Part shown: positions 1-56,067 of the stretch, piece after piece
Layout of the letters: each line of letters begins with the position of its first letter
Position numbering within the stretch: the first letter of the stretch is position 1
Source: a bacterium
Lineage (GTDB): Bacteria; Hydrothermota; Hydrothermia; UBA1063
Assembly (NCBI GenBank): GCA_030019025.1
Contig: JASEFR010000010.1
Coordinates: forward strand, 1-56,067
DNA: 56,067 bases
Direction: 5' to 3'
Translations under genes and position numbers: made by a program
Notes under the pieces: generated by a model
What the model saw: the letters and a program-made list of their open reading frames with translations, nothing else
Databases searched by the model: none
Told to the model about the DNA's origin: nothing

Positions 1-36
1 CATGCCCTTGGTGTCAGTGAGGACGCCAAGGGCATG
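1..36 (-). terminator. GC-rich inverted repeat, candidate terminator closing the peptide-maturation cluster
   Basis: CATGCCCTTGG (1-11) is the exact reverse complement of CCAAGGGCATG (26-36). It lies 34 nt past the stop of the 70..195 ORF. Any U-tract would fall outside the window, so this is unverified. Confidence 0.3.
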
Positions 37-69
37 GAAAATCAAGTTATCAAACTAAATCTCTAAATT

Positions 70-195
70 CTATTTATTCTCAACCTTTTCTGGCTTCTCC
101 TTCTTGCACTTAACAAGGAAACACCCACAGTATTTTTTACTCCACGAACGTAATGTTTCCTTTATGTTTTCCTTTGTTTTGTTGATCCATTTCAT
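70..195 (-). CDS. Precursor-like peptide paralog C (41 aa): MKWINKTKENIKETLRSWSKKYCGCFLVKCKKEKPEKVENK
   Basis: Hand translation of the minus strand. ATG at 195..193 is preceded by GGGGGTG, which overlaps the TAG stop of the upstream gene; stop TAG at 72..70. It shares the MKxIN start and CGCFLxxC core with the ORFs at 5122..5226 and 5237..5350. Confidence 0.7.
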   Translation of the reverse strand: MKWINKTKENIKETLRSWSKKYCGCFLVKCKKEKPEKVENK

Positions 196-204
196 AAGCA
201 CCCC

Positions 205-2163
205 CTAAAATTCTAACTTTAACTTAACAGAGAAACTTCTGCTTGTCATTTCATAACTCCCTGTATCCTTTCTCCAGCCCGCATCACTCAGGAAAAGGAT
301 GGAGATACAATCAGTTAAATACAAGTACCCAACGTTCTTAAGGTAAAGGGCTTGAGTCTGGCCATCAGTGTTGTGCTCCACATAGGGTTTTATAACAAAT
401 CTATCCCTGACAATAGGGACCAGTCCAAAAAGCTGGAAGATTGAAGTTTTCTCCTCGCCATATCTCAAAATTTGGAAATTTACACCGGCATTGAAAAGGT
501 TGAGAGGAGAAATCTTGAGCTTTAAAGCCGCGTTATAACTATTTTCGCCAAGGTATTCACCCTTCATAAACGATAGTCCTACGTTGTTGTAGCTTGCCGG
601 GGCGTAAGAGAAGGCAATACCTAAAAAAGAGTAGTACCTGATGTCTTCTGGAAGGAAATCGAGATATGCCAATTCGTCTTTAACATAACTTAAACCCAAT
701 CCATAAGGACCTCTTGCACCACTTATTTCAAAATTTATATACCTTTCCACAAGGTCAGCACTTGAAAGGTCTCTCAATTCATCAAAATAAAACTGGGGTT
801 TGAAATAAGTAGCCTTTCCGAGGGGAATACCATATCCACAGTTAAAAGAATATTCTCTCACATTTTCGAAATATATAGGGCTAAAGGGCATCACAAAATT
901 TTCACCAATCTGTAAGAAAGAGGCCGATGCTTCGAGCCCCTTAAACTCACTTCTCCTATAAAACCTTACATAATACAAATTGGACTTTTCATCAAATCTA
1001 CGAGATATTTGAGATTGAAAGCCAAAACCTACTTTTGGAGCTATAACTCCACTGAAATCAAAGGATGCCAAGGAATAGGATGTCGGACTCCAGAGATAAA
1101 ATGTTCCTATATTAAACCCGTGTAAGGGTGCAAAGTTAATTTTGCCAAAGGAAAGGGTGTCGTAGCTTTCTTCCTTCGGTAAAAAAGCAATCCCACTCAG
1201 CTTTTCGGACTTGGTATAAAACTTTGCACCAAAGCTAATGTCTTCAAAAGCCCTCGTCCAGATTAGCTGATAGGGAAGAGAGTAAAGTTCTTTACCCTCC
1301 ATGAAGACTTCCCTTTTCTCGGGGTAATATATAGGCCTTCTTCTAAGGGAGATTTCCTTCACATCTGCTTCAATTTCAGAAAAGTCGGGTTTTACAACAA
1401 TATCAAGTACCGTTGAAGTTCCCTTCTTAAATCTGAAATTGCCTCCAAAGGATAAACGATTGAAGTATAATGTGTCTTGCTTTTGTGTCCATCCTCTCAC
1501 ATAAAAACTATTCCTCATTTGAAGGGTGCTTCTATAACTCTCTTCACTTTTTAAACCTTCAAAGCCAATATTTACCTTATGCATATGAGAAAGGGATTGG
1601 AATGAACCTTCAATATTTGAAAACTGAAACTGGCCAGCTCCCGCTATGAATCTCCCAAGTTTCACGCCCCATGGATTCCTTGTATAGGAAATTTCAGAAA
1701 GGGGAATTAAAATTAAGACGTCATAACCATAATCGGTTATCTCAGTCTTTGCCTGCCACCTACCATCCCATTCTTCTACGTTATCCCCGCCTTCCGAGAG
1801 AATAAAATCCCTTTTAGTGCCCAAAGGGTTCACCTGAAAACCGTAGGCAGTATTCCCATTACCTCCAGTATCCAGGAAGAGGAGAACGAAATCGTCTGCC
1901 ATGATGTCTTCCTGGTCATCCTTTTTAACCGTTGAAGATATCTTCGTTTTCTGGTAGTTTTTAAAGTATACTGCAAAGGTATTGCCCGATATGAGTCCAA
2001 TTCTAAAGAAGGTGGACTCTTCCGGGAAACTGTCAAGACTCGGATATACCTGGTAAAGCCTAAGGATGCTGTCGGGAAGAGATGCCTTTTTAAGGAACTC
2101 TTCCACACTCTCAGTATAGATAGGTTCTATTATGAGTTTGGCAATTAACAAAAGCAGCACCAT
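205..2163 (-). CDS. Outer-membrane protein, CBM9-like N-terminal domain plus DUF5916-type beta-rich region
   Basis: 652 aa ORF with SD AAGGAGG before the ATG and a hydrophobic N-terminus. The segment DDFVLLFLDTGGNGNTAYGFQVNPLGTKRD...WDGRWQAKT resembles the CBM9/DOMON-like module of the DUF5916 family. The remainder is rich in aromatic-ended beta strands. It starts 10 nt after the ABC gene. Confidence 0.55.
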   Translation of the reverse strand: MVLLLLIAKLIIEPIYTESVEEFLKKASLPDSILRLYQVYPSLDSFPEESTFFRIGLISGNTFAVYFKNYQKTKISSTVKKDDQEDIMADDFVLLFLDTGGNGNTAYGFQVNPLGTKRDFILSEGGDNVEEWDGRWQAKTEITDYGYDVLILIPLSEISYTRNPWGVKLGRFIAGAGQFQFSNIEGSFQSLSHMHKVNIGFEGLKSEESYRSTLQMRNSFYVRGWTQKQDTLYFNRLSFGGNFRFKKGTSTVLDIVVKPDFSEIEADVKEISLRRRPIYYPEKREVFMEGKELYSLPYQLIWTRAFEDISFGAKFYTKSEKLSGIAFLPKEESYDTLSFGKINFAPLHGFNIGTFYLWSPTSYSLASFDFSGVIAPKVGFGFQSQISRRFDEKSNLYYVRFYRRSEFKGLEASASFLQIGENFVMPFSPIYFENVREYSFNCGYGIPLGKATYFKPQFYFDELRDLSSADLVERYINFEISGARGPYGLGLSYVKDELAYLDFLPEDIRYYSFLGIAFSYAPASYNNVGLSFMKGEYLGENSYNAALKLKISPLNLFNAGVNFQILRYGEEKTSIFQLFGLVPIVRDRFVIKPYVEHNTDGQTQALYLKNVGYLYLTDCISILFLSDAGWRKDTGSYEMTSRSFSVKLKLEF

Positions 2164-2173
2164 AAAAACCTCC

Positions 2174-3790
2174 TTATTTTGAAGAATTGTGTCCCACTTC
2201 CGCTAAACATATTTTTTCAAAACCACCCAAATCTATTTCTGCTGACGGTAGGGCCACAATTAAACCCCTCCCTTTGGAATAATTCTCTATCAGATTCCAA
2301 TAAAACGCTTTTGAAACGTCATCAAGATTTGCGAGTGGTTCATCCAAAATTAGAAAATCACAGTTTTCCCGCGAAAGTGCGATTAGCAAAGAAAGTTTTT
2401 GCTTCTCACCTGCCGAGAGTTGAGTGAATTTAACATCGTCCCTCTCCTTAAATACATCTTTCTTAGCAATTTCTCTTAATTTTCCGTTAGAGATCAGTGT
2501 TAGATTATCTTTTAGCGTGGGTAAAAGTATAGGCGGGTAAAAGGAAACGGATAGCCTTTTAAAGTAAGTTTTCTTACTAACTTTTTCTAAAGGTAAGGTA
2601 CTATTGAGTTTAACGGTCCCCTCAGATGGATTAATCAGCCCTGTAATAACTTCAATTAATGTTGACTTTCCGGAACCATTCGGGCCAAGAATTACATATT
2701 TTTTACCCTTCACAAACTCAAAAGATAAATCCTCTATAACCCTGTTGTCTCCAAAGTCAACAGTAACATTCTCAAGACTGATGGCATTTATTGATCCCTC
2801 AATATTAACCTCACCTCCACCATTCGCCACGGCTTTAAACTCCTCAATTCTTCCGATAACGCCTGAAGTTGTCTGTATCTCAATGAAAATTTCAGATATG
2901 CTATCAATAGGGGATGAGATGTACCTCATAAGCTCCATAAAAGCCACCAGACCACCTACCGTTAAATTACCCCTTACTATCTCAATGGTACCAAAGAGAA
3001 AAACTCCTACAGGAAGAAAATCACTTAAAACCCCATAAATACCCGAATAAATACCGCTCACTTCCGCTCTTTTTAGCCTTATTCCCAAATAATCCCTTAA
3101 AGCATAGCCTAATATCGTTTTCACAGGTGACACCACTTGCAGTAAATTTACAATCTTAAAACTCTTTAAAACTTCTACAGCAACTTCCCCGAACCTTGCT
3201 TTAAACTCCTGAAATTTCAGAGAGTAATCTCTTATTCGATTCCCAAACAGCAAGTTTAGAAAGTAAAAACCCGTAGACAAGAAAAGTACAAATAAAGTAA
3301 GTTTCCAGGAAAGCCTCAGACAGACAATAAGGCCAAAGAAAAAGATCAAAAAGACCTTTATAACAAAGGTTACCGTAGTAGTTAAGCTCTCTTCAACTTC
3401 AGCTGGCTCATTGAAAACTCGTGAATAAAAATACCCCGAATCCTTCTCTTTAACCTTTTTAAAAGGTAGCTGATAATAAACATAAAGAAGCTCATCCACC
3501 AGCTTTTCATAAATTCCGTTTTTTAACTTCTGATCCACCACCTTGGAAAAGTAAAGGGTAACTTCTCTCAGAACAACAACTACCAAAATGATGAGAGAAT
3601 ACAAACCGAGAAGCGGAAGATCCTTTGCAGGAATAATTCGGTCAATGATCTCCTTGAAAATTAAAGGAACAGGCAATTGAAGAGCAGTGCCTAAAAGGAG
3701 TAAAATTAAGGACAGGGCGAATAAACTGCCTTGAAAAAGGGTGTATCTTTTAAAATACCCTATGAATAGCTTTAAATCACTTTGCCGCAA
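2174..3790 (-). CDS. ABC exporter, fused permease plus ATPase, with no peptidase domain
   Basis: 538 aa with an N-terminal multi-TM region. Walker A is GPNGSGKST, the signature-like motif is LSAGEKQK and Walker B is FLILDEP. It overlaps the radical SAM gene by 14 nt. I could not find a canonical Q-loop Gln or H-loop His. Confidence 0.85.
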   Translation of the reverse strand: MRQSDLKLFIGYFKRYTLFQGSLFALSLILLLLGTALQLPVPLIFKEIIDRIIPAKDLPLLGLYSLIILVVVVLREVTLYFSKVVDQKLKNGIYEKLVDELLYVYYQLPFKKVKEKDSGYFYSRVFNEPAEVEESLTTTVTFVIKVFLIFFFGLIVCLRLSWKLTLFVLFLSTGFYFLNLLFGNRIRDYSLKFQEFKARFGEVAVEVLKSFKIVNLLQVVSPVKTILGYALRDYLGIRLKRAEVSGIYSGIYGVLSDFLPVGVFLFGTIEIVRGNLTVGGLVAFMELMRYISSPIDSISEIFIEIQTTSGVIGRIEEFKAVANGGGEVNIEGSINAISLENVTVDFGDNRVIEDLSFEFVKGKKYVILGPNGSGKSTLIEVITGLINPSEGTVKLNSTLPLEKVSKKTYFKRLSVSFYPPILLPTLKDNLTLISNGKLREIAKKDVFKERDDVKFTQLSAGEKQKLSLLIALSRENCDFLILDEPLANLDDVSKAFYWNLIENYSKGRGLIVALPSAEIDLGGFEKICLAEVGHNSSK

Positions 3791-5075
3791 AACTGTGCTC
3801 CTTTAAATCGTAAATAGTTTTTAACGATAACTCAAGGCTGTATCTCCAAATTTCACAACGATTTTTTCCAGTTTTTAATTTGTAAAGAGGACATCCTCCT
3901 CCACATACAGGGAGATACTTACAGTTATAACACTCCTTGTCGAGTATCTTTAAGTTTTCCCACTTAAGAACACTTCTTGCGTCCTCTCTGTAATTATCCA
4001 CATACCCTATTGATTCCCTATCTCTCCCCACGAGGTCAAAGCACTTTTTAATGCTTCCATCCGCGTCTATCAAATAGTGAAAAGGTGTAATACCAGCACA
4101 AAAGACATAGGAAAGTTCAGGATAAACCTCATAGGGAAAGCCGTACTTGTAAAGTAGAGGCACGATCTTCTCAGCGTAAACTTTACCGTATTCTTCGTCT
4201 CCAAAAAGATTCTCGCCAAAGTCAATTTTGTCCTTTTCACCCGTAACTGGTGAAAAGTAGACCTCCAAGTTATTTTTTTTAATCTTAGCAAAAATTTTCA
4301 AAAGGTCCTCAATATGCTCTATGTTTTCCTTATCAACATTAACGCGTATCCTGATAACAAATTCAGGAAAAGTTTCAATAACCCTTTCCACATTTTCAAA
4401 GATCTTTTCAAAAGTACCACCCTTATTTTTCAGAAATCGCCTTTTATTATGAATTTCAGGGGGTCCATCAAGAGTTATCTGGGCAGATTTCAAAGAGGTC
4501 TTTTCGATCAACTCTCCTGCGGTCTCTATGTCAAAGAGATAACCATTGGTGACAATATCGGACGAAAATTTAAATCCCATTTTTTCAGCCAGCTCTTTAA
4601 AGAATTGGCCAAATTCAAAAAGCACATCTTTACACAGTAAGGGCTCACCACCGTAAAAGGAGAGGGAAACATCTTCAGGTTTAAAAGCATCTACTTTTTC
4701 CCTAATAAAATCTAAGACCTTCCCCTTAGTTCCCTCAGAAAGCTTCACGTTCTTAATCCCCGATTCAAAACAATAATAGCAGCCAAAATTACAACCCGTT
4801 GTGGGAACAATGGTAAAAAGAAGCTTCCGAGAATAATATCTGCTCATAAAGAAATTTCTTAAATAATAGCCCTTTTCATCGAATCTGTTCTCAACGATGA
4901 ATCCCGCATCAACAAATTCTTGCAGGATTTTCTCATCGTTAATTTCTGGAAACTTCCTGTAAAACTCTTCGTACCGCTTATCCAGTAAAACAAAATTCTT
5001 CGTTAAGATGTTATACAGCAAAAGCCCATCTTCGTGTTCAATTTCAATATTATAAAAATTTTTGTGAAATCCCAT
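3777..5075 (-). CDS. Radical SAM/SPASM-domain peptide maturase
   Basis: 432 aa. The CxxxCxxC motif sits in TTGCNFGCYYCFE. The C-terminal SPASM pattern reads FCAG...DGSIKKC...CYNCKYLPVCGGGC...RC. An N-terminal extension of about 90 aa precedes the SAM cluster, where RRE/PqqD-like leader-binding domains normally sit. Confidence 0.9.
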   Translation of the reverse strand: MGFHKNFYNIEIEHEDGLLLYNILTKNFVLLDKRYEEFYRKFPEINDEKILQEFVDAGFIVENRFDEKGYYLRNFFMSRYYSRKLLFTIVPTTGCNFGCYYCFESGIKNVKLSEGTKGKVLDFIREKVDAFKPEDVSLSFYGGEPLLCKDVLFEFGQFFKELAEKMGFKFSSDIVTNGYLFDIETAGELIEKTSLKSAQITLDGPPEIHNKRRFLKNKGGTFEKIFENVERVIETFPEFVIRIRVNVDKENIEHIEDLLKIFAKIKKNNLEVYFSPVTGEKDKIDFGENLFGDEEYGKVYAEKIVPLLYKYGFPYEVYPELSYVFCAGITPFHYLIDADGSIKKCFDLVGRDRESIGYVDNYREDARSVLKWENLKILDKECYNCKYLPVCGGGCPLYKLKTGKNRCEIWRYSLELSLKTIYDLKEHSFAAK

Positions 5076-5080
5076 TTCAA

Positions 5081-5106
5081 CCTCCCTTTTTAGACCGGAA
5101 GGGAGG
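5081..5106 (-). promoter_or_regulatory. Hairpin that sequesters the maturase Shine-Dalgarno, located between pepA and the radical SAM gene
   Basis: The mRNA-sense sequence is CCTCCCTTCCGGTCTAAAAAGGGAGG. CCTCCCTT pairs with AAGGGAGG over 8 bp with a 10-nt loop. The 3-prime arm is the SD, 5 nt before ATG 5075. Confidence 0.5.
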
Positions 5107-5121
5107 TGGGTTTTTTAATTT

Positions 5122-5226
5122 TTACACCTGGTCCTTCCTACAAATTGTTAAAAAGCAACCACAAATAGGTGGCAATATAGATGGTAAATTCACTTTCTGG
5201 CTATTATTAATATTAATTGCCTTCAT
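5122..5226 (-). CDS. Precursor-like peptide paralog A (34 aa): MKAININNSQKVNLPSILPPICGCFLTICRKDQV
   Basis: Hand translation. SD GGAGGTG lies 6 nt upstream of ATG 5226..5224; stop TAA at 5124..5122. It sits 46 nt upstream of the maturase start. Confidence 0.75.
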   Translation of the reverse strand: MKAININNSQKVNLPSILPPICGCFLTICRKDQV

Positions 5227-5236
5227 TCTTCACCTC

Positions 5237-5350
5237 CTACTTTTGTTCGCTGTCCCTCGGTGCCCTCTGATCACACCTTGTCAGAAAGCATCCACATAGA
5301 AAATCTATAATGCCTTTTTGTGGTGCATTCTCTCTGTTTATGTATCTCAT
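5237..5350 (-). CDS. Precursor-like peptide paralog B (37 aa): MRYINRENAPQKGIIDFLCGCFLTRCDQRAPRDSEQK
   Basis: This is the internal Met35 of the 71-aa track ORF 5237..5452. It is preceded by GGAAGGAGG-N5-ATG, whereas the upstream ATG at 5452 has no SD. The TAG stop overlaps the SD of pepA. Confidence 0.75.
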   Translation of the reverse strand: MRYINRENAPQKGIIDFLCGCFLTRCDQRAPRDSEQK

Positions 5351-5376
5351 TTTTACCTCCTTCCGTTTTTGGCTAC

Positions 5377-5388
5377 CCTCCCTTCCGG
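5377..5388 (-). repeat. 12-nt element CCGGAAGGGAGG (mRNA sense), perfectly complementary to 5095..5106
   Basis: The plus strand reads CCTCCCTTCCGG at 5377-5388 and CCGGAAGGGAGG at 5095-5106. On the transcript the two elements flank pepB-pepA. Confidence 0.6.
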
Positions 5389-5417
5389 CATACTTTTTAA
5401 TAAGCAAAAAGTATGCC
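5387..5417 (-). promoter_or_regulatory. 12-bp perfect hairpin in the 5-prime leader of pepB
   Basis: GGCATACTTTTT (5387-5398) and AAAAAGTATGCC (5406-5417) are exact reverse complements with a 7-nt loop. No U-tract follows on the sense strand. Confidence 0.4.
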
Positions 5418-5440
5418 AAAAGAGAGTCAGGATGTAAGTT

Positions 5441-5446
5441 ATTGTA
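5441..5446 (-). promoter_or_regulatory. Candidate -10 box TACAAT for the precursor/maturase operon
   Basis: The minus strand reads GAGTTACAATAAC. Only a weak -35 (TTCCAT-like) is present. The large palindrome lies immediately upstream. Confidence 0.3.
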
Positions 5447-5473
5447 ACTCATAAAAATGAGAAAATGGAAATA

Positions 5474-5509
5474 TTCCTAAAGTGCGAAAAACTTTTCGCA
5501 CTTTAGGAA
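5474..5509. promoter_or_regulatory. 36-bp perfect palindrome (17-bp arms, 2-nt centre); candidate operator or second terminator
   Basis: TTCCTAAAGTGCGAAAA-AC-TTTTCGCACTTTAGGAA, checked base by base. Confidence 0.5.
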
Positions 5510-5584
5510 AGTAGATTTAAGATCCTGAAACTCTCAAACTTAGAGTGTGAAAAAAGATTCAGTAAAAACCTCGAACTTTCACAT

Positions 5585-5615
5585 AAAAAAAATGGGGCGA
5601 CCGTATGGTCACCCC
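5585..5615 (-). terminator. Rho-independent terminator of the peroxiredoxin gene
   Basis: The minus-sense sequence is GGGGUGACC-AUAC-GGUCGCCCC followed by A and eight U residues. It lies 25 nt after the stop at 5640. Confidence 0.75.
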
Positions 5616-5639
5616 ATCAGAAAGGCAACCCTCAAAATC

Positions 5640-6275
5640 TTATATTTTCTTGTGGCAGAACCACCAATCGTAGCAGGTATATTCCTTTGGTCTTTTCTCA
5701 GCGGTTTCAACATCATTGGCCGGTGGCACAATAACCTCACTGCCTATAAGCTCGTTATTTGGCCAGTTCGCTGGCAATGCCACTTTATGCTGGTCAGTAA
5801 CTTGCAGACCTTTAACCATTCTGAGTATCTCGTCCATGTTCCTTCCAAGCTCCTGCGGATAATAGAGCACTGCCCTAAGAATGCTTTCAGGGTCAATTAT
5901 AAACACTGCTCTAACAGTGTTTGTGCCTTTTGAAGGATGAATCATGCCGAGTAGTTCTGCAATCTGACCTCTATCATCTGCGATTACAGGGAATTTTATT
6001 TCTATACCAAGTTTTTCCTTTATCCATTCAATCCACTTAATATGGGAGAAAACCTGATCAATAGAAAGGCCAATGAGCTCGGTGTTCAACTTTTTGAACT
6101 CGTCATACCTCTTCTGGAAAGCAACGAATTCGGTTGTGCACACAGGCGTGAAATCAGCAGGATGACTGAACAGTACTACCCACTTACCCTTGTAGTCTTC
6201 GGGAAACTTGATCATCCCATGGGTTGTTTTTGCTGTAAATGCAGGTATTTTTTCACCTAATAGTGGCAGTCCCAT
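5640..6275 (-). CDS. Peroxiredoxin (1-Cys/Prx6-like)
   Basis: 211 aa with the motif [24 protein letters not shown] precedes the ATG. Confidence 0.9.
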
Positions 6276-6317
6276 TTTTAACCCCCTTGTTTTAAATTTA
6301 ATCTTGTAATCATTTTA

Positions 6318-6346
6318 ATTTTATATATTATAGCGCGTTTTGTCAA
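6318..6346 (-). promoter_or_regulatory. Sigma70-type promoter of the peroxiredoxin gene
   Basis: The minus strand carries TTGACA (6346-6341), a 17-nt spacer and TAAAAT (6323-6318). A leader of about 40 nt with an SD follows. Confidence 0.55.
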
Positions 6347-6542
6347 GAGGGTACTTTACACCGCACAATTTTTTCAGAACCAACAATTCAACAAGAACAA
6401 GCAGGCAAATCTTGCATCTGAACTACCAAAAAATTTCCCCTTGGTATATAGAATTTTCAACTCTACTTAACTGCAAAAAGTAGCCGTTGCCGAGTTAAAT
6501 TGTGAATTTTCGCACGCTTTGCCCTATAATAATATACTATCT

Positions 6543-6615
6543 GGGGATGTAGCTCAGCTGGGAGAGCATCGGCTTTGCAAGCCGGGGGTCAGGGGTTCGA
6601 ATCCCCTCATCTCCA
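6543..6615 (+). tRNA. tRNA-Ala (anticodon UGC); CCA not encoded
   Basis: The cloverleaf folds by hand. The acceptor stem GGGGATG/CATCTCC includes the G3:U70 Ala identity pair. The anticodon loop is TTTGCAA and the T-arm is AGGGG-TTCGAAT-CCCCT. TATAAT at 6525-6530 lies 12 nt upstream. Confidence 0.95.
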
Positions 6616-6617
6616 GT

Positions 6618-7760
6618 TTATTTTTTTATAGAGTCAAGAATTTCTCTGGCCTTCTCCCGAGCTCTTATATCGTAATTTTCAAGAGTTTCAAGGGTTATAT
6701 TTTCAACATTTTCAAAACTCAAACAGGTTTCTATTACGACCCTTTCAATGTCAAGAAAACTAATATATCCCTTTAAAAAGGCGTCAACGGCAACGTCATT
6801 TGCCGCGTTCATCACACAGGGCATCACCCCTCCAGCCTTTAACATTTCATAAGCCAAGTTAAGCAAAGGAAACCTGTCAAAATCCGGCTTATAGAACTCT
6901 AAGGCACCGACTTCAGTAAGATCAAGCTGCACAAAATCACATTCCCACCTTTCTGGATAAGTGAGCGCATATTGAATGGGTATTTTCATGTCAGGATACG
7001 ACATATGAGCGACAAAGGCACCATCTCGTAACTTTAGCATACCATGGACAATTGATTGGGGATGGATCAAAACCTTTATCTTTTCAGGAGGCAAATCAAA
7101 CAGCCAGTAAGCTTCTATGACTTCTAACCCTTTGTTCATAAGGGTCGCTGAATCAACCGTTATCTTTTTTCCCATCCTCCAGACAGGATGCTTTAATACA
7201 TCCTCAATGGTTACCTTTTCCATTTCTTTACGGGTTAAAGTCCTGAAAGGTCCACCCGAAGCAGTCAAGATTAGTACATCCATGTCTCTCTTGTATTTCT
7301 CAAAAAGCTGAAAGAGGGCAGAATGTTCGGAATCAATGGGTATCAGTTCGCCACTGGAATTCAACCAGGTTTCTTTTACAATCGTTCCAAAAGAAACAAG
7401 GGTTTCTTTATTTGCCAGTGCAACCCTCTTACCCCTCTTCAAACCGTGAATAGTTGGATAAACGCCAATATTTCCTGACGTGGCTACAACAATAACATCA
7501 ACATCTTCGCGCTCTGAGACTTCTATCAAGCCTTCTTTACCATATATAGTAGTTATAGGAGGTGATGAAATTTTTAAATTTCCAGTAACTACAGCCACTT
7601 TTGGCTCAAACTCTTTTATTATCCTGTAATAACCTTCCAAATTTTCGTGGACAGAAAAGGCAACAAGTTCAAACTTTTCTCTATATTTTGAAATTACCCT
7701 TAGGGTATTGGTACCTATACTTCCCGTTGCCCCGAAGAGGGCTACTCTACTTCTTCCCAT
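6618..7760 (-). CDS. dxr: 1-deoxy-D-xylulose-5-phosphate reductoisomerase
   Basis: 380 aa with the N-terminal NADPH motif LFGATGSIGTNTL and family-wide similarity. Confidence 0.95.
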   Translation of the reverse strand: MGRSRVALFGATGSIGTNTLRVISKYREKFELVAFSVHENLEGYYRIIKEFEPKVAVVTGNLKISSPPITTIYGKEGLIEVSEREDVDVIVVATSGNIGVYPTIHGLKRGKRVALANKETLVSFGTIVKETWLNSSGELIPIDSEHSALFQLFEKYKRDMDVLILTASGGPFRTLTRKEMEKVTIEDVLKHPVWRMGKKITVDSATLMNKGLEVIEAYWLFDLPPEKIKVLIHPQSIVHGMLKLRDGAFVAHMSYPDMKIPIQYALTYPERWECDFVQLDLTEVGALEFYKPDFDRFPLLNLAYEMLKAGGVMPCVMNAANDVAVDAFLKGYISFLDIERVVIETCLSFENVENITLETLENYDIRAREKAREILDSIKK

Positions 7761-8235
7761 CCACTATGAGCTCTTGTATTAACTTTTCAAACTCATCCTT
7801 TGAAACAAATCCAATCTTGACATCATGAATGTAGCCCTCTTTATCAATAATAAAAGTCGTGGGTATATACTGGAGACGATAAATAGCATTATAACTTTCT
7901 AATATTTCCTTCGTTGCCATTGCAACAGGATAATTCATTTTGTTTTTCCTGTAAAACTCTTTAACCGGCTCAATACCTCTATCAACGGAAATGCCTACTA
8001 TTTCCAGCCTTTTAGCGTATTTTTTCTTCAACTCCACAAAACCGGGAATTTCCTTTTTACATGGTGGGCACCATGTAGCCCAGAAATCAAGGATTACTAC
8101 TTTACCCCTAAGGTCGGACAAGGCCACCTTCTTCCCATCAATAGTGGTGACTGTAAAATCGGGAGCCAGCTTTTTCTGCTGCGCCGATAGTATCCCTATT
8201 AGAAGTAGAATCGTGCCGAATATCTTAAACTTCAT
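7747..8235 (-). CDS. TlpA/ResA-like thiol-disulfide oxidoreductase, secreted
   Basis: 162 aa with a signal peptide and the WATWCPPCKKE thioredoxin motif. It overlaps dxr by 14 nt. Confidence 0.85.
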   Translation of the reverse strand: MKFKIFGTILLLIGILSAQQKKLAPDFTVTTIDGKKVALSDLRGKVVILDFWATWCPPCKKEIPGFVELKKKYAKRLEIVGISVDRGIEPVKEFYRKNKMNYPVAMATKEILESYNAIYRLQYIPTTFIIDKEGYIHDVKIGFVSKDEFEKLIQELIVDGKK

Positions 8236-8245
8236 ACTGCCTCCT

Positions 8246-8273
8246 TTGAAATGTTCATTATGAGACTTATAAT
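8246..8273 (+). promoter_or_regulatory. Sigma70-type promoter
   Basis: TTGAAA (8246-8251), a 16-nt spacer and TATAAT (8268-8273), upstream of the 8294 gene. Confidence 0.5.
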
Positions 8274-8293
8274 TTTAATGGAGCATTAGAAAA

Positions 8294-9223
8294 TTGCAAA
8301 AGTCTTTGAAATTTATATTACTGTTTTATCTTTGTGGCTCTGGATTTGTTTCAGCCGAGAAGTATAGGGGAGAAATTTTCCTTCTTTTAAGAGACCCTGT
8401 ATCAACGGCAAAGGGCAATACGGGTATTTCTGACCCACAATCCTTAGGCACCGTTTTATTAAATCCATCTTTAGTCAATCTGGTAAATCCCGGAGTATAC
8501 TTTTCCCATTTTGAAGTTTATAGTGGTTTGATAGCTGCAGAGAACTTGAATCTGAAGATTGATATAGATGGGGCTTTAAACAAAAACGCTATCAATATCT
8601 TTTATCTTCACTCTGACCCTATGGAGGTCACACGATTAAAGGACGAAAACCTGGGTATTGTAGAGGGAAATATTGAAGTCGACGGAACTCAACTCTACAG
8701 ATTTTATCTATTCTCCTGGGTAACTGGCAAAGAAATCAGCGAAAAATCGTATTTTGGTGCTAGCATTAAATTGTTCCGTGAATCCTTTTATAATTACGCT
8801 GAAAATGGGGCAGGAGTTGATTTGGGATACTTCGTTCGCTTTAAAAACTTAGCACTCGGAATAACTGCAAGAGATGTCTTCTTCTCAATATTTAAAGGAA
8901 AGTCATTGGAAGTCGTACATCCTTCCTTTGTCTTAGGATTAACAAAGATTTCTAAAAATCTGAATTGGAGCATGGAGGCTGAGCTTTTCAGTGACGGCCC
9001 ATATCCAGGTGCGATAATTAGCTTAGGAAGATTGAGTATTGATTTTAAATTTGGTGCAGAGTATAGGCCGATGGATAATTTTGCGGTGAGGATGGGATTT
9101 TATAGAGGGTATTTCAACGCGGGCGCAGGTATTAAGTGGAAAAAATTAAATTTAGACTACTCAATCTCACCCAATCCCGAGCTCAATGTTACTCACAAAA
9201 TAGGTGCAGGTATATGCTTCTGA
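8294..9223 (+). CDS. Outer-membrane beta-barrel protein, PorV/PorQ-like (UPF0164-like)
   Basis: 309 aa with a TTG start and a signal peptide. The N-terminal part FLLLRDPVSTAKGNTGISDP...LLNPSLV resembles PorV-family motifs, and the protein ends in an aromatic residue. Confidence 0.45.
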   Translation: MQKSLKFILLFYLCGSGFVSAEKYRGEIFLLLRDPVSTAKGNTGISDPQSLGTVLLNPSLVNLVNPGVYFSHFEVYSGLIAAENLNLKIDIDGALNKNAINIFYLHSDPMEVTRLKDENLGIVEGNIEVDGTQLYRFYLFSWVTGKEISEKSYFGASIKLFRESFYNYAENGAGVDLGYFVRFKNLALGITARDVFFSIFKGKSLEVVHPSFVLGLTKISKNLNWSMEAELFSDGPYPGAIISLGRLSIDFKFGAEYRPMDNFAVRMGFYRGYFNAGAGIKWKKLNLDYSISPNPELNVTHKIGAGICF

Positions 9224-9789
9224 GAAAAGCGCTACATCTGTCAACAATTATTTTATTATCTTTCTTAAAGTATTTGCACACTCACGGTGACAAAAAAGCC
9301 GGTCTCATCTTGATGTTATCCCTCAGTGCCATTGCGATTTTGCTTGAAATTGCAAGAAATATGATCCCAAGCCTAAAAAATCTCTTTCTGAAAATCTTCT
9401 CCCCCCTTTTAAAGGAGGAGGAAAAAGCAGGAAAGGTAACAGGTGCATCTTTCCTAATAATTTCAATGACTTTGAGTTATGCCATTTTCGACTTTGAGTA
9501 CTTCTATTATGCATCCCTAATTGCAATCCTTGTTGATGGATTAACGCCATTAATTACACTCCTTCTTTTTAGAAAAAACAATAAGGACCATCACCATCTT
9601 ATAACATTTCTAATTTCTGCGATAATTGTAGCCTTTATCGTGAATTCTGGACTTCCATTAATAGTAAAATTAACCACAAGTGTAATTGTCTCCTTGATAG
9701 AATACATTAACCCACCCCCTGATGATAATTTTTACGCAGAATTTCTTGGAACCTTTATAATTTATTTACTGGCAAAGCTTTTCAGCTAA
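9214..9789 (+). CDS. Polytopic membrane protein, divergent polyprenol/diacylglycerol kinase (CTP-dependent, CdsA/dolichol-kinase superfamily)-like
   Basis: I use the internal ATG at 9214; the track ORF starts at 9136 inside the preceding gene. The protein has multiple TM helices and is similar to the C-terminal half of the 50471..51670 product. Confidence 0.4.
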   Translation: MLLRKALHLSTIILLSFLKYLHTHGDKKAGLILMLSLSAIAILLEIARNMIPSLKNLFLKIFSPLLKEEEKAGKVTGASFLIISMTLSYAIFDFEYFYYASLIAILVDGLTPLITLLLFRKNNKDHHHLITFLISAIIVAFIVNSGLPLIVKLTTSVIVSLIEYINPPPDDNFYAEFLGTFIIYLLAKLFS

Positions 9790-9805
9790 AAAAGGAGGAG
9801 TAAAT

Positions 9806-10997
9806 ATGAAGAAGGTCTTTGGGTTATTAATTTTTGTTGCAACGCTATACGCTCAATCAGTTGACGAAAAGTTACAACAGGCAAAAGTACTCGAAGAAAG
9901 GAAAGATTTTGAAAATGCCCTCTCCATTTACAAAGAGGTTTTAGGTTCGAGAGGACTGGACAAAAACAGGAAATTTGAAGTTTACCTCAACATAGCAGAC
10001 TTAGAATTAGACAAGTTTAACAGACCCGACTCGGCCATTAAATATCTCCAGGCAGCAAGGAAAGATTTCACCGATGCTTATAGGAAAATGGACGAAGTTT
10101 TTTACAGGCTCGGCCTCGCATATGAAAAGCTGGGTGATTATCAAAACGCTGCCGATGCTTATCAGACCGTAGCGGTGAGATTCCAAAAGAGCAAATACCT
10201 TTCTCATGCCTTAGATGGTGTGGAAAGAGTTTTCAGAAAAAATTTCAAAGAATATGTTGCCTTCGTTGATGATGAGCCTATTACAAGGCTTGAATTAGAG
10301 AGGGAACTGGAAAACATCCCGCCCTTTGCAAGGGCTCAATACGAAACAGAAGAAGGGAAACAAAAACTGCTGAAAAATCTCATTCAGAAACGTCTTCTTG
10401 TGAAAGAAGCAGAAAACAGGAAGATGTACTTAGCCTCTTCCTATCAAGAAGAAATGAAAAGGGCGCGTGAACAAGCTTTAATAAGGGCTCTCTTCCAGAA
10501 TGTTTCTCAGAACATCTCCGTTGACGAAAAAGAGATTAAAGAATATTACGAAAAGAACAAAGATTCAAAGTACAGAATTCCTGCTTCAGTTACATTCCGG
10601 GCAATCGTAGTAAATTCTAAGGAAACAGCAGATACTGTATACAACCTTCTTAGAAAAGGCGCCGATTTTGACTCCCTTTTCGCCAAGTACAACACAGACG
10701 AACAACTCAAATCTACATCTGGACTCAAAAAAGATGTTCCAGAAAGTGGAAGACCTCAAGAACTTGTAACCGCAGCGTTAAAAATGAAAAAAGGCCAAAT
10801 TAGTAAGCCAATCAAACTGGAAAAAGAAAACAAGTACGCTGTAATCAGAGTGGAAGAAGAACCCAAAAAAGCCTCATACAGGAACATTGATGAAGTCAGA
10901 GATGAAATCGAAAGAAACATAAAGGCAGAAAAAACTAAAAAGGCATGGGATAGCCTTATCGACACTTTGTGGCAAAAGTACAATGTAAAGATTGTTA

Positions 10998-11017
<20 letters not shown>
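9806..11017 (+). CDS. Periplasmic chaperone/peptidyl-prolyl isomerase (SurA/PpiC-type parvulin domain with N-terminal TPR)
   Basis: 403 aa with SD GGAGGAG and a signal peptide. A parvulin-like segment reads FDSLFAKYNTDE...KKGQISKPIKLE..YAVIRVEE. Confidence 0.65.
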
Positions 11018-12771
<1,754 letters not shown>

Positions 12772-12791
<20 letters not shown>

Positions 12792-13281
12792 CCCCTGTTA
12801 ATACCTTTCTCAAACTTTTTTTCGCGTTATTTAAACGAGATTTTACCGTTCCTATCGGTATATTCAAAAGTCGGGAAATCTCTTCATATTGAAAACCTTC
12901 CATATAGTAAAGCGTTAATATCTCTCTTTCCCAATCTTTTAGTTTTTCTAATGCCCTTTCCACTCTAACCACATCCTCTACATCCATCTCCTCAAGAGGT
13001 CCCGGGGCATCAGGGCTTTCATCATTAGCGTATTCCTCAAAATAGACTGGATTAAATTTCTTCTTTTTCCTAAAAAAGTCATTTAAATGGTTTATGGCTA
13101 TACTCATAACCCAAGTTTTCATCGAGCTTTCACCCTTAAATTTTCCAAGATTTTTGTAAATTTTAATAAAAATTTCCTGTGTAATGTCGACAGCCTCATC
13201 GTAATCATTAAGTCTCCAAAAAACATAGTTGAACACCATCTCCTTATAATCGGTATAAACCTCCTCAAACTTAACAGCCAT
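12772..13281 (-). CDS. ECF-family RNA polymerase sigma factor
   Basis: 169 aa. Region 2 reads DITQEIFIKIY and the region 4 HTH reads IPIGTVKSRLNNAKKSL. Confidence 0.9.
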
Positions 13282-13436
13282 TTTTTATTTAGACGCAGAT
13301 TTTACGTCGACTGTTCAAAATTATAAAATGATCCTTAAGTTTAATGACAAAGGGTAATCCGCAGGGGTTAAGACGGAATAGTCAAGGCAAGACAACTTAA
13401 AAATCCATGCAATAATTAACACTTCAGTGCAAAACT

Positions 13437-13465
13437 TTGTAAAATCACATCTTGCAAAATATAAT
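13437..13465 (+). promoter_or_regulatory. Promoter abutting the lpxK start codon (leaderless geometry)
   Basis: TTGTAA, 17-nt spacer, TATAAT, 8 nt, then ATG 13474. No SD is present. Confidence 0.5.
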
Positions 13466-13473
13466 TAACGCAA

Positions 13474-14433
13474 ATGATAAAAGCACTGTTTTCACAATTA
13501 TACGGTTTGGCTTTAAATTTGTGGTATCTGTATGATGAAATCCTCAGAACAAAAGACGTTTTACCTGCCCATGTAATATCCATAGGGAATATAACCACAG
13601 GAGGTACTGGAAAAACCCCACTTACAATTTTTCTTGCACAGAAACTTTCCACTGATAGAAAAGTTGCAATTCTTACGAGGGGCTACAGGAGAAAAGGTAA
13701 GGGAATATACATACTTAAAGAAAACACGCCACTAATGAGGTGGGAAGAAGTTGGAGACGAACCTTACCTAATGTGGAAAAAACTTCGGGGAGGTGTTCCC
13801 ATCCTTATTGGTAAAAATAGATATGAAACAGGGCAAATTGCAATACGCCAATTTAAATGCGAAGTTTTACTGATGGATGATGGTTTCCAGTACTTACCTC
13901 TCAAAAGGGATATAGATATCGTTTGCATAAATCAAGGTACCGTTATTCATGGTGATTACCTCTTACCCAGGGGCACTTTAAGAGAAAAATTTTCAGCCTT
14001 AAAAAGAGCTCACATATTAGTCCTCAACATAAAAGGCGATACCCTTGACCACCGTGCAGTAGAGTTTCTCGAAACCTACAAAAAACCAATCTTCGTAATG
14101 AAATATGAACCTGTAAGGTTTTACAACTTTGAAGGCCAACAAATATCGCTTAATTCTCTCAAGGGCTTTGACGTGGCAGCGCTTTCTGGTATTGCAGACC
14201 CTAAAAGTTTTATTGACCTACTAACTAAAATCGGAATCACACCGAAGGAGATTATTGCCATCAGAGACCACAACATTTATCCCTTGCCGAAGCTGAGAGC
14301 TCTTCTCAAAAAATTTGACTATGTAGTTACTACGGAAAAAGACCTCATTAAATATCCCTCTTTCAAAAATCTTCTCGCCCTTGAGCTCCAGGTAAAAATT
14401 GAAAGGGAAGATGAATTTTTAAAGCTTTTATAA
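13474..14433 (+). CDS. lpxK: Tetraacyldisaccharide 4-prime-kinase
   Basis: 319 aa with the P-loop GNITTGGTGKTP. Confidence 0.9.
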   Translation: MIKALFSQLYGLALNLWYLYDEILRTKDVLPAHVISIGNITTGGTGKTPLTIFLAQKLSTDRKVAILTRGYRRKGKGIYILKENTPLMRWEEVGDEPYLMWKKLRGGVPILIGKNRYETGQIAIRQFKCEVLLMDDGFQYLPLKRDIDIVCINQGTVIHGDYLLPRGTLREKFSALKRAHILVLNIKGDTLDHRAVEFLETYKKPIFVMKYEPVRFYNFEGQQISLNSLKGFDVAALSGIADPKSFIDLLTKIGITPKEIIAIRDHNIYPLPKLRALLKKFDYVVTTEKDLIKYPSFKNLLALELQVKIEREDEFLKLL

Positions 14434-15501
14434 CTTCATTTTAAGCCACGGAACAACACCCATACCCATCGATAAAAGAAGCGGGAAAAACGTAGAAAAA
14501 AATTCGTTTACCTTTCCTGCCTGGCCAGAGACTTTAAAAAATTGTATAAAGACCCAGAATAAAAATGAAATTATCAAAGCGAGGCCAAAAGAATAGGTCT
14601 TCCCACGTGCTTTTATCGAAACCGCCAGTGGCAGGGCAAAAAAAGCAAACACAAAAGCCGTTAAAGGAAAAGAAAACCTATAAAGAAGCTCAACTATCTC
14701 TTCTTTAAATTGTAATCTCATGCGTTTCTTATAGGATACAAGCTTTAAAAGCTGTTTTGCACTCATCTCTTCAATCTGGGTTTTCTTTTTAATAACCTCA
14801 AAAGGGGAGACTCCCGATATTAGGACCTTTTTTTTGTGGAAAGCAATGGAATCTTTATCAATTCCAAGAAACCTTTCCTTTACATTAAAGAGTTCATATG
14901 TTTTTCCAACAATGATGCAGGAATCTGCATCTATTCTTACCCTTGGACCGTTTTCGCTTAAGACCATAACAATAACACCAAGCCCCTTTCTTTCTCGGGC
15001 ATTTAACCGGGAGAAATAAAATAGAGTATCATTATTCATAAAACTGAAATCGGAAACCACAGGGTAATAGAAGTAATACTCGCTCTTCTCAATATTCGCC
15101 TTTCTAACTCTTGTAGATTTCTGAAGTCCTGGGAAAGCCAAGAACTCCCCGTTTAAAAACATTAGGATAGATAGGAGAAAGGTAAACAGTAAAATCTTTG
15201 AAATAATTTTACGAACATTAATTCCCGAAATTCTTATAAGCAAAATCTCATTTCTATAGGCACTCTGCTGGAAGAGGAAAAAAGAGGCAATGAGAAATGC
15301 AAAAGGTGCTAACAAATTAAAAATAAAAGGAATCTGAAAAATGTAAAATTTAAAAATGTCAACGAGTCTGGCTTTATTAGCAATAAAGTAACCCAATCTC
15401 TCAAAGAAATTCACTATTACAAAAATGGCAACCGAAGAAGCCGAAAAAATCAAAAAAAATTTCAGTAATTCGAGAAAGAAATATTTATCGATTTTTTTCA
15501 T
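14428..15501 (-). CDS. LptF/LptG-family LPS export permease
   Basis: 357 aa with YjgP/YjgQ-type topology: three TM helices, a periplasmic beta-jellyroll, then three TM helices. Confidence 0.8.
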   Translation of the reverse strand: MKKIDKYFFLELLKFFLIFSASSVAIFVIVNFFERLGYFIANKARLVDIFKFYIFQIPFIFNLLAPFAFLIASFFLFQQSAYRNEILLIRISGINVRKIISKILLFTFLLSILMFLNGEFLAFPGLQKSTRVRKANIEKSEYYFYYPVVSDFSFMNNDTLFYFSRLNARERKGLGVIVMVLSENGPRVRIDADSCIIVGKTYELFNVKERFLGIDKDSIAFHKKKVLISGVSPFEVIKKKTQIEEMSAKQLLKLVSYKKRMRLQFKEEIVELLYRFSFPLTAFVFAFFALPLAVSIKARGKTYSFGLALIISFLFWVFIQFFKVSGQAGKVNEFFSTFFPLLLSMGMGVVPWLKMKL

Positions 15502-15511
15502 TAATTTTGTA

Positions 15512-16285
15512 CTATCTAATGGTGTACGAAGTCGAAATCAAATAAGTTGTTCCAAGCTCCCTTGAAGATCCAAAGGAAATATCAACTCCGTAGGTATCGG
15601 TTTTAAGACCAAGTCCCAGCCGTATCTCCCGCTCCAATACAGCAACTCTAAGTCCAAACCCTTCAGTAAACCAGAGCTCAGTCCCAAACCTATAGGTCAT
15701 CTTCTCCGGCGTTTTATCAATCCCTAACACCCACGTAACAGGTTCGGGTATATTAAAGGAAGTGAAGAATAAAAGTTCATCCAAAGACTTTTCGCTCCTA
15801 TCATAAAAACCTACCGAAGTTCTGAGAAAGTTGAGATGCATCAAAGAGAAGTTAAAAATACCAACCTTTGCAAAAAGCCCATAATCCAGGGAAAGAGAGG
15901 ATGAAGCGAGGTCATCTTCTATATTTTTAAGATATTTAATACGAGAATTAATTCCGACTCCGCAATTACTTTTTTTAAATCCAACTCCCATTAGAAACGT
16001 ATAATCGGAATAAACGTCCTTAATGCCAGTCTTTAAAATCCCAAGCGCTAAACCCAACTTATTGATTTTTGTAGAAGCAGAAAAGTGAATATCGGTCAAT
16101 TCCGATGCAAAGTAGCTCTGTCTAATTCCGAGAACGCCAGAAAATTTTGAATTTGGTATCATGGAAGGGTTTATAAAAACCGCGTCCGACTTCAGGGAGG
16201 AGGGATTGTAAAGCCCACCCAGGGCATAAGTCTGAGCGGACACACCGCTTAAATAACCTATTAAAAATGCCAGAGTAACCATCAT
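15512..16285 (-). CDS. Small outer-membrane beta-barrel protein (hypothetical)
   Basis: 257 aa with a signal peptide ending VSAQ, alternating beta-strand pattern and a C-terminal aromatic-rich strand. Confidence 0.4.
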   Translation of the reverse strand: MMVTLAFLIGYLSGVSAQTYALGGLYNPSSLKSDAVFINPSMIPNSKFSGVLGIRQSYFASELTDIHFSASTKINKLGLALGILKTGIKDVYSDYTFLMGVGFKKSNCGVGINSRIKYLKNIEDDLASSSLSLDYGLFAKVGIFNFSLMHLNFLRTSVGFYDRSEKSLDELLFFTSFNIPEPVTWVLGIDKTPEKMTYRFGTELWFTEGFGLRVAVLEREIRLGLGLKTDTYGVDISFGSSRELGTTYLISTSYTIR

Positions 16286-16327
16286 AGGAAAATTTTAAAT
16301 TAAATGACAGCTTTTTGCAAAACTAAA

Positions 16328-19300
16328 TCAACTTTTACGGAAAGCGCCGTCATCAAAGTTCGAATCAATGGTGGATACCTTGTATGGATTTCTGTAAACC
16401 AACCCACCTTTTTCATTCTTAAATGTCGTTACGCCAACGATCTTCAACCTTGAAATGTTATCTACAACTTCAATTCCGGCACCTTTATGTTCTGAAATCA
16501 CAGAATGATATATTTCAACTAAATGAGTGTGGGAAAGCCTTATACCCCCGCCACTAACTCCCTTTGAAATTTTAGAATTCTTAATTACGCCCTTAGAATT
16601 ATCAAGAAAGATCTGGGCACCGTGCTTATGAATCTCATTATTTTCTGTAATTTCACAGCCAGACATTTTAATTTCCGAATTATTTTTCACTATTAATCCA
16701 TATGCCTTGTTTTTATAAATTTTTGTGTTGTCCAACTCCACAACCGCCCCATCGTCTGCCTTAACTCCATCACCAGCCACACTTTCATATATTTCCGACC
16801 CCCTGGTAATACAGTTAGACGAAATGACTGACAACTGCGCAACATTCGAATCCATTGCATTCGAGTAAATTTGACATTCCTTAATCTTTATTCCTGAGTA
16901 CCACGCAAGGCTTATACCCTCATCCCTATGTCCAAAAATTTTGCAATTTTCGAGTTCAACATAAGATTTAAGCACACCTATCCCCATATTTCCCTTTCCA
17001 TCATGTATGATAGAATCCCTAATAATGGCGTAAGAAGAACCCACCCAGACTTGAGCGGAATTCTCATTTTCACTGCCATTATTTGAAACTTCACCGCTCA
17101 TGAATCTCAACTCAGAATTGTAATATACCTCAATTCCGTGACGCGGATTCTGCGAGACAATCGTATTCTCCATTTCAGCATAGGAGGATTCCATTATTGA
17201 TATACCAGTATTATTAACTCCTGAAACAACTTTGGACGACTTCAAAATTAGCTTGGAGTTTTCTACTTTGATCTGCGCAAAATCTTTATTTTCCTGACCA
17301 TTACTAGAAATTTCACATGCAGTCAAATCGGCAATAGAATTGGACAGGACATAAAGCCCGAAGTTCTCGTTTTTAGTTACATTGCATTCAACTATTTGGA
17401 CGAAAGACCTTTCAATCACCATCCCGGAAACCCCTGAACCATTAGTTATCGTGGTTCTTTCAAACTTTCCACGGCTTGAAGTAATCAGAACTTGAGGAAA
17501 CATTCCATCTTTTCCAAGATTTTCAGAAATGTGGCAATCGCTTACATTAAAGGTTGTATTCGAACTAAACCAAATACCCTGAGAATAGTTGTTGCTGATC
17601 CTCGATTTACTTATGTCAACCACCGATATATCTGTCGCATATATTCCTGCTGCATTATACGAACTATCAACTTCCGAATCGTGTAGTTTCAAAAGACTTG
17701 ACTTAACTTCTATTTGACCCTCGCCATCAATGCCCTTGTTATTCGAATAAATCCTTGAGTTCTTAATAGTGACATTGGAGTTAGCCTCAACAAAAAGCGC
17801 TCTTCTAAAATGGTTGTACACTGCGACATTCTCAAAAATTAAATTTGAATTACGTGCATAAATCCCGTCGTTTTTTATCCCATCAAAAATGCTTGAATTT
17901 TCCATCTTCAGTGTCGCTGAAGAAGACCAGATCTGAGGCGCATGGAAATGTTCATTTCCATTCTGGTGAATTTCACAATCGGCAATCAACACCTCCGAAC
18001 CTGACTTGAGGGTAATTGCATTAAAGAAATGCCTGTAAATATGAGAGCCTACAATTTCGACTCTTGAACCCTCATCAAGTAGGAAACCACTGTTATAAAT
18101 TCCTCCGTGAACCTTTACATTTTTTAGATAGCCCTTGGATGACACAAAAACAAGCTGTGGATTATCTTCATCTTCGTTCCCGTTCCTTGCAATCTCCCCA
18201 TTTCTAATTAATAACTCAGAATCGTCTTTTGCTTCAATCCCGTTGTAATAGTGTCCTGTTACCTTTAGCTCCTCACACTCAAGCAAAGATTTGTCTTCAA
18301 TGGATATTCCAGAATTATTGATTCCGTTGAATATTCTGCAATTTTTCAAACTGGCTTTAGAGGAAACAAGCTTTAACTGTGGATAGTTGTCCTCACTATT
18401 TCCATTTTCTACCAATCTGCTGTTATTCATCTGCAAGGAACCACCGCCATCCATAAATATTCCGTAATAATAGTTCCCACTTATTACCACTTTTTCAAGA
18501 TTCAATTCAGAAGCGTCCGCCCATATACCAGCCCCATTCCCTTTGTCCACCTTACAATTTTTCAAAAGTACTTTACATCCCTTAAAACGCATCTGTGGGC
18601 TGAAAATATCAATCCCATTTTCCTGAAAATCAGAGTGTTGCACTTTTATCTCTGAATTTTCCGCATGAATTCCAATGTATTTGCAATCAATTAACTTTGA
18701 CTTAGAAATAAATACCTTCGAAGATTGAACCTTTAATCCTGAACCATGTAGCTCTACTTTGTTAAGTTCAACAGAACTGTCAGTAGCGTATATAAGGCCA
18801 ATTGTCCTTTCTGGTTCCTTAGTATGCTTAAAGGCTAAATTTTCAACGATAAACTCGGATTTTATGAGTTCAAAGGCTGGTAAAATTTCGGAATACAATA
18901 TTGCTTTTTCCATTCCGCTGAGGACCATCTTTTTGTTTTGGACAGTAATGGGCCTTTCTATCTCTACATCTCCACTTATTTCAACTGCCAGCTCATCGGC
19001 TTCCTCAAGGTGTGTCTCAAGGAAATCGGCAAAGGGAAGTGAGCCGTCATAATTGAAAGTATTAGCAACACCTCCCTTTATAACGGTAGCTTTGGCAAGC
19101 CCTTCTTTAATCTCTACGCGGGGGCTTTCTACATTACGAGCTTTCCTCTTGAGCCTCCTTAAAGCAGGATCCTCCTCAACATTTCTTATCAATTTATTCA
19201 GCGTAAAAACTGCCCACACTGCGAGCTCTTCCTTAATCCCTGTCCCTTCAGCAAAGCCTTTGCCGATGAGGGTTAAATCTTCCTCAGAGAGCGAGCCTGA

Positions 19301-19474
19301 ATCTCTCAAGGTTACAGGTATCTTCTCCTCTATTGCCGAAGCCAGTGCGTAAACTTTTGCTCTTTCTACATTGGAATAGTCCGCCATTTCTTCCTTAATT
19401 ATTGAAGGATTTTCAAAGATAAGTTCGCCATGAGCCTTATAAAGCTCAAGGAGAATGTCAAAATAAAAATCCAT
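16328..19474 (-). CDS. Large right-handed parallel beta-helix (PbH1) repeat protein with no signal peptide
   Basis: I start at Met42 of the track ORF (ATG 19474), which is preceded by GGGAGG. This gives 1048 aa. About ten tandem modules of about 70 aa carry the recurring motif NG.(E/D)....(P/A)Q(I/L/V)...SS...(L/I).N..(I/V). Confidence 0.75.
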   Translation of the reverse strand: MDFYFDILLELYKAHGELIFENPSIIKEEMADYSNVERAKVYALASAIEEKIPVTLRDSGSLSEEDLTLIGKGFAEGTGIKEELAVWAVFTLNKLIRNVEEDPALRRLKRKARNVESPRVEIKEGLAKATVIKGGVANTFNYDGSLPFADFLETHLEEADELAVEISGDVEIERPITVQNKKMVLSGMEKAILYSEILPAFELIKSEFIVENLAFKHTKEPERTIGLIYATDSSVELNKVELHGSGLKVQSSKVFISKSKLIDCKYIGIHAENSEIKVQHSDFQENGIDIFSPQMRFKGCKVLLKNCKVDKGNGAGIWADASELNLEKVVISGNYYYGIFMDGGGSLQMNNSRLVENGNSEDNYPQLKLVSSKASLKNCRIFNGINNSGISIEDKSLLECEELKVTGHYYNGIEAKDDSELLIRNGEIARNGNEDEDNPQLVFVSSKGYLKNVKVHGGIYNSGFLLDEGSRVEIVGSHIYRHFFNAITLKSGSEVLIADCEIHQNGNEHFHAPQIWSSSATLKMENSSIFDGIKNDGIYARNSNLIFENVAVYNHFRRALFVEANSNVTIKNSRIYSNNKGIDGEGQIEVKSSLLKLHDSEVDSSYNAAGIYATDISVVDISKSRISNNYSQGIWFSSNTTFNVSDCHISENLGKDGMFPQVLITSSRGKFERTTITNGSGVSGMVIERSFVQIVECNVTKNENFGLYVLSNSIADLTACEISSNGQENKDFAQIKVENSKLILKSSKVVSGVNNTGISIMESSYAEMENTIVSQNPRHGIEVYYNSELRFMSGEVSNNGSENENSAQVWVGSSYAIIRDSIIHDGKGNMGIGVLKSYVELENCKIFGHRDEGISLAWYSGIKIKECQIYSNAMDSNVAQLSVISSNCITRGSEIYESVAGDGVKADDGAVVELDNTKIYKNKAYGLIVKNNSEIKMSGCEITENNEIHKHGAQIFLDNSKGVIKNSKISKGVSGGGIRLSHTHLVEIYHSVISEHKGAGIEVVDNISRLKIVGVTTFKNEKGGLVYRNPYKVSTIDSNFDDGAFRKS

Positions 19475-19585
19475 AACCAAGCCTCCCTTTATTACAAATA
19501 TTATATCGTTGAAAAATTTGTCAGTCAACAAAGGCGTTGAAAAATTGGTACTTAAGTCTAATCCCAATAAAAAGTTATCCGAAGT

Positions 19586-19614
19586 TTGATTATACAAACC
19601 CGCTAAATTACAAT
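19586..19614 (+). promoter_or_regulatory. Promoter abutting the TPR-protein start codon (leaderless geometry)
   Basis: TTGATT, 17-nt spacer, TACAAT, 7 nt, then ATG 19622. No SD is present. Confidence 0.5.
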
Positions 19615-19621
19615 CTTACCG

Positions 19622-22561
19622 ATGAAACTCGTTTTTTTACTTTTTGTAATAAGCCAAAGTGTACTTGATGTGGGTATAAAATATCTTCAGAACAAAGATT
19701 ATGATAAGGCTTACCAAATATTTCAGCAGATTCTGACTGTCTCAAAAAATACCCCTGAAGGTAACTGGGCAAGATACTATTTAAGTCTCTCTTTACTGGG
19801 ACTTGGAGACACCCTATCCTCTCTTGGAAATCTAACTACACTATGGAAGGAAAATTACGACGATTCCTTAGCCTACCTCGCCTACAAAACCTTTGCTGAA
19901 CTTTCCTCTACTCAAAATGACTCACTAAAGTGGGGTATTGAACTTGTGCAATATTTTCCTACTTTTGCAAAAAGAAAAGAATTAATTGAAAACATTTTAC
20001 AATCGGACTTAGACAATTCGACGAGGATACTCTTAAAAAGAATTCTCGCCTCAGATTACAAAAACCAAAAATATTTGTACGATCTTGGAAATGAACTCCT
20101 TTCACAAGAACCCGGAAAAGCCCTCATTATCTCAGAACGCGAGGGTTTTTCCTTTTTGAAAATAAAAGCCTTTATAAACTCAAACAAATACTTCCTTGCA
20201 TACTTAAGTTTACTTAGAAACAACCCCCAGAAAAAAATTCCTGAAGAAGCAATTACTCTTCTTAGAAAGACTGGAAATTCAGCAAGACTCATTGGTATTT
20301 TGTATCCATTGGACTCAGAAAACGAGAAAACATCGTTCGAATTCGCACTAATACTTGATAAAGCTGGATTAAGTACTTCAAAATTTAGAAAACATCTAAA
20401 AAATCCTCTGTATACCGCATATTTCAATCAGAAAAGCCTTACCTTAGCAGACCTCCAGAAGCTGGAAAGTTTAGAAAACTCAAACCTTAGAAACTACATC
20501 CTTGCTAAGGGTTATTTAAAAGAAGGATACTTAGTGAAGTCCCTTCAATTAGCCCTTTCTCTGCCAGATTCATTTGAATACAACCGCTTTAAAATAGAGC
20601 TCATCGACACCTTCATCTCGAGAGGAATTTTCACAAAGGAAGTGTTAGAATTGCTTAAGCAGATCGAATTCTACTATCCACTCACAGAAAGAGACGAGAG
20701 AATATTAATCGTATCTAAGGCTTTGAAACTGGAAGTTAAAGATATTTTAGAAAGAATCGAAACCAATGATGTCAAAATAAATCACAAAATACCTTTTAAC
20801 ACCATTGAGACAGCCTACACTGATACTGAACTGATTAAGATCCTTTACGACAATTTTGATTTTGATGGCGTGATACGGTTTTCCAGTGGAAAACCGCTAC
20901 CAAGCAACATGAAGTATTACATTGCAAGCGCCCTAATCGAAAAAGGATACTACCATGAAGCTATTAGCTTATTGGAAGGCGAAAGCAACAACTACCCCAC
21001 CCTTTTTCTGAAGGCAGCATCAAAACTTAACGACCCAACGCCCTATTTAAACAGCATCCCCAAAAATCTCTCCAACAAAGACGCTTACTATCTTTTCATT
21101 ATAGCCCTAAAAACCCAAAACAGGTCATTACTGGCTGATTACAATGCACCCTACTTTTGCTTCTATCGTGCCATTCTGAATTCCGATATCGATTCCGCCT
21201 TACAATACTTAGATCGTAACAACCATAGAATGCTACTTGAACTCACAAGACTTCTTCTTTACCAGGAGAAATTCCAAAAAATCGTTGAACTAACGCAAAA
21301 TGTAAATCCGCTTTATCCAATTGAAACCGAAATTTATAAAATAAGGCTCAAGGCGTTTTACAATCTTGGGAGATATGAAGAACTCATAAAAGAATATGAA
21401 CAATATAGCGATCTTATTAATGACGAAGAACTTTCAACTCTGGCTGCGCTTTCTGCTCTAAAACTGAATCAAACCGACTTAGCCTTCGTTTTTGCACTAC
21501 GTTCCGATCGGGAAGAAAATAAAAAAATATTATCGCAAATCTTTTTAAACCATGGATTAGTAGAGGAGACGGATGCGAGGTATCTCGAAGGTAAAGATCT
21601 TCTTTGCTACTACTATATAAAGAAAAATGAAAGAGGACTTTTAGATTTTATGCCAAAAAACACAGAGGAGGCCTGGTTGAAGTTAAAATATTTGGCACAA
21701 CTTTCCGGAAAAATCTCTTTAGATTCCATATTCCAGGTATATTCTGCTTCTTACAACTTCACAGAAAATGATTGGATAATCCTCAAGAGTTACTCGCTAC
21801 TCGCAAAAAATGAGATTGACAGTCTTATCCAGGTTATCAATAACAGCAATCTTCAAGATCCTGAACTTCTGTATTTAACCGGAGTCAAACTCATTCAGAC
21901 AGGGAAAGTTGATGACGCCGCTAATTTATTTAAATCCGCCATCGACCTGGCTGAAGACTCACTCAAACACGAAATTTACTTCCGCCTTGGAAATATAGAA
22001 GCGACAAAGGGAAACTTTAATTCCGCACTGTTCTTCTATACAAAAGCTCTGAATTTAGGGACCAAATTCAAGAAGGAAATTTACTACAATTTGTCAATTT
22101 CTTTCAAAAACACGGGACAGGTTGACTCTGCTTTGGTTTATCTTGAAAAACTAATTAATGAATTCCCTAACGATGAAATAAGTGTTGAGGCTTCAATAAA
22201 TCTTGGATTTCAGCTGGTAGAGAGGCAGATTGATCCGGAGAAAGCGATCTATGTTCTCGGAAAAATAATTGGTATTGGAACAAAGGTGCAGGATTGCGAA
22301 GCCCTTTACTGGCTCTCAAGAGCCTATATGCTCACTCAGGACCTCAAAATGGCCCTGGCTACCCTAAAAAGAATTTACACCTACTATAAAGAATTTCCCG
22401 ACTGGCGTGATACTGCTAAACTGGATGCAGCGAAAATACTCGTCTACTTTAACTATAGGGAAACAGCTAAAAATCTATACCACGAAATAATAAAGTCCCG
22501 TGGGCAAAACGACCCTCTATCTCAGGAAGCATTGAACCAAATAGAATTTTTTAAACTTTAA
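19622..22561 (+). CDS. Large secreted tetratricopeptide-repeat protein
   Basis: 979 aa with a signal-like N-terminus and many TPR-like A/Y/L-patterned helical pairs. Confidence 0.7.
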   Translation: MKLVFLLFVISQSVLDVGIKYLQNKDYDKAYQIFQQILTVSKNTPEGNWARYYLSLSLLGLGDTLSSLGNLTTLWKENYDDSLAYLAYKTFAELSSTQNDSLKWGIELVQYFPTFAKRKELIENILQSDLDNSTRILLKRILASDYKNQKYLYDLGNELLSQEPGKALIISEREGFSFLKIKAFINSNKYFLAYLSLLRNNPQKKIPEEAITLLRKTGNSARLIGILYPLDSENEKTSFEFALILDKAGLSTSKFRKHLKNPLYTAYFNQKSLTLADLQKLESLENSNLRNYILAKGYLKEGYLVKSLQLALSLPDSFEYNRFKIELIDTFISRGIFTKEVLELLKQIEFYYPLTERDERILIVSKALKLEVKDILERIETNDVKINHKIPFNTIETAYTDTELIKILYDNFDFDGVIRFSSGKPLPSNMKYYIASALIEKGYYHEAISLLEGESNNYPTLFLKAASKLNDPTPYLNSIPKNLSNKDAYYLFIIALKTQNRSLLADYNAPYFCFYRAILNSDIDSALQYLDRNNHRMLLELTRLLLYQEKFQKIVELTQNVNPLYPIETEIYKIRLKAFYNLGRYEELIKEYEQYSDLINDEELSTLAALSALKLNQTDLAFVFALRSDREENKKILSQIFLNHGLVEETDARYLEGKDLLCYYYIKKNERGLLDFMPKNTEEAWLKLKYLAQLSGKISLDSIFQVYSASYNFTENDWIILKSYSLLAKNEIDSLIQVINNSNLQDPELLYLTGVKLIQTGKVDDAANLFKSAIDLAEDSLKHEIYFRLGNIEATKGNFNSALFFYTKALNLGTKFKKEIYYNLSISFKNTGQVDSALVYLEKLINEFPNDEISVEASINLGFQLVERQIDPEKAIYVLGKIIGIGTKVQDCEALYWLSRAYMLTQDLKMALATLKRIYTYYKEFPDWRDTAKLDAAKILVYFNYRETAKNLYHEIIKSRGQNDPLSQEALNQIEFFKL

Positions 22562-22806
22562 AGCTTCTCTTCTTGCACTCTGAAGGGGGTTTTGGGAAAG
22601 GTGTAGTTACAGAAAGCACATTTATAGGGTGGTTTAACCGAGGGATAGGAAAATTTTCTACCGCAAGATGGGCATTGGATCTCGATAAAGTTGCCCAAGG
22701 CCTCAGGAATTCTTTTCATTGAGGAACGACACATTGGACAGAAGAGGGGATCTTCCTCTGCAACTATTACATATCCACAGGACTTGCACTCAAAAAAACT
22801 ACTCAT
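22558..22806 (-). CDS. Double zinc-ribbon protein
   Basis: 82 aa with four CxxC pairs: CKSC..CPMC and CPSC..CAFC. Confidence 0.55.
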   Translation of the reverse strand: MSSFFECKSCGYVIVAEEDPLFCPMCRSSMKRIPEALGNFIEIQCPSCGRKFSYPSVKPPYKCAFCNYTFPKTPFRVQEEKL

Positions 22807-23203
22807 CTCCGAAAAAGCACTTCACTTCGTGCTCAAAGGATTCAGGTGAATCGGAAGCATGAACAGCATTCACTCTTACATTAGTTCCATACTTGTGTCT
22901 AATAGTGCCAGGTTCGGCCTTTGAAGGATCTGTCGCCCCTACAAGTTTTCTTAGGTCTTCGATCGCGTTTTCCTTTTCCAATAGCAAACCAATTACCGGC
23001 CCCGAAATCATAAATTCTACGAGACCCTCAAAAAACTCTTTGCCCCTGTGAACAGCATAAAACTTTTCCGCCTCTTCCCGTGTCCACCTTTTCATGCGAA
23101 TATCTAAAATATTAAAACCCGCCTCTTCCACCATAGAGATTATTTTTCCAACCACCCTTTTTTGTAAAGCATCAGGCTTAAGAAGTAAAAAAGTCCTATT
23201 CAA
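22799..23203 (-). CDS. ndk: Nucleoside-diphosphate kinase
   Basis: 134 aa containing NAVHASDS with the catalytic His. Confidence 0.95.
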   Translation of the reverse strand: MNRTFLLLKPDALQKRVVGKIISMVEEAGFNILDIRMKRWTREEAEKFYAVHRGKEFFEGLVEFMISGPVIGLLLEKENAIEDLRKLVGATDPSKAEPGTIRHKYGTNVRVNAVHASDSPESFEHEVKCFFGDE

Positions 23204-23732
23204 GAGAATATCCCTCCATCAAGGCTTTTTTGTTGAGATCATGATATTTTTTAACTCTTCTATCCACCGCCCTGTAGAGTGAATCAAGCCTTACAAGATC
23301 AAATTTCTTTGCTAAAAAGCCCAGGACAAACATATTTAAAACGAGAGGAGTTCCTATCCTGTCCTTCACAACTTCAGTAAAAGGATAAGCAATAACCTCA
23401 ATCCCATCCACCTTTGATAAACTCTTGACGTTAAAGGTGTCTACAATCACAGTTCCGCCTGGCTTTACAAGCCTTACAAATTTGGTGTAAGCATCCTGGC
23501 TAAGAGTGACAAGAACATCCGGGTGTTGAACCTTAGGATAAGAGATTGGTCTTCTCGAGATAATTACATCCGACCGAGATGTACCCAGTCTTGCCTCCGG
23601 ACCATACTCAACCGTCTGGACAATTTCCAAATTTTCTTCAATTCCCGCCGCATCGGCGAGCACAAGACCCGCAAGAATAAGTCCCTGGCCACCGGAACCT
23701 GCCAGGGTTATTTCGATCTTATCTCTGTCCAT
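23196..23732 (-). CDS. 2-oxoacid:ferredoxin oxidoreductase, gamma subunit
   Basis: 178 aa with the motif LAGSGGQGLILAG typical of POR/KOR gamma subunits. Confidence 0.85.
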   Translation of the reverse strand: MDRDKIEITLAGSGGQGLILAGLVLADAAGIEENLEIVQTVEYGPEARLGTSRSDVIISRRPISYPKVQHPDVLVTLSQDAYTKFVRLVKPGGTVIVDTFNVKSLSKVDGIEVIAYPFTEVVKDRIGTPLVLNMFVLGFLAKKFDLVRLDSLYRAVDRRVKKYHDLNKKALMEGYSLE

Positions 23733-24718
23733 TTTTCCCTCAATAGTTTTAAATAACTTTTATTTTTGTTCTCTGCAATAATTCCTATCGGAATAAAAGC
23801 CCCTTCTTTCGGCGCTGTCCCAACCATATAGGTGATCTTCTTGTACCAGTCAAGGGTCCTATACGCATCTGCCTCCAGGTTCAATCTACCATAATAAGTC
23901 GGACAGGGACTCAATACCTCTACGAGTGAAAATCCCTCAATATTCATTGCCTTTTCAATAAGTTTTTCAAGGAGAGGTATGTGGTAAACCGTTGCACGAG
24001 CCACGAAGTTTGCACCAGCCGCTTTGGCAACCTCACACCCGTCAAAGGAAGGCTCCATGTTCCCGTAAGGGGTCGTTGTAGTGTAGGCATTAAGGGGCGT
24101 TGTAGGTGAGGCCTGTCCACCTGTCATACCATAATTGTAGTTATTCACCACAATGGCAAGCAAATCAATGTTTCGCTTGGCCGCGTGAACAAAGTGGTTC
24201 CCTCCAATTGCATAAGCATCTCCATCACCCATCACCACGATAACTTTTAGTTCCGGCTTAGCAAGTTTCAAACCGGTGGCGAAGGCAAGCGCTCTTCCAT
24301 GGGTAGTATGGAGAGTATTGAAGTCTGCATATCCTGGCATCCTTCCCGTACAACCAATCCCGGAGATCATTGAAACCTTATTCTTATCAAGGCCCAACTT
24401 GTTAATCACCTTCAAAAGGGCTTGAAAAACCATTCCTATACCACAGCCAGGACACCAGACGGAGGGCATGTGACTCACCCTCAAATAATCGGTCAAAGGA
24501 TGAATCTCACTTTTAACATCCCGATCAGTAACCCAGATGGCAAAGTCAGGACAATGATTTTCGCACTGTTTGCAATTTATACAAGCATCTTCATCAACCA
24601 CAATAGGAAATCCTGCAGAATCAAAGTCAAGCACATCTTTGGGGCATATATTAACGCATATGCCACACCTCTTACAATAACTTTTATTTATATGGACGGA
24701 ATATAATTTCTTTTCCAT
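23708..24718 (-). CDS. 2-oxoacid:ferredoxin oxidoreductase, fused delta (2x[4Fe-4S]) and beta (TPP-binding) subunit
   Basis: I start at Met15 (ATG 24718); the track's TTG start at 24760 is better read as a -35 box. Ferredoxin motifs are CKRCGICVNICP and CINCKQCENHCP. The TPP motif region reads GCTGR...GDGD...NN. Confidence 0.85.
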   Translation of the reverse strand: MEKKLYSVHINKSYCKRCGICVNICPKDVLDFDSAGFPIVVDEDACINCKQCENHCPDFAIWVTDRDVKSEIHPLTDYLRVSHMPSVWCPGCGIGMVFQALLKVINKLGLDKNKVSMISGIGCTGRMPGYADFNTLHTTHGRALAFATGLKLAKPELKVIVVMGDGDAYAIGGNHFVHAAKRNIDLLAIVVNNYNYGMTGGQASPTTPLNAYTTTTPYGNMEPSFDGCEVAKAAGANFVARATVYHIPLLEKLIEKAMNIEGFSLVEVLSPCPTYYGRLNLEADAYRTLDWYKKITYMVGTAPKEGAFIPIGIIAENKNKSYLKLLREKWTEIRSK

Positions 24719-24753
24719 AAGCCTGTTAATAAGGATAAAACCGCCCTTATGGC

Positions 24754-24782
24754 TTGTCAAGGAACGAAGCTGGATTTATAAT
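24754..24782 (+). promoter_or_regulatory. Promoter abutting the moxR start codon (leaderless geometry)
   Basis: TTGTCA, 17-nt spacer, TATAAT, 6 nt, then ATG 24789. Its -35 overlaps, as the palindrome TTGTCAA, a TTGACA on the opposite strand. That hexamer sits 17 nt from TATCCT and faces the oxidoreductase genes. Confidence 0.5.
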
Positions 24783-24788
24783 TTTATC

Positions 24789-25757
24789 ATGAACGAAGAC
24801 AAAGTTACAGAATTAAGTAAGGATCTGTACCAGCGAATTCTCAGTGAGTTTTCTAAAAGAATCGTTGGTCAAAAAGAAGTTATTGAACAGATTCTTATTG
24901 CCCTCTTTTCTCAGGGACATGTAGTTGTACTTGGCCTTCCAGGTCTTGCAAAGACTCTAATTGTAAAAACCCTTGCCGAGCTTTTGGATATACAGTTTTC
25001 CAGAATCCAGTTCACTCCAGATCTTATGCCATCGGATATAACCGGAAGTGAAATATTGGAAGAAGATCCCAGCACAGGTAAAAAATACTTTAAATTTGTT
25101 AAAGGCCCCATTTTTGCTAATATCATCTTGGCTGACGAGATTAATAGAACCCCTCCAAAGACCCAGTCAGCACTCCTTGAAGCCATGCAAGAGTTAAAAA
25201 TAACAGTTTCAGGAAAAACCTATTTTCTTGAAAAACCTTTCTTTGTCGTTGCTACACAGAACCCCATAGAGCAAGAAGGTACTTACCCACTCCCTGAAGC
25301 ACTTCTTGACAGATTCATGATGGAAGTGAAAATCACCTATCCTTCACGAAAGGAGGAGATTGAAATTGTCAAGGAAACCACAGGACCTGAAGAAATAACA
25401 ATAAATAAAGTTATATCACGCAATGAAATCTTAGAGATCCAGAAGCTTATAAGGGAAATTCCCGCTCCCGACCATGTTGTCGAATACGCAGTAGATTTGG
25501 TCAGAAAGACAAGACCCTCAGAAAAAGAAGCTCCTGATATTGTAAAGGAGTATGTCCTCTACGGAGCGAGTCCTCGTGCTTCCCAATCTTTGATACTCGG
25601 AAGCAAAGCGAGGGCCTTTCTGAGGGGAACAATAATACCAACCACTCAAGATGTAAAGAACCTTGCTTTACCTGTTTTAAGGCACAGAATAATCCGCTCT
25701 TTTAAGGCCGAAGTTGACAATGTGGGCGTGGAAGACATTATAAAATCGCTACTATGA
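24789..25757 (+). CDS. MoxR-family AAA+ ATPase
   Basis: 322 aa with Walker A GLPGLAKT and Walker B ILADEINR. Confidence 0.9.
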
Positions 25758-26797
25758 CCATAAGAGAAATATTAGAGGAAAGAGAATACCAGATTCTCCA
25801 TCCTAAAGCCAAAAAATCCAAGGAAAGTACAAGGGCTTACAAAGAGGCCCCATGCCCCATCAGAACAGAGTTTCAAAGAGACAGAGACAGGATAATTCAC
25901 TCTAAGGCTTTCCGCCGATTAAAACATAAAACTCAAGTCTTTATTCAACCCGAGGGTGACCATTTCCGTACACGCCTTACCCATACCCTTGAAGTCTCTC
26001 AGATTGCAAGAACGATAGCACGGGCGCTCTTTCTAAATGAAGATCTCACAGAAGCCATAAGTTTAGGACACGATCTCGGTCATACCCCTTTTGGTCATCA
26101 AGGTGAACATGCCTTAAACGAACTTATGAAAGACTTTGGTGGATTCAAACACCCCGAACAAGGGGTTAGGGTCGTTGAAATCCTTGAGAAGGAAGGCAGA
26201 GGACTAAATCTCACAGAAGAAGTTAAAGAAGGGATTGCAAAACACTCCAAGGGGTTTGGAAAAATCATCAGCATCAAATCACTGGCTTCTACCTTAGAGG
26301 GCCAGATAGTAAGGGTTTCCGACATAATCTCTTATGTGAACCACGATCTTGATGACGCAATAAGGGCAAAAATTCTAAGAACCGACGAAATTCCCGAGGA
26401 GTTTATAAAATACTTTGGAGAAACAAGCTCCAAAAGAATTAGCTTTATGGTCTCTGATGTAATAAATACAACGATAGAAAATGATTACAAATTCATATCA
26501 ATGTCCCAAGAAACGGAAAATATGCTTGAAAGGCTTAGAGATTTTTTAAGGAGCAGGGTCTACTTTTCACCCCTTGTAGTTTCGGAATCTGAGAAGGCAA
26601 AGCACATTATCGAATTTCTCTTCAATTACTACGTGAAAAACTACAAAGAAATCCCCTTTTATGAGAGCGTTAAGAGTAAGGTTAAAGACTACCCACCCCA
26701 GAAAGCAGCATGTGACTATATTTCTGGAATGACTGACCGATTTGCCCTCCTCGTCTTTGAGGAAAAATTTATTCCAAAGGCCTGGAGCATGTTTTAG
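25754..26797 (+). CDS. dGTP triphosphohydrolase-like HD-domain protein (short Dgt family)
   Basis: 347 aa containing [21 protein letters not shown]...RLTHTLEV and [10 protein letters not shown]. It overlaps moxR in an ATGA arrangement. Confidence 0.85.
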
Positions 26798-26816
26798 GTA
26801 AATTTCACTTTCAGGA

Positions 26817-27692
26817 ATGAGAATTTCAAGAGAAGAGCTAAAAAAGCGTGTAGTGAAAGCCTATTCATTCCTTAAAAGCTGTACCCTTTGTCCACGAAAC
26901 TGCAGAGTCAACAGACTTAAGAACGAAATCGGCCTCTGCAGGACGGGAAGCAAAGCGATAATTTCATCCTTTGGCCTTCACTTTGGTGAAGAAAGGGTCT
27001 TAGTCGGAGGAAGAGGCTCTGGAACAGTGTTCTTCTCAGGATGTTCCCTTCGTTGCGTCTTTTGCCAAAACTATACTATTAGTCAATACGTTGAGGGTAC
27101 ATCAGTTTCAAACTCAAATCTTGCTAAAATATTTATACTCTTACAAAAACAGGGAGCAATAAACATAAATCTGGTAACCCCAACCCACGTTGTGCCTATG
27201 ATTCTTGAAGCCCTATATTTAGCTTACGATGAACTCAAAGTTCCCATCGTATATAACTCCAGCGGATACGATTCCGTAGAAACCCTCAGACTGCTTGAAG
27301 GAGTTGTGGACATCTACATGCCAGATTTCAAGTACGGTGACAACACAAAAGCCCTTAAATACTCAGGGGTGAAAAATTATTTCGATGTGGCAAAAGAGGC
27401 AATTAAAGAAATGCAAAGGCAGGTCGGTGACCTGACCATTGAAAATGGCATTGCAATTAAAGGACTTCTGGTCCGTCACCTGGTACTGCCTAAGGGACTT
27501 GCCGATTCCAAAAAGGTTCTTGATGTTATAAAGAATGAAATTTCAAGCAATGCTTATGTAAATATTATGGATCAGTATTATCCTACTTACCGCGCCTACG
27601 AATTCACTGAACTCTCAAGGAGCATAACCTCCAAAGAGTATGAGGAAGTGAGAAATTATGCACTATCTCTTGGATTAAGGCTTGCGTGTTAA
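26817..27692 (+). CDS. Radical SAM protein, PflX-like (pyruvate formate-lyase activase homolog family)
   Basis: 291 aa with CSLRCVFCQN and an N-terminal Cys cluster CTLCPRNC. Confidence 0.75.
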   Translation: MRISREELKKRVVKAYSFLKSCTLCPRNCRVNRLKNEIGLCRTGSKAIISSFGLHFGEERVLVGGRGSGTVFFSGCSLRCVFCQNYTISQYVEGTSVSNSNLAKIFILLQKQGAININLVTPTHVVPMILEALYLAYDELKVPIVYNSSGYDSVETLRLLEGVVDIYMPDFKYGDNTKALKYSGVKNYFDVAKEAIKEMQRQVGDLTIENGIAIKGLLVRHLVLPKGLADSKKVLDVIKNEISSNAYVNIMDQYYPTYRAYEFTELSRSITSKEYEEVRNYALSLGLRLAC

Positions 27693-27776
27693 GCCAACAA
27701 ACCTGGGCACTCCTAATCTACTTGGTAATTGATTATCTTAAAAGCCATCATTATAATTATAGACAGGGAGGTTGTG

Positions 27777-27956
27777 TTGAGAAAGTTTTTTGCATTCATT
27801 ATGGGAGTTGGGTTTGGGACTTTATTGATAAGCCTGATTTCTCCTGCACCAGGCAAGGAAGTAAGGAAAAAGTTTAAGATAATTCTAAAAAAGCCTAACC
27901 CACGTGAAAAAATTGCAAAAATAAAAGAGATTTATTCAAAATTTCAGGTAGATTAA
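27777..27956 (+). CDS. YtxH-like small membrane protein
   Basis: TTG start 5 nt after GGAGG; the GTG at 27774 is also possible. A TM helix is followed by SPAPGKEVRKK, typical of the YtxH family. Confidence 0.45.
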   Translation: MRKFFAFIMGVGFGTLLISLISPAPGKEVRKKFKIILKKPNPREKIAKIKEIYSKFQVD

Positions 27957-27958
27957 GG

Positions 27959-28795
27959 ATGCTTTTTAAGAAAAGGAAAGAATTAGAGCCCGCTAAGAAA
28001 GAAGTCCCTGAAGGTCTTTTTGTGAAATGCGAAAAGTGCGACGAAATGCTCTATAAAACTGTCCTGGAAAAGAACTTTCTCGTTTGCCCAAAATGCGGTC
28101 ATCATTTCAGAGCGAATGTGGAAATCTATAAAAAACTACTCCTTGACAATGGCGAATTTGAAGAACCCATAGCTTCTCACCTTGAAAGCGATGATCCCCT
28201 AAACTTCCCCGATTATAAAAACAAATTGGAACAGGCCAAGAAAAATACAGGCCTTAAAGAGGCTGCCGTTGCCGGGATAGGTAAAATTAACGGGAAAAAA
28301 GTGGTAATTTTTTTGACAGATTTCCGGTTTCTCGGTGGTAGCATGGGGTCCGTCTATGGTGAGATTTTTTACAGAGCTTGCGAAGTAGCCAGGGAAAAGA
28401 AAATCCCTCTTATCTCCGTGACCTCCTCCGGCGGAGGGGCGAGGATGCATGAAGGCATCTTTTCTTTGATGCAAATGGTAAAAACCACCCTCGGAGTTGA
28501 GATGCTAAATGAAGCAAGGATACCATTTATTTCCGTCGTCTGCGACCCTACTATGGGTGGTGTCATGGCCTCCTTTGCCTCCCTTGGTGACCTAAACATA
28601 GCAGAGCCTGGGGCCCTTCTGGGTTTTGCCGGACCTCGTGTTATTGAGCAAACTATAAAACAAACCCTTCCACCAGGTTTCCAGAGAAGCGAGTTTCTTT
28701 TAGAGAAAGGTTTCCTTGATATGGTTGTGCCAAGAAAGGAATTAAAAGAAACTCTTTCCAAAATATTATCCTATCTGGGGGTTAAAAATGGCTGA
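27959..28795 (+). CDS. accD: Acetyl-CoA carboxylase carboxyltransferase beta subunit
   Basis: 278 aa with the N-terminal zinc ribbon CEKC...CPKC and the carboxyltransferase core GGSMG..GGARMHEG. Confidence 0.9.
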   Translation: MLFKKRKELEPAKKEVPEGLFVKCEKCDEMLYKTVLEKNFLVCPKCGHHFRANVEIYKKLLLDNGEFEEPIASHLESDDPLNFPDYKNKLEQAKKNTGLKEAAVAGIGKINGKKVVIFLTDFRFLGGSMGSVYGEIFYRACEVAREKKIPLISVTSSGGGARMHEGIFSLMQMVKTTLGVEMLNEARIPFISVVCDPTMGGVMASFASLGDLNIAEPGALLGFAGPRVIEQTIKQTLPPGFQRSEFLLEKGFLDMVVPRKELKETLSKILSYLGVKNG

Positions 28796-29870
28796 GGTTA
28801 GACTCGTAAATGTCTCAAAGATCTTTCCCCGGGGAAACGTAGGGGTTAAAAACGTTACCTTTGAAGTTGCAGATGGTGAATTTTGCGTTATTCTTGGTCC
28901 TTCAGGTTGTGGAAAGACCACAACACTCAGGCTAATTGCGGGACTTGAATATCCCACTAACGGTGAAATCTACATCGGAGACAGGCTCGTGAACAATGTA
29001 GAACCAAAAGACAGAGAAATTGCGATGGTTTTTCAAAATTACGCCCTCTACCCCCACATGACCGTTTACGAAAACATGGCCTTCGGTTTGAAAATGAGAA
29101 AAGTACCAAAGGAAGAGATACACAAAAGAATACTGGAGGCTGCTGAATTGCTGGATATAAAGAATCTTCTTGACCGCAAACCAAGGGAACTTTCCGGGGG
29201 CCAAAGACAGAGGGTTGCGGTAGGAAGGGTTATAGTGAGACATCCTAAAGTATTTCTCTTCGATGAACCACTCTCAAACCTTGATGCCAAAATGAGAGTA
29301 AAGATGAGAGCAGAACTCAAGAAAATACATGAACAGCTTAAGACCACAACAATTTACGTAACCCATGACCAGGTTGAAGCTATGACCTTAGGGCAGAAAA
29401 TAGTTTTAATGAAAGATGGTGAAATTCAGCAAATCGGCGATCCCATGACCCTTTATGAGCACCCAGTAAATAGGTTTGTTGCTGGATTTATCGGGTCTCC
29501 TCCTATGAATTTCATTGAGGGAGAACTCATTGAAGAAAGCGGAAAAATCGTGTTTTATTCCCCCATAGGGAAGTACTCCTTACCGGAAAACATCGCACTT
29601 AAATTGAAAGACAAAGAGGGAAGAAAAGCAGTATTAGGGGTAAGGCCCGAGGATATAATCCTGAACCAAGGAGATTTTAGAGCTCTGATTGAATTCTACG
29701 AACTTCTTGGAAACGAGACCATCGTGTACTTAAGAAGTGAAGAACAACCTTTAATAGCAAGAGCCCATGCATCTTATGTCCCAAAAACCGGAGAATACAT
29801 TACCTTTACCTTTTCTGGAAAGATCCATCTTTTTGACAAAGAGACGGAGGAAAGCTTATTAAAGCCATAA
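28788..29870 (+). CDS. Sugar-type ABC transporter ATPase (MalK/UgpC/MsmX family); orphan, with no adjacent permease or binding protein
   Basis: 360 aa with GPSGCGKTT, LSGGQRQRVA and FLFDEPLSNLD, plus a C-terminal regulatory (TOBE-like) domain. Confidence 0.9.
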   Translation: MAEVRLVNVSKIFPRGNVGVKNVTFEVADGEFCVILGPSGCGKTTTLRLIAGLEYPTNGEIYIGDRLVNNVEPKDREIAMVFQNYALYPHMTVYENMAFGLKMRKVPKEEIHKRILEAAELLDIKNLLDRKPRELSGGQRQRVAVGRVIVRHPKVFLFDEPLSNLDAKMRVKMRAELKKIHEQLKTTTIYVTHDQVEAMTLGQKIVLMKDGEIQQIGDPMTLYEHPVNRFVAGFIGSPPMNFIEGELIEESGKIVFYSPIGKYSLPENIALKLKDKEGRKAVLGVRPEDIILNQGDFRALIEFYELLGNETIVYLRSEEQPLIARAHASYVPKTGEYITFTFSGKIHLFDKETEESLLKP

Positions 29871-31033
29871 ACATCATTAAGCGCTTCTTTGAGAAAATTC
29901 AAGAAGACGAGCTTTTTAGTAAAGCCTCATCACTCTCCTATATGACCGTTTTCGCTTCGGTTCCAGCCATTTCTTTGATTTTTTTTCTCTTTGCGAGATT
30001 TGCTGTTTTTTCAGACCTTTACATTAAATTCAAAAACTTTCTTTTCACCTATTTCATCCCCCAAAGTGGTATAGCTTTTGAAAAAAAGCTCGACGAACTT
30101 ATCAAAAACATTGGTTCACTTGAAATCTTCGGCGTTCTTGCTCTTATAATAACCACCATCCTTGTCGTTGATTCAATAGAGGGAAACATAAATAGAATAT
30201 GGGGAATCAAAAAAAAGAGGCCCCTACTTATAAAAATGGCCTCCTACTGGGCTTTTATCAGCCTTGTTCCCATTCTCATTGGTCTTTCGCTCTACATTTC
30301 AACACGTTTTGCCTCCTTCGGTTTTCTAAAAGTACTGGGGGAATCTCTCATATTCAGATCAGTTCAGTATATTCTATTGCCCTTCTTTATAACAGTTATT
30401 GCCTTCTGGATTATTTACTTTTTCTTACCCAACGCAGAGGTTAATCCCCTTGCCGCTTTAGGCGGAGCAGCTTTCGGTGCCTTCTTGTGGGAGATAGCAA
30501 AATACGCTTTTGACGCTTACGTTATCTACTTTTCCACCATACCCAAATTTTATGGAACTCTTGGAAACATACTGGTCTTCATCTTTTGGATTTACCTTTC
30601 TTGGCTTTTTTTACTCCTCGGAGCGGAAGTTGCCGTTTTCTTAGAAGGGGACCCGGGGGCTAAAGTTACTCCTTCTTTGCTCCTTGTCGCAGTGTTATTA
30701 ACCTATAAAAAGTTTGAAAATGGAGAGCCAATAACGCTAAAGGACCTCATAAACCACCTAAAGTTAAACCTTGCAAAGAGCAGGTTTGTCTTCAGAACCC
30801 TGGAAGCCTATAACCTCGTTGTGGAGATAAAAAAAGGCCATTTTGTACCAGTAAAACACCCCGAGAAAATGCTCATAAAAGACTTAACAAAGACTATTGG
30901 CGTCTTAAACTTTGATTCAAACGGCCTCTTAAAAACTGAAATTAAAGCCATTGAATTCATTCAACAAAAAATAGAATTGGGGATAGAAAATCTGACCATA
31001 AAGGAGGTATTGCCATTAGTACAGGAATTATAA
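29858..31033 (+). CDS. YihY/BrkB-family membrane protein with a C-terminal winged-helix-like extension; probable ATT start
   Basis: The family-conserved N-terminal segment IKRFFEKIQEDELFSKASSLSY lies upstream of the first ATG (29942). It is in a frame with no ATG, GTG or TTG. GGAGG (29846-29850) is followed after 7 nt by ATT 29858. Confidence 0.7.
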   Translation: MKAINIIKRFFEKIQEDELFSKASSLSYMTVFASVPAISLIFFLFARFAVFSDLYIKFKNFLFTYFIPQSGIAFEKKLDELIKNIGSLEIFGVLALIITTILVVDSIEGNINRIWGIKKKRPLLIKMASYWAFISLVPILIGLSLYISTRFASFGFLKVLGESLIFRSVQYILLPFFITVIAFWIIYFFLPNAEVNPLAALGGAAFGAFLWEIAKYAFDAYVIYFSTIPKFYGTLGNILVFIFWIYLSWLFLLLGAEVAVFLEGDPGAKVTPSLLLVAVLLTYKKFENGEPITLKDLINHLKLNLAKSRFVFRTLEAYNLVVEIKKGHFVPVKHPEKMLIKDLTKTIGVLNFDSNGLLKTEIKAIEFIQQKIELGIENLTIKEVLPLVQEL

Positions 31034-31701
31034 TAGCATTAAATACAGCCTCAATGGAAGAAGCATTAAAGTGGGTGGATATAATTGGCATTGAACACGA
31101 TTTTTACAAGGTCGGCCTTCCCTTGTATTTAAAGTATGGTAAAAAAATCATCGAGGAACTGAGGAAAAGGCACAAGAGAATCTTCCTCGACCTCAAGCTT
31201 CACGACATCCCTTCAGTAGTAGCTCGAAGTCTTGAACCTTTTGAAAGAGGGGAAGTGGAAATAGTCACCGTTCATATCTCCGGTGGTTCAGAAATGCTAA
31301 AAAGAGCTAGAGAAGAAGCCCACAAACGAGGTATTGCCCTGGCAGGTGTTTCCGTTTTGACCAGCCTTTCAAGGCTCGAGATCCAGCGACTCTTCGCATA
31401 TCCATGTGAAATAGAAAGAATCGTTGAAAGTATGCTAAATGTCGCTTGCGAATGCGAAATTGACTACGCGGTGCTCTCCGGAATCGAGGTTTCAAAACTG
31501 GGCTACAAATTCCAAGGTAAAATCGGATTTATCGTACCCGGAGTCAGAATGGAGGAGGAAGAGGTTGACGACCAAGCAAGGGTTATAACACCACAGGAGG
31601 CAAAAACACTGGGTATTAACTACATCGTCGTTGGAAGGCCTATCACTCACAGCTCCAATCCTATTGAAGCTTTGAAGAAATACAAAAGAGCATTATCGTG
31701 A
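31015..31701 (+). CDS. pyrF: Orotidine-5-prime-phosphate decarboxylase; probable ATT start
   Basis: Contains the DLKLHDIP motif. The conserved N-terminal strand GIIIALNTAS lies upstream of the first ATG (31054), and there is no ATG, GTG or TTG in frame back to the stop at 30952. GGAGG (31003-31007) is followed after 7 nt by ATT 31015. Confidence 0.75.
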   Translation: MSTGIIIALNTASMEEALKWVDIIGIEHDFYKVGLPLYLKYGKKIIEELRKRHKRIFLDLKLHDIPSVVARSLEPFERGEVEIVTVHISGGSEMLKRAREEAHKRGIALAGVSVLTSLSRLEIQRLFAYPCEIERIVESMLNVACECEIDYAVLSGIEVSKLGYKFQGKIGFIVPGVRMEEEEVDDQARVITPQEAKTLGINYIVVGRPITHSSNPIEALKKYKRALS

Positions 31702-31702
31702 G

Positions 31703-32809
31703 ATGTTCTTTATTTTAAGCCTAATATCTTATTTTGTACCACTAACCACAGAGGATTTTCTAAAACCTGAACTTCAAAGACCCATCAATGACAGAATTTA
31801 TATACAGGAAATCCCGTTCTTGCCCAACTGTAACCTGCGGTTTTGGAATTGTGAAGAGTTCGAAAAACGAAGCGGAAAAATTGATTTTATATTCATCAAA
31901 GACTCTTTGAGGTCCCCCGAAGTACTCCTTTATTCGCTCAGAGGTGAGAGGTTTTCCGAAGTCGGAGGATTTCTTAAAACTCCCATTGAAAAAATCGAAT
32001 ACCAGTCAGTGATTCTTTACTCAAATCTTAAGATTGTAGATTCCAGCACTTCCTTTTTACTGCTTGCTTTCAAACACACCGGCAAAGTTAATTTTAACAT
32101 TTCTTACGCACAAATAGAAGGCAAAAACGGTTATGCGCTTTCCTCTTCTTACAGGAATCTTTTCGCTTTTTATAGGCAAGGCGAATTTAACGAAGCAGGA
32201 CTGGGCTTCATAGTAGGAAATCTATCAGCATATTACAAAATCGATGGAAAAATCCACAATGCAATATTTCACTATAAGGGAATTTCGCTTGGCCTAAGCT
32301 ATTGCGAGAAGTTATACCCATACCTTGACGTTAAGCATACTTTAAATTTCCTGACCCTAAGAATTGGCTATACTGCTAATAACTTCTACAACAGGCTCGA
32401 AAATCCAATTTATGGGTCGATAAAATTGGAGAAGAACGGATATTTTGCCAGCATTGACGCAAAAATCGGGAAAGAAGGGATTTACTACTTGGAAAATGGC
32501 GAGTTGAGAGGTGGGCCATACATCGCAGGAATTTCCGGTGGCATTCAAAAAGAATACCTTCAATTATCTTTTAACTACTTTATGCCGAGCCAAGGTAAAT
32601 TGGCCCTCCGAGTTTCGCCCGCTTTTGAATTCAAAAAAGGAGAAATCGCATTAGAACCCGCAGCGACAATCTTCTACGACCACAGATCTAAGATTTTGCA
32701 AGGAAAAATCGGGCTTTCACTGTTTCTCTTCAAGGCAATAGAAGCAAGATTTTCCTATGATCTTTTGAAGGGCGCTGTTTTCGGTATTGGTGTCAACCTT
32801 TTTGACTAA
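31703..32809 (+). CDS. Hypothetical beta-rich (outer-membrane?) protein
   Basis: 368 aa with a hydrophobic N-terminus, alternating aromatic beta-strand pattern and a C-terminal F-x-x motif. Confidence 0.35.
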   Translation: MFFILSLISYFVPLTTEDFLKPELQRPINDRIYIQEIPFLPNCNLRFWNCEEFEKRSGKIDFIFIKDSLRSPEVLLYSLRGERFSEVGGFLKTPIEKIEYQSVILYSNLKIVDSSTSFLLLAFKHTGKVNFNISYAQIEGKNGYALSSSYRNLFAFYRQGEFNEAGLGFIVGNLSAYYKIDGKIHNAIFHYKGISLGLSYCEKLYPYLDVKHTLNFLTLRIGYTANNFYNRLENPIYGSIKLEKNGYFASIDAKIGKEGIYYLENGELRGGPYIAGISGGIQKEYLQLSFNYFMPSQGKLALRVSPAFEFKKGEIALEPAATIFYDHRSKILQGKIGLSLFLFKAIEARFSYDLLKGAVFGIGVNLFD

Positions 32810-33818
32810 AATTATAAGGTGGATAAAAGACTCCCTCTTCGGTAATTATTGCAGTAATAAGACTCCACGGGGTCACATCAAAAGCATAATTTAAAACATC
32901 CACTTCCTCAGGAGCAATCTGCTTCTCACCAACAAAAACTACCTCCCTCTTGTTTCTCTCTTCTATATCGATTTCTTCACCACTTCCAATGGCAAGATCA
33001 ATAGAACTGGTAGGCGCGGCTACATAAAAAGGAATTCCATGCTCCTTTGCAAGAATTGCAAGCATATAGGTGCCAATTTTATTCGCAGTATCTCCATTTC
33101 TCGCGATTCTGTCAGCACCGACAAAAATTGCGTCGATCTTTTCTTTTTTCATCACGAAAGCAGCCGAATTATCCGTTATAAGAACGGGGCTGATTCCATT
33201 CTCAAGAAGTTCCCAGGTGGTCAACCTTGCACCCTGAAGGACAGGCCGAGTTTCAAGCACAAAAACCTTCTCAATCTTTCCCTGCTCATAGCCTTTATAT
33301 ATTATGCCAAGAGCGGTTCCTATGTGGTTAGTTGCAAGATAACCTGTATTGCATATAGTCATAACCTTAGCCTTTTCAGGAAGTAGAGAAACTCCAAACT
33401 GAGCCATTTTCTCACAACGTTCAGCTTCTTCTTTTTCTATCTTCACTGCTTCTTTCATTAATAGATCCTCGAGGGATGATTTGTCCTTTACTTCAGGGTT
33501 TTTGATTATTCTCTCGATCCTCTCCAGCGAATGAAACAAATTAACAGCGGTGGGTCTTGTTTTTCGCAGTTCATTTACACTACTTAAACCTATCTCCCTG
33601 ATCCTTTCCATTTCTTCAATATCAAGGCTTCTTATCACCTGCACAATAGCATAGGCGGCAAAAATGCCAATAAGGGGGGCACCGCGCACCTTCAAATTAA
33701 CAATGGCATCAATGGCATCTTGCAGGGTATAAACATACTCAAAACGGACGATTTCGGGCAGTCTCGTCTGATCTAATACTTTTATGGTGTCCCTGAAACA
33801 CTCAACTGGTTTAATCAT
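32793..33818 (-). CDS. mtnA: S-methyl-5-thioribose-1-phosphate isomerase (eIF-2B alpha/beta/delta family)
   Basis: 341 aa with family-wide similarity, including VRGAPLIG, CNTG and GADRIARNGDTANKIGT. Confidence 0.85.
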   Translation of the reverse strand: MIKPVECFRDTIKVLDQTRLPEIVRFEYVYTLQDAIDAIVNLKVRGAPLIGIFAAYAIVQVIRSLDIEEMERIREIGLSSVNELRKTRPTAVNLFHSLERIERIIKNPEVKDKSSLEDLLMKEAVKIEKEEAERCEKMAQFGVSLLPEKAKVMTICNTGYLATNHIGTALGIIYKGYEQGKIEKVFVLETRPVLQGARLTTWELLENGISPVLITDNSAAFVMKKEKIDAIFVGADRIARNGDTANKIGTYMLAILAKEHGIPFYVAAPTSSIDLAIGSGEEIDIEERNKREVVFVGEKQIAPEEVDVLNYAFDVTPWSLITAIITEEGVFYPPYNFSQKG

Positions 33819-34633
33819 CGCCTCACCACATCAATTCTTCTTCCAGAAACATCACAATAAAGATTGAAGTCCACGGGGTATCCTTGCCCCTCCAAATCTC
33901 CGTGGAAATCTGTTCCACCCGTAATCAAAAGGCCATTCTTAAAGGCAATCTCTTTCAATTTATCTTCCAGATAACATGGATTTTTAGGGTGAAAGACCTC
34001 TATCCCATCAATTTCTTTCAAAATTGAGATGTCAATAACCTCATCCATACGATTTATGATCCCCGGATGGGCCAGGATAGCAATGCCACCACTTTTGTGA
34101 ATAATATCTATGGCTTCTTCCACAGAGATCTTGAACTTCTTTACATAAGCCGGTCCTGAATCTCCAATGTACTTTTCAAAAGCTTCCTCTATACTCGATA
34201 CAAAACCCCTTTCCAGCAATTCCCTTGCGATGTGAGGTCTTCCTATCGCTTTATTTTCCTCAAACTTTGAAATATCGGGGTTAATCTCAATACCCAGACC
34301 TTTCAATTTTTCTACCATTTTCCAAAATCTTTCTTTTCTTGCCTTTCTAAAAGTCTCAAGATAACTAATCAGATATTCTGAGTTGAGATCTATGAAATAG
34401 CCTAAAACGTGAACCTCTTCCCCTTTATACTCCGCTGAAAGCTCAACTCCAGGTATAAGCTCTATATTTAATTTAAGGGCCTCCTCCTGAGCCTCCGCTA
34501 ATGCCTCCACCGAATCGTGATCAGTAATGGAGAAAATCTTAATTCCTTTTGAGTAAAGCAAATATACCAGTTCCCTAGGTGAATAGAGCCCGTCAGATTT
34601 CGTAGTATGTGTATGGAGATCGCATCTATGCAT
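33815..34633 (-). CDS. PHP-domain phosphoesterase (TrpH/YciV-like)
   Basis: 272 aa with CDLHTHTTKSDG and C-terminal GGTDFHG. TAAACT lies 6 nt before the ATG. Confidence 0.8.
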   Translation of the reverse strand: MHRCDLHTHTTKSDGLYSPRELVYLLYSKGIKIFSITDHDSVEALAEAQEEALKLNIELIPGVELSAEYKGEEVHVLGYFIDLNSEYLISYLETFRKARKERFWKMVEKLKGLGIEINPDISKFEENKAIGRPHIARELLERGFVSSIEEAFEKYIGDSGPAYVKKFKISVEEAIDIIHKSGGIAILAHPGIINRMDEVIDISILKEIDGIEVFHPKNPCYLEDKLKEIAFKNGLLITGGTDFHGDLEGQGYPVDFNLYCDVSGRRIDVVRR

Positions 34634-34681
34634 AATCTCAGTTTAAAGGAAAAAGTGCGAATTTTAAAGGGATTTAAGAGC

Positions 34682-34710
34682 TTGAAAGTTTACAAAACCA
34701 ATATTAAATA
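34682..34710 (+). promoter_or_regulatory. Candidate promoter for cysE-cysK
   Basis: TTGAAA, 17-nt spacer, TAAATA. Confidence 0.4.
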
Positions 34711-34788
34711 ACTTTCTCGCCATTAAACTAAGAGCTTTATATGTACGGTGCCCACTCCTTCACATAGTAAAATGTGTAAAGGTGTGGC

Positions 34789-35568
34789 ATGCGTCTTGGA
34801 ATAATATTTAATGTAGATTTTTATGAGCTTATTAAAAAATTGAAAATCCACGAGAGGAGGCCTAAAATTATTACATTCAAATTAAAGGAGAGTATAAATG
34901 GGGTGCGGTTGTGTAGGCAACTTCTTATTCTGGGAAAACAATATAGTGAGGTTCGCCTCGCCATCAAAAAAGACAAAGAAGCTCTAAAACGATTAGATCC
35001 AGCTTTTGAAACCCCTTACCAGTACCTGTTTCACGCAGGTTTTCAGTCCCTTAAACTTTACAGGTATTCTCATATGCTTTATGAAACGGGGTTCAAGCTT
35101 ATTGCCTTCGCTATATATCACCTTGCCAGAATATTATACGGCGTTGACATACATCCAGCTGCTGTTATAAAACCAGGGGTTGTGATAGACCACGGGGTTG
35201 GTTTGGTCATTGGCTCAACGGCAGTAGTAGGAAGTGGCACTGTACTATATCACGGCGTTACCCTCGGTTCAAAAAATCTCTCAACGGGCAAGCGACATCC
35301 TACCCTCGGCAGAAACGTCTTTGTGGGAGCCGGTGCGAAAATACTCGGGCCTGTTAAAATAGGCGATGGAGCCAAAATTGGGGCAAATAGTGTGGTCCTT
35401 AACGATGTTCCAGAAAATGCTACGGCAGTAGGGATTCCAGCTAAGATCATTATAAAAACTACTCCCAATTCAAAAAATAGTGACGACTTAGATCACCTTT
35501 GTGAAGACGAGGAAAGCCACTGTTTATGTCTAAACACAAGTCATTGGATAGCACAAGAGGTGAAATAA
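34789..35568 (+). CDS. cysE: Serine O-acetyltransferase (start uncertain)
   Basis: Contains DPA...GVDIHPAAVI and hexapeptide repeats. About 50 N-terminal residues of the ORF have no counterpart in short CysE forms, so the true start may be GTG or TTG near 34900. Confidence 0.8.
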   Translation: MRLGIIFNVDFYELIKKLKIHERRPKIITFKLKESINGVRLCRQLLILGKQYSEVRLAIKKDKEALKRLDPAFETPYQYLFHAGFQSLKLYRYSHMLYETGFKLIAFAIYHLARILYGVDIHPAAVIKPGVVIDHGVGLVIGSTAVVGSGTVLYHGVTLGSKNLSTGKRHPTLGRNVFVGAGAKILGPVKIGDGAKIGANSVVLNDVPENATAVGIPAKIIIKTTPNSKNSDDLDHLCEDEESHCLCLNTSHWIAQEVK

Positions 35569-36471
35569 ATGGCGAAAAAGCAAAGCGATCTTCTGTCAAC
35601 CTTGTCTTTCATAAAAATCGGTGATACACCATTAGTTTATCTGCAAAAATACGAAATATTCGTAAAACTTGAAAGATCCAATCCTACGGGTAGTATAAAA
35701 GATAGAGCCGCTTACTTCATGCTATTTCAAGCAATCAAAGAAGGCAAAATAACGCGACATACCACTATCGTGGAACCTACCAGCGGAAATACGGGAATAT
35801 CCTTAGCCTGGCTGGCAACTCAATTGGGTCTAAAGGCAATCTTAACAATGCCAAAAGCAGCATCTATCGAAAGAATCAAGCTCTTACAAGGTCTGGGAGC
35901 AAGAGTAATATTAACTGATACCATTGAAGAAGCCGTAGAAAAAGCCAAAGCTATTTCCGAAAATAAGGATTTTTTTATGCCAAACCAGTTTGAAAACGAA
36001 AGGAATGTACTTGCTCACTTTTCTACAACAGGGCCTGAAATCCTAAAACAAATGGACTATCAACTTGATGCTTTTGTAGCTGGTGTAGGATCCGGAGGAA
36101 CAATAACGGGTGTTGGGAAGTTCCTAAAAGAATTTAACCCGACCATAAAAATCATAGCGGTTGAGCCAAAACAATCCGCAATTTTAAGTGGTGGTTCCCC
36201 TGGTAAACACAAAATTCAGGGAATAGGTGCGGGCTTTAAGCCTAAAATACTTGATTTAAAGCTGATTGATGAAATAATCCAAATCGATGACAGCGAAGCA
36301 CTGGGTTGGACGGTCAAATTGTGGAAAGAAGGAATATTTGCAGGAATATCCTCCTCAGCCAATCTCTTGGCATCCTTGAAGATCAAAGAGAAGTACAAAT
36401 TTAAAAGAATTGTTACCGTTTTTCCAGATGATGGGTATAAATACCTTTCGCAGATTCTGGGCAATTCTTAA
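35569..36471 (+). CDS. cysK: Cysteine synthase A (O-acetylserine sulfhydrylase)
   Basis: 300 aa with the PLP lysine motif SNPTGSIKDRAA and GSGGTITG. Confidence 0.9.
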   Translation: MAKKQSDLLSTLSFIKIGDTPLVYLQKYEIFVKLERSNPTGSIKDRAAYFMLFQAIKEGKITRHTTIVEPTSGNTGISLAWLATQLGLKAILTMPKAASIERIKLLQGLGARVILTDTIEEAVEKAKAISENKDFFMPNQFENERNVLAHFSTTGPEILKQMDYQLDAFVAGVGSGGTITGVGKFLKEFNPTIKIIAVEPKQSAILSGGSPGKHKIQGIGAGFKPKILDLKLIDEIIQIDDSEALGWTVKLWKEGIFAGISSSANLLASLKIKEKYKFKRIVTVFPDDGYKYLSQILGNS

Positions 36472-36530
36472 CGAGTCCATGCACTAACTTACATTTTAAA
36501 GAAGGTAAAACACAGCTTTATACTGCCTTC

Positions 36531-36559
36531 TTGACTTTCCATGCGCGGCTTAATATAAT
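36531..36559 (+). promoter_or_regulatory. Near-consensus sigma70 promoter
   Basis: TTGACT, 17-nt spacer, TATAAT. The -10 box ends 7 nt before ATG 36567. Confidence 0.6.
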
Positions 36560-36566
36560 ATCATCA

Positions 36567-36665
36567 ATGGTAATGTGTGGTTTGTTATTTGTGTTTACAT
36601 CGAATATTCTACTTATTAATTATTTCGCACTTAATTTCAACAATAATAACGTCCCCCGCTCATAA
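36567..36665 (+). CDS. Asn-rich leader peptide (32 aa): MVMCGLLFVFTSNILLINYFALNFNNNNVPRS
   Basis: Hand translation. 7 of 32 codons are Asn, and 5 of the 6 codons at 36633..36650 are Asn. The stop TAA (36663-36665) lies in the loop of the following hairpin. No SD is present, so initiation would be leaderless. Confidence 0.5.
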   Translation: MVMCGLLFVFTSNILLINYFALNFNNNNVPRS

Positions 36666-36673
36666 GGGGGACG
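36650..36673 (+). promoter_or_regulatory. GC-rich hairpin overlapping the end of the leader ORF (attenuator element candidate)
   Basis: CGTCCCCC (36650-36657) pairs with GGGGGACG (36666-36673) around an 8-nt loop, GCTCATAA. A second C-run (CCCCGC, 36693-36698) and a weak AGAAC/GTTCT hairpin followed by TTTGATT lie downstream, before the SD at 36719. Confidence 0.5.
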
Positions 36674-36730
36674 GCATACTAAATCAATAGAACCCCGCTT
36701 GTTCTTTGATTCCCAAAAGGAGGTAAAACT

Positions 36731-37654
36731 ATGTTAGAGTTTGAAATCTTTGAACATTTAAAAGACGAAAAAGTAAAAATAGCAGTAAGGGTTCAATCCC
36801 TTATAATCAAAATTTTGAGAGATTTTCTCCACGAAAAGGGATTTTTTGAAATTCTCCCCGTCGTGATTTCCAGAGTTACCGATCCCCTATCAGAGGTTAA
36901 AAAATCCATATCCTTTGAAATCTATGGTCAGCAATATCAGCTCACCAAAAGCATGATCTTTCACAAAAGGATGGCTCTATTCAATCTCGACAGAATATTC
37001 ACCCTTTCCCCGAACATAAGAATTGAAGAGGAAAAGAAATCCTCAACACGAAGACATCTTGTGGAATTCGTCCAGCTTGACGTTGAAATAAAAAATGCAA
37101 AAATGCAAGAGGTGATGAATCTCATCGAAGAAATGCTAACTTACTTATTCAAAAGGTTAAAAGATGAGGCTAAAGAAGAACTGGCTTACTTTGGTAGAAC
37201 TCTTCCCGAAATCAGTCCCCCTTTTCCTGTTTATGAATTTGAAGACGTTTACAGCCTATATGGAGAAGATTACGAAAAGGTTATCTCTGAAAACTCATCA
37301 GTTCCGGTTTGGATAGTCCATTTTCCTGAAGGGAGAAGAGAATTTTATTATAAGACAATCCCATCAACGGGGAAAATGGCCGACTTCGACCTCCTGTACC
37401 CTTATGGATATGGAGAGGCAATTTCTGGGGGCGAAAGGGAAGACGACAGAACAAATGTTATAAACAAGCTTAGAAATAAAGATGCGGAATTCCTAAAAAC
37501 ATTCTATTTGAAGTTATTGGAGGAAGGAGTTCCCCCATCTGCAGGTTTTGGGATTGGAATTGAGAGGCTGACGATGTTTGTCTGTGGACTTAGCCATATC
37601 GTGTATACCAAATTTTTCCCAAAACTGCCATTAAAAGAAGTTCAGTTCATTTAA
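36731..37654 (+). CDS. Asparagine synthetase A, archaeal-type (AsnRS catalytic-core paralog lacking the anticodon-binding domain)
   Basis: 307 aa with class II aaRS motifs: motif 2 reads RRHLVEFVQLDVE and motif 3 reads GFGIGIERLTMFVCG. There is no N-terminal OB fold. GGAGG is followed after 7 nt by the ATG. Confidence 0.75.
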   Translation: MLEFEIFEHLKDEKVKIAVRVQSLIIKILRDFLHEKGFFEILPVVISRVTDPLSEVKKSISFEIYGQQYQLTKSMIFHKRMALFNLDRIFTLSPNIRIEEEKKSSTRRHLVEFVQLDVEIKNAKMQEVMNLIEEMLTYLFKRLKDEAKEELAYFGRTLPEISPPFPVYEFEDVYSLYGEDYEKVISENSSVPVWIVHFPEGRREFYYKTIPSTGKMADFDLLYPYGYGEAISGGEREDDRTNVINKLRNKDAEFLKTFYLKLLEEGVPPSAGFGIGIERLTMFVCGLSHIVYTKFFPKLPLKEVQFI

Positions 37655-37668
37655 GAGGAGGTGCCAAC

Positions 37669-38833
37669 TTTAAAGGATTTGACTTTAAAAATAAGGAAGA
37701 AGTGATCAATTTTCTCAATGATCATCCCGAGGTCAAGTTCCGTAGATTTCTTTTTGTAAATGTTCTCCGCAGGCCTCTAAACTTTACTAAACCCTCAAAA
37801 GAAATTGAAGATACCTTTAAAAAGGGAAAAGGCTTTGATGGAAGCTCGGTTGAAGGCTTTGCAAGAATTCGTGAATTTGACTCAGTTTTTGTACCTGATC
37901 CCAGAAGCTTTAGGGTATTACCTTGGAAGCATGAACTTGGCAGTGAGACCTGGTGTAAATCTTTGATGTTTGGTAACATTTACGATGCCAATGGGGACGG
38001 GTTTAACGGTGATTCAAGGTTTATATTAATCAAAGCTCTTGAAGATAGGCAAGGAACTTAAATGCATTGGTCCAGAGATTGAATTTTTTTATTCGAAAAC
38101 GATAGAAGCACTAAATCATCAGGTACAGGAGGCTATTTTTACAGCGGGAGCTCGTGTTGGTTCAGAAAAGTTGCCGTGATATGTTTGTAAAATGGGTATT
38201 TCTGTTGGTTGTGATCATCACGAAGTAGCTCCGAGCCAGCACGAAATAGATTTAAAATACGGTCAGCTAAAGAAATCGTAGATAGCATTACGCTTGCAAA
38301 ATATGCTTTTAAAAAAACACCCGAGAGACTAAACCTTCATTTCTTCTTTATGCCAAACATATAAAGGATCTCCCTGGCAATGAAGTGAATCTCCATATTT
38401 CTCTCTTCAGAAATGGCGAAAACTTATTTCACTCCCCCGCAGGTTTTCCGATTTCGGAAAACGCTTTGCAATGGCCTTATCTAATATGGAGGGAAATTCA
38501 ACGGTTTTTAAATCAATGGGTTAATTCTTACAAAAGACTAAGACCAGGTTATGAGGCCCCGTATTATTCAGCCTGGAGACAAAGAACCGTTCCTTCTGCG
38601 TGAGTGTACTGAACTTCAGAAAAGACTCAAAAAACTCGTACAGAATTGAGCTTAAAAGCTCTTGAACTTTTTAGAACCAGCAGGTCTTGCGGAGAAGTAC
38701 TTGGTTAACACGTTCATGAAAAACTCATTGAAAACAAAGAGAAAGAATGGAAAAACTACGTAATGGAAGTCGGAACAAGGTATGAAAACGAGGTAGCGAG
38801 TTTGAACTGAAAAAGTATCTCCCCATTTTGTAA
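37669..38833 (+). pseudogene. glnA: Glutamine synthetase type I pseudogene (multiple frameshifts, stops and deletions)
   Basis: GS-specific blocks are scattered over all three frames. They include GFDGSSVEGFARIRE.D..PDP..F.VLPW, GPEIEFF, HHEVAPSQHEIDLKY, FMPK...G...LHISL, NSYKRLRPGYEAP and a C-terminal ELKKYLPIL. Stops occur at 38059 and elsewhere. The total span is about 390 codons, against roughly 440-470 for an intact GSI. Confidence 0.85.
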
Positions 38834-38892
38834 ACTAAGCCCTTTGAACTGACATTTTTGAATTACATAATATTTGTGATAAAATAATATTC

Positions 38893-38989
38893 GGCACTGG
38901 GGGAGCTGGGTAAAAGCCTGGCTGAGAGGCCTGCCTAAAAGGCGACCCCTCGAACCTGATCCGGGTAATGCCGGCGAAGGGAAAGTGCC
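38893..38989 (+). promoter_or_regulatory. TPP (THI-box) riboswitch
   Basis: The P1 stem pairs GGCACT with AGTGCC. Conserved elements CTGGGGGAGC, GCTGAGA and ACCC..GAACCTGATCCGGGTAATGCCGGCGAAGGGA are present, directly upstream of thiC. Confidence 0.9.
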
Positions 38990-39041
38990 AGTAGCTTTCC
39001 CATACGCTCAGCCCTCCCCCTTAAAGCCAGAGGAGGAAAAG

Positions 39042-40307
39042 ATGGGGGAGACTTTAATTGAAACACTAAAATCTGGTAAAATCCCAGAAAAGTTCATAGA
39101 AATCTGTAAAAAAGAGAAGGTAGACCCAAAGCTGATGTCACAAGAAGTTGTCTCCGGTACAGCTGTCGTCGTCGGATACCGCACCGGAAGAAATCCTTTT
39201 ATACTCTCAAACTTTGTTCGTACAAAAGTAAATGCTAACATCGGGACGAGCACGAATCGGTCAAGCCTTCCGGAAGAACTGGAAAAGCTCAGAGCTGCCT
39301 TAGATGCAGGTGCTGACGCAGTCATGGATCTTTCACTGTCAGAGGACTTAAAAATTATTAGAAAGAAAATACTCGAAAATTCTACTGTGCCAGTGGGAAC
39401 CGTGCCCATCTATGAGGCTGCAACACAGGCAAGAATTAAGCGAGGTGCAGTCGTAAGGCTTGATGTGGAGGAGATTTTCGATATCCTTGAACAGCAAATG
39501 GAAGAAGGCGTTGACTTTATGACCATACACGCAGGGGTAACAAGAGAACTTGTTATGAAACTGAAAGAAAACCCAAGACTGGAAGGTATCGTCTCCCGAG
39601 GGGGTGCAATACTTTCTGCCTATATCAAAACCTACAATAGAGAAAACCCACTCTTTGAACATTTCGATCGCCTGCTGAAATTAGCCAGAAAGTACGATGT
39701 CGTACTTTCCCTCGGCGATGGTATGAGGCCCGGCGCAATAAAGGATGCAGGAGATTACTTCGAGGTGGGAGAGCAGAAAGTTCTCGGAGAACTGGTTCTT
39801 AAGGCGAGAGAAGCAGGGGTTATGACCATCGTTGAGGGTCCCGGGCATGTTCCTCTTCATAAAGTCAAGGAAGCAGTGGAAAGAATGAAAAAATTAAACT
39901 ACGGAGCTCCTCTTTACCTCCTTGGACCAGTTGTGACAGACATAGCACCAGGGTTTGACCACATCACTGGCGCAATAGGTGGTGCCATCGCTGCCTGGTC
40001 GGGCGTTGAATTCCTCTGTTATGTAACTCCTGCCGAGCATCTCGGACTTCCAACAGCAGAAGACGTAAAACTGGGCGTAATTGCTGCAAGGATTGCGGGG
40101 CACGCTGCTGACATTGCAAAGGGAATCAAGGATGCCGATAAATGGGATGAGGAAATGTCAAAAGCAAGAAAAGAACTGAACTGGGATACCATGATGGCTC
40201 TATCTATTCATCCAGAAACCTCAAGGAGATTGAGGGTTGAAAAGTCCGGCGAAGGTTTATGTACAATGTGCGGTGAGTACTGCGTATTCCTAATTAACAA
40301 GGATTAA
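39042..40307 (+). CDS. thiC: Phosphomethylpyrimidine synthase (radical SAM, short form)
   Basis: I start at the ATG preceded by AGAGGAGG; the track ORF extends into the riboswitch. The C-terminal motif is CTMCGEYC. Confidence 0.95.
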   Translation: MGETLIETLKSGKIPEKFIEICKKEKVDPKLMSQEVVSGTAVVVGYRTGRNPFILSNFVRTKVNANIGTSTNRSSLPEELEKLRAALDAGADAVMDLSLSEDLKIIRKKILENSTVPVGTVPIYEAATQARIKRGAVVRLDVEEIFDILEQQMEEGVDFMTIHAGVTRELVMKLKENPRLEGIVSRGGAILSAYIKTYNRENPLFEHFDRLLKLARKYDVVLSLGDGMRPGAIKDAGDYFEVGEQKVLGELVLKAREAGVMTIVEGPGHVPLHKVKEAVERMKKLNYGAPLYLLGPVVTDIAPGFDHITGAIGGAIAAWSGVEFLCYVTPAEHLGLPTAEDVKLGVIAARIAGHAADIAKGIKDADKWDEEMSKARKELNWDTMMALSIHPETSRRLRVEKSGEGLCTMCGEYCVFLINKD

Positions 40308-40312
40308 AAGAA

Positions 40313-41128
40313 ATGAATATTAAAGAAAAAGCTCAAAAAGCCCTTGAGAATATCAAGAACTTAAGCCCTCTTGTTCACAATATAACCAACTATGTTGCCG
40401 CAAACTTTCAGGCGAATGCACTACTGGCTATAGGTGCTTCACCTGTCATGGCACACTCTGAAGATGAGGTAGAAGATATGGTTTCCATCGCAAATTCCTT
40501 AGTCCTTAATATAGGAACACCCACTAAAACCATGATCAACTCTATGATTATCGCCGGTAAAAAGGCAAACGAGCTAAAAAAGCCCGTAATTTTGGACCCC
40601 GTTGGTGCAGGCGCCACAAGATTTAGGAACTATTTAGTAGAGAAAATACTAAACGAGGTAAAGGTAGACATAATAAGGGGAAATGCCTCTGAAATCGGAG
40701 CAATTTGCGGTCTGGAAAGTAAGACGAAGGGAGTTGACTCCATAACGAAACCGGAAAATATTCTTGAATCCGCTATCGAATTTAGCAAAAAAACAAGAAC
40801 TATTGTCGCAATTTCAGGGGCGATAGATTACATTATAAAAGGAGATAATGTTTTGGAATGTCACAATGGAGTACCTTTGCTTGGTAAAATAACCGGGTCC
40901 GGTTGTGCAGTATCTTCCATAATCGGAGCTTTTGCAGCTGTAGAGGAGGATAAAGCCTTTGCTTCCCTTTTTGGCCTTGCTCTCTTTGGGGTGGCAGGGG
41001 AGCTCGCCTCTAAGAATGCCACAGGCCCCGGGGGTTTCTACTCCCTTTTAATTGACAGGCTTTACAATCTAACACCTAATGAATTTTCAGAAAACTTGAA
41101 GTTTGAGGTAAAAAGGAGCGAGAAATGA
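40313..41128 (+). CDS. thiM: Hydroxyethylthiazole kinase
   Basis: 271 aa containing [14 protein letters not shown] and GSGC. Confidence 0.9.
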
Positions 41129-41892
41129 AAGAAAAGAAAATTACTGAAATCATAATCAGGAACCATTTTAATCACCTTTTAAGCGCCATAGAAAGTGATA
41201 TAATCATTGCCGGGGGTGGTCCTTCCTCCTTGGTGGCCGGATATTACCTGGCCAAGACCGGTAAAAAAGTCACGATTCTTGAAAAGAAACTATCTCTCGG
41301 TGGAGGAACCTGGGGAGGAGGAATGGGTTTCAAATTTGCTGTAGTGGAAGAGGCATGCCTCCCCATCCTGAACGACATGGGCATAAGATACAAAAAAGAG
41401 GAAGAGGACCTCTATTCCGTTGATTCCATAGAATTAGCCAGCGGTTTAATATTTAACGCAATAAAGGTGGGAGCAGAAATCTTCAATCTCATTTCTGTAG
41501 AAGATTTAGTCATAAAAGATAACAGAGTCCAAGGTGTGGTGATCAACGCATCGCCGATAGAAATAGCAAAGCTCCACGTGGACCCCATAACCCTATTGGC
41601 AAAGGCAGTAGTTGATGCCACGGGACACGACCTTGAGGTAGTTAAAGTTTTAATTAAAAAGAACGGTGTGAAATTAAATACTGAAACAGGCGAAATAATT
41701 GGTGAAAGGTCTATGGATGCTGAAGAAGGAGAAAAAATCACTGTTGAAAAAACAGGTGAGGTATTTCCCGGTCTATACGTTGTCGGAATGGCCGCCTGTG
41801 CCTGTTTTGGCGGGCCGAGGATGGGTCCTATTTTCGGAGGTATGTTATTATCAGGTAAAAAGCTGGCAGAAATGCTAATTGAGAAACTATGA
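41125..41892 (+). CDS. thi4: Thiazole synthase of the Thi4 (archaeal/eukaryotic) type
   Basis: 255 aa containing [10 protein letters not shown]...[14 protein letters not shown] and DATGHD. Confidence 0.9.
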
Positions 41893-42521
41893 AGGATATA
41901 TTAAAGCTGTATCTCATTGCTGATTATCTTTACTACGATGAAAATTTCTATGAGAAAGTTAAAGAGGCAATTAAAGGCGGAGTTACGGCAGTCCAATTTA
42001 GATTTAAAGGTGTAGACGACGGGCTGGCCTACGAAATCGCCAAGAATCTGAAAGAAATTTGTAAAGAAAAAGGCGTCGCCTTTTTCATAAACAACAGACC
42101 CGATTTTGCAATTCTTCTTGATGCTGATGGAGTTCACATCGGGCAAGACGACTTACCCCTCACCGAAGTTAAAAGAATCGTATGCGGAAAAATTGTCGGA
42201 ATCTCCGTAGGAAACAAAGAAGAATTTGAAAAGGTGATGAATATGCCTTTCGACTATCTCAGTTTTGGGTCTGTTTTCGCAACACCTACCAAACCAGATG
42301 CAGGAAAACCCATAGGCTTAGAAAATTTGAAAAAACTTGTAGAGATAACACCCGATGTCCCCAAAATTGCCATAGGGGGGATCTCTGAAGAAAACGCACT
42401 AAGCGTGATACAAACGGGGGTATGTGGTATTGCTGTATCCAGTGCCATAATGAAATCCACAAATCCATACGAATCTGCCAGGCGTTTGAGAGAAATTGTT
42501 GAAAAGGGATTGAAAGGATAA
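41889..42521 (+). CDS. thiE: Thiamine-phosphate synthase
   Basis: 210 aa with family-wide similarity, including VQFRFK..., GVHIGQDD and IAIGGI. Confidence 0.9.
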
Positions 42522-42954
42522 CCAACTTAAGAAAACAACGAAGAGCCAGGCGGAAATCAAAACCCAAGAAAAATTAAAAGATCAAAACAATTTCTCAAGA
42601 CTCAGAATTTGGGATAGATTAAAAAATCCGGCATTCATCAAAGCCCTTTTAATTTACATAGCACCACTTGCTAAATCCTTTGATTCTCTTTCAACAAGAA
42701 CACAAACAAAGATATAACTCATGCAAAAAAAGATAACAACGTTGTCAAGTTAACATAGGGAAAACAGAAAGCCAATACCGAAAAATATTAATTCAAAAGT
42801 TCAAATACCTTCAACACCAACAATAAGCATAACTAAATGGGATTAGTTGAAATAGAAAAGTGAAATCCAAACCTGCACCAAATTTAAAGCTTAACTGTAC
42901 ACGGCTACCATTGAACCTATTTAAAACCCTATTTTTAGTTTGGGGTTCAGATTA

Positions 42955-42986
42955 ATCCTTTGCACTGTTATCCTTTGCACTGTTAT
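42955..42986 (+). repeat. Perfect tandem duplication of the 15-mer ATCCTTTGCACTGTT (2.1 copies)
   Basis: Read directly. Each copy carries a TTGCAC -35-like hexamer, and the second copy serves the promoter below. Confidence 0.85.
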
Positions 42987-43003
42987 AAGACACACTTTAA
43001 AAT
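42975..43003 (+). promoter_or_regulatory. Promoter abutting the DUF2207 gene start (leaderless geometry)
   Basis: TTGCAC, 17-nt spacer, TAAAAT, 6 nt, then ATG 43010. No SD is present. Confidence 0.45.
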
Positions 43004-43009
43004 CTAAAC

Positions 43010-44641
43010 ATGAACGTATTTATAGCCCTTCTCCTTTCATGGTACATTAAAGAGTTTAATGTAGCATTAAGACTTACAGGGGATAATCTTCTTGATGTCA
43101 ATGAGACAATCACCGTAGATTTTGAGAATGAAAAAAGACATGGTATCTATAGGAACATCCCTGTTAAATTTAGAAACGACCAGTTATCCATAAAGGTTAT
43201 TTCTGCAGGAAGTTATGACTTCGAAGAAATGCCATGGGTCTTAAAAAGAGGTCCAGACTATCTCACTATAAGGATCGGAGATCCTGATAAATACGTATCA
43301 GGTGTGGTAAGATACTACATTAACTATCAAACTGAGTATGCAGTTTTTGACAGTCTCAATTATCAATATTTTATCTGGAATGTCACAGGAAATAGCTGGA
43401 ATGTCCCCATAGATTCGGTAATTTGCAATATTGCATTACCCGTTTTGCCATTGGAAGCCCGTGCTTACACAGGGTTCTTTGGGGCAAGGGGGAAAGATGC
43501 AAAGATATACGCTGACAGCATTCAAGGTTACCTTTCTTTTGCCACAACGAGAGCCCTGGAACCTTACGAAGGCCTCACAATCCTGCTTAAATTTCCTCCA
43601 AACACGTTTAAAGTCCAAAGCAAGATTTCAAAGCTTGGAAAACTCTTTCTTAAGCTATGGCCATTATTCATACCCTTTATCGCTTTTTTTATTCTCTTCT
43701 TGGAGTGGTACAAACGGGGAAGAGACCCGTATACCGGGACCATTGTTGTACAATATCAACCTCCCGAAGATTTGACCCCTTCAGAAAGCGGAACAATCTT
43801 TGACGAGAAGGTTGATCCGAGGGATATAACAGCAGAAATCGTTTTCTTAATGCTAAACGGATACATCCAAATAGAAGAGGGAGACAAAAAAGAAATCATA
43901 ATCAAAAAGCTAAAAGATTGTGACGAAAATCTTAAACCTCACCAGTGTGCAATTTTAAAAAGCCTCTTTAAGCCCGAATATGCAAAGGAAGACAACAAAG
44001 TTGTAAAAATTTCGGATCTGAAAAACCGCTACTATAAGGAATTCAAGAAAATCAGTCGTGAAATCTACAAAAGCCTCACAACGAGAGGCTATTTCAGAGA
44101 AGAGCCAGAAACTGTTAGAGCCTCTTATTACGCCATCGGAGTCGGAATTTCAATGGGAATCGGGATTGTAGGGCAGTTATTAATGAAAAACAGCACAAGC
44201 AATTTGTTCATAATAATCTTCTCCGCAATCTTAAATTTCTTGATCTTTTCTTTCTTTGGAAGAATAATGGTAGCTAAGACTGAGAAAGGAGCACAAGCCT
44301 TGAGATACTTGAGGGGGCTCCGAGAATTTATACATACCGTTGAAAAAGAAAGGCTTAAACTCTTTGCCCTTGATAATCCAGAAATGTTTAAAAGACTGCT
44401 CCCCTATGCCATAGCCTTCGGAGAAGAGGAAAAATGGGGAAAAGTTTTTGATGAAATATTTGAAGAGATAAAAGAACGAGTTGAATTTGGCTACGTGAGA
44501 GTCCACTCCTTCGTCCCAACAATGACCTATCTCAATTCTACCCTTTACAGTATTCCCCACTCCTCTGGCGGTAGTCATGGCGGATTTAGTGGCGGTTTTA
44601 GCGGCGGTGGCGCAGGTGGCGGTGGTGGAGGTGCGTGGTAA
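43010..44641 (+). CDS. DUF2207-family membrane protein with a Gly-rich C-terminal tail
   Basis: 543 aa with an extracytoplasmic N-domain, central and C-proximal TM helices, and the tail SSGGSHGGFSGGFSGGGAGGGGGGAW typical of this family. Confidence 0.7.
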   Translation: MNVFIALLLSWYIKEFNVALRLTGDNLLDVNETITVDFENEKRHGIYRNIPVKFRNDQLSIKVISAGSYDFEEMPWVLKRGPDYLTIRIGDPDKYVSGVVRYYINYQTEYAVFDSLNYQYFIWNVTGNSWNVPIDSVICNIALPVLPLEARAYTGFFGARGKDAKIYADSIQGYLSFATTRALEPYEGLTILLKFPPNTFKVQSKISKLGKLFLKLWPLFIPFIAFFILFLEWYKRGRDPYTGTIVVQYQPPEDLTPSESGTIFDEKVDPRDITAEIVFLMLNGYIQIEEGDKKEIIIKKLKDCDENLKPHQCAILKSLFKPEYAKEDNKVVKISDLKNRYYKEFKKISREIYKSLTTRGYFREEPETVRASYYAIGVGISMGIGIVGQLLMKNSTSNLFIIIFSAILNFLIFSFFGRIMVAKTEKGAQALRYLRGLREFIHTVEKERLKLFALDNPEMFKRLLPYAIAFGEEEKWGKVFDEIFEEIKERVEFGYVRVHSFVPTMTYLNSTLYSIPHSSGGSHGGFSGGFSGGGAGGGGGGAW

Positions 44642-44679
44642 GTTCACCCTTTTCACAAACTTTCTTTTATAATTAAAGC

Positions 44680-45603
44680 ATGAAGATTCTTCTTACAGGC
44701 GGCTGCGGATTTATTGGGTCTCATATTCAAGACTACTACATCAAAGAAGGTCACGAAGTAGTAGTCGTTGATAACCTTACCTCTGGGAAGAAGGAACACC
44801 TAAATCCAAAGGCAAAATTTTACCAACTGGATATTCGCGATCTGGAAGGTCTTGAAAAAGTATTTTCTGAGGAAAAACCGGATATTGTGAATCACCACGC
44901 TGCCCAGATTAGCGTAATATATTCCACTAAGAATCCACAAGAAGATGCGGATACTAACATTCGAGGAACCATAAACCTCTTAGAACTCTCAGTAAAACAC
45001 GGCGTCAAAAGATTCATCTTCTCCAGCAGTGGAGGTGCGATATATGGAAACCCAATTTACCTGCCTTGTGATGAACTTCACCCCATTGACCCCCTCAGCC
45101 CTTACGGAATTTCAAAATATGCGGGCGAAATGTACATAAGATACTTTTACAAAAATTTTGGGCTTGATTACGTTATACTGAGATATGGTAACGTCTACGG
45201 TCCCCGTCAGGATCCTTATGGAGAGGCAGGGGTTGTCGCAATATTTGGAATGAACATGCTGAAAAATGAAGATTGCTATATTTATGGTGATGGCAATCAG
45301 GAAAGAGACTTTATATATGTTGAGGATGTGGCAAGAGCGAATATACTTTTCACAAAATTGGGAAAACTGGCAGAGAGGGAGTTTAATATAGGTTCTGGCA
45401 AGGGAACATCGGTTAATGAACTTTTTAAAATGATGAAAAAAATAACAAGGTACAGTAAACAACCTATTTACAAAGAACCAAGAAAGGGTGAGGTTTACAA
45501 GATCTATCTGAACGTTGACAGGGCAAAAAAAGTGGGCTGGTCGCCAACAGTAAATTTTGAGGAAGGTATTGAAAAAACTATTGAACATTTAAGAAAATCT
45601 TGA
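44680..45603 (+). CDS. NAD-dependent epimerase/dehydratase (GalE-like SDR)
   Basis: 307 aa with TGGCGFIGSH and YGISKYAGE (YxxxK). TATAAT lies 6 nt before the ATG. Confidence 0.85.
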   Translation: MKILLTGGCGFIGSHIQDYYIKEGHEVVVVDNLTSGKKEHLNPKAKFYQLDIRDLEGLEKVFSEEKPDIVNHHAAQISVIYSTKNPQEDADTNIRGTINLLELSVKHGVKRFIFSSSGGAIYGNPIYLPCDELHPIDPLSPYGISKYAGEMYIRYFYKNFGLDYVILRYGNVYGPRQDPYGEAGVVAIFGMNMLKNEDCYIYGDGNQERDFIYVEDVARANILFTKLGKLAEREFNIGSGKGTSVNELFKMMKKITRYSKQPIYKEPRKGEVYKIYLNVDRAKKVGWSPTVNFEEGIEKTIEHLRKS

Positions 45604-45881
45604 ATATGGCCATTAAGCGTTACTATATTAGAATTTACGGAATCGTTCAGGGTGTAGGCTTTAGATATTTTGCCTATCGGCTTGCAACAAACATGGGCAT
45701 CAGCGGATACGTAAAAAACATGCCTGACGAATCGGTGGAAATTGAAGCGGAAGGACCAGAAGACGTTCTTGAACAATTTTTAAGAAGGGTAGAGGAAGGT
45801 CCACCAGCCGCTGTTGTTGAAAGGGTAATAAAAGAAGAAATTCCTCCAACAGGTGAAAAGGGATTCGAAATCAAGCACTAA
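45600..45881 (+). CDS. acyP: Acylphosphatase
   Basis: 93 aa containing VQGVGFRYF and GYVKNMPDESVEIEAEG. Confidence 0.9.
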   Translation: MNMAIKRYYIRIYGIVQGVGFRYFAYRLATNMGISGYVKNMPDESVEIEAEGPEDVLEQFLRRVEEGPPAAVVERVIKEEIPPTGEKGFEIKH

Positions 45882-45899
45882 CTAAAATTAAATCTGTTC

Positions 45900-45937
45900 G
45901 AACGAAAAAGGGGGCCAATTGGACCCCTTTTTCGTTC
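45900..45937. terminator. Bidirectional rho-independent terminator between convergent genes
   Basis: GAACGAAAAAGGGGGCC-AATT-GGACCCCTTTTTCGTTC forms 16 bp with one mismatch. A and T runs flank the GC core on both sides. Confidence 0.75.
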
Positions 45938-45953
45938 TCCCGAAATTTGTTTA

Positions 45954-48347
45954 CTATTCTATGGTCCCCAGTATTGTGAATTCTACTCTTCTATTCATTT
46001 GATAATCTTCCTCGCTCCTTTCGGGATATACCACCAGTCTTCTTTCACCATATCCTTTCGCTATAAGGCGATCAGGCGATATATTGTGAACCTTAATGAG
46101 GTAGTCTCTCACCGCATTGGCTCTTGCCTGAGACAACTTCAAATTGTATGCATCAGAACCCCTTGAATCTGTATGTCCTCCAATCTCCACCTTAACATTG
46201 GGATACTCCTTAAGGAACAACGCAATCGAGTCAAGTACTGGATAGGACTCAGGCCTTACGTCAGCTTTGTTAAACTCAAAGTAAATATTTCTAAAGGTAA
46301 ATACCATCTTCTTCTTGAGAAGGGCTATATCCTTTGTAGTCTTCTTTCCACCCTCAATAACAAAGGTAGTTTCAAAGGGGATATACTTTTCTGCCTGAGC
46401 TTTTACCTTGTATAAACCTTCTTTCAATTTAAGAGAGAATTCTCCGTTTTCCGATGTATTTATTGTCTCAATCAGATTGCCAACAGAATCGTAAATTTCA
46501 ACCGTTGCAACAAGGGGTGAAAGGGATTTCGCATCAACAACCTTTCCAATCAATTCTCCTTCTCTTGGTACAATGGTATAATTCTTAGTAAGTGTCTCTA
46601 ATGGTTTTATGTCAAAGGTTTCGTAAATGGGTTTGTAATTTGCCTCTTCAATCTTAATAGAATACACACCCTCAAGGTACTTTTTGGAGGCCTTACCAGT
46701 CGAATCTGTCAGAAGGGTATCAGCCTTTCCTGACTCGTCCATAACGATCACAGGAACATAAGCCTTTGGTAGTCCTGTTACAAAATCGGTTACCATAACA
46801 ACCAGTTCTCCTACCAATGGCTTCAAATAGAAGGTGGTTTTAACCTTCTCTTTCTTATCCACAAAGATTAAGGTATCCTTCGATGTATAATTCTCTGCAT
46901 ACACACTTATTTTGGTCCAGCCCCATGGTATTTTAACTCTAAACTTCCCATCCCCTTCAGTGGTTACTCTTCTTTCTTTACCATCGTATCCTTCAATCGT
47001 AACTCTTGCAATCAATGGACTCCCTGTCGTTGAATCAATGATTGTTCCCTCAATCCTTTGAATTATTGGGCTCCTAAATCCTGCCGTTACTGTTGCCGAA
47101 AGACCTTCTGCAGAGGTTATAAGACCACTCTGGTTGGAAATACCCGCATTTATGAACATGAAGGGAAGCTGAAAGCCCGTTCCCAAAGAGAAGCTGGGTT
47201 TCTGGCCACCCCCGAAAGTCGCACCGAGCAAAATTGGAAGGAATGTATTTAGTTCCATTGCAAGGGAAAGTCTCGGCGTAGTACTGGAAAGAGCAGAGTT
47301 TTTGAAGCCCTGTTCAAGATCAAAATAAAACTTCAGAGGCAACCTGTAGAAATCATACATTCCGGAAATCCTCAGTATTACAGGAAGTTTAGTATTGAAA
47401 CTTCCTGCGTTCCTTTCAATTGTGTCGGTAAAAATCTCCCTTAGAGAATCTGCTTTATAAAGGTCGTAAAGATTAAACCTGGATGAAGTAATAGCAGCAA
47501 CCCCTGTGAATGTTGAATCAGAATTCCATTTAATATTTGAAAAAAGGTTTTCAATTGCAAGGCCTAATGTGAATTTGGGTGTTAATTCAACGGAAGAACC
47601 AAGGGAGAGAGAGAAGCCATAACCACTGGGCTTATATATCTCCCCGACACTAAAATTCCTCATGTCATAAACATAATCCGGTGTTGAATACATAAATTCA
47701 ACGGTATCTTTTACCTCAATAGCAGTATCTGCAACTTCCACTTTTCCAGTTCTTGATGTAATCTTTGCATATGCCTGTCCAAGGATGTAAGAACCTGAAA
47801 AACCAAAATGAACCTTTCTATTGGATATCCTTTCACTAAATCCAAAGCCAAGGGTGTGCTGAAGATATGATATTACCTCTGCCTGAAGGCTTGTAAAATC
47901 ATAAGTTTTGTTAACCTGCACTCCGTAAAGGCCGATGCGGAATAAATCTCTTGGGATATTAACTTTAGCCGCTTCCACCGTCCTGCTGGCAACACCAATA
48001 GGGCCTATTGACAGCCCAATGGGCATTGCAGAAAGATACTGACTAAACTCAAAATTATCACCTATTTTCTCTAAAACATCTTGCTTAAATTCATCGGTTA
48101 TCGTATCCATGGGTGCAAGCCTGTTATAAAAATCGAGGGAAATTAGATCGTTGTTAAATCCCGCGTGCAAATAAGGAAGCATAAGCACAAAAGATGGATT
48201 GTATTTTCCCGCTAAGTTTTGCGGGGAATGGAAAACGGAATATGGGCCAAAATGTCCGGTAGTTCCGTACCACTCTCCATTAAAGGAGATAATAGGATAT
48301 GCCCAGGTTAAATTGACTAAAAAAAGCATTATAAAAAGCCTCTTCAT
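45954..48347 (-). CDS. OmpA-family outer-membrane protein with N-terminal beta-barrel and carboxypeptidase-regulatory-like (Ig-fold) repeats
   Basis: 797 aa with a signal peptide. The C-terminal OmpA domain reads FEFNKADVRPES...GHTDSRGSDAYNLKLSQARANAV. Confidence 0.8.
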   Translation of the reverse strand: MKRLFIMLFLVNLTWAYPIISFNGEWYGTTGHFGPYSVFHSPQNLAGKYNPSFVLMLPYLHAGFNNDLISLDFYNRLAPMDTITDEFKQDVLEKIGDNFEFSQYLSAMPIGLSIGPIGVASRTVEAAKVNIPRDLFRIGLYGVQVNKTYDFTSLQAEVISYLQHTLGFGFSERISNRKVHFGFSGSYILGQAYAKITSRTGKVEVADTAIEVKDTVEFMYSTPDYVYDMRNFSVGEIYKPSGYGFSLSLGSSVELTPKFTLGLAIENLFSNIKWNSDSTFTGVAAITSSRFNLYDLYKADSLREIFTDTIERNAGSFNTKLPVILRISGMYDFYRLPLKFYFDLEQGFKNSALSSTTPRLSLAMELNTFLPILLGATFGGGQKPSFSLGTGFQLPFMFINAGISNQSGLITSAEGLSATVTAGFRSPIIQRIEGTIIDSTTGSPLIARVTIEGYDGKERRVTTEGDGKFRVKIPWGWTKISVYAENYTSKDTLIFVDKKEKVKTTFYLKPLVGELVVMVTDFVTGLPKAYVPVIVMDESGKADTLLTDSTGKASKKYLEGVYSIKIEEANYKPIYETFDIKPLETLTKNYTIVPREGELIGKVVDAKSLSPLVATVEIYDSVGNLIETINTSENGEFSLKLKEGLYKVKAQAEKYIPFETTFVIEGGKKTTKDIALLKKKMVFTFRNIYFEFNKADVRPESYPVLDSIALFLKEYPNVKVEIGGHTDSRGSDAYNLKLSQARANAVRDYLIKVHNISPDRLIAKGYGERRLVVYPERSEEDYQMNRRVEFTILGTIE

Positions 48348-48359
48348 TTTTATCCTCCT

Positions 48360-49388
48360 TTACTCTGAAAGCTTCTCAAAATCAAGGTATCCAACCACTC
48401 TCATATAGCCTTTGTACCTTATGTAGTCAACAGATCTAACAACAACGGGGTTTGGCATTTGAGGTATAATAATTGACTGGTGGATATAAATCGTATCCCT
48501 CGTAAGAAAATCTATTACATTTCTTGGAAGCTTTGCAGTAATAGCCCACGTTGTCTCTCCAATCGCAAAACCCTGATCATCTACAGTGGCGGGATTAAAA
48601 TCTACATCAAACACCTTTGCACTGTCCGTTTTTTCTTTATTAAGTACCCACGTATTCACCAGTATTCCAACAGGAAGTCTATTTCCTCCAAACATAGAAA
48701 ATTGAACGGTGTCAATCAGGCCTTTTTGAGCGGCCTCTATAATTGCGGAATCGACTTTAATTGAAATTTCGTCAAACACAAGTGTATCTCCCCTCAAATC
48801 GAGCGTAGAGGGAATCTTGTATCCCAAATAAAGAGTATCCGCTTGAACTGCGCCCAGGGAGCCTGTTCCTTTCAAATTAACGGAAAAGGGACCAATAGGG
48901 ATATCACTAAGCGTTAAATTTATCACTGTATCTATAGGGCCAACAGAAGTAAAGGCAATATCCAAAGTATCTGAACGCTCTAATGTGCCTTCCTTGTAGT
49001 AGGAAAAGACAGCTTGCAGGTGAAAAGGACTTACCACATTGCCCTTTAGCTTTATGACTCCGGTAATTTCCATGACCCTTGAGGATACTGTAGTTTGTGA
49101 GCTATCGAGAATCTCAGGTAGGCCATGAGAAAAAGTTACGTTGAACGTGCTATCCACAGCCAGATAAGTGTTCGTAATTGTTGTATCCTCGGCGAAATAT
49201 ATCGTGTCACCACCGATCGTGAGAAATCTCGGATTATCATTCACGAAATCGGTCATCAAATAAGTCCTGTTCACCACGGGAAGGCTGACATCGAGTGGCA
49301 GCACTTTACTGCTGTTCCACTCCTCAATCTTCAGATTGCATCCGGCGATTAATATCGCCAACGCAAACAGCGGCAAAAGCCTCTTCAT
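48360..49388 (-). CDS. Lipoprotein (hypothetical)
   Basis: I start at Met11 (ATG 49388), preceded by GGAGG. The lipobox is LIAGC. Confidence 0.55.
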   Translation of the reverse strand: MKRLLPLFALAILIAGCNLKIEEWNSSKVLPLDVSLPVVNRTYLMTDFVNDNPRFLTIGGDTIYFAEDTTITNTYLAVDSTFNVTFSHGLPEILDSSQTTVSSRVMEITGVIKLKGNVVSPFHLQAVFSYYKEGTLERSDTLDIAFTSVGPIDTVINLTLSDIPIGPFSVNLKGTGSLGAVQADTLYLGYKIPSTLDLRGDTLVFDEISIKVDSAIIEAAQKGLIDTVQFSMFGGNRLPVGILVNTWVLNKEKTDSAKVFDVDFNPATVDDQGFAIGETTWAITAKLPRNVIDFLTRDTIYIHQSIIIPQMPNPVVVRSVDYIRYKGYMRVVGYLDFEKLSE

Positions 49389-49401
49389 AAAAACCTCCTG
49401 C

Positions 49402-50433
49402 TTACAATAATTTTTCAAGCCCTCTTTCCTTTAAAATTGCCCTTAACTTTTTAATATTTTGAGCCTCACTCATTGGAATTACAAGCACTACATCATTGGT
49501 TGAGACCACTATGACATCCGAAAGCCCATAGGCTGCAATTAACGGTCCCCTTTGAATAAAAATAGAATTTTTACATTCCGAGACCACTGCTTCACCTGAG
49601 ATAATATTCCCCTCTTCATCAGTATCTAAAACTTTAAAAAGAGATGGAAATGCCCCCAAGTCCTCCCAGAAAAATTCCCCTTCCACAACTGCTATGTTGT
49701 CAGCCTTTTCCATTATTGCATAATCCACTGAAATTTCAGGCGCTTTTTCATAAACTTTATCAAGTTCCTCAGGGATCTTGGATTCTTTCAAAACTTTGTA
49801 AAAATCTGGCATAAATTTCCTTACCGCTTCATCAAAGACATCCGTTTTCCATACAAACATACCTGCATTCCAGTAAAACTTCCCTGACGAGACATATTTC
49901 TCAGCCGTTTCTCTTTCAGGCTTCTCGTGAAACTTAATAGCCTTATATGACTTTTCGCCCAGTTTTTCACCCCTCTCAATATAACCGTAACCTGTTTCAG
50001 GTCTTGCAGGCTTAATTCCAATGGTAACGATGTAACCTTGCTGGGCCAGTTTTACTGCTTCATCAATAGCTTTCAGGAAAACATCATCTTCTTTTATGAA
50101 ATGGTCCGAAGGAAAGACGCCTACTATCACCTCTCCATATCTTCTTCTTACATACTCGTTGGCAACAGCACAGGCAGGCGCGGTGTTTTTACCGACCGGC
50201 TCAAGTATCTTAAAGACACCGGGAAACATAGAATCCAGCTTTTGCCTGAATTTGGCGTTAGAAACCAGGAGTATTTCCCCGCACTCGGGAACTCTTTTCA
50301 ACCTTCTTGCGGTTTGCTCAATAAGGGTACCTTCACCCGCGATTTGAAGAAACTGTTTGGGATTTTCATTCCTCGACAATGGCCAGAACCGCTCCCCCTT
50401 CCCCCCACACAAAACCACTGCTACAAATTTCAT
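49402..50433 (-). CDS. Mannose-1-phosphate guanylyltransferase (nucleotidyltransferase domain only)
   Basis: 343 aa containing VLCGGKGERFWPLSR. TATAAT on the minus strand lies 6 nt before the ATG. Confidence 0.85.
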   Translation of the reverse strand: MKFVAVVLCGGKGERFWPLSRNENPKQFLQIAGEGTLIEQTARRLKRVPECGEILLVSNAKFRQKLDSMFPGVFKILEPVGKNTAPACAVANEYVRRRYGEVIVGVFPSDHFIKEDDVFLKAIDEAVKLAQQGYIVTIGIKPARPETGYGYIERGEKLGEKSYKAIKFHEKPERETAEKYVSSGKFYWNAGMFVWKTDVFDEAVRKFMPDFYKVLKESKIPEELDKVYEKAPEISVDYAIMEKADNIAVVEGEFFWEDLGAFPSLFKVLDTDEEGNIISGEAVVSECKNSIFIQRGPLIAAYGLSDVIVVSTNDVVLVIPMSEAQNIKKLRAILKERGLEKLL

Positions 50434-50470
50434 CGTTAAATTATAATGCCTCTTCCTTTATAATAAAAAC

Positions 50471-51670
50471 ATGGCTATAAAAATTACTATAAGTGTCTTA
50501 AGTAGCTACATTTTAGGCTCAATTTTACCTGCCTATTTCCTTGGCAAACTCCTTAAAGGAATTGATATCCGTGAGGTGGGAGATAAGAACGCAGGGACAA
50601 TAAATGCCTATAAAACACTCGGTCCTATTCCTGCACTCTTTACAGCCATTTTCGATCTTTCAAAGGGAATGTTGTCCGCATGGATCGCCCACCTGGTGGG
50701 AATAGAGTATCCCCTAAATATTCTCATCTCCTTCGCTGCTGTTCTCGGGCATGTGTTTCCCTTCTACCTTAAATTTAGAGGGGGGCAGGGGGAAGCAACC
50801 GCAACTGGCATAATTTTGTATTTTCTTCTTAGAACTCTATTTACAAAGCCCGATTTTCTTACTGCATTTCTTATTCTGGTTTTTTATTCACTAATTTTAT
50901 TATACATCATCGGGCCTTCAAGGATACTGGGATTATACATCCTGCCGGCAGTCTTTCTATTAGTAGCAGTCCATTTATCGACTCTTGAATGGATAATAAT
51001 GTTGGTATTCGTTGCCTACACTTTCTCCGTTAGTCTCAGCAACCGGATCAAAAGCGGATACAAACTAAGTGAACAAACAAGAAAGACAATCAAATGGTCA
51101 AGATTTGTGGCAAGACCTTTCGCTATTTTGTATATAATCATCTACTTCCAGACTTCAAAGGGCTTTATTCTAAAACTAACCGGCACTGTAGCCCTCGCTT
51201 TCCTAATCTTTGATCTTGTGAGACTTTCTAAAGCAGGCATCAATCGGGCTATAATGAAAACCCTAAGTTTTGCCTTTAAAAGTAAAGAAGAAAAAACCTT
51301 CTCCAGCATGACCCACTTCACTGTAGCATCCTTTTTAAGCTACTTGCTGTTTCCGGGAAAAATTGCCTCCTGCTCAATCCTCTACCCAGTCTTTGGTGAT
51401 ATGTTTGCCAAACTCATGGGGCTTGAATACGGACGAAGGCGATTCTTTGAAAAAACCCTGGAAGGTTTCTTAGCCTATACAACCTTTGGGATAATCGCAG
51501 GATATATATACTCAAAACTGGCAAACTACCCATTTCCTCTTACCATCATAGGTGCTTTAGTAGGAGCTATATCTGAGATATTGCCATGGAAATTAGACGA
51601 CAACCTGAGTGGTTCACTTTTCTCAGGACTTGCAATGTTCTATGTTGGTAAATTATTAAACTGGGTGTAA
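50471..51670 (+). CDS. Fusion protein: PlsY acyl-phosphate:glycerol-3-phosphate acyltransferase plus a C-terminal CTP-dependent polyprenol/DAG-kinase-like (CdsA/dolichol kinase superfamily) domain
   Basis: 399 aa. The N-terminal part of about 200 aa carries PlsY motifs GSILPAYFLGK..GIDIREVGDKNAGTINA and GHVFPFYLKFRGGQG. The C-terminal part of about 190 aa carries VFGDMFAKLMGLEYGRRRFFEKTLEG. Confidence 0.75.
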   Translation: MAIKITISVLSSYILGSILPAYFLGKLLKGIDIREVGDKNAGTINAYKTLGPIPALFTAIFDLSKGMLSAWIAHLVGIEYPLNILISFAAVLGHVFPFYLKFRGGQGEATATGIILYFLLRTLFTKPDFLTAFLILVFYSLILLYIIGPSRILGLYILPAVFLLVAVHLSTLEWIIMLVFVAYTFSVSLSNRIKSGYKLSEQTRKTIKWSRFVARPFAILYIIIYFQTSKGFILKLTGTVALAFLIFDLVRLSKAGINRAIMKTLSFAFKSKEEKTFSSMTHFTVASFLSYLLFPGKIASCSILYPVFGDMFAKLMGLEYGRRRFFEKTLEGFLAYTTFGIIAGYIYSKLANYPFPLTIIGALVGAISEILPWKLDDNLSGSLFSGLAMFYVGKLLNWV

Positions 51671-51690
51671 AATTAGAAAAAGGAGGGGAT

Positions 51691-53094
51691 ATGTCCAAAA
51701 AAATTTACCAAATAGTTTTTGCAGTTGCTTCTTTTCTTTTCTTCCAAAAAGGTATCAGTGCCCAGGAATTTCCTATCGCAGTGGGTAGTGATACGACTTT
51801 TTCTGGAGGAGCGGTTTACGGTGATAACAACGGCCTGGTAGCTATTTACGGTGATTCTGAAAGCCCGTACAGTATCAATGCACAGCTGATTGCCTATCCT
51901 GGAGATCTAATAGGCCCAAGAATTTCCTTAGGTGATACAGGAGTTTTCCCGGGCGCGATACCAATCTTTGATGGGACCAATTACTTCCTGATGTGGTGCG
52001 ACTTCTATGGAACTCTTAAAGGAGAATTCATTGATACGAACGGAAATCTGGTTGGTTCTCCAATCACCATCGCCACCGACTTAGACCCAAACGGCCGAAA
52101 TAGTATTGCTATGGGCGATACGGTTTTTCTGGCAGTTTTCGTTAAAAATGACGGCTATCTCTATGGACAAATGTTAAGCAGTAGTGGTGATCTGATTGGG
52201 TCCCAAATACAAATTAGCAATAACTATGCACGTGAAAATGCCACTGCATTTGATGGCAACAATTTTCTCGTAGTCTGGGTTGATGACAATAATGACAAAG
52301 ACATCTATGGGCAGTTTGTAAGTAAAACAGGCTCACTTGTGGGGGGCAATTTTGTCATTGACAACGGCCCATACTACAGCGATAACCCTGTCTCCCTTGC
52401 CTTTGATGGTACAAGGTACCTGCTGGCATTTCATGAAACTCTTAGTGACGTGGGTTTCCCAAAATGGACTTTGCTTGGCAGATTCATAACCACTTCTGGA
52501 ACCCTCGAGGATACATTTACTATTTGTGATACAACTAAAATGCCGTTTCTACCCTATGTTGCCTTTGATGGTACTAATTATTTAATAACCTGGACACAAT
52601 TTTCCGATTCAAATATGGTAGGAAGATTCTATAACACCTTCGGTGAACCTATTGACACACCTTTTGTTATCTTTGCTCCTTTAAACAACAAAATACCTGT
52701 GGGAGGAGTCGGCTTTGGAGGCGGGAATTATCTTGTGATAGCTACTCGTGTAAATTCCGACCTCACCGACGGTGACGTCTATGGCAGATTCATCAGCCCT
52801 GTAAGTATAAGAGACGAAAATAGTTTAAACATAAAACCGAAACTTTTCCCGAATTATCCAAATCCTTTCAGCAGATATACTAATATTCAATACGAGTTAC
52901 CAAAATCAACTTACGTTACCCTACGAATCTATAATATGCTCGGCCAGGAAGTTGCTACTTTAGTCAGAGGAGTATTACCTGCCGGAAAGCATACCATACG
53001 CTGGAATTCTGCTGATTTACCCGAGGGTATATACTTCTGCAATTTAGAGACCACAAGCTCTGTTGAGACGAAAAAGCTAATTCTGCTAAAGTGA
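51691..53094 (+). CDS. Secreted repeat protein (seven modules of about 50 aa, propeller-like) with a T9SS C-terminal sorting domain
   Basis: 467 aa with a signal peptide. The recurring module is FDG(T/N)NYL..W......(I/V)YG(Q/R)F(I/V)...G.L(I/V)G. The C-terminus NYPNPFSRYTNIQYEL...LRIYNMLGQEV...GIYFCNL matches the Por secretion tail. Confidence 0.8.
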   Translation: MSKKIYQIVFAVASFLFFQKGISAQEFPIAVGSDTTFSGGAVYGDNNGLVAIYGDSESPYSINAQLIAYPGDLIGPRISLGDTGVFPGAIPIFDGTNYFLMWCDFYGTLKGEFIDTNGNLVGSPITIATDLDPNGRNSIAMGDTVFLAVFVKNDGYLYGQMLSSSGDLIGSQIQISNNYARENATAFDGNNFLVVWVDDNNDKDIYGQFVSKTGSLVGGNFVIDNGPYYSDNPVSLAFDGTRYLLAFHETLSDVGFPKWTLLGRFITTSGTLEDTFTICDTTKMPFLPYVAFDGTNYLITWTQFSDSNMVGRFYNTFGEPIDTPFVIFAPLNNKIPVGGVGFGGGNYLVIATRVNSDLTDGDVYGRFISPVSIRDENSLNIKPKLFPNYPNPFSRYTNIQYELPKSTYVTLRIYNMLGQEVATLVRGVLPAGKHTIRWNSADLPEGIYFCNLETTSSVETKKLILLK

Positions 53095-53246
53095 GATTAC
53101 ACTACAAAATACAAAGAAATAAGCAGAATAAAATTTTCACTCTAAAGACAATTCACCGTCAGAGCCATTCACAATAAAAAATGCGGATTACCCTTTTTGA
53201 AAAATTTTAAACAGGGTATAAAATTGTACGCAAAGGAGGTATAGTG

Positions 53247-56067
53247 TTGTTAAAATTTCTGTTATTATCTCTCCTAACAACAAGGGCATACATTTACCCC
53301 GCCCTCGGGGAAAAACTCTTCAAAGCCTCACCAAATGAATACATCGAAGCTATTGTCCACCTCAAAGCAAAACCTGACTATCACGCAATGAAAGGACTAA
53401 CTCCAGCACAATACGTTGAAGTATTGAAAACCTTCTCAATGGAGTCCCAAAGAGATATTCTCAATTCTCTTGAGCAAAACTTCAGCGAAAAGATCAAAAC
53501 CTTACAGCCCTACTGGATTTTCAACGGTTTCTACGTTGAAGCCAAAAAAGAGGTTATTGAGTGGATTGCCCAAAGGGATGACGTGGAGTATCTAATTGAC
53601 AATTTTACCATTACCTTAGAAAAGGTTAAAACATCTGATAAAAATGCAAGCACAAAATCCCCTACATGGAACATTACGAAAGTAAAAGCAGACTCGTGCT
53701 GGCAAGCCGGCTATGACGGAAGTGGAATTATAGTAGGAATAATGGATACCGGCGTTGATCCTACCCACCCTGCCCTCTCCGGGAAGTTCTATGGATACTG
53801 GTACGACGCGGTAAACGGACAGTCACAACCCTACGATGACCATGGCCACGGAACCCATTGTACGGGAACAATCCTTGGTGGAGACGGCCTTGGATCATTC
53901 ACAAACGACATCGGAGTAGCACCAGGTGCAAAATTCGTTTCTTGTAAAATTTTTGATTCACAGGGAAGTGCAACTGCCACGTGGCTTCATAACGGTTTTC
54001 AAAAGATAGCGGAGTGGAAATCACAAGGTGTAGATATTCGGGTGGTTTCCAACTCCTGGGGTTCCACAGATATAACAAACACTGAGTATTGGAATGATGT
54101 CTTAAACTGGAGGAACCTGGAGATAATACCGGTTTTTGCCGCAGGTAACAATGGTCCAAACTCTGGCACGATAAATACACCGGGATCATTTCCTAATGTA
54201 ATAGCTGTTGGTGCTACAGACAACAATGACAACATAGCCAATTTCTCCTGTAGGGGGCCTGCTCCCAATCAGGACCCATGGAATAATACAGCCTACTGGC
54301 CACGGAGCGACTGGAATTTTGTAAAACCCAACATCTCCGCGCCCGGTGTAGGTGTACCATCATCAGTCCCGGGCGGAGGATACGAGTCCTGGGACGGCAC
54401 ATCAATGGCTACACCTCATGTGGCAGGTGCGGTGGCCATACTCCTGCAGAAAAACCCAAATCTTGACTTTAACACCGTCTATTCCCTTCTCTTAGATTAT
54501 GCAAGCCAACCTTCACAGGGTGCTCCCTATCCCAATAACGACTACGGTTGGGGAGTTCTGGACGTTTATCAGGCGCTTATAAATACCCCCTCACCTGACC
54601 AGCCTTCCATCGTCTTTTTAAACTACTCTTTTGCTGATCAAAATGAAAATTCAATCTGGGATGCTGGGGAAACAATTTATATCACCGTAACTGTTAAAAA
54701 CAACGGGGTAGATGCGTCCAATGTGCAGGGTACCCTTACTACAAATTCCGGTTATGCCTCCATCAGCGATGGAACAACCCTCTTTGGAGACATCTCCACC
54801 AGCGGGACAGCTGACAATGGAAGCGATCCATTCGTCGTCACTTCAGATCCCGCTACTCCCAGCGGAACGGATGTCAATTTCAACCTTAACATTACCTGCG
54901 ATGGGGGGTATACCTGGAACTACAACTTCTCCATCACTGTCGGCATTCCTGGAGTGGATTATGCAGACCATTCTCCGGGAAACATAGTTTTGACAATAAC
55001 AAAATACGGTACACTGGGATATATGAGTTCAGACCAGAACCAAGGTTCCGGGTGTAAATACCCATCATCTTCAGATTCCCACCTATTTTACGGTTCCTTT
55101 GCAGTAGGAACCCAACTCCCTTACGTCATAGATAGGTACTATGAATCAAGTTCCGGTGACGATGACGATTGGGTTACAACAACAGAGCCCGATGGGCGAG
55201 TCTTCAAGTATAGTCCTTACCCGCCCTATTATGAATATTCCCAGGCGATCTTCACCGATGCAGGTGGTGAAGAGTCTAAGGGACTATGGGTATATCAGAG
55301 AGGACACACCTTTAACGACGGTGTTGCTCCAAACTATGTAATCCTTGAATACACGTTGTACAATTCCTCCCCAAACCCGATAAATGGCCTTTATGCAGGA
55401 CTCTTTACAGACTGGGATATTGTTGATTATAGCTCTAACGCGGGGGGTACTAACGCCACGAGAAACCTTGTTTACCTCTACTATTCTTCAACTTTCATGG
55501 GTACCGCAATCCTCAATCCATCCAGAGAACAAACAGATTTAATAGCAAATTATTCAGTAATTGACAACGAAAATTATGTTTATCCTTATAATGGACTCCC
55601 TGATAATATTCAGATTAACTTCCTTAATGGCACCTATAGAACTACATCAACCGACAGAAATGCTGACTGGTCTTCAATGGTGTCAGCGGGTCCCTTTAAC
55701 ATCGCACCCTACGATTCAGTAAAAGTTGCTTTTGTTGTAGCAGGAGCAGGATCGTATACAAACTTGCAATCTTATATTGACGATGCCTACGCAAGGTACT
55801 GGGGCACGGTGGTAAATGCTGGCGAAGAGGTGAAGAAGCCAAGCATAACGATTCCAGCTATAGCCAGAACCACTCTTGAACTTTTAACTGGTAAAAATGA
55901 AGGCGAGGTTAGGATACTGGTCTACGATGCAAAGGGTGCACTGGTAAAGGGAGAAACACGCGTTCCTGTAAATGGAATTGTCAAGGTGAATTTCTCGGGA
56001 CTTCCTGCCGGCCTTTACTTGGTTCAAGTTGAAGGGGAGAATTTCAATAGAACTTCAAAGGTGATTT
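53247..56067 (+). CDS. Subtilisin-like (S8) serine protease with a T9SS C-terminal domain; 3-prime end runs off the window
   Basis: Not in the ORF track because no stop occurs before the window end. TTG 53247 lies 7 nt after GGAGG; the GTG at 53244 is an alternative. The catalytic triad blocks MDTGVD (53742), HGHGTHC (53841) and GTSMATPH (54396) were checked to be in one frame. The terminal LVYDAKGALV...GLYLVQVEGENF resembles a sorting domain. Confidence 0.85.
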   Translation, partial: MLKFLLLSLLTTRAYIYPALGEKLFKASPNEYIEAIVHLKAKPDYHAMKGLTPAQYVEVLKTFSMESQRDILNSLEQNFSEKIKTLQPYWIFNGFYVEAKKEVIEWIAQRDDVEYLIDNFTITLEKVKTSDKNASTKSPTWNITKVKADSCWQAGYDGSGIIVGIMDTGVDPTHPALSGKFYGYWYDAVNGQSQPYDDHGHGTHCTGTILGGDGLGSFTNDIGVAPGAKFVSCKIFDSQGSATATWLHNGFQKIAEWKSQGVDIRVVSNSWGSTDITNTEYWNDVLNWRNLEIIPVFAAGNNGPNSGTINTPGSFPNVIAVGATDNNDNIANFSCRGPAPNQDPWNNTAYWPRSDWNFVKPNISAPGVGVPSSVPGGGYESWDGTSMATPHVAGAVAILLQKNPNLDFNTVYSLLLDYASQPSQGAPYPNNDYGWGVLDVYQALINTPSPDQPSIVFLNYSFADQNENSIWDAGETIYITVTVKNNGVDASNVQGTLTTNSGYASISDGTTLFGDISTSGTADNGSDPFVVTSDPATPSGTDVNFNLNITCDGGYTWNYNFSITVGIPGVDYADHSPGNIVLTITKYGTLGYMSSDQNQGSGCKYPSSSDSHLFYGSFAVGTQLPYVIDRYYESSSGDDDDWVTTTEPDGRVFKYSPYPPYYEYSQAIFTDAGGEESKGLWVYQRGHTFNDGVAPNYVILEYTLYNSSPNPINGLYAGLFTDWDIVDYSSNAGGTNATRNLVYLYYSSTFMGTAILNPSREQTDLIANYSVIDNENYVYPYNGLPDNIQINFLNGTYRTTSTDRNADWSSMVSAGPFNIAPYDSVKVAFVVAGAGSYTNLQSYIDDAYARYWGTVVNAGEEVKKPSITIPAIARTTLELLTGKNEGEVRILVYDAKGALVKGETRVPVNGIVKVNFSGLPAGLYLVQVEGENFNRTSKVI

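What the first reader, a model, noticed from the sequence alone, without database searches (positions are those of the whole stretch)
1..5509. RiPP-like cluster: radical SAM/SPASM maturase, peptidase-less ABC exporter and DUF5916-type outer-membrane protein, bracketed by precursors
The minus-strand order is: 36-bp palindrome, candidate -10, pepB, pepA, radical SAM/SPASM enzyme, ABC exporter, CBM9/DUF5916-like outer-membrane protein, pepC, terminal hairpin. The maturase has CxxxCxxC, a full seven-Cys SPASM pattern and an N-terminal extension of about 90 aa where leader-recognition domains normally sit. The ABC exporter overlaps the maturase gene by 14 nt, the outer-membrane protein starts 10 nt later, and pepC has its ATG 9 nt after the outer-membrane protein stop with its SD touching that stop. 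This spacing implies one transcription/translation unit. There is no leader peptidase, no C39 domain on the transporter, no membrane-fusion protein and no TolC-like gene. The transporter NBD keeps Walker A, Walker B and an LSAGE signature, but I cannot find a canonical Q-loop Gln or H-loop His. A DUF5916-family outer-membrane protein, whose function is unknown, is tightly coupled between the exporter and a third precursor. This suggests a diderm-specific route for export or surface display of a Cys-crosslinked peptide. Thioether (sactionine or ranthionine) chemistry is the obvious guess for a SPASM enzyme acting on a three-Cys core.
Basis: partly seen in the sequence, partly recalled or inferred. 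Interest (0 to 1): 0.85.

Follow-up and report, generated by a model that had tools for sequence, protein, structure and literature searches.

The report
Peptide-crosslinking operon with its own outer-membrane barrel
An uncultured hot-spring-type bacterium (candidate division WOR-3) carries a conserved six-gene operon that makes small cysteine-rich peptides, probably crosslinks and exports them, and links them to a dedicated outer-membrane barrel from a large protein family of unknown function.

Summary
On the minus strand of 1-5509 lie pepB (5237-5350), pepA (5122-5226), a radical SAM/SPASM maturase, a peptidase-less ABC exporter, a 652-aa outer-membrane barrel and pepC (70-195).

The order maturase, ABC, barrel, small peptide recurs in about 11 independent lineages. 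These have 36-91% maturase identity and different flanking genes.

Twenty-two peptides share an M-K/R-x-I-N start and an invariant C-x-C-F-hydrophobic-(V/T)-x-C core. They match no Pfam or NCBIfam model.

The maturase models confidently. It is most like the thioether-forming CteB and has a leader-binding-type N-terminal domain, but it reaches no named subfamily cut-off.

The barrel is a full-length, divergent member of the CBM9/DUF5916 family (hhalign 99.96%). Only this small branch travels with radical SAM and ABC genes.

The peptide downstream of the barrel gene is the universal one. The upstream peptides number 0 to 3.

The crosslink chemistry, the export step and the barrel's role are inferred, not shown. 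I call it a new variant of a known kind (radical-SAM RiPP cluster) and rate interest as moderate to high.

The parts
1..36 (-). Hairpin after pepC at the contig end; probable 3' end of the operon
   Evidence: Inverted repeat with 15-nt arms, 93% complementary. The 91% relative L098 has a hairpin of different sequence at the same relative place. No T-run can be seen because the contig ends here.
70..195 (-). pepC, 41 aa: MKWINK leader, CGCFLVKC core, lysine-rich tail. This is the universally conserved precursor type.
   Evidence: ATG 9 nt after the barrel gene's stop, with SD GGGGGTG. Homologous peptides follow the barrel gene in every complete locus. Synonymous differences exceed non-synonymous ones, 16-20 against 7 codons.
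205..2163 (-). Outer-membrane protein, 652 aa: N-terminal CBM9-like beta-sandwich plus a barrel of about 24 strands. Divergent DUF5916 subfamily.
   Evidence: AF2 pLDDT 88.8, pTM 0.86. Foldseek matches only large OM barrels such as LptD, ushers and TonB-dependent transporters. C-terminal Phe. hhalign to canonical CBM9/DUF5916 gives 99.96%, E 7e-39, 603 columns. Pfam DUF5916 is sub-threshold at 20.8 bits.
2174..3790 (-). ABC half-transporter, 538 aa: six-helix exporter domain plus nucleotide-binding domain, no peptidase domain, deviant Q and H loops
   Evidence: Pfam ABC_membrane 103 bits and ABC_tran 80 bits. Matches to peptidase-containing exporter models start at profile position about 149. 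Closest solved sequence is BmrA, E 2e-32, with Q-loop Gln replaced by Phe. H-loop His replaced by Pro.
3777..5075 (-). Radical SAM/SPASM peptide maturase, 432 aa, with RRE-like N-terminal domain (residues about 3-80)
   Evidence: Pfam Radical_SAM; SPASM TIGR04085 48.9 bits against a cut-off of 27. AF2 pLDDT 93.4 with a strand-strand-strand / helix-helix-helix N-terminus. Best fold match is CteB 5wgg, TM 0.72 over 462 columns.
5080..5107 (-). Intercistronic hairpin pairing CCUCCC with the maturase Shine-Dalgarno GGGAGG
   Evidence: Folds at -16.1 kcal/mol. In L098, L095, L001 and L006 the minimum-energy fold shows the same anti-SD/SD pairing between the last upstream precursor gene and the maturase gene. 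In L092 complementary arms (GCGCCU/AGGCGC) are present but the minimum-energy fold does not pair them (z -0.05). Also listed by the terminator scan.
5122..5226 (-). pepA, 34 aa: MKAIN leader, LPPI-CGCFLTIC core
   Evidence: SD AGGAGGTG conserved in the close relatives. Orthologous peptides in L098, L095, L001, L092 and L006.
5237..5350 (-). pepB, 37 aa: MRYIN leader, CGCFLTRC core, CD(Q/E)R tail
   Evidence: SD GGAGG conserved in the close relatives. Orthologous peptides in L098, L095, L001, L092, L006 and L097.
5382..5422 (-). Imperfect hairpin in the 5' leader region upstream of pepB
   Evidence: 17-nt arms, 88% complementary. Equivalent repeats in L098 and L092.
5441..5446 (-). Candidate -10 hexamer TACAAT
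   Evidence: Read from the sequence. Lies in the ATTACAATAACTTACA block conserved in L098 and L095. The simple promoter scan did not call it.
5474..5509 (.). 36-bp perfect palindrome containing the dyad TGCGA-N8-TCGCA; operator-like site or RNA hairpin
   Evidence: Perfect 17-nt arms. The only TGYGA-N8-TCRCA site in the window, with 0.08 expected. The same dyad lies upstream of pepB in L098, L095 and L092, with a two-sided change to TGTGA/TCACA.
5591..5618 (-). Intrinsic terminator of the upstream peroxiredoxin gene; marks the 5' boundary of the unit
   Evidence: 12-pair stem with 7 GC pairs, then a T8 run.

Best explanation
This is a self-contained operon of candidate division WOR-3 / Hydrothermia-type diderm bacteria. 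It makes small, radical-SAM-modified, cysteine-rich peptides and delivers them to the cell envelope.

1. Precursors. pepB, pepA and pepC are paralogous precursors. Each has a short leader of 17-24 residues starting M-K/R-x-I-N, then an invariant core C-x-C-F-hydrophobic-(V/T)-x-C.
2. Modification (inferred). The CteB-like radical SAM/SPASM enzyme binds the leader with its RRE-like N-terminal domain and crosslinks the core in the cytoplasm. The most likely product is Cys-sulfur-to-side-chain thioethers of the ranthipeptide type.
3. Inner membrane (inferred). The peptidase-less ABC half-transporter moves the modified peptide, probably still carrying its leader, across the inner membrane.
4. Outer membrane (inferred). 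The barrel gene is tightly coupled to the ABC gene on one side and to pepC on the other. The CBM9-like/DUF5916 barrel is the outer-membrane partner, acting as a conduit or as a docking site for the peptide.
5. Regulation (inferred). Expression is probably controlled at a conserved dyad upstream. An SD-sequestering hairpin keeps maturase translation below precursor translation.

Shown here: the gene content, the conservation and coupling of the genes, the protein folds and the peptide motifs. Inferred: the crosslink chemistry, the direction of transport and the barrel's role.
For: Architecture.
- Maturase, ABC, barrel and a CxC peptide occur in the same order in the window, L098, L095, L001/2, L092, L003-5/L093, L097, L006-8/L094, L102, L089/90 and L101. 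In L103 the maturase and ABC genes are followed by an unidentified ORF cut off by the contig end.
- These loci have different flanking genes.
- Gene junctions overlap or lie 10 nt or less apart.

Peptides.
- In 22 sequences C1, C3, F4 and C8 are invariant. Position 6 is always V or T. The start is M-K/R-x-I-N in 21 of 22.
- Shine-Dalgarno sequences are kept, and synonymous codon differences exceed non-synonymous ones against the closest relative.

Maturase.
- The best NCBIfam models are all RiPP maturases: TIGR04463, Clo7bot, CefB, FlmE/OhkG, geopeptide and PapB.
- The seven-Cys SPASM pattern is invariant.
- The AF2 model matches CteB over its full length, including the N-terminal domain.
- CteB-type enzymes make Cys-Thr gamma-thioethers (PMC10352776).

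ABC exporter. It has an exporter-type membrane domain and no C39 domain.

Barrel. The model is confident, the protein ends in Phe, and it is a full-length DUF5916 homolog.

Host. The window also encodes OmpA-family, SurA-like and T9SS-sorted proteins, so the host is diderm.

Precedent. QhpD (radical SAM thioether enzyme) works with QhpF, a peptidase-less efflux ABC transporter that exports the crosslinked QhpC (PMC7876137).
Against: - No modification, transcript or transport has been observed.
- The maturase is below the curated cut-off of every named subfamily (best 250 against 525 bits), so the chemistry cannot be transferred by membership.
- In the window's lineage the ABC nucleotide-binding domain lacks both the Q-loop Gln and the H-loop His. 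This questions normal ATPase activity if the protein works as a homodimer.
- The barrel's N-terminal signal sequence is atypical: short, hydrophobic and without a basic n-region.
- There is no periplasmic adaptor, and no cleavage motif or protease for the leader.
- A more distant barrel relative (P0130, 29% identity) has no adjacent radical SAM or ABC gene, although a scaffold gap lies upstream.
Confidence: 0.72

Rival explanations
1. The peptides, above all the universally conserved pepC type, are not released products. They are crosslinked partner subunits, plugs or lids of the barrel, matured in the cytoplasm and exported to assemble with it. This would resemble QhpC joining its periplasmic enzyme, or LptE/LptM joining LptD.
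For: - pepC is translationally coupled to the barrel gene in every lineage.
- It is the only precursor in two lineages, L003/L093 and L102.
- It carries a lysine-rich tail with 10-16 K+R.
- In the sister systems L089 and L101 the downstream peptide starts MKWLKK-AVAALLSF-NGC/SGC-SS, which looks like a lipoprotein signal peptide. That would place it at the outer membrane.
- The nearest folds, LptD and the ushers, are barrels that hold a partner or plug.
- QhpC is a precedent (PMC7876137).
Against: - pepA and pepB share the same leader and core but lack the basic tail and are not coupled to the barrel gene.
- No complex prediction could be run.
- The lipobox-like reading is by eye only.
- Canonical DUF5916 proteins have no such peptide nearby.
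Confidence: 0.25
2. The barrel is an uptake receptor or an immunity element for the exported peptide (signal, bacteriocin or metal-binding peptide), not an export conduit.
For: - Large plugged barrels with N-terminal domains are typically importers; TonB-dependent transporters are among the fold hits.
- A parallel cluster in L103 pairs radical SAM and ABC genes and Cys-rich peptides with a TonB-dependent-receptor-like barrel.
- Three invariant cysteines could bind metal if they are not all crosslinked.
Against: - No TonB box or plug domain was identified.
- There is no periplasmic binding protein or importer in the cluster.
- Tight coupling of the barrel gene to a precursor gene is not typical of receptor genes.
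Confidence: 0.12
3. The maturase performs another radical chemistry on the core, such as a carbon-carbon cyclophane on the invariant Phe (F-x-V/T, as in three-residue cyclophane enzymes) or epimerisation. The cysteines would then form disulfides or bind metal.
For: - Phe at core position 4 is invariant, and the residue two positions later is always V or T.
- The maturase reaches no thioether subfamily cut-off.
- SPASM enzymes perform many chemistries, and the fold hits include SuiB and the epimerase EpeE.
Against: - The highest-scoring models are all maturases of Cys-rich peptides. The cyclophane model YhhB scores only 64 bits.
- The best structural match is the thioether-forming CteB.
- Three cysteines are invariant.
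Confidence: 0.2
4. This is not a peptide system at all. The small ORFs are chance, and the radical SAM enzyme acts on a protein or small molecule, for example as an anaerobic sulfatase maturase.
For: By sequence, the closest solved structure is the sulfatase maturase anSME (E 2e-12).
Against: - The peptides are conserved across lineages and keep their Shine-Dalgarno sequences, and pepB and pepC show synonymous-biased substitution.
- anSME models score 62-73 bits against cut-offs of 349-441.
- No sulfatase gene is adjacent.
- anSME lacks the N-terminal domain; its alignment starts at residue 91.
Confidence: 0.02

Closest known systems
CteB / SCIFF-type and PapB-type ranthipeptide systems (radical SAM/SPASM thioether RiPPs)
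   Same: - RRE-like N-terminal domain, radical SAM core and seven-Cys SPASM domain.
- Best fold match is CteB, TM 0.72.
- Short Cys-rich precursors next to the enzyme gene.
- The core has a V/T five residues after C1. From my memory, this is the spacing of the Cys-Thr link that CteB makes.
   Different: - Below the cut-off of every named maturase model.
- The precursor family is new, with no Pfam or NCBIfam match.
- The host is diderm.
- There is a dedicated ABC exporter and an outer-membrane barrel.
- One precursor gene is placed after the barrel gene.
Quinohemoprotein amine dehydrogenase maturation (QhpC/QhpD/QhpF)
   Same: A radical SAM/SPASM enzyme makes three Cys thioethers in a small polypeptide. 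A peptidase-less efflux ABC transporter then exports it to join a larger envelope protein (PMC7876137).
   Different: - The QhpD model scores 77.5 against a cut-off of 453.
- There are no QhpA/B dehydrogenase subunits, no QhpE protease and no QhpG.
- The partner here is an outer-membrane barrel, not a periplasmic enzyme.
CBM9 + DUF5916 outer-membrane proteins (PF06452 + PF19313)
   Same: Full-length homology (hhalign 99.96%, 603 columns). The PDFSxxEAD and PEKRxFFxEG motifs are shared. Both have an N-terminal beta-sandwich and a large barrel.
   Different: - This branch is shorter (about 650 against 700-780 aa) and mostly below the Pfam threshold.
- It is small, with about 25 representative clusters against thousands.
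- In this sample only this branch sat with radical SAM, ABC and peptide genes; two canonical members checked did not.
- The family has no published function.
Gram-negative peptide export by type I systems (for example colicin V CvaAB-TolC)
   Same: A dedicated ABC exporter is encoded next to the peptide gene in a diderm, and an outer-membrane component is needed (PMC10352776 for the ColV description).
   Different: There is no C39 peptidase domain, no double-glycine leader, no membrane-fusion protein and no TolC-type trimeric channel. The outer-membrane component is a monomer-type beta-barrel of another family.
LptD-LptE(-LptM) and usher-type large barrels
   Same: An N-terminal beta-sandwich followed by a barrel of about 24-26 strands. 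These are the top Foldseek hits. A small partner is encoded or assembled with the barrel.
   Different: TM-scores are only about 0.3 and sequence identity 8-10%, so this is an analogy of architecture and not a family relationship.

Membership tests
Radical SAM/SPASM peptide maturases | CxxxCxxC radical SAM cluster motif | tested here: met
   C95-x3-C99-x2-C102, invariant in 68 homologs. Pfam Radical_SAM 71.5 bits.
Radical SAM/SPASM peptide maturases | SPASM domain with seven cysteines for two auxiliary clusters | tested here: met
   TIGR04085 scores 48.9 bits against a cut-off of 27. C326, C345, C382, C385, C391, C395 and C407 are invariant.
Radical SAM/SPASM peptide maturases | N-terminal RiPP recognition element (PqqD-like winged helix) | tested here: inconclusive
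   The AF2 model shows strands then helices at residues 3-80, and the alignment with CteB is full-length. There is no Pfam PqqD hit. The segment matches only the N-termini of other RiPP maturase models.
Named maturase subfamilies (TIGR04463, Clo7bot, CefB, FlmE/OhkG, geopeptide, PapB, SCIFF) | Score above the curated NCBIfam cut-off | tested here: not met
   Scores against cut-offs: 250/525, 238/600, 216/600, 180/500, 156/400, 119/340, 65/425 bits.
Ranthipeptides / sactipeptides | Cys sulfur-to-carbon thioether in the mature peptide | not testable with these tools
   Needs mass spectrometry and NMR of the modified peptide.
Anaerobic sulfatase maturase | Score above cut-off and an adjacent sulfatase gene | tested here: not met
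   72.6 against 349 and 62.3 against 441 bits. No sulfatase in the window cluster or in any related locus.
Peptidase-containing ABC transporters (PCAT, bacteriocin exporters) | N-terminal C39 peptidase domain | tested here: not met
   The protein starts at the membrane domain. Matches to PCAT models begin at profile positions 149-162. No peptidase Pfam hit.
ABC exporters (ABC_membrane + ABC_tran) | Exporter membrane domain, Walker A, Walker B and signature motif | tested here: met
   PF00664 102.8 bits and PF00005 79.6 bits. GPNGSGKS, LSAGE and ILDEP are present.
ABC exporters (ABC_membrane + ABC_tran) | Canonical Q-loop Gln and H-loop His | tested here: not met
   The Q-loop position is Phe/Tyr in the window, L001, L003 and L092. 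The H-loop is Pro in the window, L001 and L092, but His in L003, L006 and L089.
DUF5916 (PF19313) with CBM9 (PF06452) | Pfam gathering score | tested here: not met
   PF19313 scores 20.8 against 22.6 bits. 8 of 11 clade members hit at E<0.01. There is no PF06452 hit.
DUF5916 (PF19313) with CBM9 (PF06452) | Full-length homology to family members | tested here: met
   hhalign probability 99.96%, E 7e-39, columns 31-657 against 61-722. phmmer reaches E 1e-20 to CBM9+DUF5916 proteins. The mixed profile hits CBM9 structure 1i82 at E 3.7e-4.
Outer-membrane beta-barrel proteins | Closed beta-barrel, C-terminal aromatic residue, signal peptide | tested here: inconclusive
   About 24 strands at high confidence. 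The protein ends in Phe. Fold hits are all OM barrels. The N-terminal signal is atypical, and no signal-peptide predictor was available.
Type I secretion system | ABC exporter plus membrane-fusion protein plus TolC-type channel | tested here: not met
   No MFP or OEP gene lies inside the unit in any locus.
Quinohemoprotein amine dehydrogenase system | QhpD equivalog and QhpA/QhpB genes | tested here: not met
   TIGR03906 scores 77.5 against 453 bits. No dehydrogenase subunits are nearby.

The most novel reading that the evidence does not exclude
The radical-SAM-matured peptide is a built-in component of an outer-membrane machine. Under this reading pepC-type peptides are crosslinked in the cytoplasm, exported by the ABC protein, and then become a stoichiometric plug, lid or anchor of the DUF5916 barrel. 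A RiPP pathway would then be maturing an envelope protein subunit rather than a secreted natural product. This would give the first functional handle on the large, uncharacterised DUF5916 family.
Probability: 0.25. Interest if true: 0.8.

Novelty: new variant of a known kind. Interest (0 to 1): 0.6.

Why it matters
Radical SAM/SPASM peptide clusters are common, but three features stand out here.

- **A new precursor family.** The M-K-x-I-N start and C-x-C-F-x-(V/T)-x-C core are sharply conserved and match no curated model.
- **A dedicated outer-membrane barrel.** It is fused into the operon with no adaptor and no TolC. One precursor gene is translationally coupled to it. How modified peptides cross or reach the outer membrane of diderm bacteria is poorly understood outside TolC-dependent systems.
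- **A context for DUF5916.** Thousands of representative clusters match the family, and no paper in the searched library names it. This branch offers the first gene-context clue to what the family does.

The system comes from an uncultured, probably thermophilic phylum. Its parts are small enough for heterologous testing.

Tried and rejected
- **Genome scan.** It returned only generic radical SAM/SPASM genes at 26-33% identity, so it said nothing about the neighbourhood. A clade-specific DNA motif (YVFC[AG]G[IV]TP[FY]H) scanned on metagenomes worked instead.
- **Peptide homolog search.** A search with pepC found only itself and one relative, because such small ORFs are rarely called.
- **Literature.** Searches for DUF5916, PF19313 and the TIGR/NF model numbers found nothing. 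A search on OhkG, FlmE and CefB returned unrelated papers.
- **Rfam.** Nothing in 1-6600 reached a gathering score except the neighbouring tRNA.
- **PqqD.** No Pfam hit for the maturase N-terminus.
- **Sulfatase maturase reading.** Rejected.
- **Type I secretion and PCAT readings.** Rejected: no MFP, TolC or C39.
- **Palindrome as the peroxiredoxin terminator.** Rejected, because that gene has its own strong terminator at 5591-5618. Whether the palindrome acts as a DNA operator or as an RNA hairpin is unresolved. The two-sided changes in relatives fit both.
- **71-aa form of pepB.** Rejected in favour of the 37-aa form with the conserved SD.
- **Other ORFs matching the relaxed C[GAS]C-aromatic/aliphatic search pattern elsewhere in the window** (for example 51660-51788). 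These are unrelated chance matches; none contains CGCF.

Full report
**1. What is in the sequence**

- A strong intrinsic terminator at 5591-5618 ends the upstream peroxiredoxin gene.
- A perfect 36-bp palindrome follows at 5474-5509.
- A candidate -10 (TACAAT) lies at 5441-5446, and an imperfect hairpin at 5382-5422.
- The genes then run: pepB (5237-5350, 37 aa), pepA (5122-5226, 34 aa), a radical SAM/SPASM enzyme (3777-5075, 432 aa), an ABC exporter (2174-3790, 538 aa), a 652-aa protein (205-2163) and pepC (70-195, 41 aa).
- A hairpin at 1-36 sits at the contig end.

The junctions are as described. The maturase and ABC genes overlap by 14 nt. A 10-nt gap separates the ABC and barrel genes. 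Nine nucleotides (GGGGGTGCT T) lie between the barrel gene's stop and the pepC ATG.

One correction: the 71-aa ORF from 5452 is an artefact. pepB starts at the ATG at 5350, behind a conserved GGAGG.

**2. The small ORFs are real genes**

- CGCFL occurs in the six-frame translation of the whole 56-kb window only in these three ORFs.
- Comparisons with the 91% and 80% relatives (L098, L095) show that all three keep their Shine-Dalgarno sequences.
- In pepC, 16-20 codons differ synonymously from these relatives and 7 non-synonymously.
- In pepB, synonymous differences also lead in both comparisons. In pepA they lead only against the 91% relative.
- I collected 22 such peptides from nine lineages.
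  - Core positions C1, C3, F4 and C8 are invariant. Position 2 is usually Gly, position 5 is hydrophobic and position 6 is always Val or Thr.
  - The N-terminus is M-K/R-x-I-N in 21 of 22.
  - The segment before the core is 17-24 residues long.
- None matches a Pfam or NCBIfam model.
- Three types keep their positions.
  - The pepB type is the first upstream peptide and has a C-D-E/Q-R tail.
  - The pepA type is the second upstream peptide, with LPPI before the core.
  - The pepC type lies downstream of the barrel gene, starts MKWINK and has a lysine-rich tail.

**3. The genes travel together**

The closest maturase relatives form a tight clade at 50-90% identity. Two sister sequences sit at 36-39%, and then there is a drop to generic enzymes at about 33%.

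| Lineage | Loci | Upstream peptides |
|---|---|---|
| Window | window | 2 |
| 91% relative | L098 | 2 |
| 80% relative | L095 | 2 |
| WOR-3 genome | L001/L002 | 2 |
| Candidatus Hydrothermia | L092 | 2 |
| Caldiserica-labelled | L006-8/L094 | 2 |
| L097 lineage | L097/L096 | 1 |
| L003 lineage | L003-5/L093 | 0 |
| L102 lineage | L102 | 0 |
| Sister system (39%) | L089/L090 | 3 |
| Sister system (36%) | L101 | not resolved |

- Every locus with enough sequence has maturase, then ABC, then a protein of about 650 aa, then a small CxC peptide.
- In L103 the maturase and ABC genes are followed by an ORF cut off by the contig end, which I did not identify.
- The flanking genes differ between lineages: Trx-Dxr-Prx, an iron ABC importer, Mrp antiporter genes, DprA and an RND pump. 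The unit therefore moves as a block.
- The downstream peptide is present in all complete loci.
- L089/L090 is a second system in the same genomes as L003/L004. Its cores read CxCxGxGxC and its leaders start M-x-W-I/M-K.
- L101 has two radical SAM plus ABC pairs before the barrel gene.

**4. The maturase**

- It has the CxxxCxxC motif and a seven-Cys SPASM pattern, invariant across 68 homologs.
- Its best NCBIfam models are all maturases of Cys-rich peptides: TIGR04463 at 250 bits, then Clo7bot, CefB, FlmE/OhkG, geopeptide and PapB. None reaches its curated cut-off, so it belongs to no named subfamily.
- The AF2 model is confident (pLDDT 93.4). Residues 3-80 form strands followed by helices, as in leader-recognition domains.
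- The best solved-structure match is CteB (5wgg, TM 0.72 over 462 columns), ahead of the sulfatase maturase.
- The N-terminal 90 residues match only the N-termini of other RiPP maturase models.
- CteB-type enzymes form Cys-Thr gamma-thioethers (PMC10352776).
- The invariant V/T lies five residues after C1. From my memory this is the spacing of the CteB product, so a C1-to-V/T6 thioether is a concrete guess. It is untested.

**5. The ABC protein**

- It is an exporter-type half-transporter with no peptidase domain. BmrA is the closest solved sequence.
  - The Q-loop Gln is replaced by an aromatic residue in most of the clade.
  - The H-loop His is Pro in the window, L001 and L092, but His in L003, L006 and L089.
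- A homodimer would have two deviant ATP sites, which is unusual and unexplained.

**6. The 652-aa protein**

- AF2 gives a confident model (pLDDT 88.8, pTM 0.86). It has an N-terminal beta-sandwich and then about 24 long strands. The protein ends in Phe.
- Foldseek finds only large outer-membrane barrels (LptD, PapC/FimD ushers, TonB-dependent transporters, MtrB) at low TM-scores. It is a barrel without a close solved relative.
- Pfam DUF5916 is just below threshold.
- A profile-profile comparison of the clade with canonical CBM9+DUF5916 proteins gives 99.96% probability over 603 columns.
- A full-library search found about 25 representative clusters that match over most or all of the length. 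Thousands of canonical family members match mainly the N-terminal third.
- Two canonical members checked have no radical SAM or ABC neighbours. One distant relative (P0130) also lacks them, though a scaffold gap lies upstream.
- The window also encodes OmpA-family, SurA-like and T9SS-sorted proteins, so the host has an outer membrane.
- The maturase's 90%-identity cluster carries UniRef names from candidate division WOR-3.

**7. Regulatory features**

- The palindrome holds the only TGYGA-N8-TCRCA dyad in the window, with 0.08 expected by chance.
- The same dyad lies upstream of pepB in L098, L095 and L092, with a two-sided change to TGTGA/TCACA.
- Its centre lies about 45-50 nt upstream of the candidate -10 hexamer, so an operator is plausible. 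An RNA hairpin cannot be excluded.
- Between pepA and the maturase gene, a CCUCCC element pairs with the maturase SD in the window.
  - The minimum-energy folds of L098, L095, L001 and L006 show the same pairing. L092 has complementary arms, but its predicted fold does not pair them.
  - The z-scores are modest.
  - This would hold maturase translation below precursor translation.

**8. Mechanism and rivals**

- *Best explanation (0.72).* The leader is recognised and the core crosslinked in the cytoplasm. The ABC protein exports the product, and the DUF5916 barrel serves as the outer-membrane partner.
- *Main rival (0.25).* The pepC-type peptide is a stoichiometric partner of the barrel rather than a released product. 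This fits its universal presence, its coupling to the barrel gene, its basic tail and the lipoprotein-signal-like start of the downstream peptides in L089 and L101. It also fits the QhpC/QhpD/QhpF precedent (PMC7876137).
- *Other readings not excluded.* A receptor or immunity role for the barrel, and a non-thioether chemistry centred on the invariant Phe.
- *Effectively excluded.* A non-peptide role for the enzyme.

**9. Verdict**

This is a new variant of a known kind: a radical SAM/SPASM RiPP cluster with a new precursor family and a dedicated barrel from an uncharacterised family. Interest is 0.6. The architecture is unusual and testable, but chemistry and function remain inferred, and automated RiPP miners would already flag the maturase.

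Noticed in passing
L103:530-5083: Next to a clade maturase cluster lies a parallel unit: a Cys-rich peptide, a radical SAM fragment, an ABC exporter, a second peptide, then a TonB-dependent-receptor-like barrel (CarboxypepD_reg + OMP_b-brl_3). Both peptides end in CFLKYS. Radical SAM + ABC + outer-membrane barrel triads may be a recurring theme in these bacteria.
   Followed up: partly
L089:12929-13111 and L101:8296-8454: In the sister systems the peptide after the barrel gene starts MKWLKK-AVAALLSF-NGC-SS or VKWLKK-VAAAILSF-SGC-SS. This looks like a lipoprotein signal peptide with a lipobox, and a CxC...C core follows. I judged this by eye only.
   Followed up: partly
L001:13989-16857: The WOR-3 genome GCA_039803465.1 has a second, unrelated radical SAM/SPASM gene and an ABC exporter with canonical Q and H loops. 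They lie 1 kb downstream of the cluster, with no barrel gene and no obvious peptide.
   Followed up: partly
window:5640-8235, L001:5732-7356, L092:2728-4355: The cluster sits in a conserved Trx-like / Dxr / peroxiredoxin neighbourhood, but its position differs. It lies after the peroxiredoxin gene in the window and between Dxr and the peroxiredoxin gene in L001 and L092. This suggests insertion or rearrangement at this spot.
   Followed up: no
window:2174-3790: The H-loop His-to-Pro change in the ABC protein is confined to the window/L001/L092 sub-lineage. Loss of the Q-loop Gln is wider. A homodimer would carry two deviant ATP sites, and I have no explanation for this.
   Followed up: partly
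window:205-2163 (residues 1-14): The barrel protein starts with a short hydrophobic stretch that has no basic n-region. A conserved I-x-P follows, which the model places in a strand. The signal peptide is atypical across the whole clade.
   Followed up: no
window:6542-6616: A tRNA-Ala (TGC) on the plus strand abuts the 3' end of the minus-strand Dxr gene.
   Followed up: no
window:16328-19597 and 51691-53094: A 1089-aa right-handed beta-helix/NosD-like protein and a 467-aa protein with a T9SS C-terminal sorting domain. Both point to a surface-protein repertoire of the Fibrobacteres-Chlorobi-Bacteroidetes type.
   Followed up: no

Follow-up and report, generated by a model that had tools for sequence, protein, structure and literature searches.

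Three short genes on the minus strand of the window (the whole 56,067-nucleotide stretch of DNA that was analysed) are real and strongly conserved, and each encodes a peptide with a CGCFL[TV]xC core. They bracket an operon for a predicted radical SAM (rSAM)/SPASM maturase, an ABC exporter that has no peptidase domain, and a protein of 652 aa predicted to form an outer-membrane beta-barrel (Table 1). With a probability of about 0.7, the peptides are RiPP precursors that would dock on the maturase through a leader, receive thioether cross-links, and be exported through the ABC transporter and the barrel. As judged from sequence comparisons, they most likely form an uncatalogued precursor family among rSAM/SPASM-modified cysteine-rich RiPPs, one that has an outer-membrane barrel as an unusual partner. 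So far, the system is seen only in uncultured WOR-3/Hydrothermia bacteria.

Table 1. Coordinates of the peptide genes, neighbouring genes and RNA elements in the window.
Feature	Position	Strand	Description
GC-rich hairpin	1..36	-	CATGCCCTTGG...CCAAGGGCATG; about 35 nt past the A3 stop
Peptide A3	70..195	-	41 aa, net charge +8, MKWINKTKENIKETLRSWSKKYCGCFLVKCKKEKPEKVENK; ORF and SD read directly
Predicted outer-membrane protein	205..2163	-	652 aa; divergent DUF5916 relative; AF2 model
ABC exporter	2174..3790	-	538 aa, fused TMD-NBD; PF00664 and PF00005
Predicted radical SAM/SPASM peptide maturase	3777..5075	-	432 aa; family scans, AF2 model, invariant Cys
Predicted stem-loop	5080..5107	-	A2/maturase gap; 3' arm is the maturase SD AAGGGAGGT, 5' arm is the anti-SD ACCTCCCTT
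Putative precursor peptide A2	5122..5226	-	34 aa, MKAININNSQKVNLPSILPPICGCFLTICRKDQV; ORF and SD read directly
Putative precursor peptide A1	5237..5350	-	37 aa, MRYINRENAPQKGIIDFLCGCFLTRCDQRAPRDSEQK; ORF and SD read directly

Peptide genes and their operon

The coordinates, strand and translations given for the three mini-ORFs by a first-pass annotation all match on direct reading, and the synonymous-codon differences that it listed among the three cores are correct on rechecking. Each ORF also has a strong Shine-Dalgarno (SD) sequence of its own, as had been claimed: GGAAGGAGGT for the A1 ATG at 5350, GTAGGAGGTG for the A2 ATG at 5226, and TAGGGGGTG for the A3 ATG at 195. The last of these overlaps the stop codon of the preceding 652-aa gene, and A3 starts 9 nt past that codon; its translation is probably coupled to that of the barrel. 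When CGCF[LF][TVAIM]xC is searched as a degenerate DNA pattern, its three matches in 56 kb are exactly the three mini-ORFs, against a mean of 0.00 in 100 dinucleotide-preserving shuffles.

The exporter gene overlaps the maturase gene by 14 nt. Its product lacks an N-terminal C39 peptidase domain, and its alignment with peptidase-containing bacteriocin ABC exporters covers their positions 149-650. No leader peptidase is encoded. The 652-aa protein is modelled (AF2; pLDDT 88.5, pTM 0.85) as an N-terminal beta-sandwich (residues ~15-200), which aligns with the N-terminal region of CBM9-annotated DUF5916 homologues, followed by a predicted barrel of about 24 strands (residues 215-651). Foldseek matches the model to PapC/FimD ushers, LptD, Occ porins and TonB-dependent transporters with probability 1.00 but TM scores of only 0.2-0.36. 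The protein is a remote homologue of CBM9-like and DUF5916 (PF06452/PF19313) proteins (E 1e-20 to 1e-5), with which it shares invariant residues and the two-part layout; its DUF5916 match (E 1.8e-4) scores 20.8, below the Pfam gathering score of 22.6. However, typical members share only 15-19% identity with it, and it belongs to its own clade, found within rSAM-ABC operons in every locus examined. We found no mention of DUF5916 in the literature searched.

Two RNA structures accompany the genes. A hairpin sequestering the maturase SD is predicted at the same place, with different sequences and energies of -13 to -18 kcal/mol, in the window and in related loci L001, L018, L024, L003, L012 and L050, but not in L008. 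It may reduce translation of the maturase relative to the precursors, or stabilise the transcript. Downstream of A3, a hairpin with an 11-bp stem (the 72-nt tail is predicted to fold at -28.8 kcal/mol) is a candidate operon terminator, where the window edge precedes any possible T-run. Strong hairpins also occur 3' of A3 in L001 and L024.

Conservation and selection in related loci

The first-pass annotation treated loss of the ORFs or of their cysteine pattern from homologous loci as grounds for rejecting them, and both are retained. Among loci whose maturases are 51-91% identical to that of the window, two upstream C-G-C-F-x-[TV]-x-C peptides are present in most, and a downstream C-x-C-F-[LM]-V-K-C peptide in all with the relevant contig end. 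Every maturase orthologue recovered belongs to an rSAM-ABC-barrel operon, and the exporter and barrel genes are syntenic across all related loci. Even where maturase identity between lineages drops to 51-58%, all three orthologous peptide types persist. The distal upstream type, A1 (M-[RK]-Y-I-N-R ... CGCF[LI][TV]xC-D-[EQ]-R), has orthologues at the same position in L001, L018, L024, L003, L008, L012, L050 and L042, and the proximal type, A2 (M-K-x-I-N ... LPPICGCFxTxCRK), in L001, L018/L024, L003, L008/9, L012 and L050. Upstream precursors are missing from three lineages (L005-7, L017 and L010), with two of these contigs stopping short of the A3 position. The polycationic downstream peptide A3 (net charge +6 to +11 across the family) is the universal member of the system, is present also in loci without upstream peptides, and is located 10-20 nt past the barrel gene in every locus with that end on the contig. 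A DNA scan across metagenomes returned 31 matches to the A3 core. Seven carry an M-x-W-I-N leader and sit directly 3' of a barrel homologue wherever the flank is on the locus, and the remaining 24 have neither leader nor operon.

The core proposed as invariant keeps its cysteines throughout the related loci, but its glycine varies (G, S, A, T or R). Conservation at core position 4 equals that of the cysteines (F in 32 of 33 sequences, Y in one). All 33 sequences have T, V or, once, I at position 6; in A3 this residue is V or I, and is followed by an invariable K at position 7. The first cysteine falls at residue 16-25.

For A1, pN/pS was 0.12-0.19 in comparisons of the four closest lineages and 0.35 between L018 and L024, which are nearly identical; it was 0.25-0.41 for A2 and lowest, at 0.03-0.05, for A3 (pS 0.76-1.18). 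Because pN/pS is 0.03-0.41 overall while synonymous sites are near saturation (pS up to about 1), the mini-ORFs are translated and under purifying selection, in agreement with the selection on a translated product previously proposed. This selection covers whole peptides, including non-cysteine core residues and the N-terminus.

None of the three peptides matches an NCBIfam or Pfam model at E<=10, whereas genuine Clo7bot and SCIFF peptides match their own models in the same library; the core, which the first-pass annotation did not recognise as any named RiPP precursor family, thus falls outside the catalogued ones. Their description as unannotated stands for the 34-aa and 37-aa forms, which are absent from public sets, but not for the 41-aa A3, which is already deposited and has a near-identical cluster member named 'hypothetical protein' in a WOR-3 MAG. 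A1 is public only as an over-extended 71-aa gene call (P0122), and the exact A2 sequence is absent from a 15-billion-protein collection. Searching 1.84 billion representative proteins exhaustively with a profile gave 11 relatives; those with visible names are called 'hypothetical protein' at most.

The maturase and known systems

The predicted maturase has an RRE-like domain at residues ~1-80, a CX3CX2C motif (C95/C99/C102) and seven conserved SPASM cysteines (C326, C345, C382, C385, C391, C395 and C407). Its AF2 model (pLDDT 93.1) matches CteB (5WHY/5WGG) best among PDB entries, with a TM of 0.70-0.72 over the full length including the N-terminal domain. Identity to any solved enzyme is 14-20% in structural alignments, and scores fall far below the cut-off of every named family HMM, although the top models (TIGR04463, Clo7bot, CefB and PapB) all describe maturases of cysteine-rich peptides. 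The cross-link type is not deducible from sequence. TIGR04463 ('rSAM_vs_C_rich') is the top model for the window maturase and its orthologues and aligns over nearly the full length including the N-terminal domain, yet the window enzyme scores 250.5 bits against a cut-off of 525, which no orthologue reaches (211-250 bits).

SCIFF systems (precursors TIGR03973; maturases CteB/Tte1186/ScfB, TIGR03974) share the three-module RRE, rSAM and SPASM fold. The CteA leader, MKHIKILN... (M-K-H-I-K), resembles the M-K-[WYH]-I-N-K of the family described here, and in both systems the first cysteine lies ~20 residues from the N-terminus (position 21 in the CteA chain of 5WGG, MKHIKILNGSTLKDSLKKGGC). Both cores also have a threonine a few residues past a cysteine, which in SCIFF is the site of a Cys-Thr C-gamma thioether (PMC8172795). 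However, the core here has three cysteines in eight residues (C-x-C-F-[LI]-[TV]-x-C) compared with six in 45 for SCIFF. The window peptides do not match TIGR03973 (a SCIFF sequence scores 90 bits), and the maturase scores 64.9 bits against the TIGR03974 cut-off of 425. SCIFF peptides were described from Clostridia (PMC8172795), whereas the present family comes from WOR-3/Hydrothermia MAGs, and its loci include outer-membrane machinery, with an additional barrel gene and a 3' precursor gene in the operon.

Clo7bot (TIGR04333/TIGR04334), also defined bioinformatically, has several short paralogous precursors of 30-45 aa per locus, a leader of the M-K-Y-[IV]-x-K type (MKY[IV][IV]KP) with the first cysteine at position 16, an ABC exporter, and an rSAM/SPASM maturase (P0086) about 30% identical to that of the window. 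To our knowledge, it has no characterised product. Its core differs (Y-C-[FY]-x-C-x3-C-x3-C-x3-C), and the one locus examined has neither an outer-membrane barrel nor a 3' precursor. TIGR04333 gives no match to the window peptides at E<=10 (true members, 36-49 bits), and the window maturase scores 237.9 bits against a cut-off of 600 (P0086, 655). PapB of the freyrasin-type ranthipeptides and the sactipeptide enzymes are likewise rSAM/SPASM proteins, joining cysteine sulfur to a nearby residue's carbon in a short repeated motif. PapB strictly requires Cys-X3-Asp (PMC8172795), whereas the window peptides have no Asp acceptor motif, their cross-link position is only inferred, and the maturase scores 119 bits against the PapB cut-off of 340. 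The suggestion that the class is undescribed is accordingly sound for the precursor family, which is uncatalogued, but overstated as a whole. Because the leader motif and maturase tie the system to SCIFF/Clo7bot-type RiPPs, it is best seen as a new family or variant, not as a demonstrably new class.

Proposed maturation and alternative explanations

We infer the cross-link chemistry and biological role of the peptides as follows. The M-[KR]-x-I-N-[KR] N-terminus would form a beta-strand that docks on the RRE-like domain of the neighbouring maturase, by analogy with the CteA leader, which binds the CteB RRE in this manner while a cysteine ligates Aux I (PMC6231123). Docking would bring the core, 16-25 residues downstream, to the active site, where the open iron of an auxiliary [4Fe-4S] cluster could take a core cysteine as ligand. 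Chemistry initiated by the 5'-deoxyadenosyl radical would then form one or more intramolecular cross-links, the likeliest product being a sactionine- or ranthionine-type Cys-S to carbon thioether with the beta-branched residue conserved at core position 6 (Thr/Val) as preferred acceptor. CteB/Tte1186 join cysteine to Thr C-gamma at i+2 or i+5 (PMC8172795). The product might pass the inner membrane through the peptidase-less exporter, and the dedicated large barrel could offer a route across the outer membrane or a lodging site in it. A3 is probably the ancestral substrate, and A1 and A2 appear to be old paralogues located ahead of the SD-sequestering hairpin.

A maturase with different chemistry, converting cysteine to formylglycine as anSME does, forming a C-C or C-O cross-link at the invariant Phe, or epimerising residues, is unlikely but deserves weight. 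The conservation of that Phe fits such an enzyme, as does the rank of anSME as second-best match in both structure and sequence, and the SPASM relatives SuiB, ChlB and TigE in the Foldseek list catalyse non-thioether reactions. Conversely, the closest full-length structure and all top HMMs are maturases of cysteine-rich peptides, and three invariant cysteines within eight residues are most simply read as donors. The anSME target motif is C/S-x-P/A-x-R, which the core lacks. Function is not predictable for rSAM enzymes at such identity (PMC10288494), a further point for chemistry other than thioether formation. That the mini-ORFs are chance ORFs or regulatory leaders, such as Cys-sensing attenuators, with no function of their own is highly improbable. 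They are very short, and two lie in the operon 5' region beside a hairpin covering the next gene's SD, but the third paralogue is at the 3' end, where attenuation would be senseless. The shuffle test, pN/pS values and cross-lineage conservation effectively refute this explanation.

It is also improbable that the peptides, above all A3, serve the ABC/outer-membrane-barrel machinery as small three-cysteine accessory subunits or plugs, which might bind a metal or cluster, with or without modification by the maturase. The persistence of A3 where A1 and A2 are missing, its SD overlap with the barrel stop codon, its low pN/pS and its high charge would suit such a role, and LptD, among the structural matches, is known to have a small partner (LptM/YifL). 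However, A3 shares its leader motif and core with A1 and A2, which lie immediately upstream of the maturase, where precursors are classically found, and SCIFF and Clo7bot precursors use the same leader type. A3 also lacks a hydrophobic segment or signal peptide, and would therefore need the ABC exporter to leave the cytoplasm.

Two observations touch on the fate of the downstream peptide. Its location 9-20 nt past the barrel gene in every lineage, together with its persistence without A1 and A2, would suit A3 equally well if it were not secreted but served as a partner of the barrel. A lipoprotein-like signal (LSF[NS]GC) is found on the downstream peptide of the divergent clade L014-L016 (37-39% identity); this signal is in line with an accessory subunit and speaks against a simple ABC-exported RiPP.

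Three short genes with a shared cysteine core

The first-pass annotation had placed three short ORFs on the minus strand, and direct reading of the DNA recovers all three with the proposed positions and translations, each with a strong Shine-Dalgarno (SD) sequence ahead of its ATG. Written as the degenerate DNA pattern for CGCF[LF][TVAIM]xC, the core matches three times in 56 kb, solely at the sites of these peptides (A1, A2 and A3), and has 0.00 matches in 100 dinucleotide-preserving shuffles. Comparison of the DNA also bears out the claim that the core codons differ synonymously among the three genes. The 33 distinct family sequences all keep the three core cysteines. At core position 4, 32 of them have F and the other has Y, and position 6 holds T or V apart from a single I; the first cysteine falls at residue 16-25 from the N-terminus. 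For the A3 peptides, net charge ranges from +6 to +11 across lineages (+8 in the window). A GG motif is absent from the family sequences inspected.

Features of the peptide operon, its surroundings and related loci (window operon entries in gene order)
Feature	Locus	Position	Strand	Description
A1	window	5350-5237	minus	37 aa; MRYINRENAPQKGIIDFLCGCFLTRCDQRAPRDSEQK
A2	window	5226-5122	minus	34 aa; MKAININNSQKVNLPSILPPICGCFLTICRKDQV
SD-covering hairpin	window	5080-5107	minus	maturase SD predicted to pair with an upstream anti-SD, in the gap that separates the last upstream precursor from the maturase gene
Maturase	window	5075-3777	minus	432 aa
ABC exporter	window	3790-2174	minus	538 aa
Barrel protein	window	2163-205	minus	652 aa
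A3	window	195-70	minus	41 aa; MKWINKTKENIKETLRSWSKKYCGCFLVKCKKEKPEKVENK
GC-rich hairpin	window		minus	at window edge
Public call of A1-type peptide	window	5237-5452		begins at in-frame upstream ATG
Thioredoxin-like protein, Dxr, 1-Cys peroxiredoxin	window	5640-7760
tRNA gene (RF00005)	window	6543-6615	plus	70.4 bits
TPP riboswitch (RF00059)	window	38889-39000	plus	72.8 bits
SD-covering hairpin	L001	~5964-5998
SD-covering hairpin	L003	~7972-7999
SD-covering hairpin	L012, L018, L024, L050
A3-type peptide	window, L001/L044, L003/4, L005-7/L032, L008/9/L021, L012/13/L023, L024, L042, L050/51
Peptide regions of the clade with 37-39% identical maturases	L014/L015	7289-7910 and 12926-13111
Peptide region of the clade with 37-39% identical maturases	L016	8296-8454
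Second rSAM-ABC pair	L010	722-5083
Second rSAM-ABC pair	L003	13989-16857
Second rSAM-ABC pair	L016	351-3312
Thioredoxin-like protein, Dxr, 1-Cys peroxiredoxin	L050	7001-15177
Thioredoxin-like protein, Dxr, 1-Cys peroxiredoxin	L003	5732-17299

Nei-Gojobori counts among the closest lineages, for short sequences and small counts, give pN/pS ratios of 0.03-0.05 for A3 (pS 0.76-1.18), 0.12-0.19 for A1 (pS 0.59-0.91) and 0.25-0.41 for A2 (pS 0.34-0.86); the nearly identical L018/L024 pair of loci gives 0.35 for A1 (pS 0.10). The direction is consistent with purifying selection in all 12 comparisons. Because synonymous sites are near saturation and the peptides are nevertheless kept, the three genes are translated and subject to purifying selection, and the selection first read from the codons of the paralogues holds when lineages are compared (pN/pS 0.03-0.41).

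Searched against NCBIfam and Pfam with a limit as loose as E<=10, the window peptides have no match, and this includes the precursor models for the six-cysteine ranthipeptides SCIFF (TIGR03973, cut-off 50 bits) and for Clo7bot (TIGR04333, cut-off 31 bits). As positive controls with the same NCBIfam library, a SCIFF sequence scored 90.4 bits against TIGR03973, and Clo7bot peptides from locus L052 scored 35.7 and 49.3 bits against TIGR04333. The Clo7bot comparison rests on TIGR04333 because the true Clo7bot peptides also gave no match to PF27857 in the Pfam used. A family profile retrieved 15 real clusters from 5.8 billion clustered proteins and, in an exhaustive search, 11 matches among 1.84 billion representatives, and the source names of these relatives, where given, go no further than 'hypothetical protein'. 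Literature searches on the core motif, TIGR04463, Clo7bot and DUF5916 found nothing relevant; matches to the string CGCFI were to the software name 'CGCFinder'.

In a collection of 15 billion proteins, A2 and the correctly started A1 are absent, and A1 is present solely as a 71-aa over-extension. Public calls of the A1-type peptide (including the proteins P0122, P0125 and P0126) begin at in-frame upstream ATGs and are 51-71 aa long. Within these calls lies the conserved A1 start, M-[RK]-[YH]-[IV]-N, which has an SD of its own; existing annotation therefore mis-starts the A1-type gene.

Operon layout and distribution across lineages

Orthologues of the maturase form a tight set at 51-90% identity, followed by a gap to 37-39% and then the bulk of homologues at ~30-35%. 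Where named, the sources of the tight set are 'candidate division WOR-3', 'Candidatus Hydrothermia' and, once, 'Caldiserica' MAGs. All recovered orthologue loci carry the operon of radical SAM (rSAM), ABC and barrel genes. On every contig that includes the 3' end of the barrel gene, an A3-type peptide begins 10-20 nt past that end and follows the pattern M-[KEN]-W-I-N-[KR] ... C-[GSAT]-C-F-[LM]-V-K-C-[KR]. Most lineages have two upstream peptides that sort into orthologous A1 and A2 types, with one in L042 and none in L005-7, L017 or L010. For the last two (maturases P0008 and P0009, respectively), no CxCF-type ORF was found upstream, and both contigs stop before the A3 position. A maturase search of genome contigs gave one true orthologous locus only, and a Bacteroidales enzyme 28% identical to the maturase is without such peptides at its locus.

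When 241 million metagenome records were scanned at DNA level for exact matches to the A3-type pattern C-x-C-F-[LF]-V-K-C-[KRHQ]-K, 31 stretches emerged, seven of which encode a peptide starting M-x-W-I-N. A barrel homologue lies directly upstream in six of these seven cases, with ABC and maturase genes also on three of the six contigs; the remaining locus, L029, stops short of that flank. The 24 further stretches have neither the M-x-W-I-N start nor operon genes, and look like the chance background that we estimate for a ~39-bit pattern. The main inference of the first-pass annotation thus holds: these short peptides form an uncatalogued Cys-triad family tied to a dedicated rSAM/SPASM maturase.

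The hairpin that covers the maturase SD is predicted in seven of eight loci, representing six of seven distinct lineages, at -13 to -18 kcal/mol and with differing sequences. It may hold translation of the maturase below that of the precursors. An Rfam scan of the whole window detected no RNA family in or near the operon. Predicted sigma-70 sites do not exceed those in shuffled sequences, and the promoter scan is therefore uninformative for this phylum.

A more distant clade (L014-L016), whose maturases are 37-39% identical, keeps the rSAM-ABC-DUF5916-like layout. Four upstream peptides are found there with M-x-W-[IML]-K leaders, three with C-x-C-x4-C cores (CKCYGTGVC, CRCNGPGAC and CTCHSGGC) and the fourth, MKWIETVF...ECGCFGIP, with a CGCF core alone. 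The downstream peptide in this clade combines a lipoprotein-like N-terminus (MKWLKKAVAALLSFNGC or VKWLKKVAAAILSFSGC) with CSCVGTDVC or CTCVRPNVC, and to judge from its sequence may be anchored in the outer membrane. This clade thus also has C-x-C-x4-C spacing and peptide genes divided between the 5' and 3' sides, and both traits are therefore older than the CGCFL core.

The maturase, exporter and barrel proteins

The maturase matches PF04055 (71.5 bits) and the SPASM model TIGR04085 (48.9 bits), both above cut-off. Its CX3CX2C motif (C95/C99/C102) and exactly seven conserved SPASM cysteines (C326, C345, C382, C385, C391, C395 and C407) are invariant in 60 homologues, and this combination of radical SAM motif and seven-Cys SPASM domain places it in the superfamily of radical SAM/SPASM RiPP maturases. 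With seven such cysteines, one iron of an auxiliary cluster would therefore be without a protein ligand. In CteB, the thermocellin/SCIFF thioether synthase, the open auxiliary-cluster site is taken by a substrate cysteine (PMC6231123).

At the family level, the best HMM matches are to maturases of Cys-rich peptides, each far below its curated cut-off: TIGR04463 (250.5 bits, cut-off 525), Clo7bot TIGR04334 (237.9, cut-off 600), the Cys-every-fifth maturase CefB (216.5, cut-off 600), PapB (119.1, cut-off 340) and SCIFF maturase TIGR03974 (64.9, cut-off 425). It also stays below the cut-offs of the FlmE/OhkG (180.1, cut-off 500), geopeptide (155.9, cut-off 400) and CcpM (96.3, cut-off 500) maturase families. 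The orthologues likewise fall short of TIGR04463, at 211-250 bits, and score 206-216 bits against TIGR04334, compared with 655.3 for P0086, a true Clo7bot member. The structural model of the maturase (pLDDT 93.1) superposes over its whole length on CteB, which bears a leader-recognition domain (RRE, of PqqD-like winged-helix type), with TM 0.70-0.72 and 444-459 aligned columns; the next matches are anSME, ChlB and SuiB. The superposition includes the N-terminal domain (1-80), modelled with strands at 3-31 and helices at 33-41, 48-57 and 67-80 at pLDDT >90 and without a Pfam match. The RRE of CteB has its beta-sheet extended by the CteA leader (PMC6231123).

The ABC exporter aligns only to ~149-650 of TIGR01193-type models of peptidase-containing bacteriocin exporters. 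Because this is the transporter part alone, the HMM alignment places no C39 peptidase domain, which cleaves double-glycine leaders, in this protein.

The barrel protein scores 20.8 bits (E 1.8e-4) against DUF5916 (PF19313), below the Pfam gathering score of 22.6. It matches many PF19313 proteins by phmmer, and some of its orthologues have a precomputed PF19313 match, so that on sequence comparison it is a remote DUF5916 relative. Its AlphaFold model (pLDDT 88.5, pTM 0.85) has an N-terminal beta-sandwich followed by ~24 long beta-strands. Foldseek returned large outer-membrane barrels only (PapC/FimD ushers, LptD, Occ porins and TonB-dependent transporters) at probability 1.00 and TM of only 0.2-0.36, and these generic matches, with no specific structural homologue among them, support a barrel fold class for the model rather than a specific family. 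The N-terminus of the protein (MVLLLLIAKLIIEPIY...) is a very short hydrophobic stretch without a positive n-region, which is atypical as an outer-membrane-protein signal peptide, and the ORF has no alternative upstream start.

Proposed pathway, classification and genomic surroundings

The window peptides begin with M-[KR]-x-I-N-[KR], similar in sequence to the leader MKHIKILN of the SCIFF precursor CteA, whose fragment in structure 5WGG is MKHIKILNGSTLKDSLKKGGC. Clo7bot precursors start with MKY[IV][IV]KP and have their first cysteine at position 16, compared with 16-25 here, whereas the core is unlike those of both SCIFF and Clo7bot. This start and cysteine position therefore look like SCIFF/Clo7bot leader logic, which is the strongest argument that the peptides are substrates of the adjacent maturase. 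The analysis establishes the genes together with their co-occurrence, synteny and purifying selection, as well as the class and fold of the maturase and the fold class of the barrel; beyond these, a pathway can be projected. The leader would dock on the RRE-like domain of the maturase, a core cysteine would ligate the auxiliary [4Fe-4S] cluster Aux I, radical H-abstraction would be followed by thioether formation, and the product would leave through the ABC exporter and barrel. As a hypothetical acceptor we favour the beta-branched T/V that occupies core position 6, i+5 from Cys1 and i+3 from Cys3, by analogy with the Cys-Thr C-gamma link formed by CteB/Tte1186 (PMC8172795). A thioether from Cys sulfur to C-alpha would make the mature product a sactipeptide, and one to C-beta or C-gamma a ranthipeptide.

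A role as attenuator or leader peptides is rejected because the paralogue A3 lies at the 3' end and purifying selection extends over the whole peptide, and the window peptides are not lipoproteins or signal peptides because direct reading shows neither a hydrophobic segment nor a lipobox. A3, which lies tight behind the barrel gene, occurs in every lineage where that end is recovered and is strongly cationic, is probably the ancestral substrate; it may instead be a partner or plug of the barrel. The class had looked undescribed, which stands insofar as the family is uncatalogued; a demonstrably new class does not follow, since the leader motif and maturase are akin to those of SCIFF and Clo7bot. 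The system fits best among the SCIFF/Clo7bot-type, rSAM-modified Cys-rich RiPPs, as a new variant, and its unusual additions are the dedicated outer-membrane barrel and the barrel-coupled third precursor. A bolder proposal, which we consider unlikely, is that of a new RiPP class whose products leave the diderm cell by a new secretion route. The maturase would tie the eight residues of C-x-C-F-L-[T/V]-x-C into a minimal knot with cross-links that have no precedent, such as a Cys-to-Val C-gamma thioether, which would be the first of its kind. The ~24-strand DUF5916-type barrel would be a previously unrecognised outer-membrane channel or receptor dedicated to the modified peptide, and A3, made in step with the barrel, would be its cargo, plug or ligand. 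If true, this would open a first way into the function of the CBM9/DUF5916 family, which is widespread but uncharacterised.

Filed as a variant of known systems, the peptides extend the rSAM/SPASM Cys-rich RiPPs by a precursor family that is clean, well-delimited and uncatalogued. To our knowledge, the host phylum has hardly any members in culture, and natural products from it are not known. The M-K-x-I-[NK]-type leader, similar in sequence between SCIFF, Clo7bot and the present peptides, offers a practical handle for short precursors missed by gene callers. At eight residues and three Cys, the core is small enough to appeal as a minimal substrate for studying how radical SAM enzymes form thioethers. 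Strict coupling to a DUF5916-type barrel, with a precursor gene that probably shares its translation, supplies a testable first hypothesis for one DUF5916 branch and bears on how modified peptides pass the outer membrane of diderm bacteria.

A second rSAM-ABC pair occurs beside the main system in L010, L003 and L016, with no CxCF-type peptide found adjoining these pairs. In L010, the rSAM of this pair is truncated to 192 aa and accompanied by an ABC protein, and a barrel resembling TonB-dependent receptors (PF00593/PF13620) takes the place of the DUF5916-type one. Elsewhere in the window, a TPP riboswitch is unrelated to the peptide operon, and a tRNA gene separates the peroxiredoxin gene from dxr a short way upstream of the operon region. 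Thioredoxin-like protein, Dxr and 1-Cys peroxiredoxin genes are neighbours of the operon common to distant lineages. In the window, L001 and L018, the peroxiredoxin gene is on the 5' side of the operon, but in L003 and L050 it is on the 3' side, a shift that looks like local rearrangement around a vertically inherited locus.

Follow-up and report, generated by a model that had tools for sequence, protein, structure and literature searches.

Leader-peptide attenuation is textbook knowledge for Trp, His, Leu, Thr, Phe and Ile/Val, and Cys was added recently. To our knowledge, no such leader-peptide sensor has been known hitherto for asparagine. The Asn-specific T-box leaders of Firmicutes recognise the tRNA by direct binding, independently of translation. 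In the mycobacterial polyCys attenuators, which are leaderless small ORFs (sORFs) of the Ms5788A type, the proposal is that a stalled ribosome keeps the mRNA from folding into a structure in which the ribosome-binding site (RBS) of the downstream biosynthetic gene is sequestered (bioRxiv 10.1101/834739).

The window analysed here is the whole stretch of 56,067 nucleotides, and within it we consider positions 36531-36730. Quite likely, this interval acts in cis to sense the charging of Asn-tRNA(Asn) and thereby controls the asparagine synthetase A gene that follows it. As far as sequence comparison can tell, it is very probably a previously undescribed Asn-supply switch, acting via ribosome stalling, which is present here and in many uncultured bacteria. 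The initial annotation had proposed ribosome-mediated attenuation by a leaderless Asn-rich leader, and this is supported by conservation across phyla and by covariation. The features are listed below.

36531..36559, + strand: sigma-70-type promoter; TTGACT 36531-36536, 17-nt spacer, TATAAT 36554-36559
36567..36665, + strand: leader ORF of 32 codons plus TAA, MVMCGLLFVFTSNILLINYFALNFNNNNVPRS followed by the stop; promoter-proximal ATG, frame kept in relatives
36633..36650, + strand: putative regulatory codon tract AAT TTC AAC AAT AAT AAC; 5/6 codons Asn
36650..36673, + strand: hairpin P1; 5' arm CGTCCCCC 36650-36657, loop GCTCATAA 36658-36665, 3' arm GGGGGACG 36666-36673
36674..36716, + strand: G-poor, C/U/A-rich spacer; C-boxes CCCC 36693-36696 and TTCCC 36710-36714, local hairpin 36682-36711
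36717..36733, + strand: Shine-Dalgarno sequence (SD) AAGGAGGT 36717-36724 and asnA-like ATG 36731-36733
36731..37654, + strand: archaeal-type (AsnRS-like) asparagine synthetase A, 307 aa, catalytic core only, from Pfam and PDB matches

The locus resembles the mycobacterial polyCys attenuators in its apparently leaderless first-cistron sORF, in the end-product amino-acid codons at the 3' end and in having no intrinsic terminator, and in L096, L097, L117 and L054 (leaders of relatives carry L numbers) an anti-SD lies in exactly the mycobacterial position. Unlike in mycobacteria, the codons are for Asn and not Cys, the phyla are unrelated, and the Asn tract takes no part in SD pairing; between the two stands the strictly conserved C5/G5 hairpin, whose loop contains the stop, and the lineage of the window has no anti-SD under the footprint of the stalled ribosome. 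With trpL, hisL, leuL, thrL, pheL and ilvL the element shares a short ORF upstream of a biosynthetic gene, clustered cognate codons before or in segment 1 of a 1:2 hairpin, and a stop codon placed so that the terminating ribosome would also cover segment 2. It differs from them in its Asn specificity, in being apparently leaderless and not SD-led, and in having neither a terminator of GC hairpin and U-tract nor an Rfam match. The proposed logic is that of ermC and cat translational attenuation, where the stalled ribosome masks segment 1, frees segment 2 and alters SD pairing, but the trigger would be hungry codons instead of an antibiotic and an arrest peptide, and the 2:3 and 3:4 pairings have no statistical support here. 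Asn T-boxes would have the same input, tRNA-Asn charging, and likewise control Asn-related genes; a T-box was rejected at this locus, as no Rfam T-box match was obtained even at E<=10.

Promoter, leader ORF and the downstream gene

The promoter TTGACT-N17-TATAAT and the ATG at 36567, 7 nt past the end of the -10 box, had been pointed out in the initial annotation and were found again at these coordinates. The promoter matches 11 of 12 consensus positions and is the best promoter-like site of the promoter scan in 35500-38500. Both boxes are kept in L004 and L066/L068, and most relatives have a 10-12/12 promoter, with a -35/-10 spacing of 16-18 nt, located 6-10 nt before an in-frame leader ATG. 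In about 9 of the 43 listed window genes, the start codon is preceded at 6-8 nt by a -10-like box, 5 of these boxes being exact TATAAT. Judged by such sites, the capacity for leaderless starts is present in the source genome, where these starts appear to be common. The promoter geometry fits a leader ORF that is leaderless and begins at the promoter-proximal ATG. A 44-aa version of the ORF started by TTG, which is given in the ORF list, is considered an artefact and overlaps the -35 box.

The leader peptide ends in NFNNNNVPRS. The short ORF with five Asn codons out of six in its last third, AAT TTC AAC AAT AAT AAC at 36633-36650, had been described before and is confirmed. It had also been suggested that the run may be a chance product of AT-rich DNA; the four Asn codons in a row at 36639-36650 are the sole run of four AAY triplets on both strands of the window, and the layout recurs in more than 20 independent lineages, which speaks against chance. 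In all 24 leaders the Asn frame stays free of stops over 27-70 codons, with medians of about 7 and 3 for the other two frames. In L004 and L005/L068 the 32-codon ORF is kept without indels though the sequence of its body has diverged. The third positions of the Asn run across the leaders are T (58) or C (23), and never A or G. Coding constraint on the leader ORF is shown by this comparison of sequences, and its translation is predicted from the openness of the frame and from the third-position pattern.

The relatives have 3-7 Asn among the last 12 codons, the number of Asn codons overall ranging from 2 to 8. Outside NNNVP, with the stop 1-2 codons later, the peptide is unconserved. We also considered that the C-terminal N-N-N-V-P-x-x-stop is an arrest peptide which, within the exit tunnel or on termination, senses a small molecule (e.g. 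free Asn), like TnaC or SpeFL, and not tRNA charging. This would account for the fact that NNNVP and the nearby stop are kept at the peptide level across phyla, and for the GC-rich relatives, whose conserved leader C-termini (..LANQVARG-stop, ..TNQDA-stop) carry one or two Asn only. However, V-P is dictated by the GUCCCCC arm of P1, which itself covaries as RNA, and a variable number of Asn codons in an otherwise unconserved peptide is typical of hungry-codon sensors. Moreover, stalling by a ligand at high Asn would regulate a biosynthetic gene in the wrong direction, except with an inverted output logic. We therefore regard an arrest peptide as very improbable.

The gene behind the leader is preceded by a strong SD that is kept in all relatives, and the SD (36717-36724) followed by an AsnRS-like asparagine synthetase gene (ATG 36731) had been read correctly in the initial annotation. 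The protein matches Pfam tRNA-synt_2 (PF00152) at 4e-49 over residues 9-298 of 307; since the only other Pfam match is a weak one to the class II core PF01409, it appears to have no anticodon-binding domain. PDB matches extend over residues ~15 to ~300, namely 1nnh (2e-53) and 3p8t, 'Archaeal asparagine synthetase A' (7e-53, residues 16-300), and homologues are named asparagine synthetase A in their source records. By these matches, the presumably regulated gene is an archaeal-type asparagine synthetase A (AS-AR). Genomes with AsnA make Asn-tRNA via AsnRS and not GatCAB (PMC2330236), and therefore tRNA charging would report free Asn.

Hairpin P1 and the distribution of the layout

P1 is an 8-bp stem of the C5/G5 type with a folding energy of -18.6 kcal/mol, and the TAA stop (36663-36665) sits within its loop. 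The pattern occurs once in the window against 0.01 expected, and perfect GC-rich stems of 7 bp or more number only three in the 56 kb, P1 being one of them. The 8-bp GC hairpin with the stop in its loop was thus correctly recognised in the initial annotation; its placing after the Asn run needs correction, because P1 starts at C36650, the third base of the last Asn codon, and the two overlap by one base. Across 21 leaders, the closing pair formed by this third base and the base after GGGGGAC is never mismatched; it is C-G in 9, U-A in 9 and U.G in 3 of them. In the same number of leaders (21/21), the end of the stop codon falls between -3 and +1 nt relative to the 3' arm. These pairs were counted from per-sequence folding, as the 3' arm was misaligned in the MAFFT core alignment. 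RNAalifold within families consistently predicted P1 alone, and no compensatory change was found elsewhere. In this comparison of folded sequences P1 is shown to covary as an RNA pairing.

Other roles of P1 were tried and rejected. It is not a repeat or mobile element, being single-copy in the window. As an intrinsic terminator it would need a U-tract, which follows P1 only in the L009 family, and a ribosome at the stop would melt it. A mimic of the tRNA-Asn anticodon loop for the AsnRS-like enzyme was dismissed; the loops share only the stop codon, and the enzyme is without an anticodon-binding domain. The G-run as a cryptic SD of a downstream mini-ORF was dropped as well, since a start codon 5-10 nt downstream does not occur consistently from lineage to lineage.

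At least 24 distinct leaders have the same layout, each upstream of an AsnA-like gene, in WOR-3, Hydrothermia/Hydrothermota, Aminicenantes, Acidobacteria and one Eubacteriales MAG. The common layout consists of the promoter-proximal ATG, the open frame, the Asn run, the abutting hairpin, the stop at the 3' edge of the loop, the G-poor spacer and the strong SD, and the two closest lineages (AsnA identity 78-80%) carry it. Orthologues with an Asn-clustered upstream ORF and a hairpin were to be looked for according to the initial annotation, which had named the loss of the ORF or the Asn run in related genomes as counter-evidence. The opposite was found: both are kept across several bacterial phyla, with covariation at the codon level and in base pairs. 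A metagenome pattern scan (at least 3 Asn codons and a stop in the loop) gave 22 loci, 19 of them upstream of AsnA-like ORFs, and L117, L118 and L121 are further lineages with the layout. L056/L061 and L088 match the scan pattern without an in-frame ATG and without asnA. Used as a regulon search, the scan turned up the complete signature in front of asnA-like genes and nowhere else. The layout is missing from the archaeal homologues; of 27 of their loci with an equally high AT content, 0 show 4 or more Asn within 6 upstream codons.

Rfam 15 gave no match at E<=10 in 35500-38500 and none at the gathering threshold on the leader (whole window and 9 relatives), so that the leader families known to Rfam were rejected. 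No description of an Asn leader peptide was found in the literature searched, in agreement with the earlier impression that a leader of this kind is apparently undescribed for such a gene.

The same data bear on the reading in which the ORF is untranslated. P1 and the A-rich sequence 5' of it would then serve as an intrinsic terminator, on the minus strand or in both directions, or as an operator bound by a protein, and the Asn codons would be no more than the complement of a U-tract. On the minus strand the hairpin with GTTATTATT scores as terminator-like, the scan makes the same call for CGTCCCCCTTATGAGCGGGGGACG+TTATTATTGT, and many unrelated matches of the metagenome pattern are such terminators. 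However, there is no convergent minus-strand gene in the window or in the relatives. Neither the strict triplet periodicity with pyrimidine-only third positions, nor the frame open to a promoter-proximal ATG in 24/24, nor the stop kept in the loop, nor the same-strand association exclusively with asnA-like genes agrees with it, and we consider it extremely improbable.

Spacer, terminators and translation initiation

The spacer is 43-75 nt long (14 nt in L035), and pooled over 20 leaders it contains 6.9% G and 21% C (C/G about 3.1), while the window overall has about 19% G. The C-run CCCCGC (36693-36698) and the AGAAC/GTTCT stem (36689-36705) followed by TTTGATT, which the initial annotation had listed, are present; the roles given to them, an alternative pairing partner and a terminator, are unconserved even in the closest relatives. 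The local hairpin 36682-36711 (AATCAAtAGAAC/GTTCTTTGATT) is not conserved either, being missing in L004 and an A-U-only stem in L068. For the freed 3' arm of P1, the best duplex is ACCCCGCTTGT (-10.5 kcal/mol), which is not better than shuffles. The complementarity of the G-run or the SD to the spacer was compared with composition-preserving shuffles, and the mean z of about -0.45 is not significant. An ermC-like 2:3/3:4 model based on duplex energies gained no support from this z value against shuffles, and its candidate pairings are not conserved.

From the terminator scan, no terminator-like site was found on the + strand in 36560-36730. A U-tract follows P1 in the L009 family only, and most other lineages have no hairpin with a U-tract before the SD. 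These results have to be weighed for transcription attenuation of the trp type, where P1 would be the 1:2 hairpin, GGGGG:CCCCGC (36693-36698) the antiterminator, and AGAAC/GTTCT with TTGATT a weak terminator. The geometry of codons, 1:2 hairpin and stop does fit trpL logic, and the freed-arm duplex with ACCCCGCTTGT at -10.5 kcal/mol overlaps the loop and the upper stem of the 36682-36711 hairpin. Exactly such logic, with a real terminator, exists in the homologue L032 from a gammaproteobacterial MAG. Here an AsnA-like gene lies behind an Asn-rich leader of the textbook type, MRYRLTSQNNNQNNHFQRLAIF (NNNQNN), CCAGC/GCTGG repeats make up a canonical set of 1:2, 2:3 and 3:4 pairings, and ATCCAGCTAGTAGCTGGATTTTTT is the terminator, consisting of a GC hairpin and U6. 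Because L032 is a textbook example, the AsnA-like gene family appears to be one that is regulated by Asn-codon leaders. L032 and the window share the gene family and the Asn-rich leader, whereas the C5/G5 hairpin and the stop in its loop are absent from L032. In the window, however, the + strand scan is empty, and the stem contains 2 GC pairs and is followed by a broken U-tract; L004, which is equally close, has no such hairpin, in L068 it is A-U-only, and most other lineages have no hairpin with a U-tract. Such a stem is also implausible at a high growth temperature. Trp-type attenuation is thus quite improbable for the window, and the four-segment, terminator-type scheme of the initial annotation is not supported as written, no + strand terminator being found.

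The organisms appear to be thermophilic: the sample 'GBSSSed77C' (read as 77 C sediment) and hydrothermal samples are the sources of close relatives. In such heat P1 alone would be stable, and the A/U-rich helices of 4-7 bp would not.

We evaluated translation initiation by RBS-opening calculations at 37 and 65 C, where the effects were modest and lineage-dependent, with none for the window. Folding with and without the ribosome footprint, which the initial annotation had suggested, did not unmask the SD of the window: under equilibrium folding, masking the footprint of the stalled ribosome gave an RBS ddG of -0.4 kcal/mol, and the RBS was not opened. The RBS opening cost of the window asnA is 5.2 kcal/mol, which is mid-rank among 43 window genes. 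In 10 of the 21 leaders, masking reduces the cost by more than 1 kcal/mol, with a drop of 3-4 kcal/mol in L094, L096, L110 and L117.

A CCUCC-type anti-SD lies directly 5' of the Asn run in L096, L097, L117, L118, L054, L094 and L010. The footprint:SD duplex reaches -10 to -11 kcal/mol in L096, L097, L054 and L094, where 3-4% of genomic control windows are as good; the values for L117 (-10.8 kcal/mol) and L118 (-10.3 kcal/mol) are without a genomic control. The best footprint:SD duplex of the window has -4.4 kcal/mol, a value that 58% of genomic windows reach. A Canestrari-type anti-SD under the footprint was rejected as a general rule, its enrichment being confined to some families: 6/21 leaders lie under the 10th percentile of the genomic windows, and the leader of the window is not among them. 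For L035, a short WOR-3 version, the prediction is that the freed G-run binds a CCCCC located 3' of the SD and 5' of the ATG, which would close the RBS rather than open it.

The initial annotation had left undecided whether the output is transcriptional or translational, and rightly so, as neither a + strand terminator nor SD unmasking was found here. A further reading keeps the same sensor and gives it a Rho-dependent output: the G-poor, C-rich and unstructured spacer would be a rut site, free when P1 is closed and leading to premature termination; on stalling, the freed G-run would sequester it in part, or it would be bypassed, which gives readthrough. This reading is favoured by the low G (6.9%) and high C (21%) of the spacer in 20 leaders, against about 19% G in the window, a composition that is kept also in leaders with no obvious anti-SD. 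It would also fit the absence of an intrinsic terminator and the failure of the translational model on the window's own sequence. On the other hand, 43-75 nt (14 nt in L035) is short for a rut site, and a ribosome stalled upstream would leave the spacer uncovered, so that the weakly supported pairing of G-run and C-box would still be needed. Rho as the main output is unlikely in our view; as a secondary effect, polarity brought about by Rho on the G-poor spacer is plausible.

Proposed mechanism and significance

In the proposed mechanism, transcription would start at or next to the ATG at 36567, and a 70S ribosome would translate the 32-codon leader once the 5' end emerges. The last Asn codons (36639-36650) abut the 5' arm of P1 and overlap it by one base. 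When Asn-tRNA is plentiful, the ribosome would reach the TAA in the loop, cover both arms and be released, whereupon P1 would close and expression would be low. When it is scarce, the ribosome would stall with an Asn codon in the A site, holding the 5' arm and about 15 nt upstream, which would leave the G-run of the 3' arm single-stranded and correspond to the state of high expression. This sensor half, in which Asn-tRNA-dependent stalling opens the hairpin, is well supported, and we infer the stalling itself.

For the output half, given that the element is a sensor, our best guess is a tentative one: the leader would act on the initiation of asnA translation and not through an intrinsic terminator. 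With no ribosome on the leader, pyrimidine boxes would pair with the SD, the only other G-rich element. Relief might come from an anti-SD that is held under the stalled ribosome, a route that looks clear in L096, L097, L054, L094 and L117, or from the freed GGGGG arm, which might titrate the C-box. An output step via SD pairing in the window itself is not supported by the equilibrium folding model. We can also imagine a terminator-free, phylum-spanning 'Asn leader' class, with the present locus as its founding example, in which the leaderless peptide goes with a sequence-constrained C5/G5 hairpin that acts as an anti-SD/SD mimic pair with the stop in its loop, and stalling frees the G-run to out-compete the real SD for the pyrimidine boxes. 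This is rather unlikely as it stands; if true, one stable helix would suffice for the mimic-pair design, which might have arisen as an adaptation to translation systems that are leaderless and thermophilic.

The architecture departs from the classical one, being apparently leaderless, with a single invariant C5/G5 hairpin, a stop in its loop and no terminator. The signature may serve for annotating Asn leaders and small ORFs in metagenomes, and the element could become a compact, portable Asn-responsive part for synthetic biology if its output can be defined. For the lineages that carry the leader, the element would indicate that leaderless translation works in them. It would put Asn on the list of amino acids sensed by leader peptides, in phyla of which little is known and which are for the most part uncultured and in part thermophilic (WOR-3, Hydrothermae, Aminicenantes, Acidobacteria).

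Anatomy of the Asn-codon leader

A gap of 259 nt separates a cysK-like gene from the gene of a 307-aa product at 36731-37654 (asnA). The features of this region are as follows.

35569-36471: cysK-like gene, 5' neighbour of the 259-nt gap
36531-36559: promoter, TTGACT (36531-36536), 17 nt, TATAAT (36554-36559); 11/12 match
36567: leader ATG, 7 nt past the -10 box
36567 to TAA 36663-36665: leader ORF of 32 codons, MVMCGLLFVFTSNILLINYFALNFNNNNVPRS
36633-36650: Asn tract, AAT TTC AAC AAT AAT AAC
36650-36657 / 36666-36673: hairpin P1, CGTCCCCC/GGGGGACG, 8-nt loop with the stop codon

The promoter, ATG, 32-codon ORF, Asn tract and stop-in-loop hairpin listed in the initial annotation are all present, and its observation is confirmed. 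The hairpin said to follow the Asn run is there as well, with its position refined: the stem begins at C36650, the wobble position of the last Asn codon. The promoter ranks first among the promoter-like sites in the scanned 3 kb. The P1 pattern occurs once in the window versus 0.01 expected; besides P1, the 56 kb have only two perfect GC-rich stems of 7 bp or longer. When both strands were scanned, the run of four AAY triplets was the sole one in the window. The reading of this layout as ribosome-mediated attenuation by Asn codons has gained support from its recurrence before AsnA-like genes, from coding constraint and from covariation in P1.

About nine of the 43 listed window genes carry a -10-like box 6-8 nt before the start codon, five of them an exact TATAAT, of which there are only 57 in the window on both strands. 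Leaderless initiation is thus credible in this organism on sequence grounds. Among others, the genes at 13474, 24789, 44680 and 50471 (+) and at 49402-50433 (-) have no SD; their TATAAT ends 6-8 nt short of the ATG and is preceded at 16-18 nt by a -35 box. Since many SD-less genes have such a start-proximal TATAAT, leaderless mRNAs appear common here. The divergent genes 49402-50433 (-) and 50471-51670 (+) lie 37 nt apart and appear to use this stretch in common, with two -10 boxes back to back in it. Elsewhere, the 564-nt intergenic region 5076-5639 contains a perfect 16-bp palindrome, TTCCTAAAGTGCGAAA-aact-TTTCGCACTTTAGGAA (5474-5509), a candidate operator or bidirectional terminator.

Distribution and coding constraint

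Three other contigs (L001-L003) have an identical AsnA protein sequence and an identical leader. In the nearest lineages, L004 and L005, AsnA is 78% and 80% identical to that of the window; the record name of L004, 'GBSSSed77C', is read as Great Boiling Spring 77 C sediment. Both keep the promoter, the ATG 7-8 nt past the -10 box and the SD. Their ORF has 32 codons and zero indels, with a body diverged beyond recognition, and the C-terminal NF[AN]NNNVP, the P1 hairpin and the TAA in its loop are retained. The conservation of ORF and Asn run in relatives, which the initial annotation had proposed as a check, extends to further bacterial lineages.

A scan of genome bins by AsnA alignment, limited to a single genome for each species, gave 47 loci. 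The motif, 59-170 nt before the AsnA gene, was found in bins with the labels Hydrothermia, WOR-3, Hydrothermota, Aminicenantes, Acidobacteria and Eubacteriales, and also in two further bacteria; it was found at none of the archaeal loci. A pattern scan of metagenomes returned 64 loci, 22 of which have at least three Asn codons and the stop in the loop. An AsnA-like ORF follows in 19 of these 22 (17 by blastp, L066 by gene-start sequence; L081 repeats the L068 leader at the end of a contig). The other three, L088 and the identical pair L056/L061, lack an in-frame ATG and come after another gene's stop. Direct look-up contributed L117, L118 and L121 as three further lineages. In L121 the gene after asnA (1944-2321) carries the domains of reverse gyrase (zf_Rg, DEAD, Toprim, Topoisom_bac), which marks this lineage as a hyperthermophile and matters for the question of which RNA helices are stable. 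Two window proteins, one with the T9SS C-terminal sorting domain Por_Secre_tail (51691-53094) and one an OmpA/CarboxypepD_reg outer-membrane protein (45954-48347), suggest affiliation with the FCB superphylum, which fits the WOR-3/Hydrothermia labels of the nearest bins.

Four independent signatures in the compared leaders say that the Asn frame is under coding constraint. It is stop-free for 27-70 codons in 24/24 leaders, while the two other frames, in DNA this rich in AT, stay open for medians of about 7 and 3 codons. An in-frame ATG is present in every leader, and in most a 10-12/12 promoter places its -10 box 6-10 nt before it. In the Asn runs, positions one and two are invariant AA, and the third position is T in 58 cases, C in 23 and A or G, which would give Lys, in 0. 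ORF lengths are constant within families (32; 40-42; 37-38 codons) while the peptide body varies. As a control, 4 Asn in 6 codons was reached at 0 of 27 archaeal homologue loci, whose upstream GC is equal or lower; all AT-rich bacterial loci with a complete upstream region have at least 3 consecutive Asn codons, or 4 Asn in 6.

Hairpin P1 and candidate outputs

P1 is predicted in every leader (6-12 bp, -11 to -23 kcal/mol), with an almost invariant C4-5/G4-5 core. Its closing pair joins the wobble base of the last Asn codon to the base following GGGGGAC; 9 leaders have C-G at this place, 9 have U-A and 3 have U.G, and there is no mismatch. Across the leaders this is a clean compensatory pattern, which also links the codon tract to the stem. 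The stop codon, be it TAA, TAG or TGA, ends -3 to +1 nt from the P1 3' arm in 21/21 leaders. If any of the last Asn codons stands in its A site, a ribosome would hold the 5' arm in the mRNA channel and leave the G-run free; at the stop codon it would cover both arms, and after release P1 could close. We consider this sensor mechanism well supported and very probable.

If the sensor is accepted, a classical terminator is a most improbable output. No + strand terminator was found between the leader and asnA in the window, and no U-tract follows P1 in the leaders, the L009 family excepted. L004 lacks the AGAAC/GTTCT hairpin once suggested as a weak terminator, and L068 has an A-U stem in its place. 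The spacer between P1 and the SD is strikingly G-poor (G 6.9%, C 21% over 20 leaders; G is about 19% in the window overall), and therefore the P1 3' arm and the SD are the only G-rich elements near pyrimidine boxes. Such a C-rich, G-poor spacer also speaks for a Rho-dependent component, a serious rival that we hold, given the sensor, to be possible and rather unlikely.

For translational control, two arrangements were evaluated. In an ermC-like one, the freed G-run would compete with the SD for a C-box. The best 2:3 and 3:4 duplexes share one C-box in 11/21 leaders, and their energies are no better than those of shuffled spacers (mean z about -0.45). In the other, an anti-SD would lie under the stalled ribosome, as in the leaderless polyCys sORFs of mycobacteria (10.1101/834739). 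CCUCC-type motifs occur directly 5' of the Asn run in L096, L097, L054, L094, L117, L118 and L010, with predicted anti-SD duplexes of -9 to -11 kcal/mol; for the first four, only 3-4% of genomic control windows are as good. No such anti-SD was seen in the window lineage (-4.4 kcal/mol, equalled by 58% of genomic windows).

Folding with and without a ribosome footprint, a comparison that the initial annotation had advised for the window's leader, gave an effect on the ribosome-binding site (RBS) in part of the leaders. By partition function at 37 C, masking the stalled footprint lowers the RBS opening cost by a mean of 1.0 kcal/mol, by more than 1 kcal/mol in 10/21 leaders and by 3-4 kcal/mol in L094, L096, L110 and L117. 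In the window the change is -0.4 kcal/mol, and the asnA RBS opening cost is mid-rank among 43 window genes. In L035, a short WOR-3 form, the freed G-run is predicted to close the RBS. The modelled effector is probably translational in several lineages and may be lineage-variable. Conditional on the sensor, we regard translational control as a plausible output, just short of calling it probable.

Related leaders and asparagine supply

The window leader shares the logic of leader-peptide attenuation. Classical attenuators are defined by a terminator, which it lacks. Among described systems it comes closest to the mycobacterial leaderless polycysteine sORF attenuator (10.1101/834739), whose codon tract pairs with the SD; that of the window leader is not predicted to do so. 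The leader belongs to none of the curated leader RNA families, and no Asn-specific leader peptide was found in the full-text literature searched, which covers subscription journals in part.

A textbook attenuator was found before an AsnA-like gene in L032, a gammaproteobacterial MAG (about 1370-1500). Its leader peptide, MRYRLTSQNNNQNNHFQRLAIF, contains NNNQNN, its CCAGC/GCTGG repeats make 1:2, 2:3 and 3:4 hairpins, and its terminator, ATCCAGCTAGTAGCTGGATTTTTT, is a GC hairpin with U6. Asn-codon leaders therefore arose at least twice before the AsnA-like enzyme. Within 300 nt upstream of GC-rich AsnA-like genes of Bipolaricaulota/Thermotogota (L018, L022, L024, L027, L028, L051), there are leader ORFs that start from an SD, have conserved C-termini (..SLANR..LF.L.NQ[DV]A.. 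stop) and contain only one or two Asn codons; hairpins and a terminator-like CAGGG/CCCTG+TTTTCG element follow them. They are possibly a different kind of sensor, e.g. an arrest peptide.

The product of 36731-37654 has the class II Asp/Asn/Lys-tRNA synthetase core (Pfam). Pfam adds just one weak class II core hit, so the protein is taken to have no anticodon-binding domain. Residues ~15 to ~300 match structures of archaeal asparagine synthetase A (1nnh, 2e-53; 3p8t, 7e-53), and its homologues are called asparagine synthetase A in their sources.

Directly 3' of asnA, a glutamine synthetase gene (37702-38984) is split into at least three frames, and the surviving ORF is only a 119-aa N-terminal piece. 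The same truncation occurs in other samples of the species (L001, L002). In L004 the gene is intact (451 aa) and follows asnA at a distance of 12 nt. This points to an asnA-glnA operon, putatively decayed in the window. A TPP riboswitch (72.8 bits, 38889-39000) lies upstream of thiC and overlaps its listed GTG at 38985, so the real start is probably further downstream. The synteny from asnA to this riboswitch also exists in the Hydrothermia bin L007.

AsnA-encoding genomes form Asn-tRNA via AsnRS and not GatCAB (PMC2330236). Hence the charging state of tRNA-Asn should reflect the pool of free Asn, and such a readout is what a hungry-codon sensor requires.
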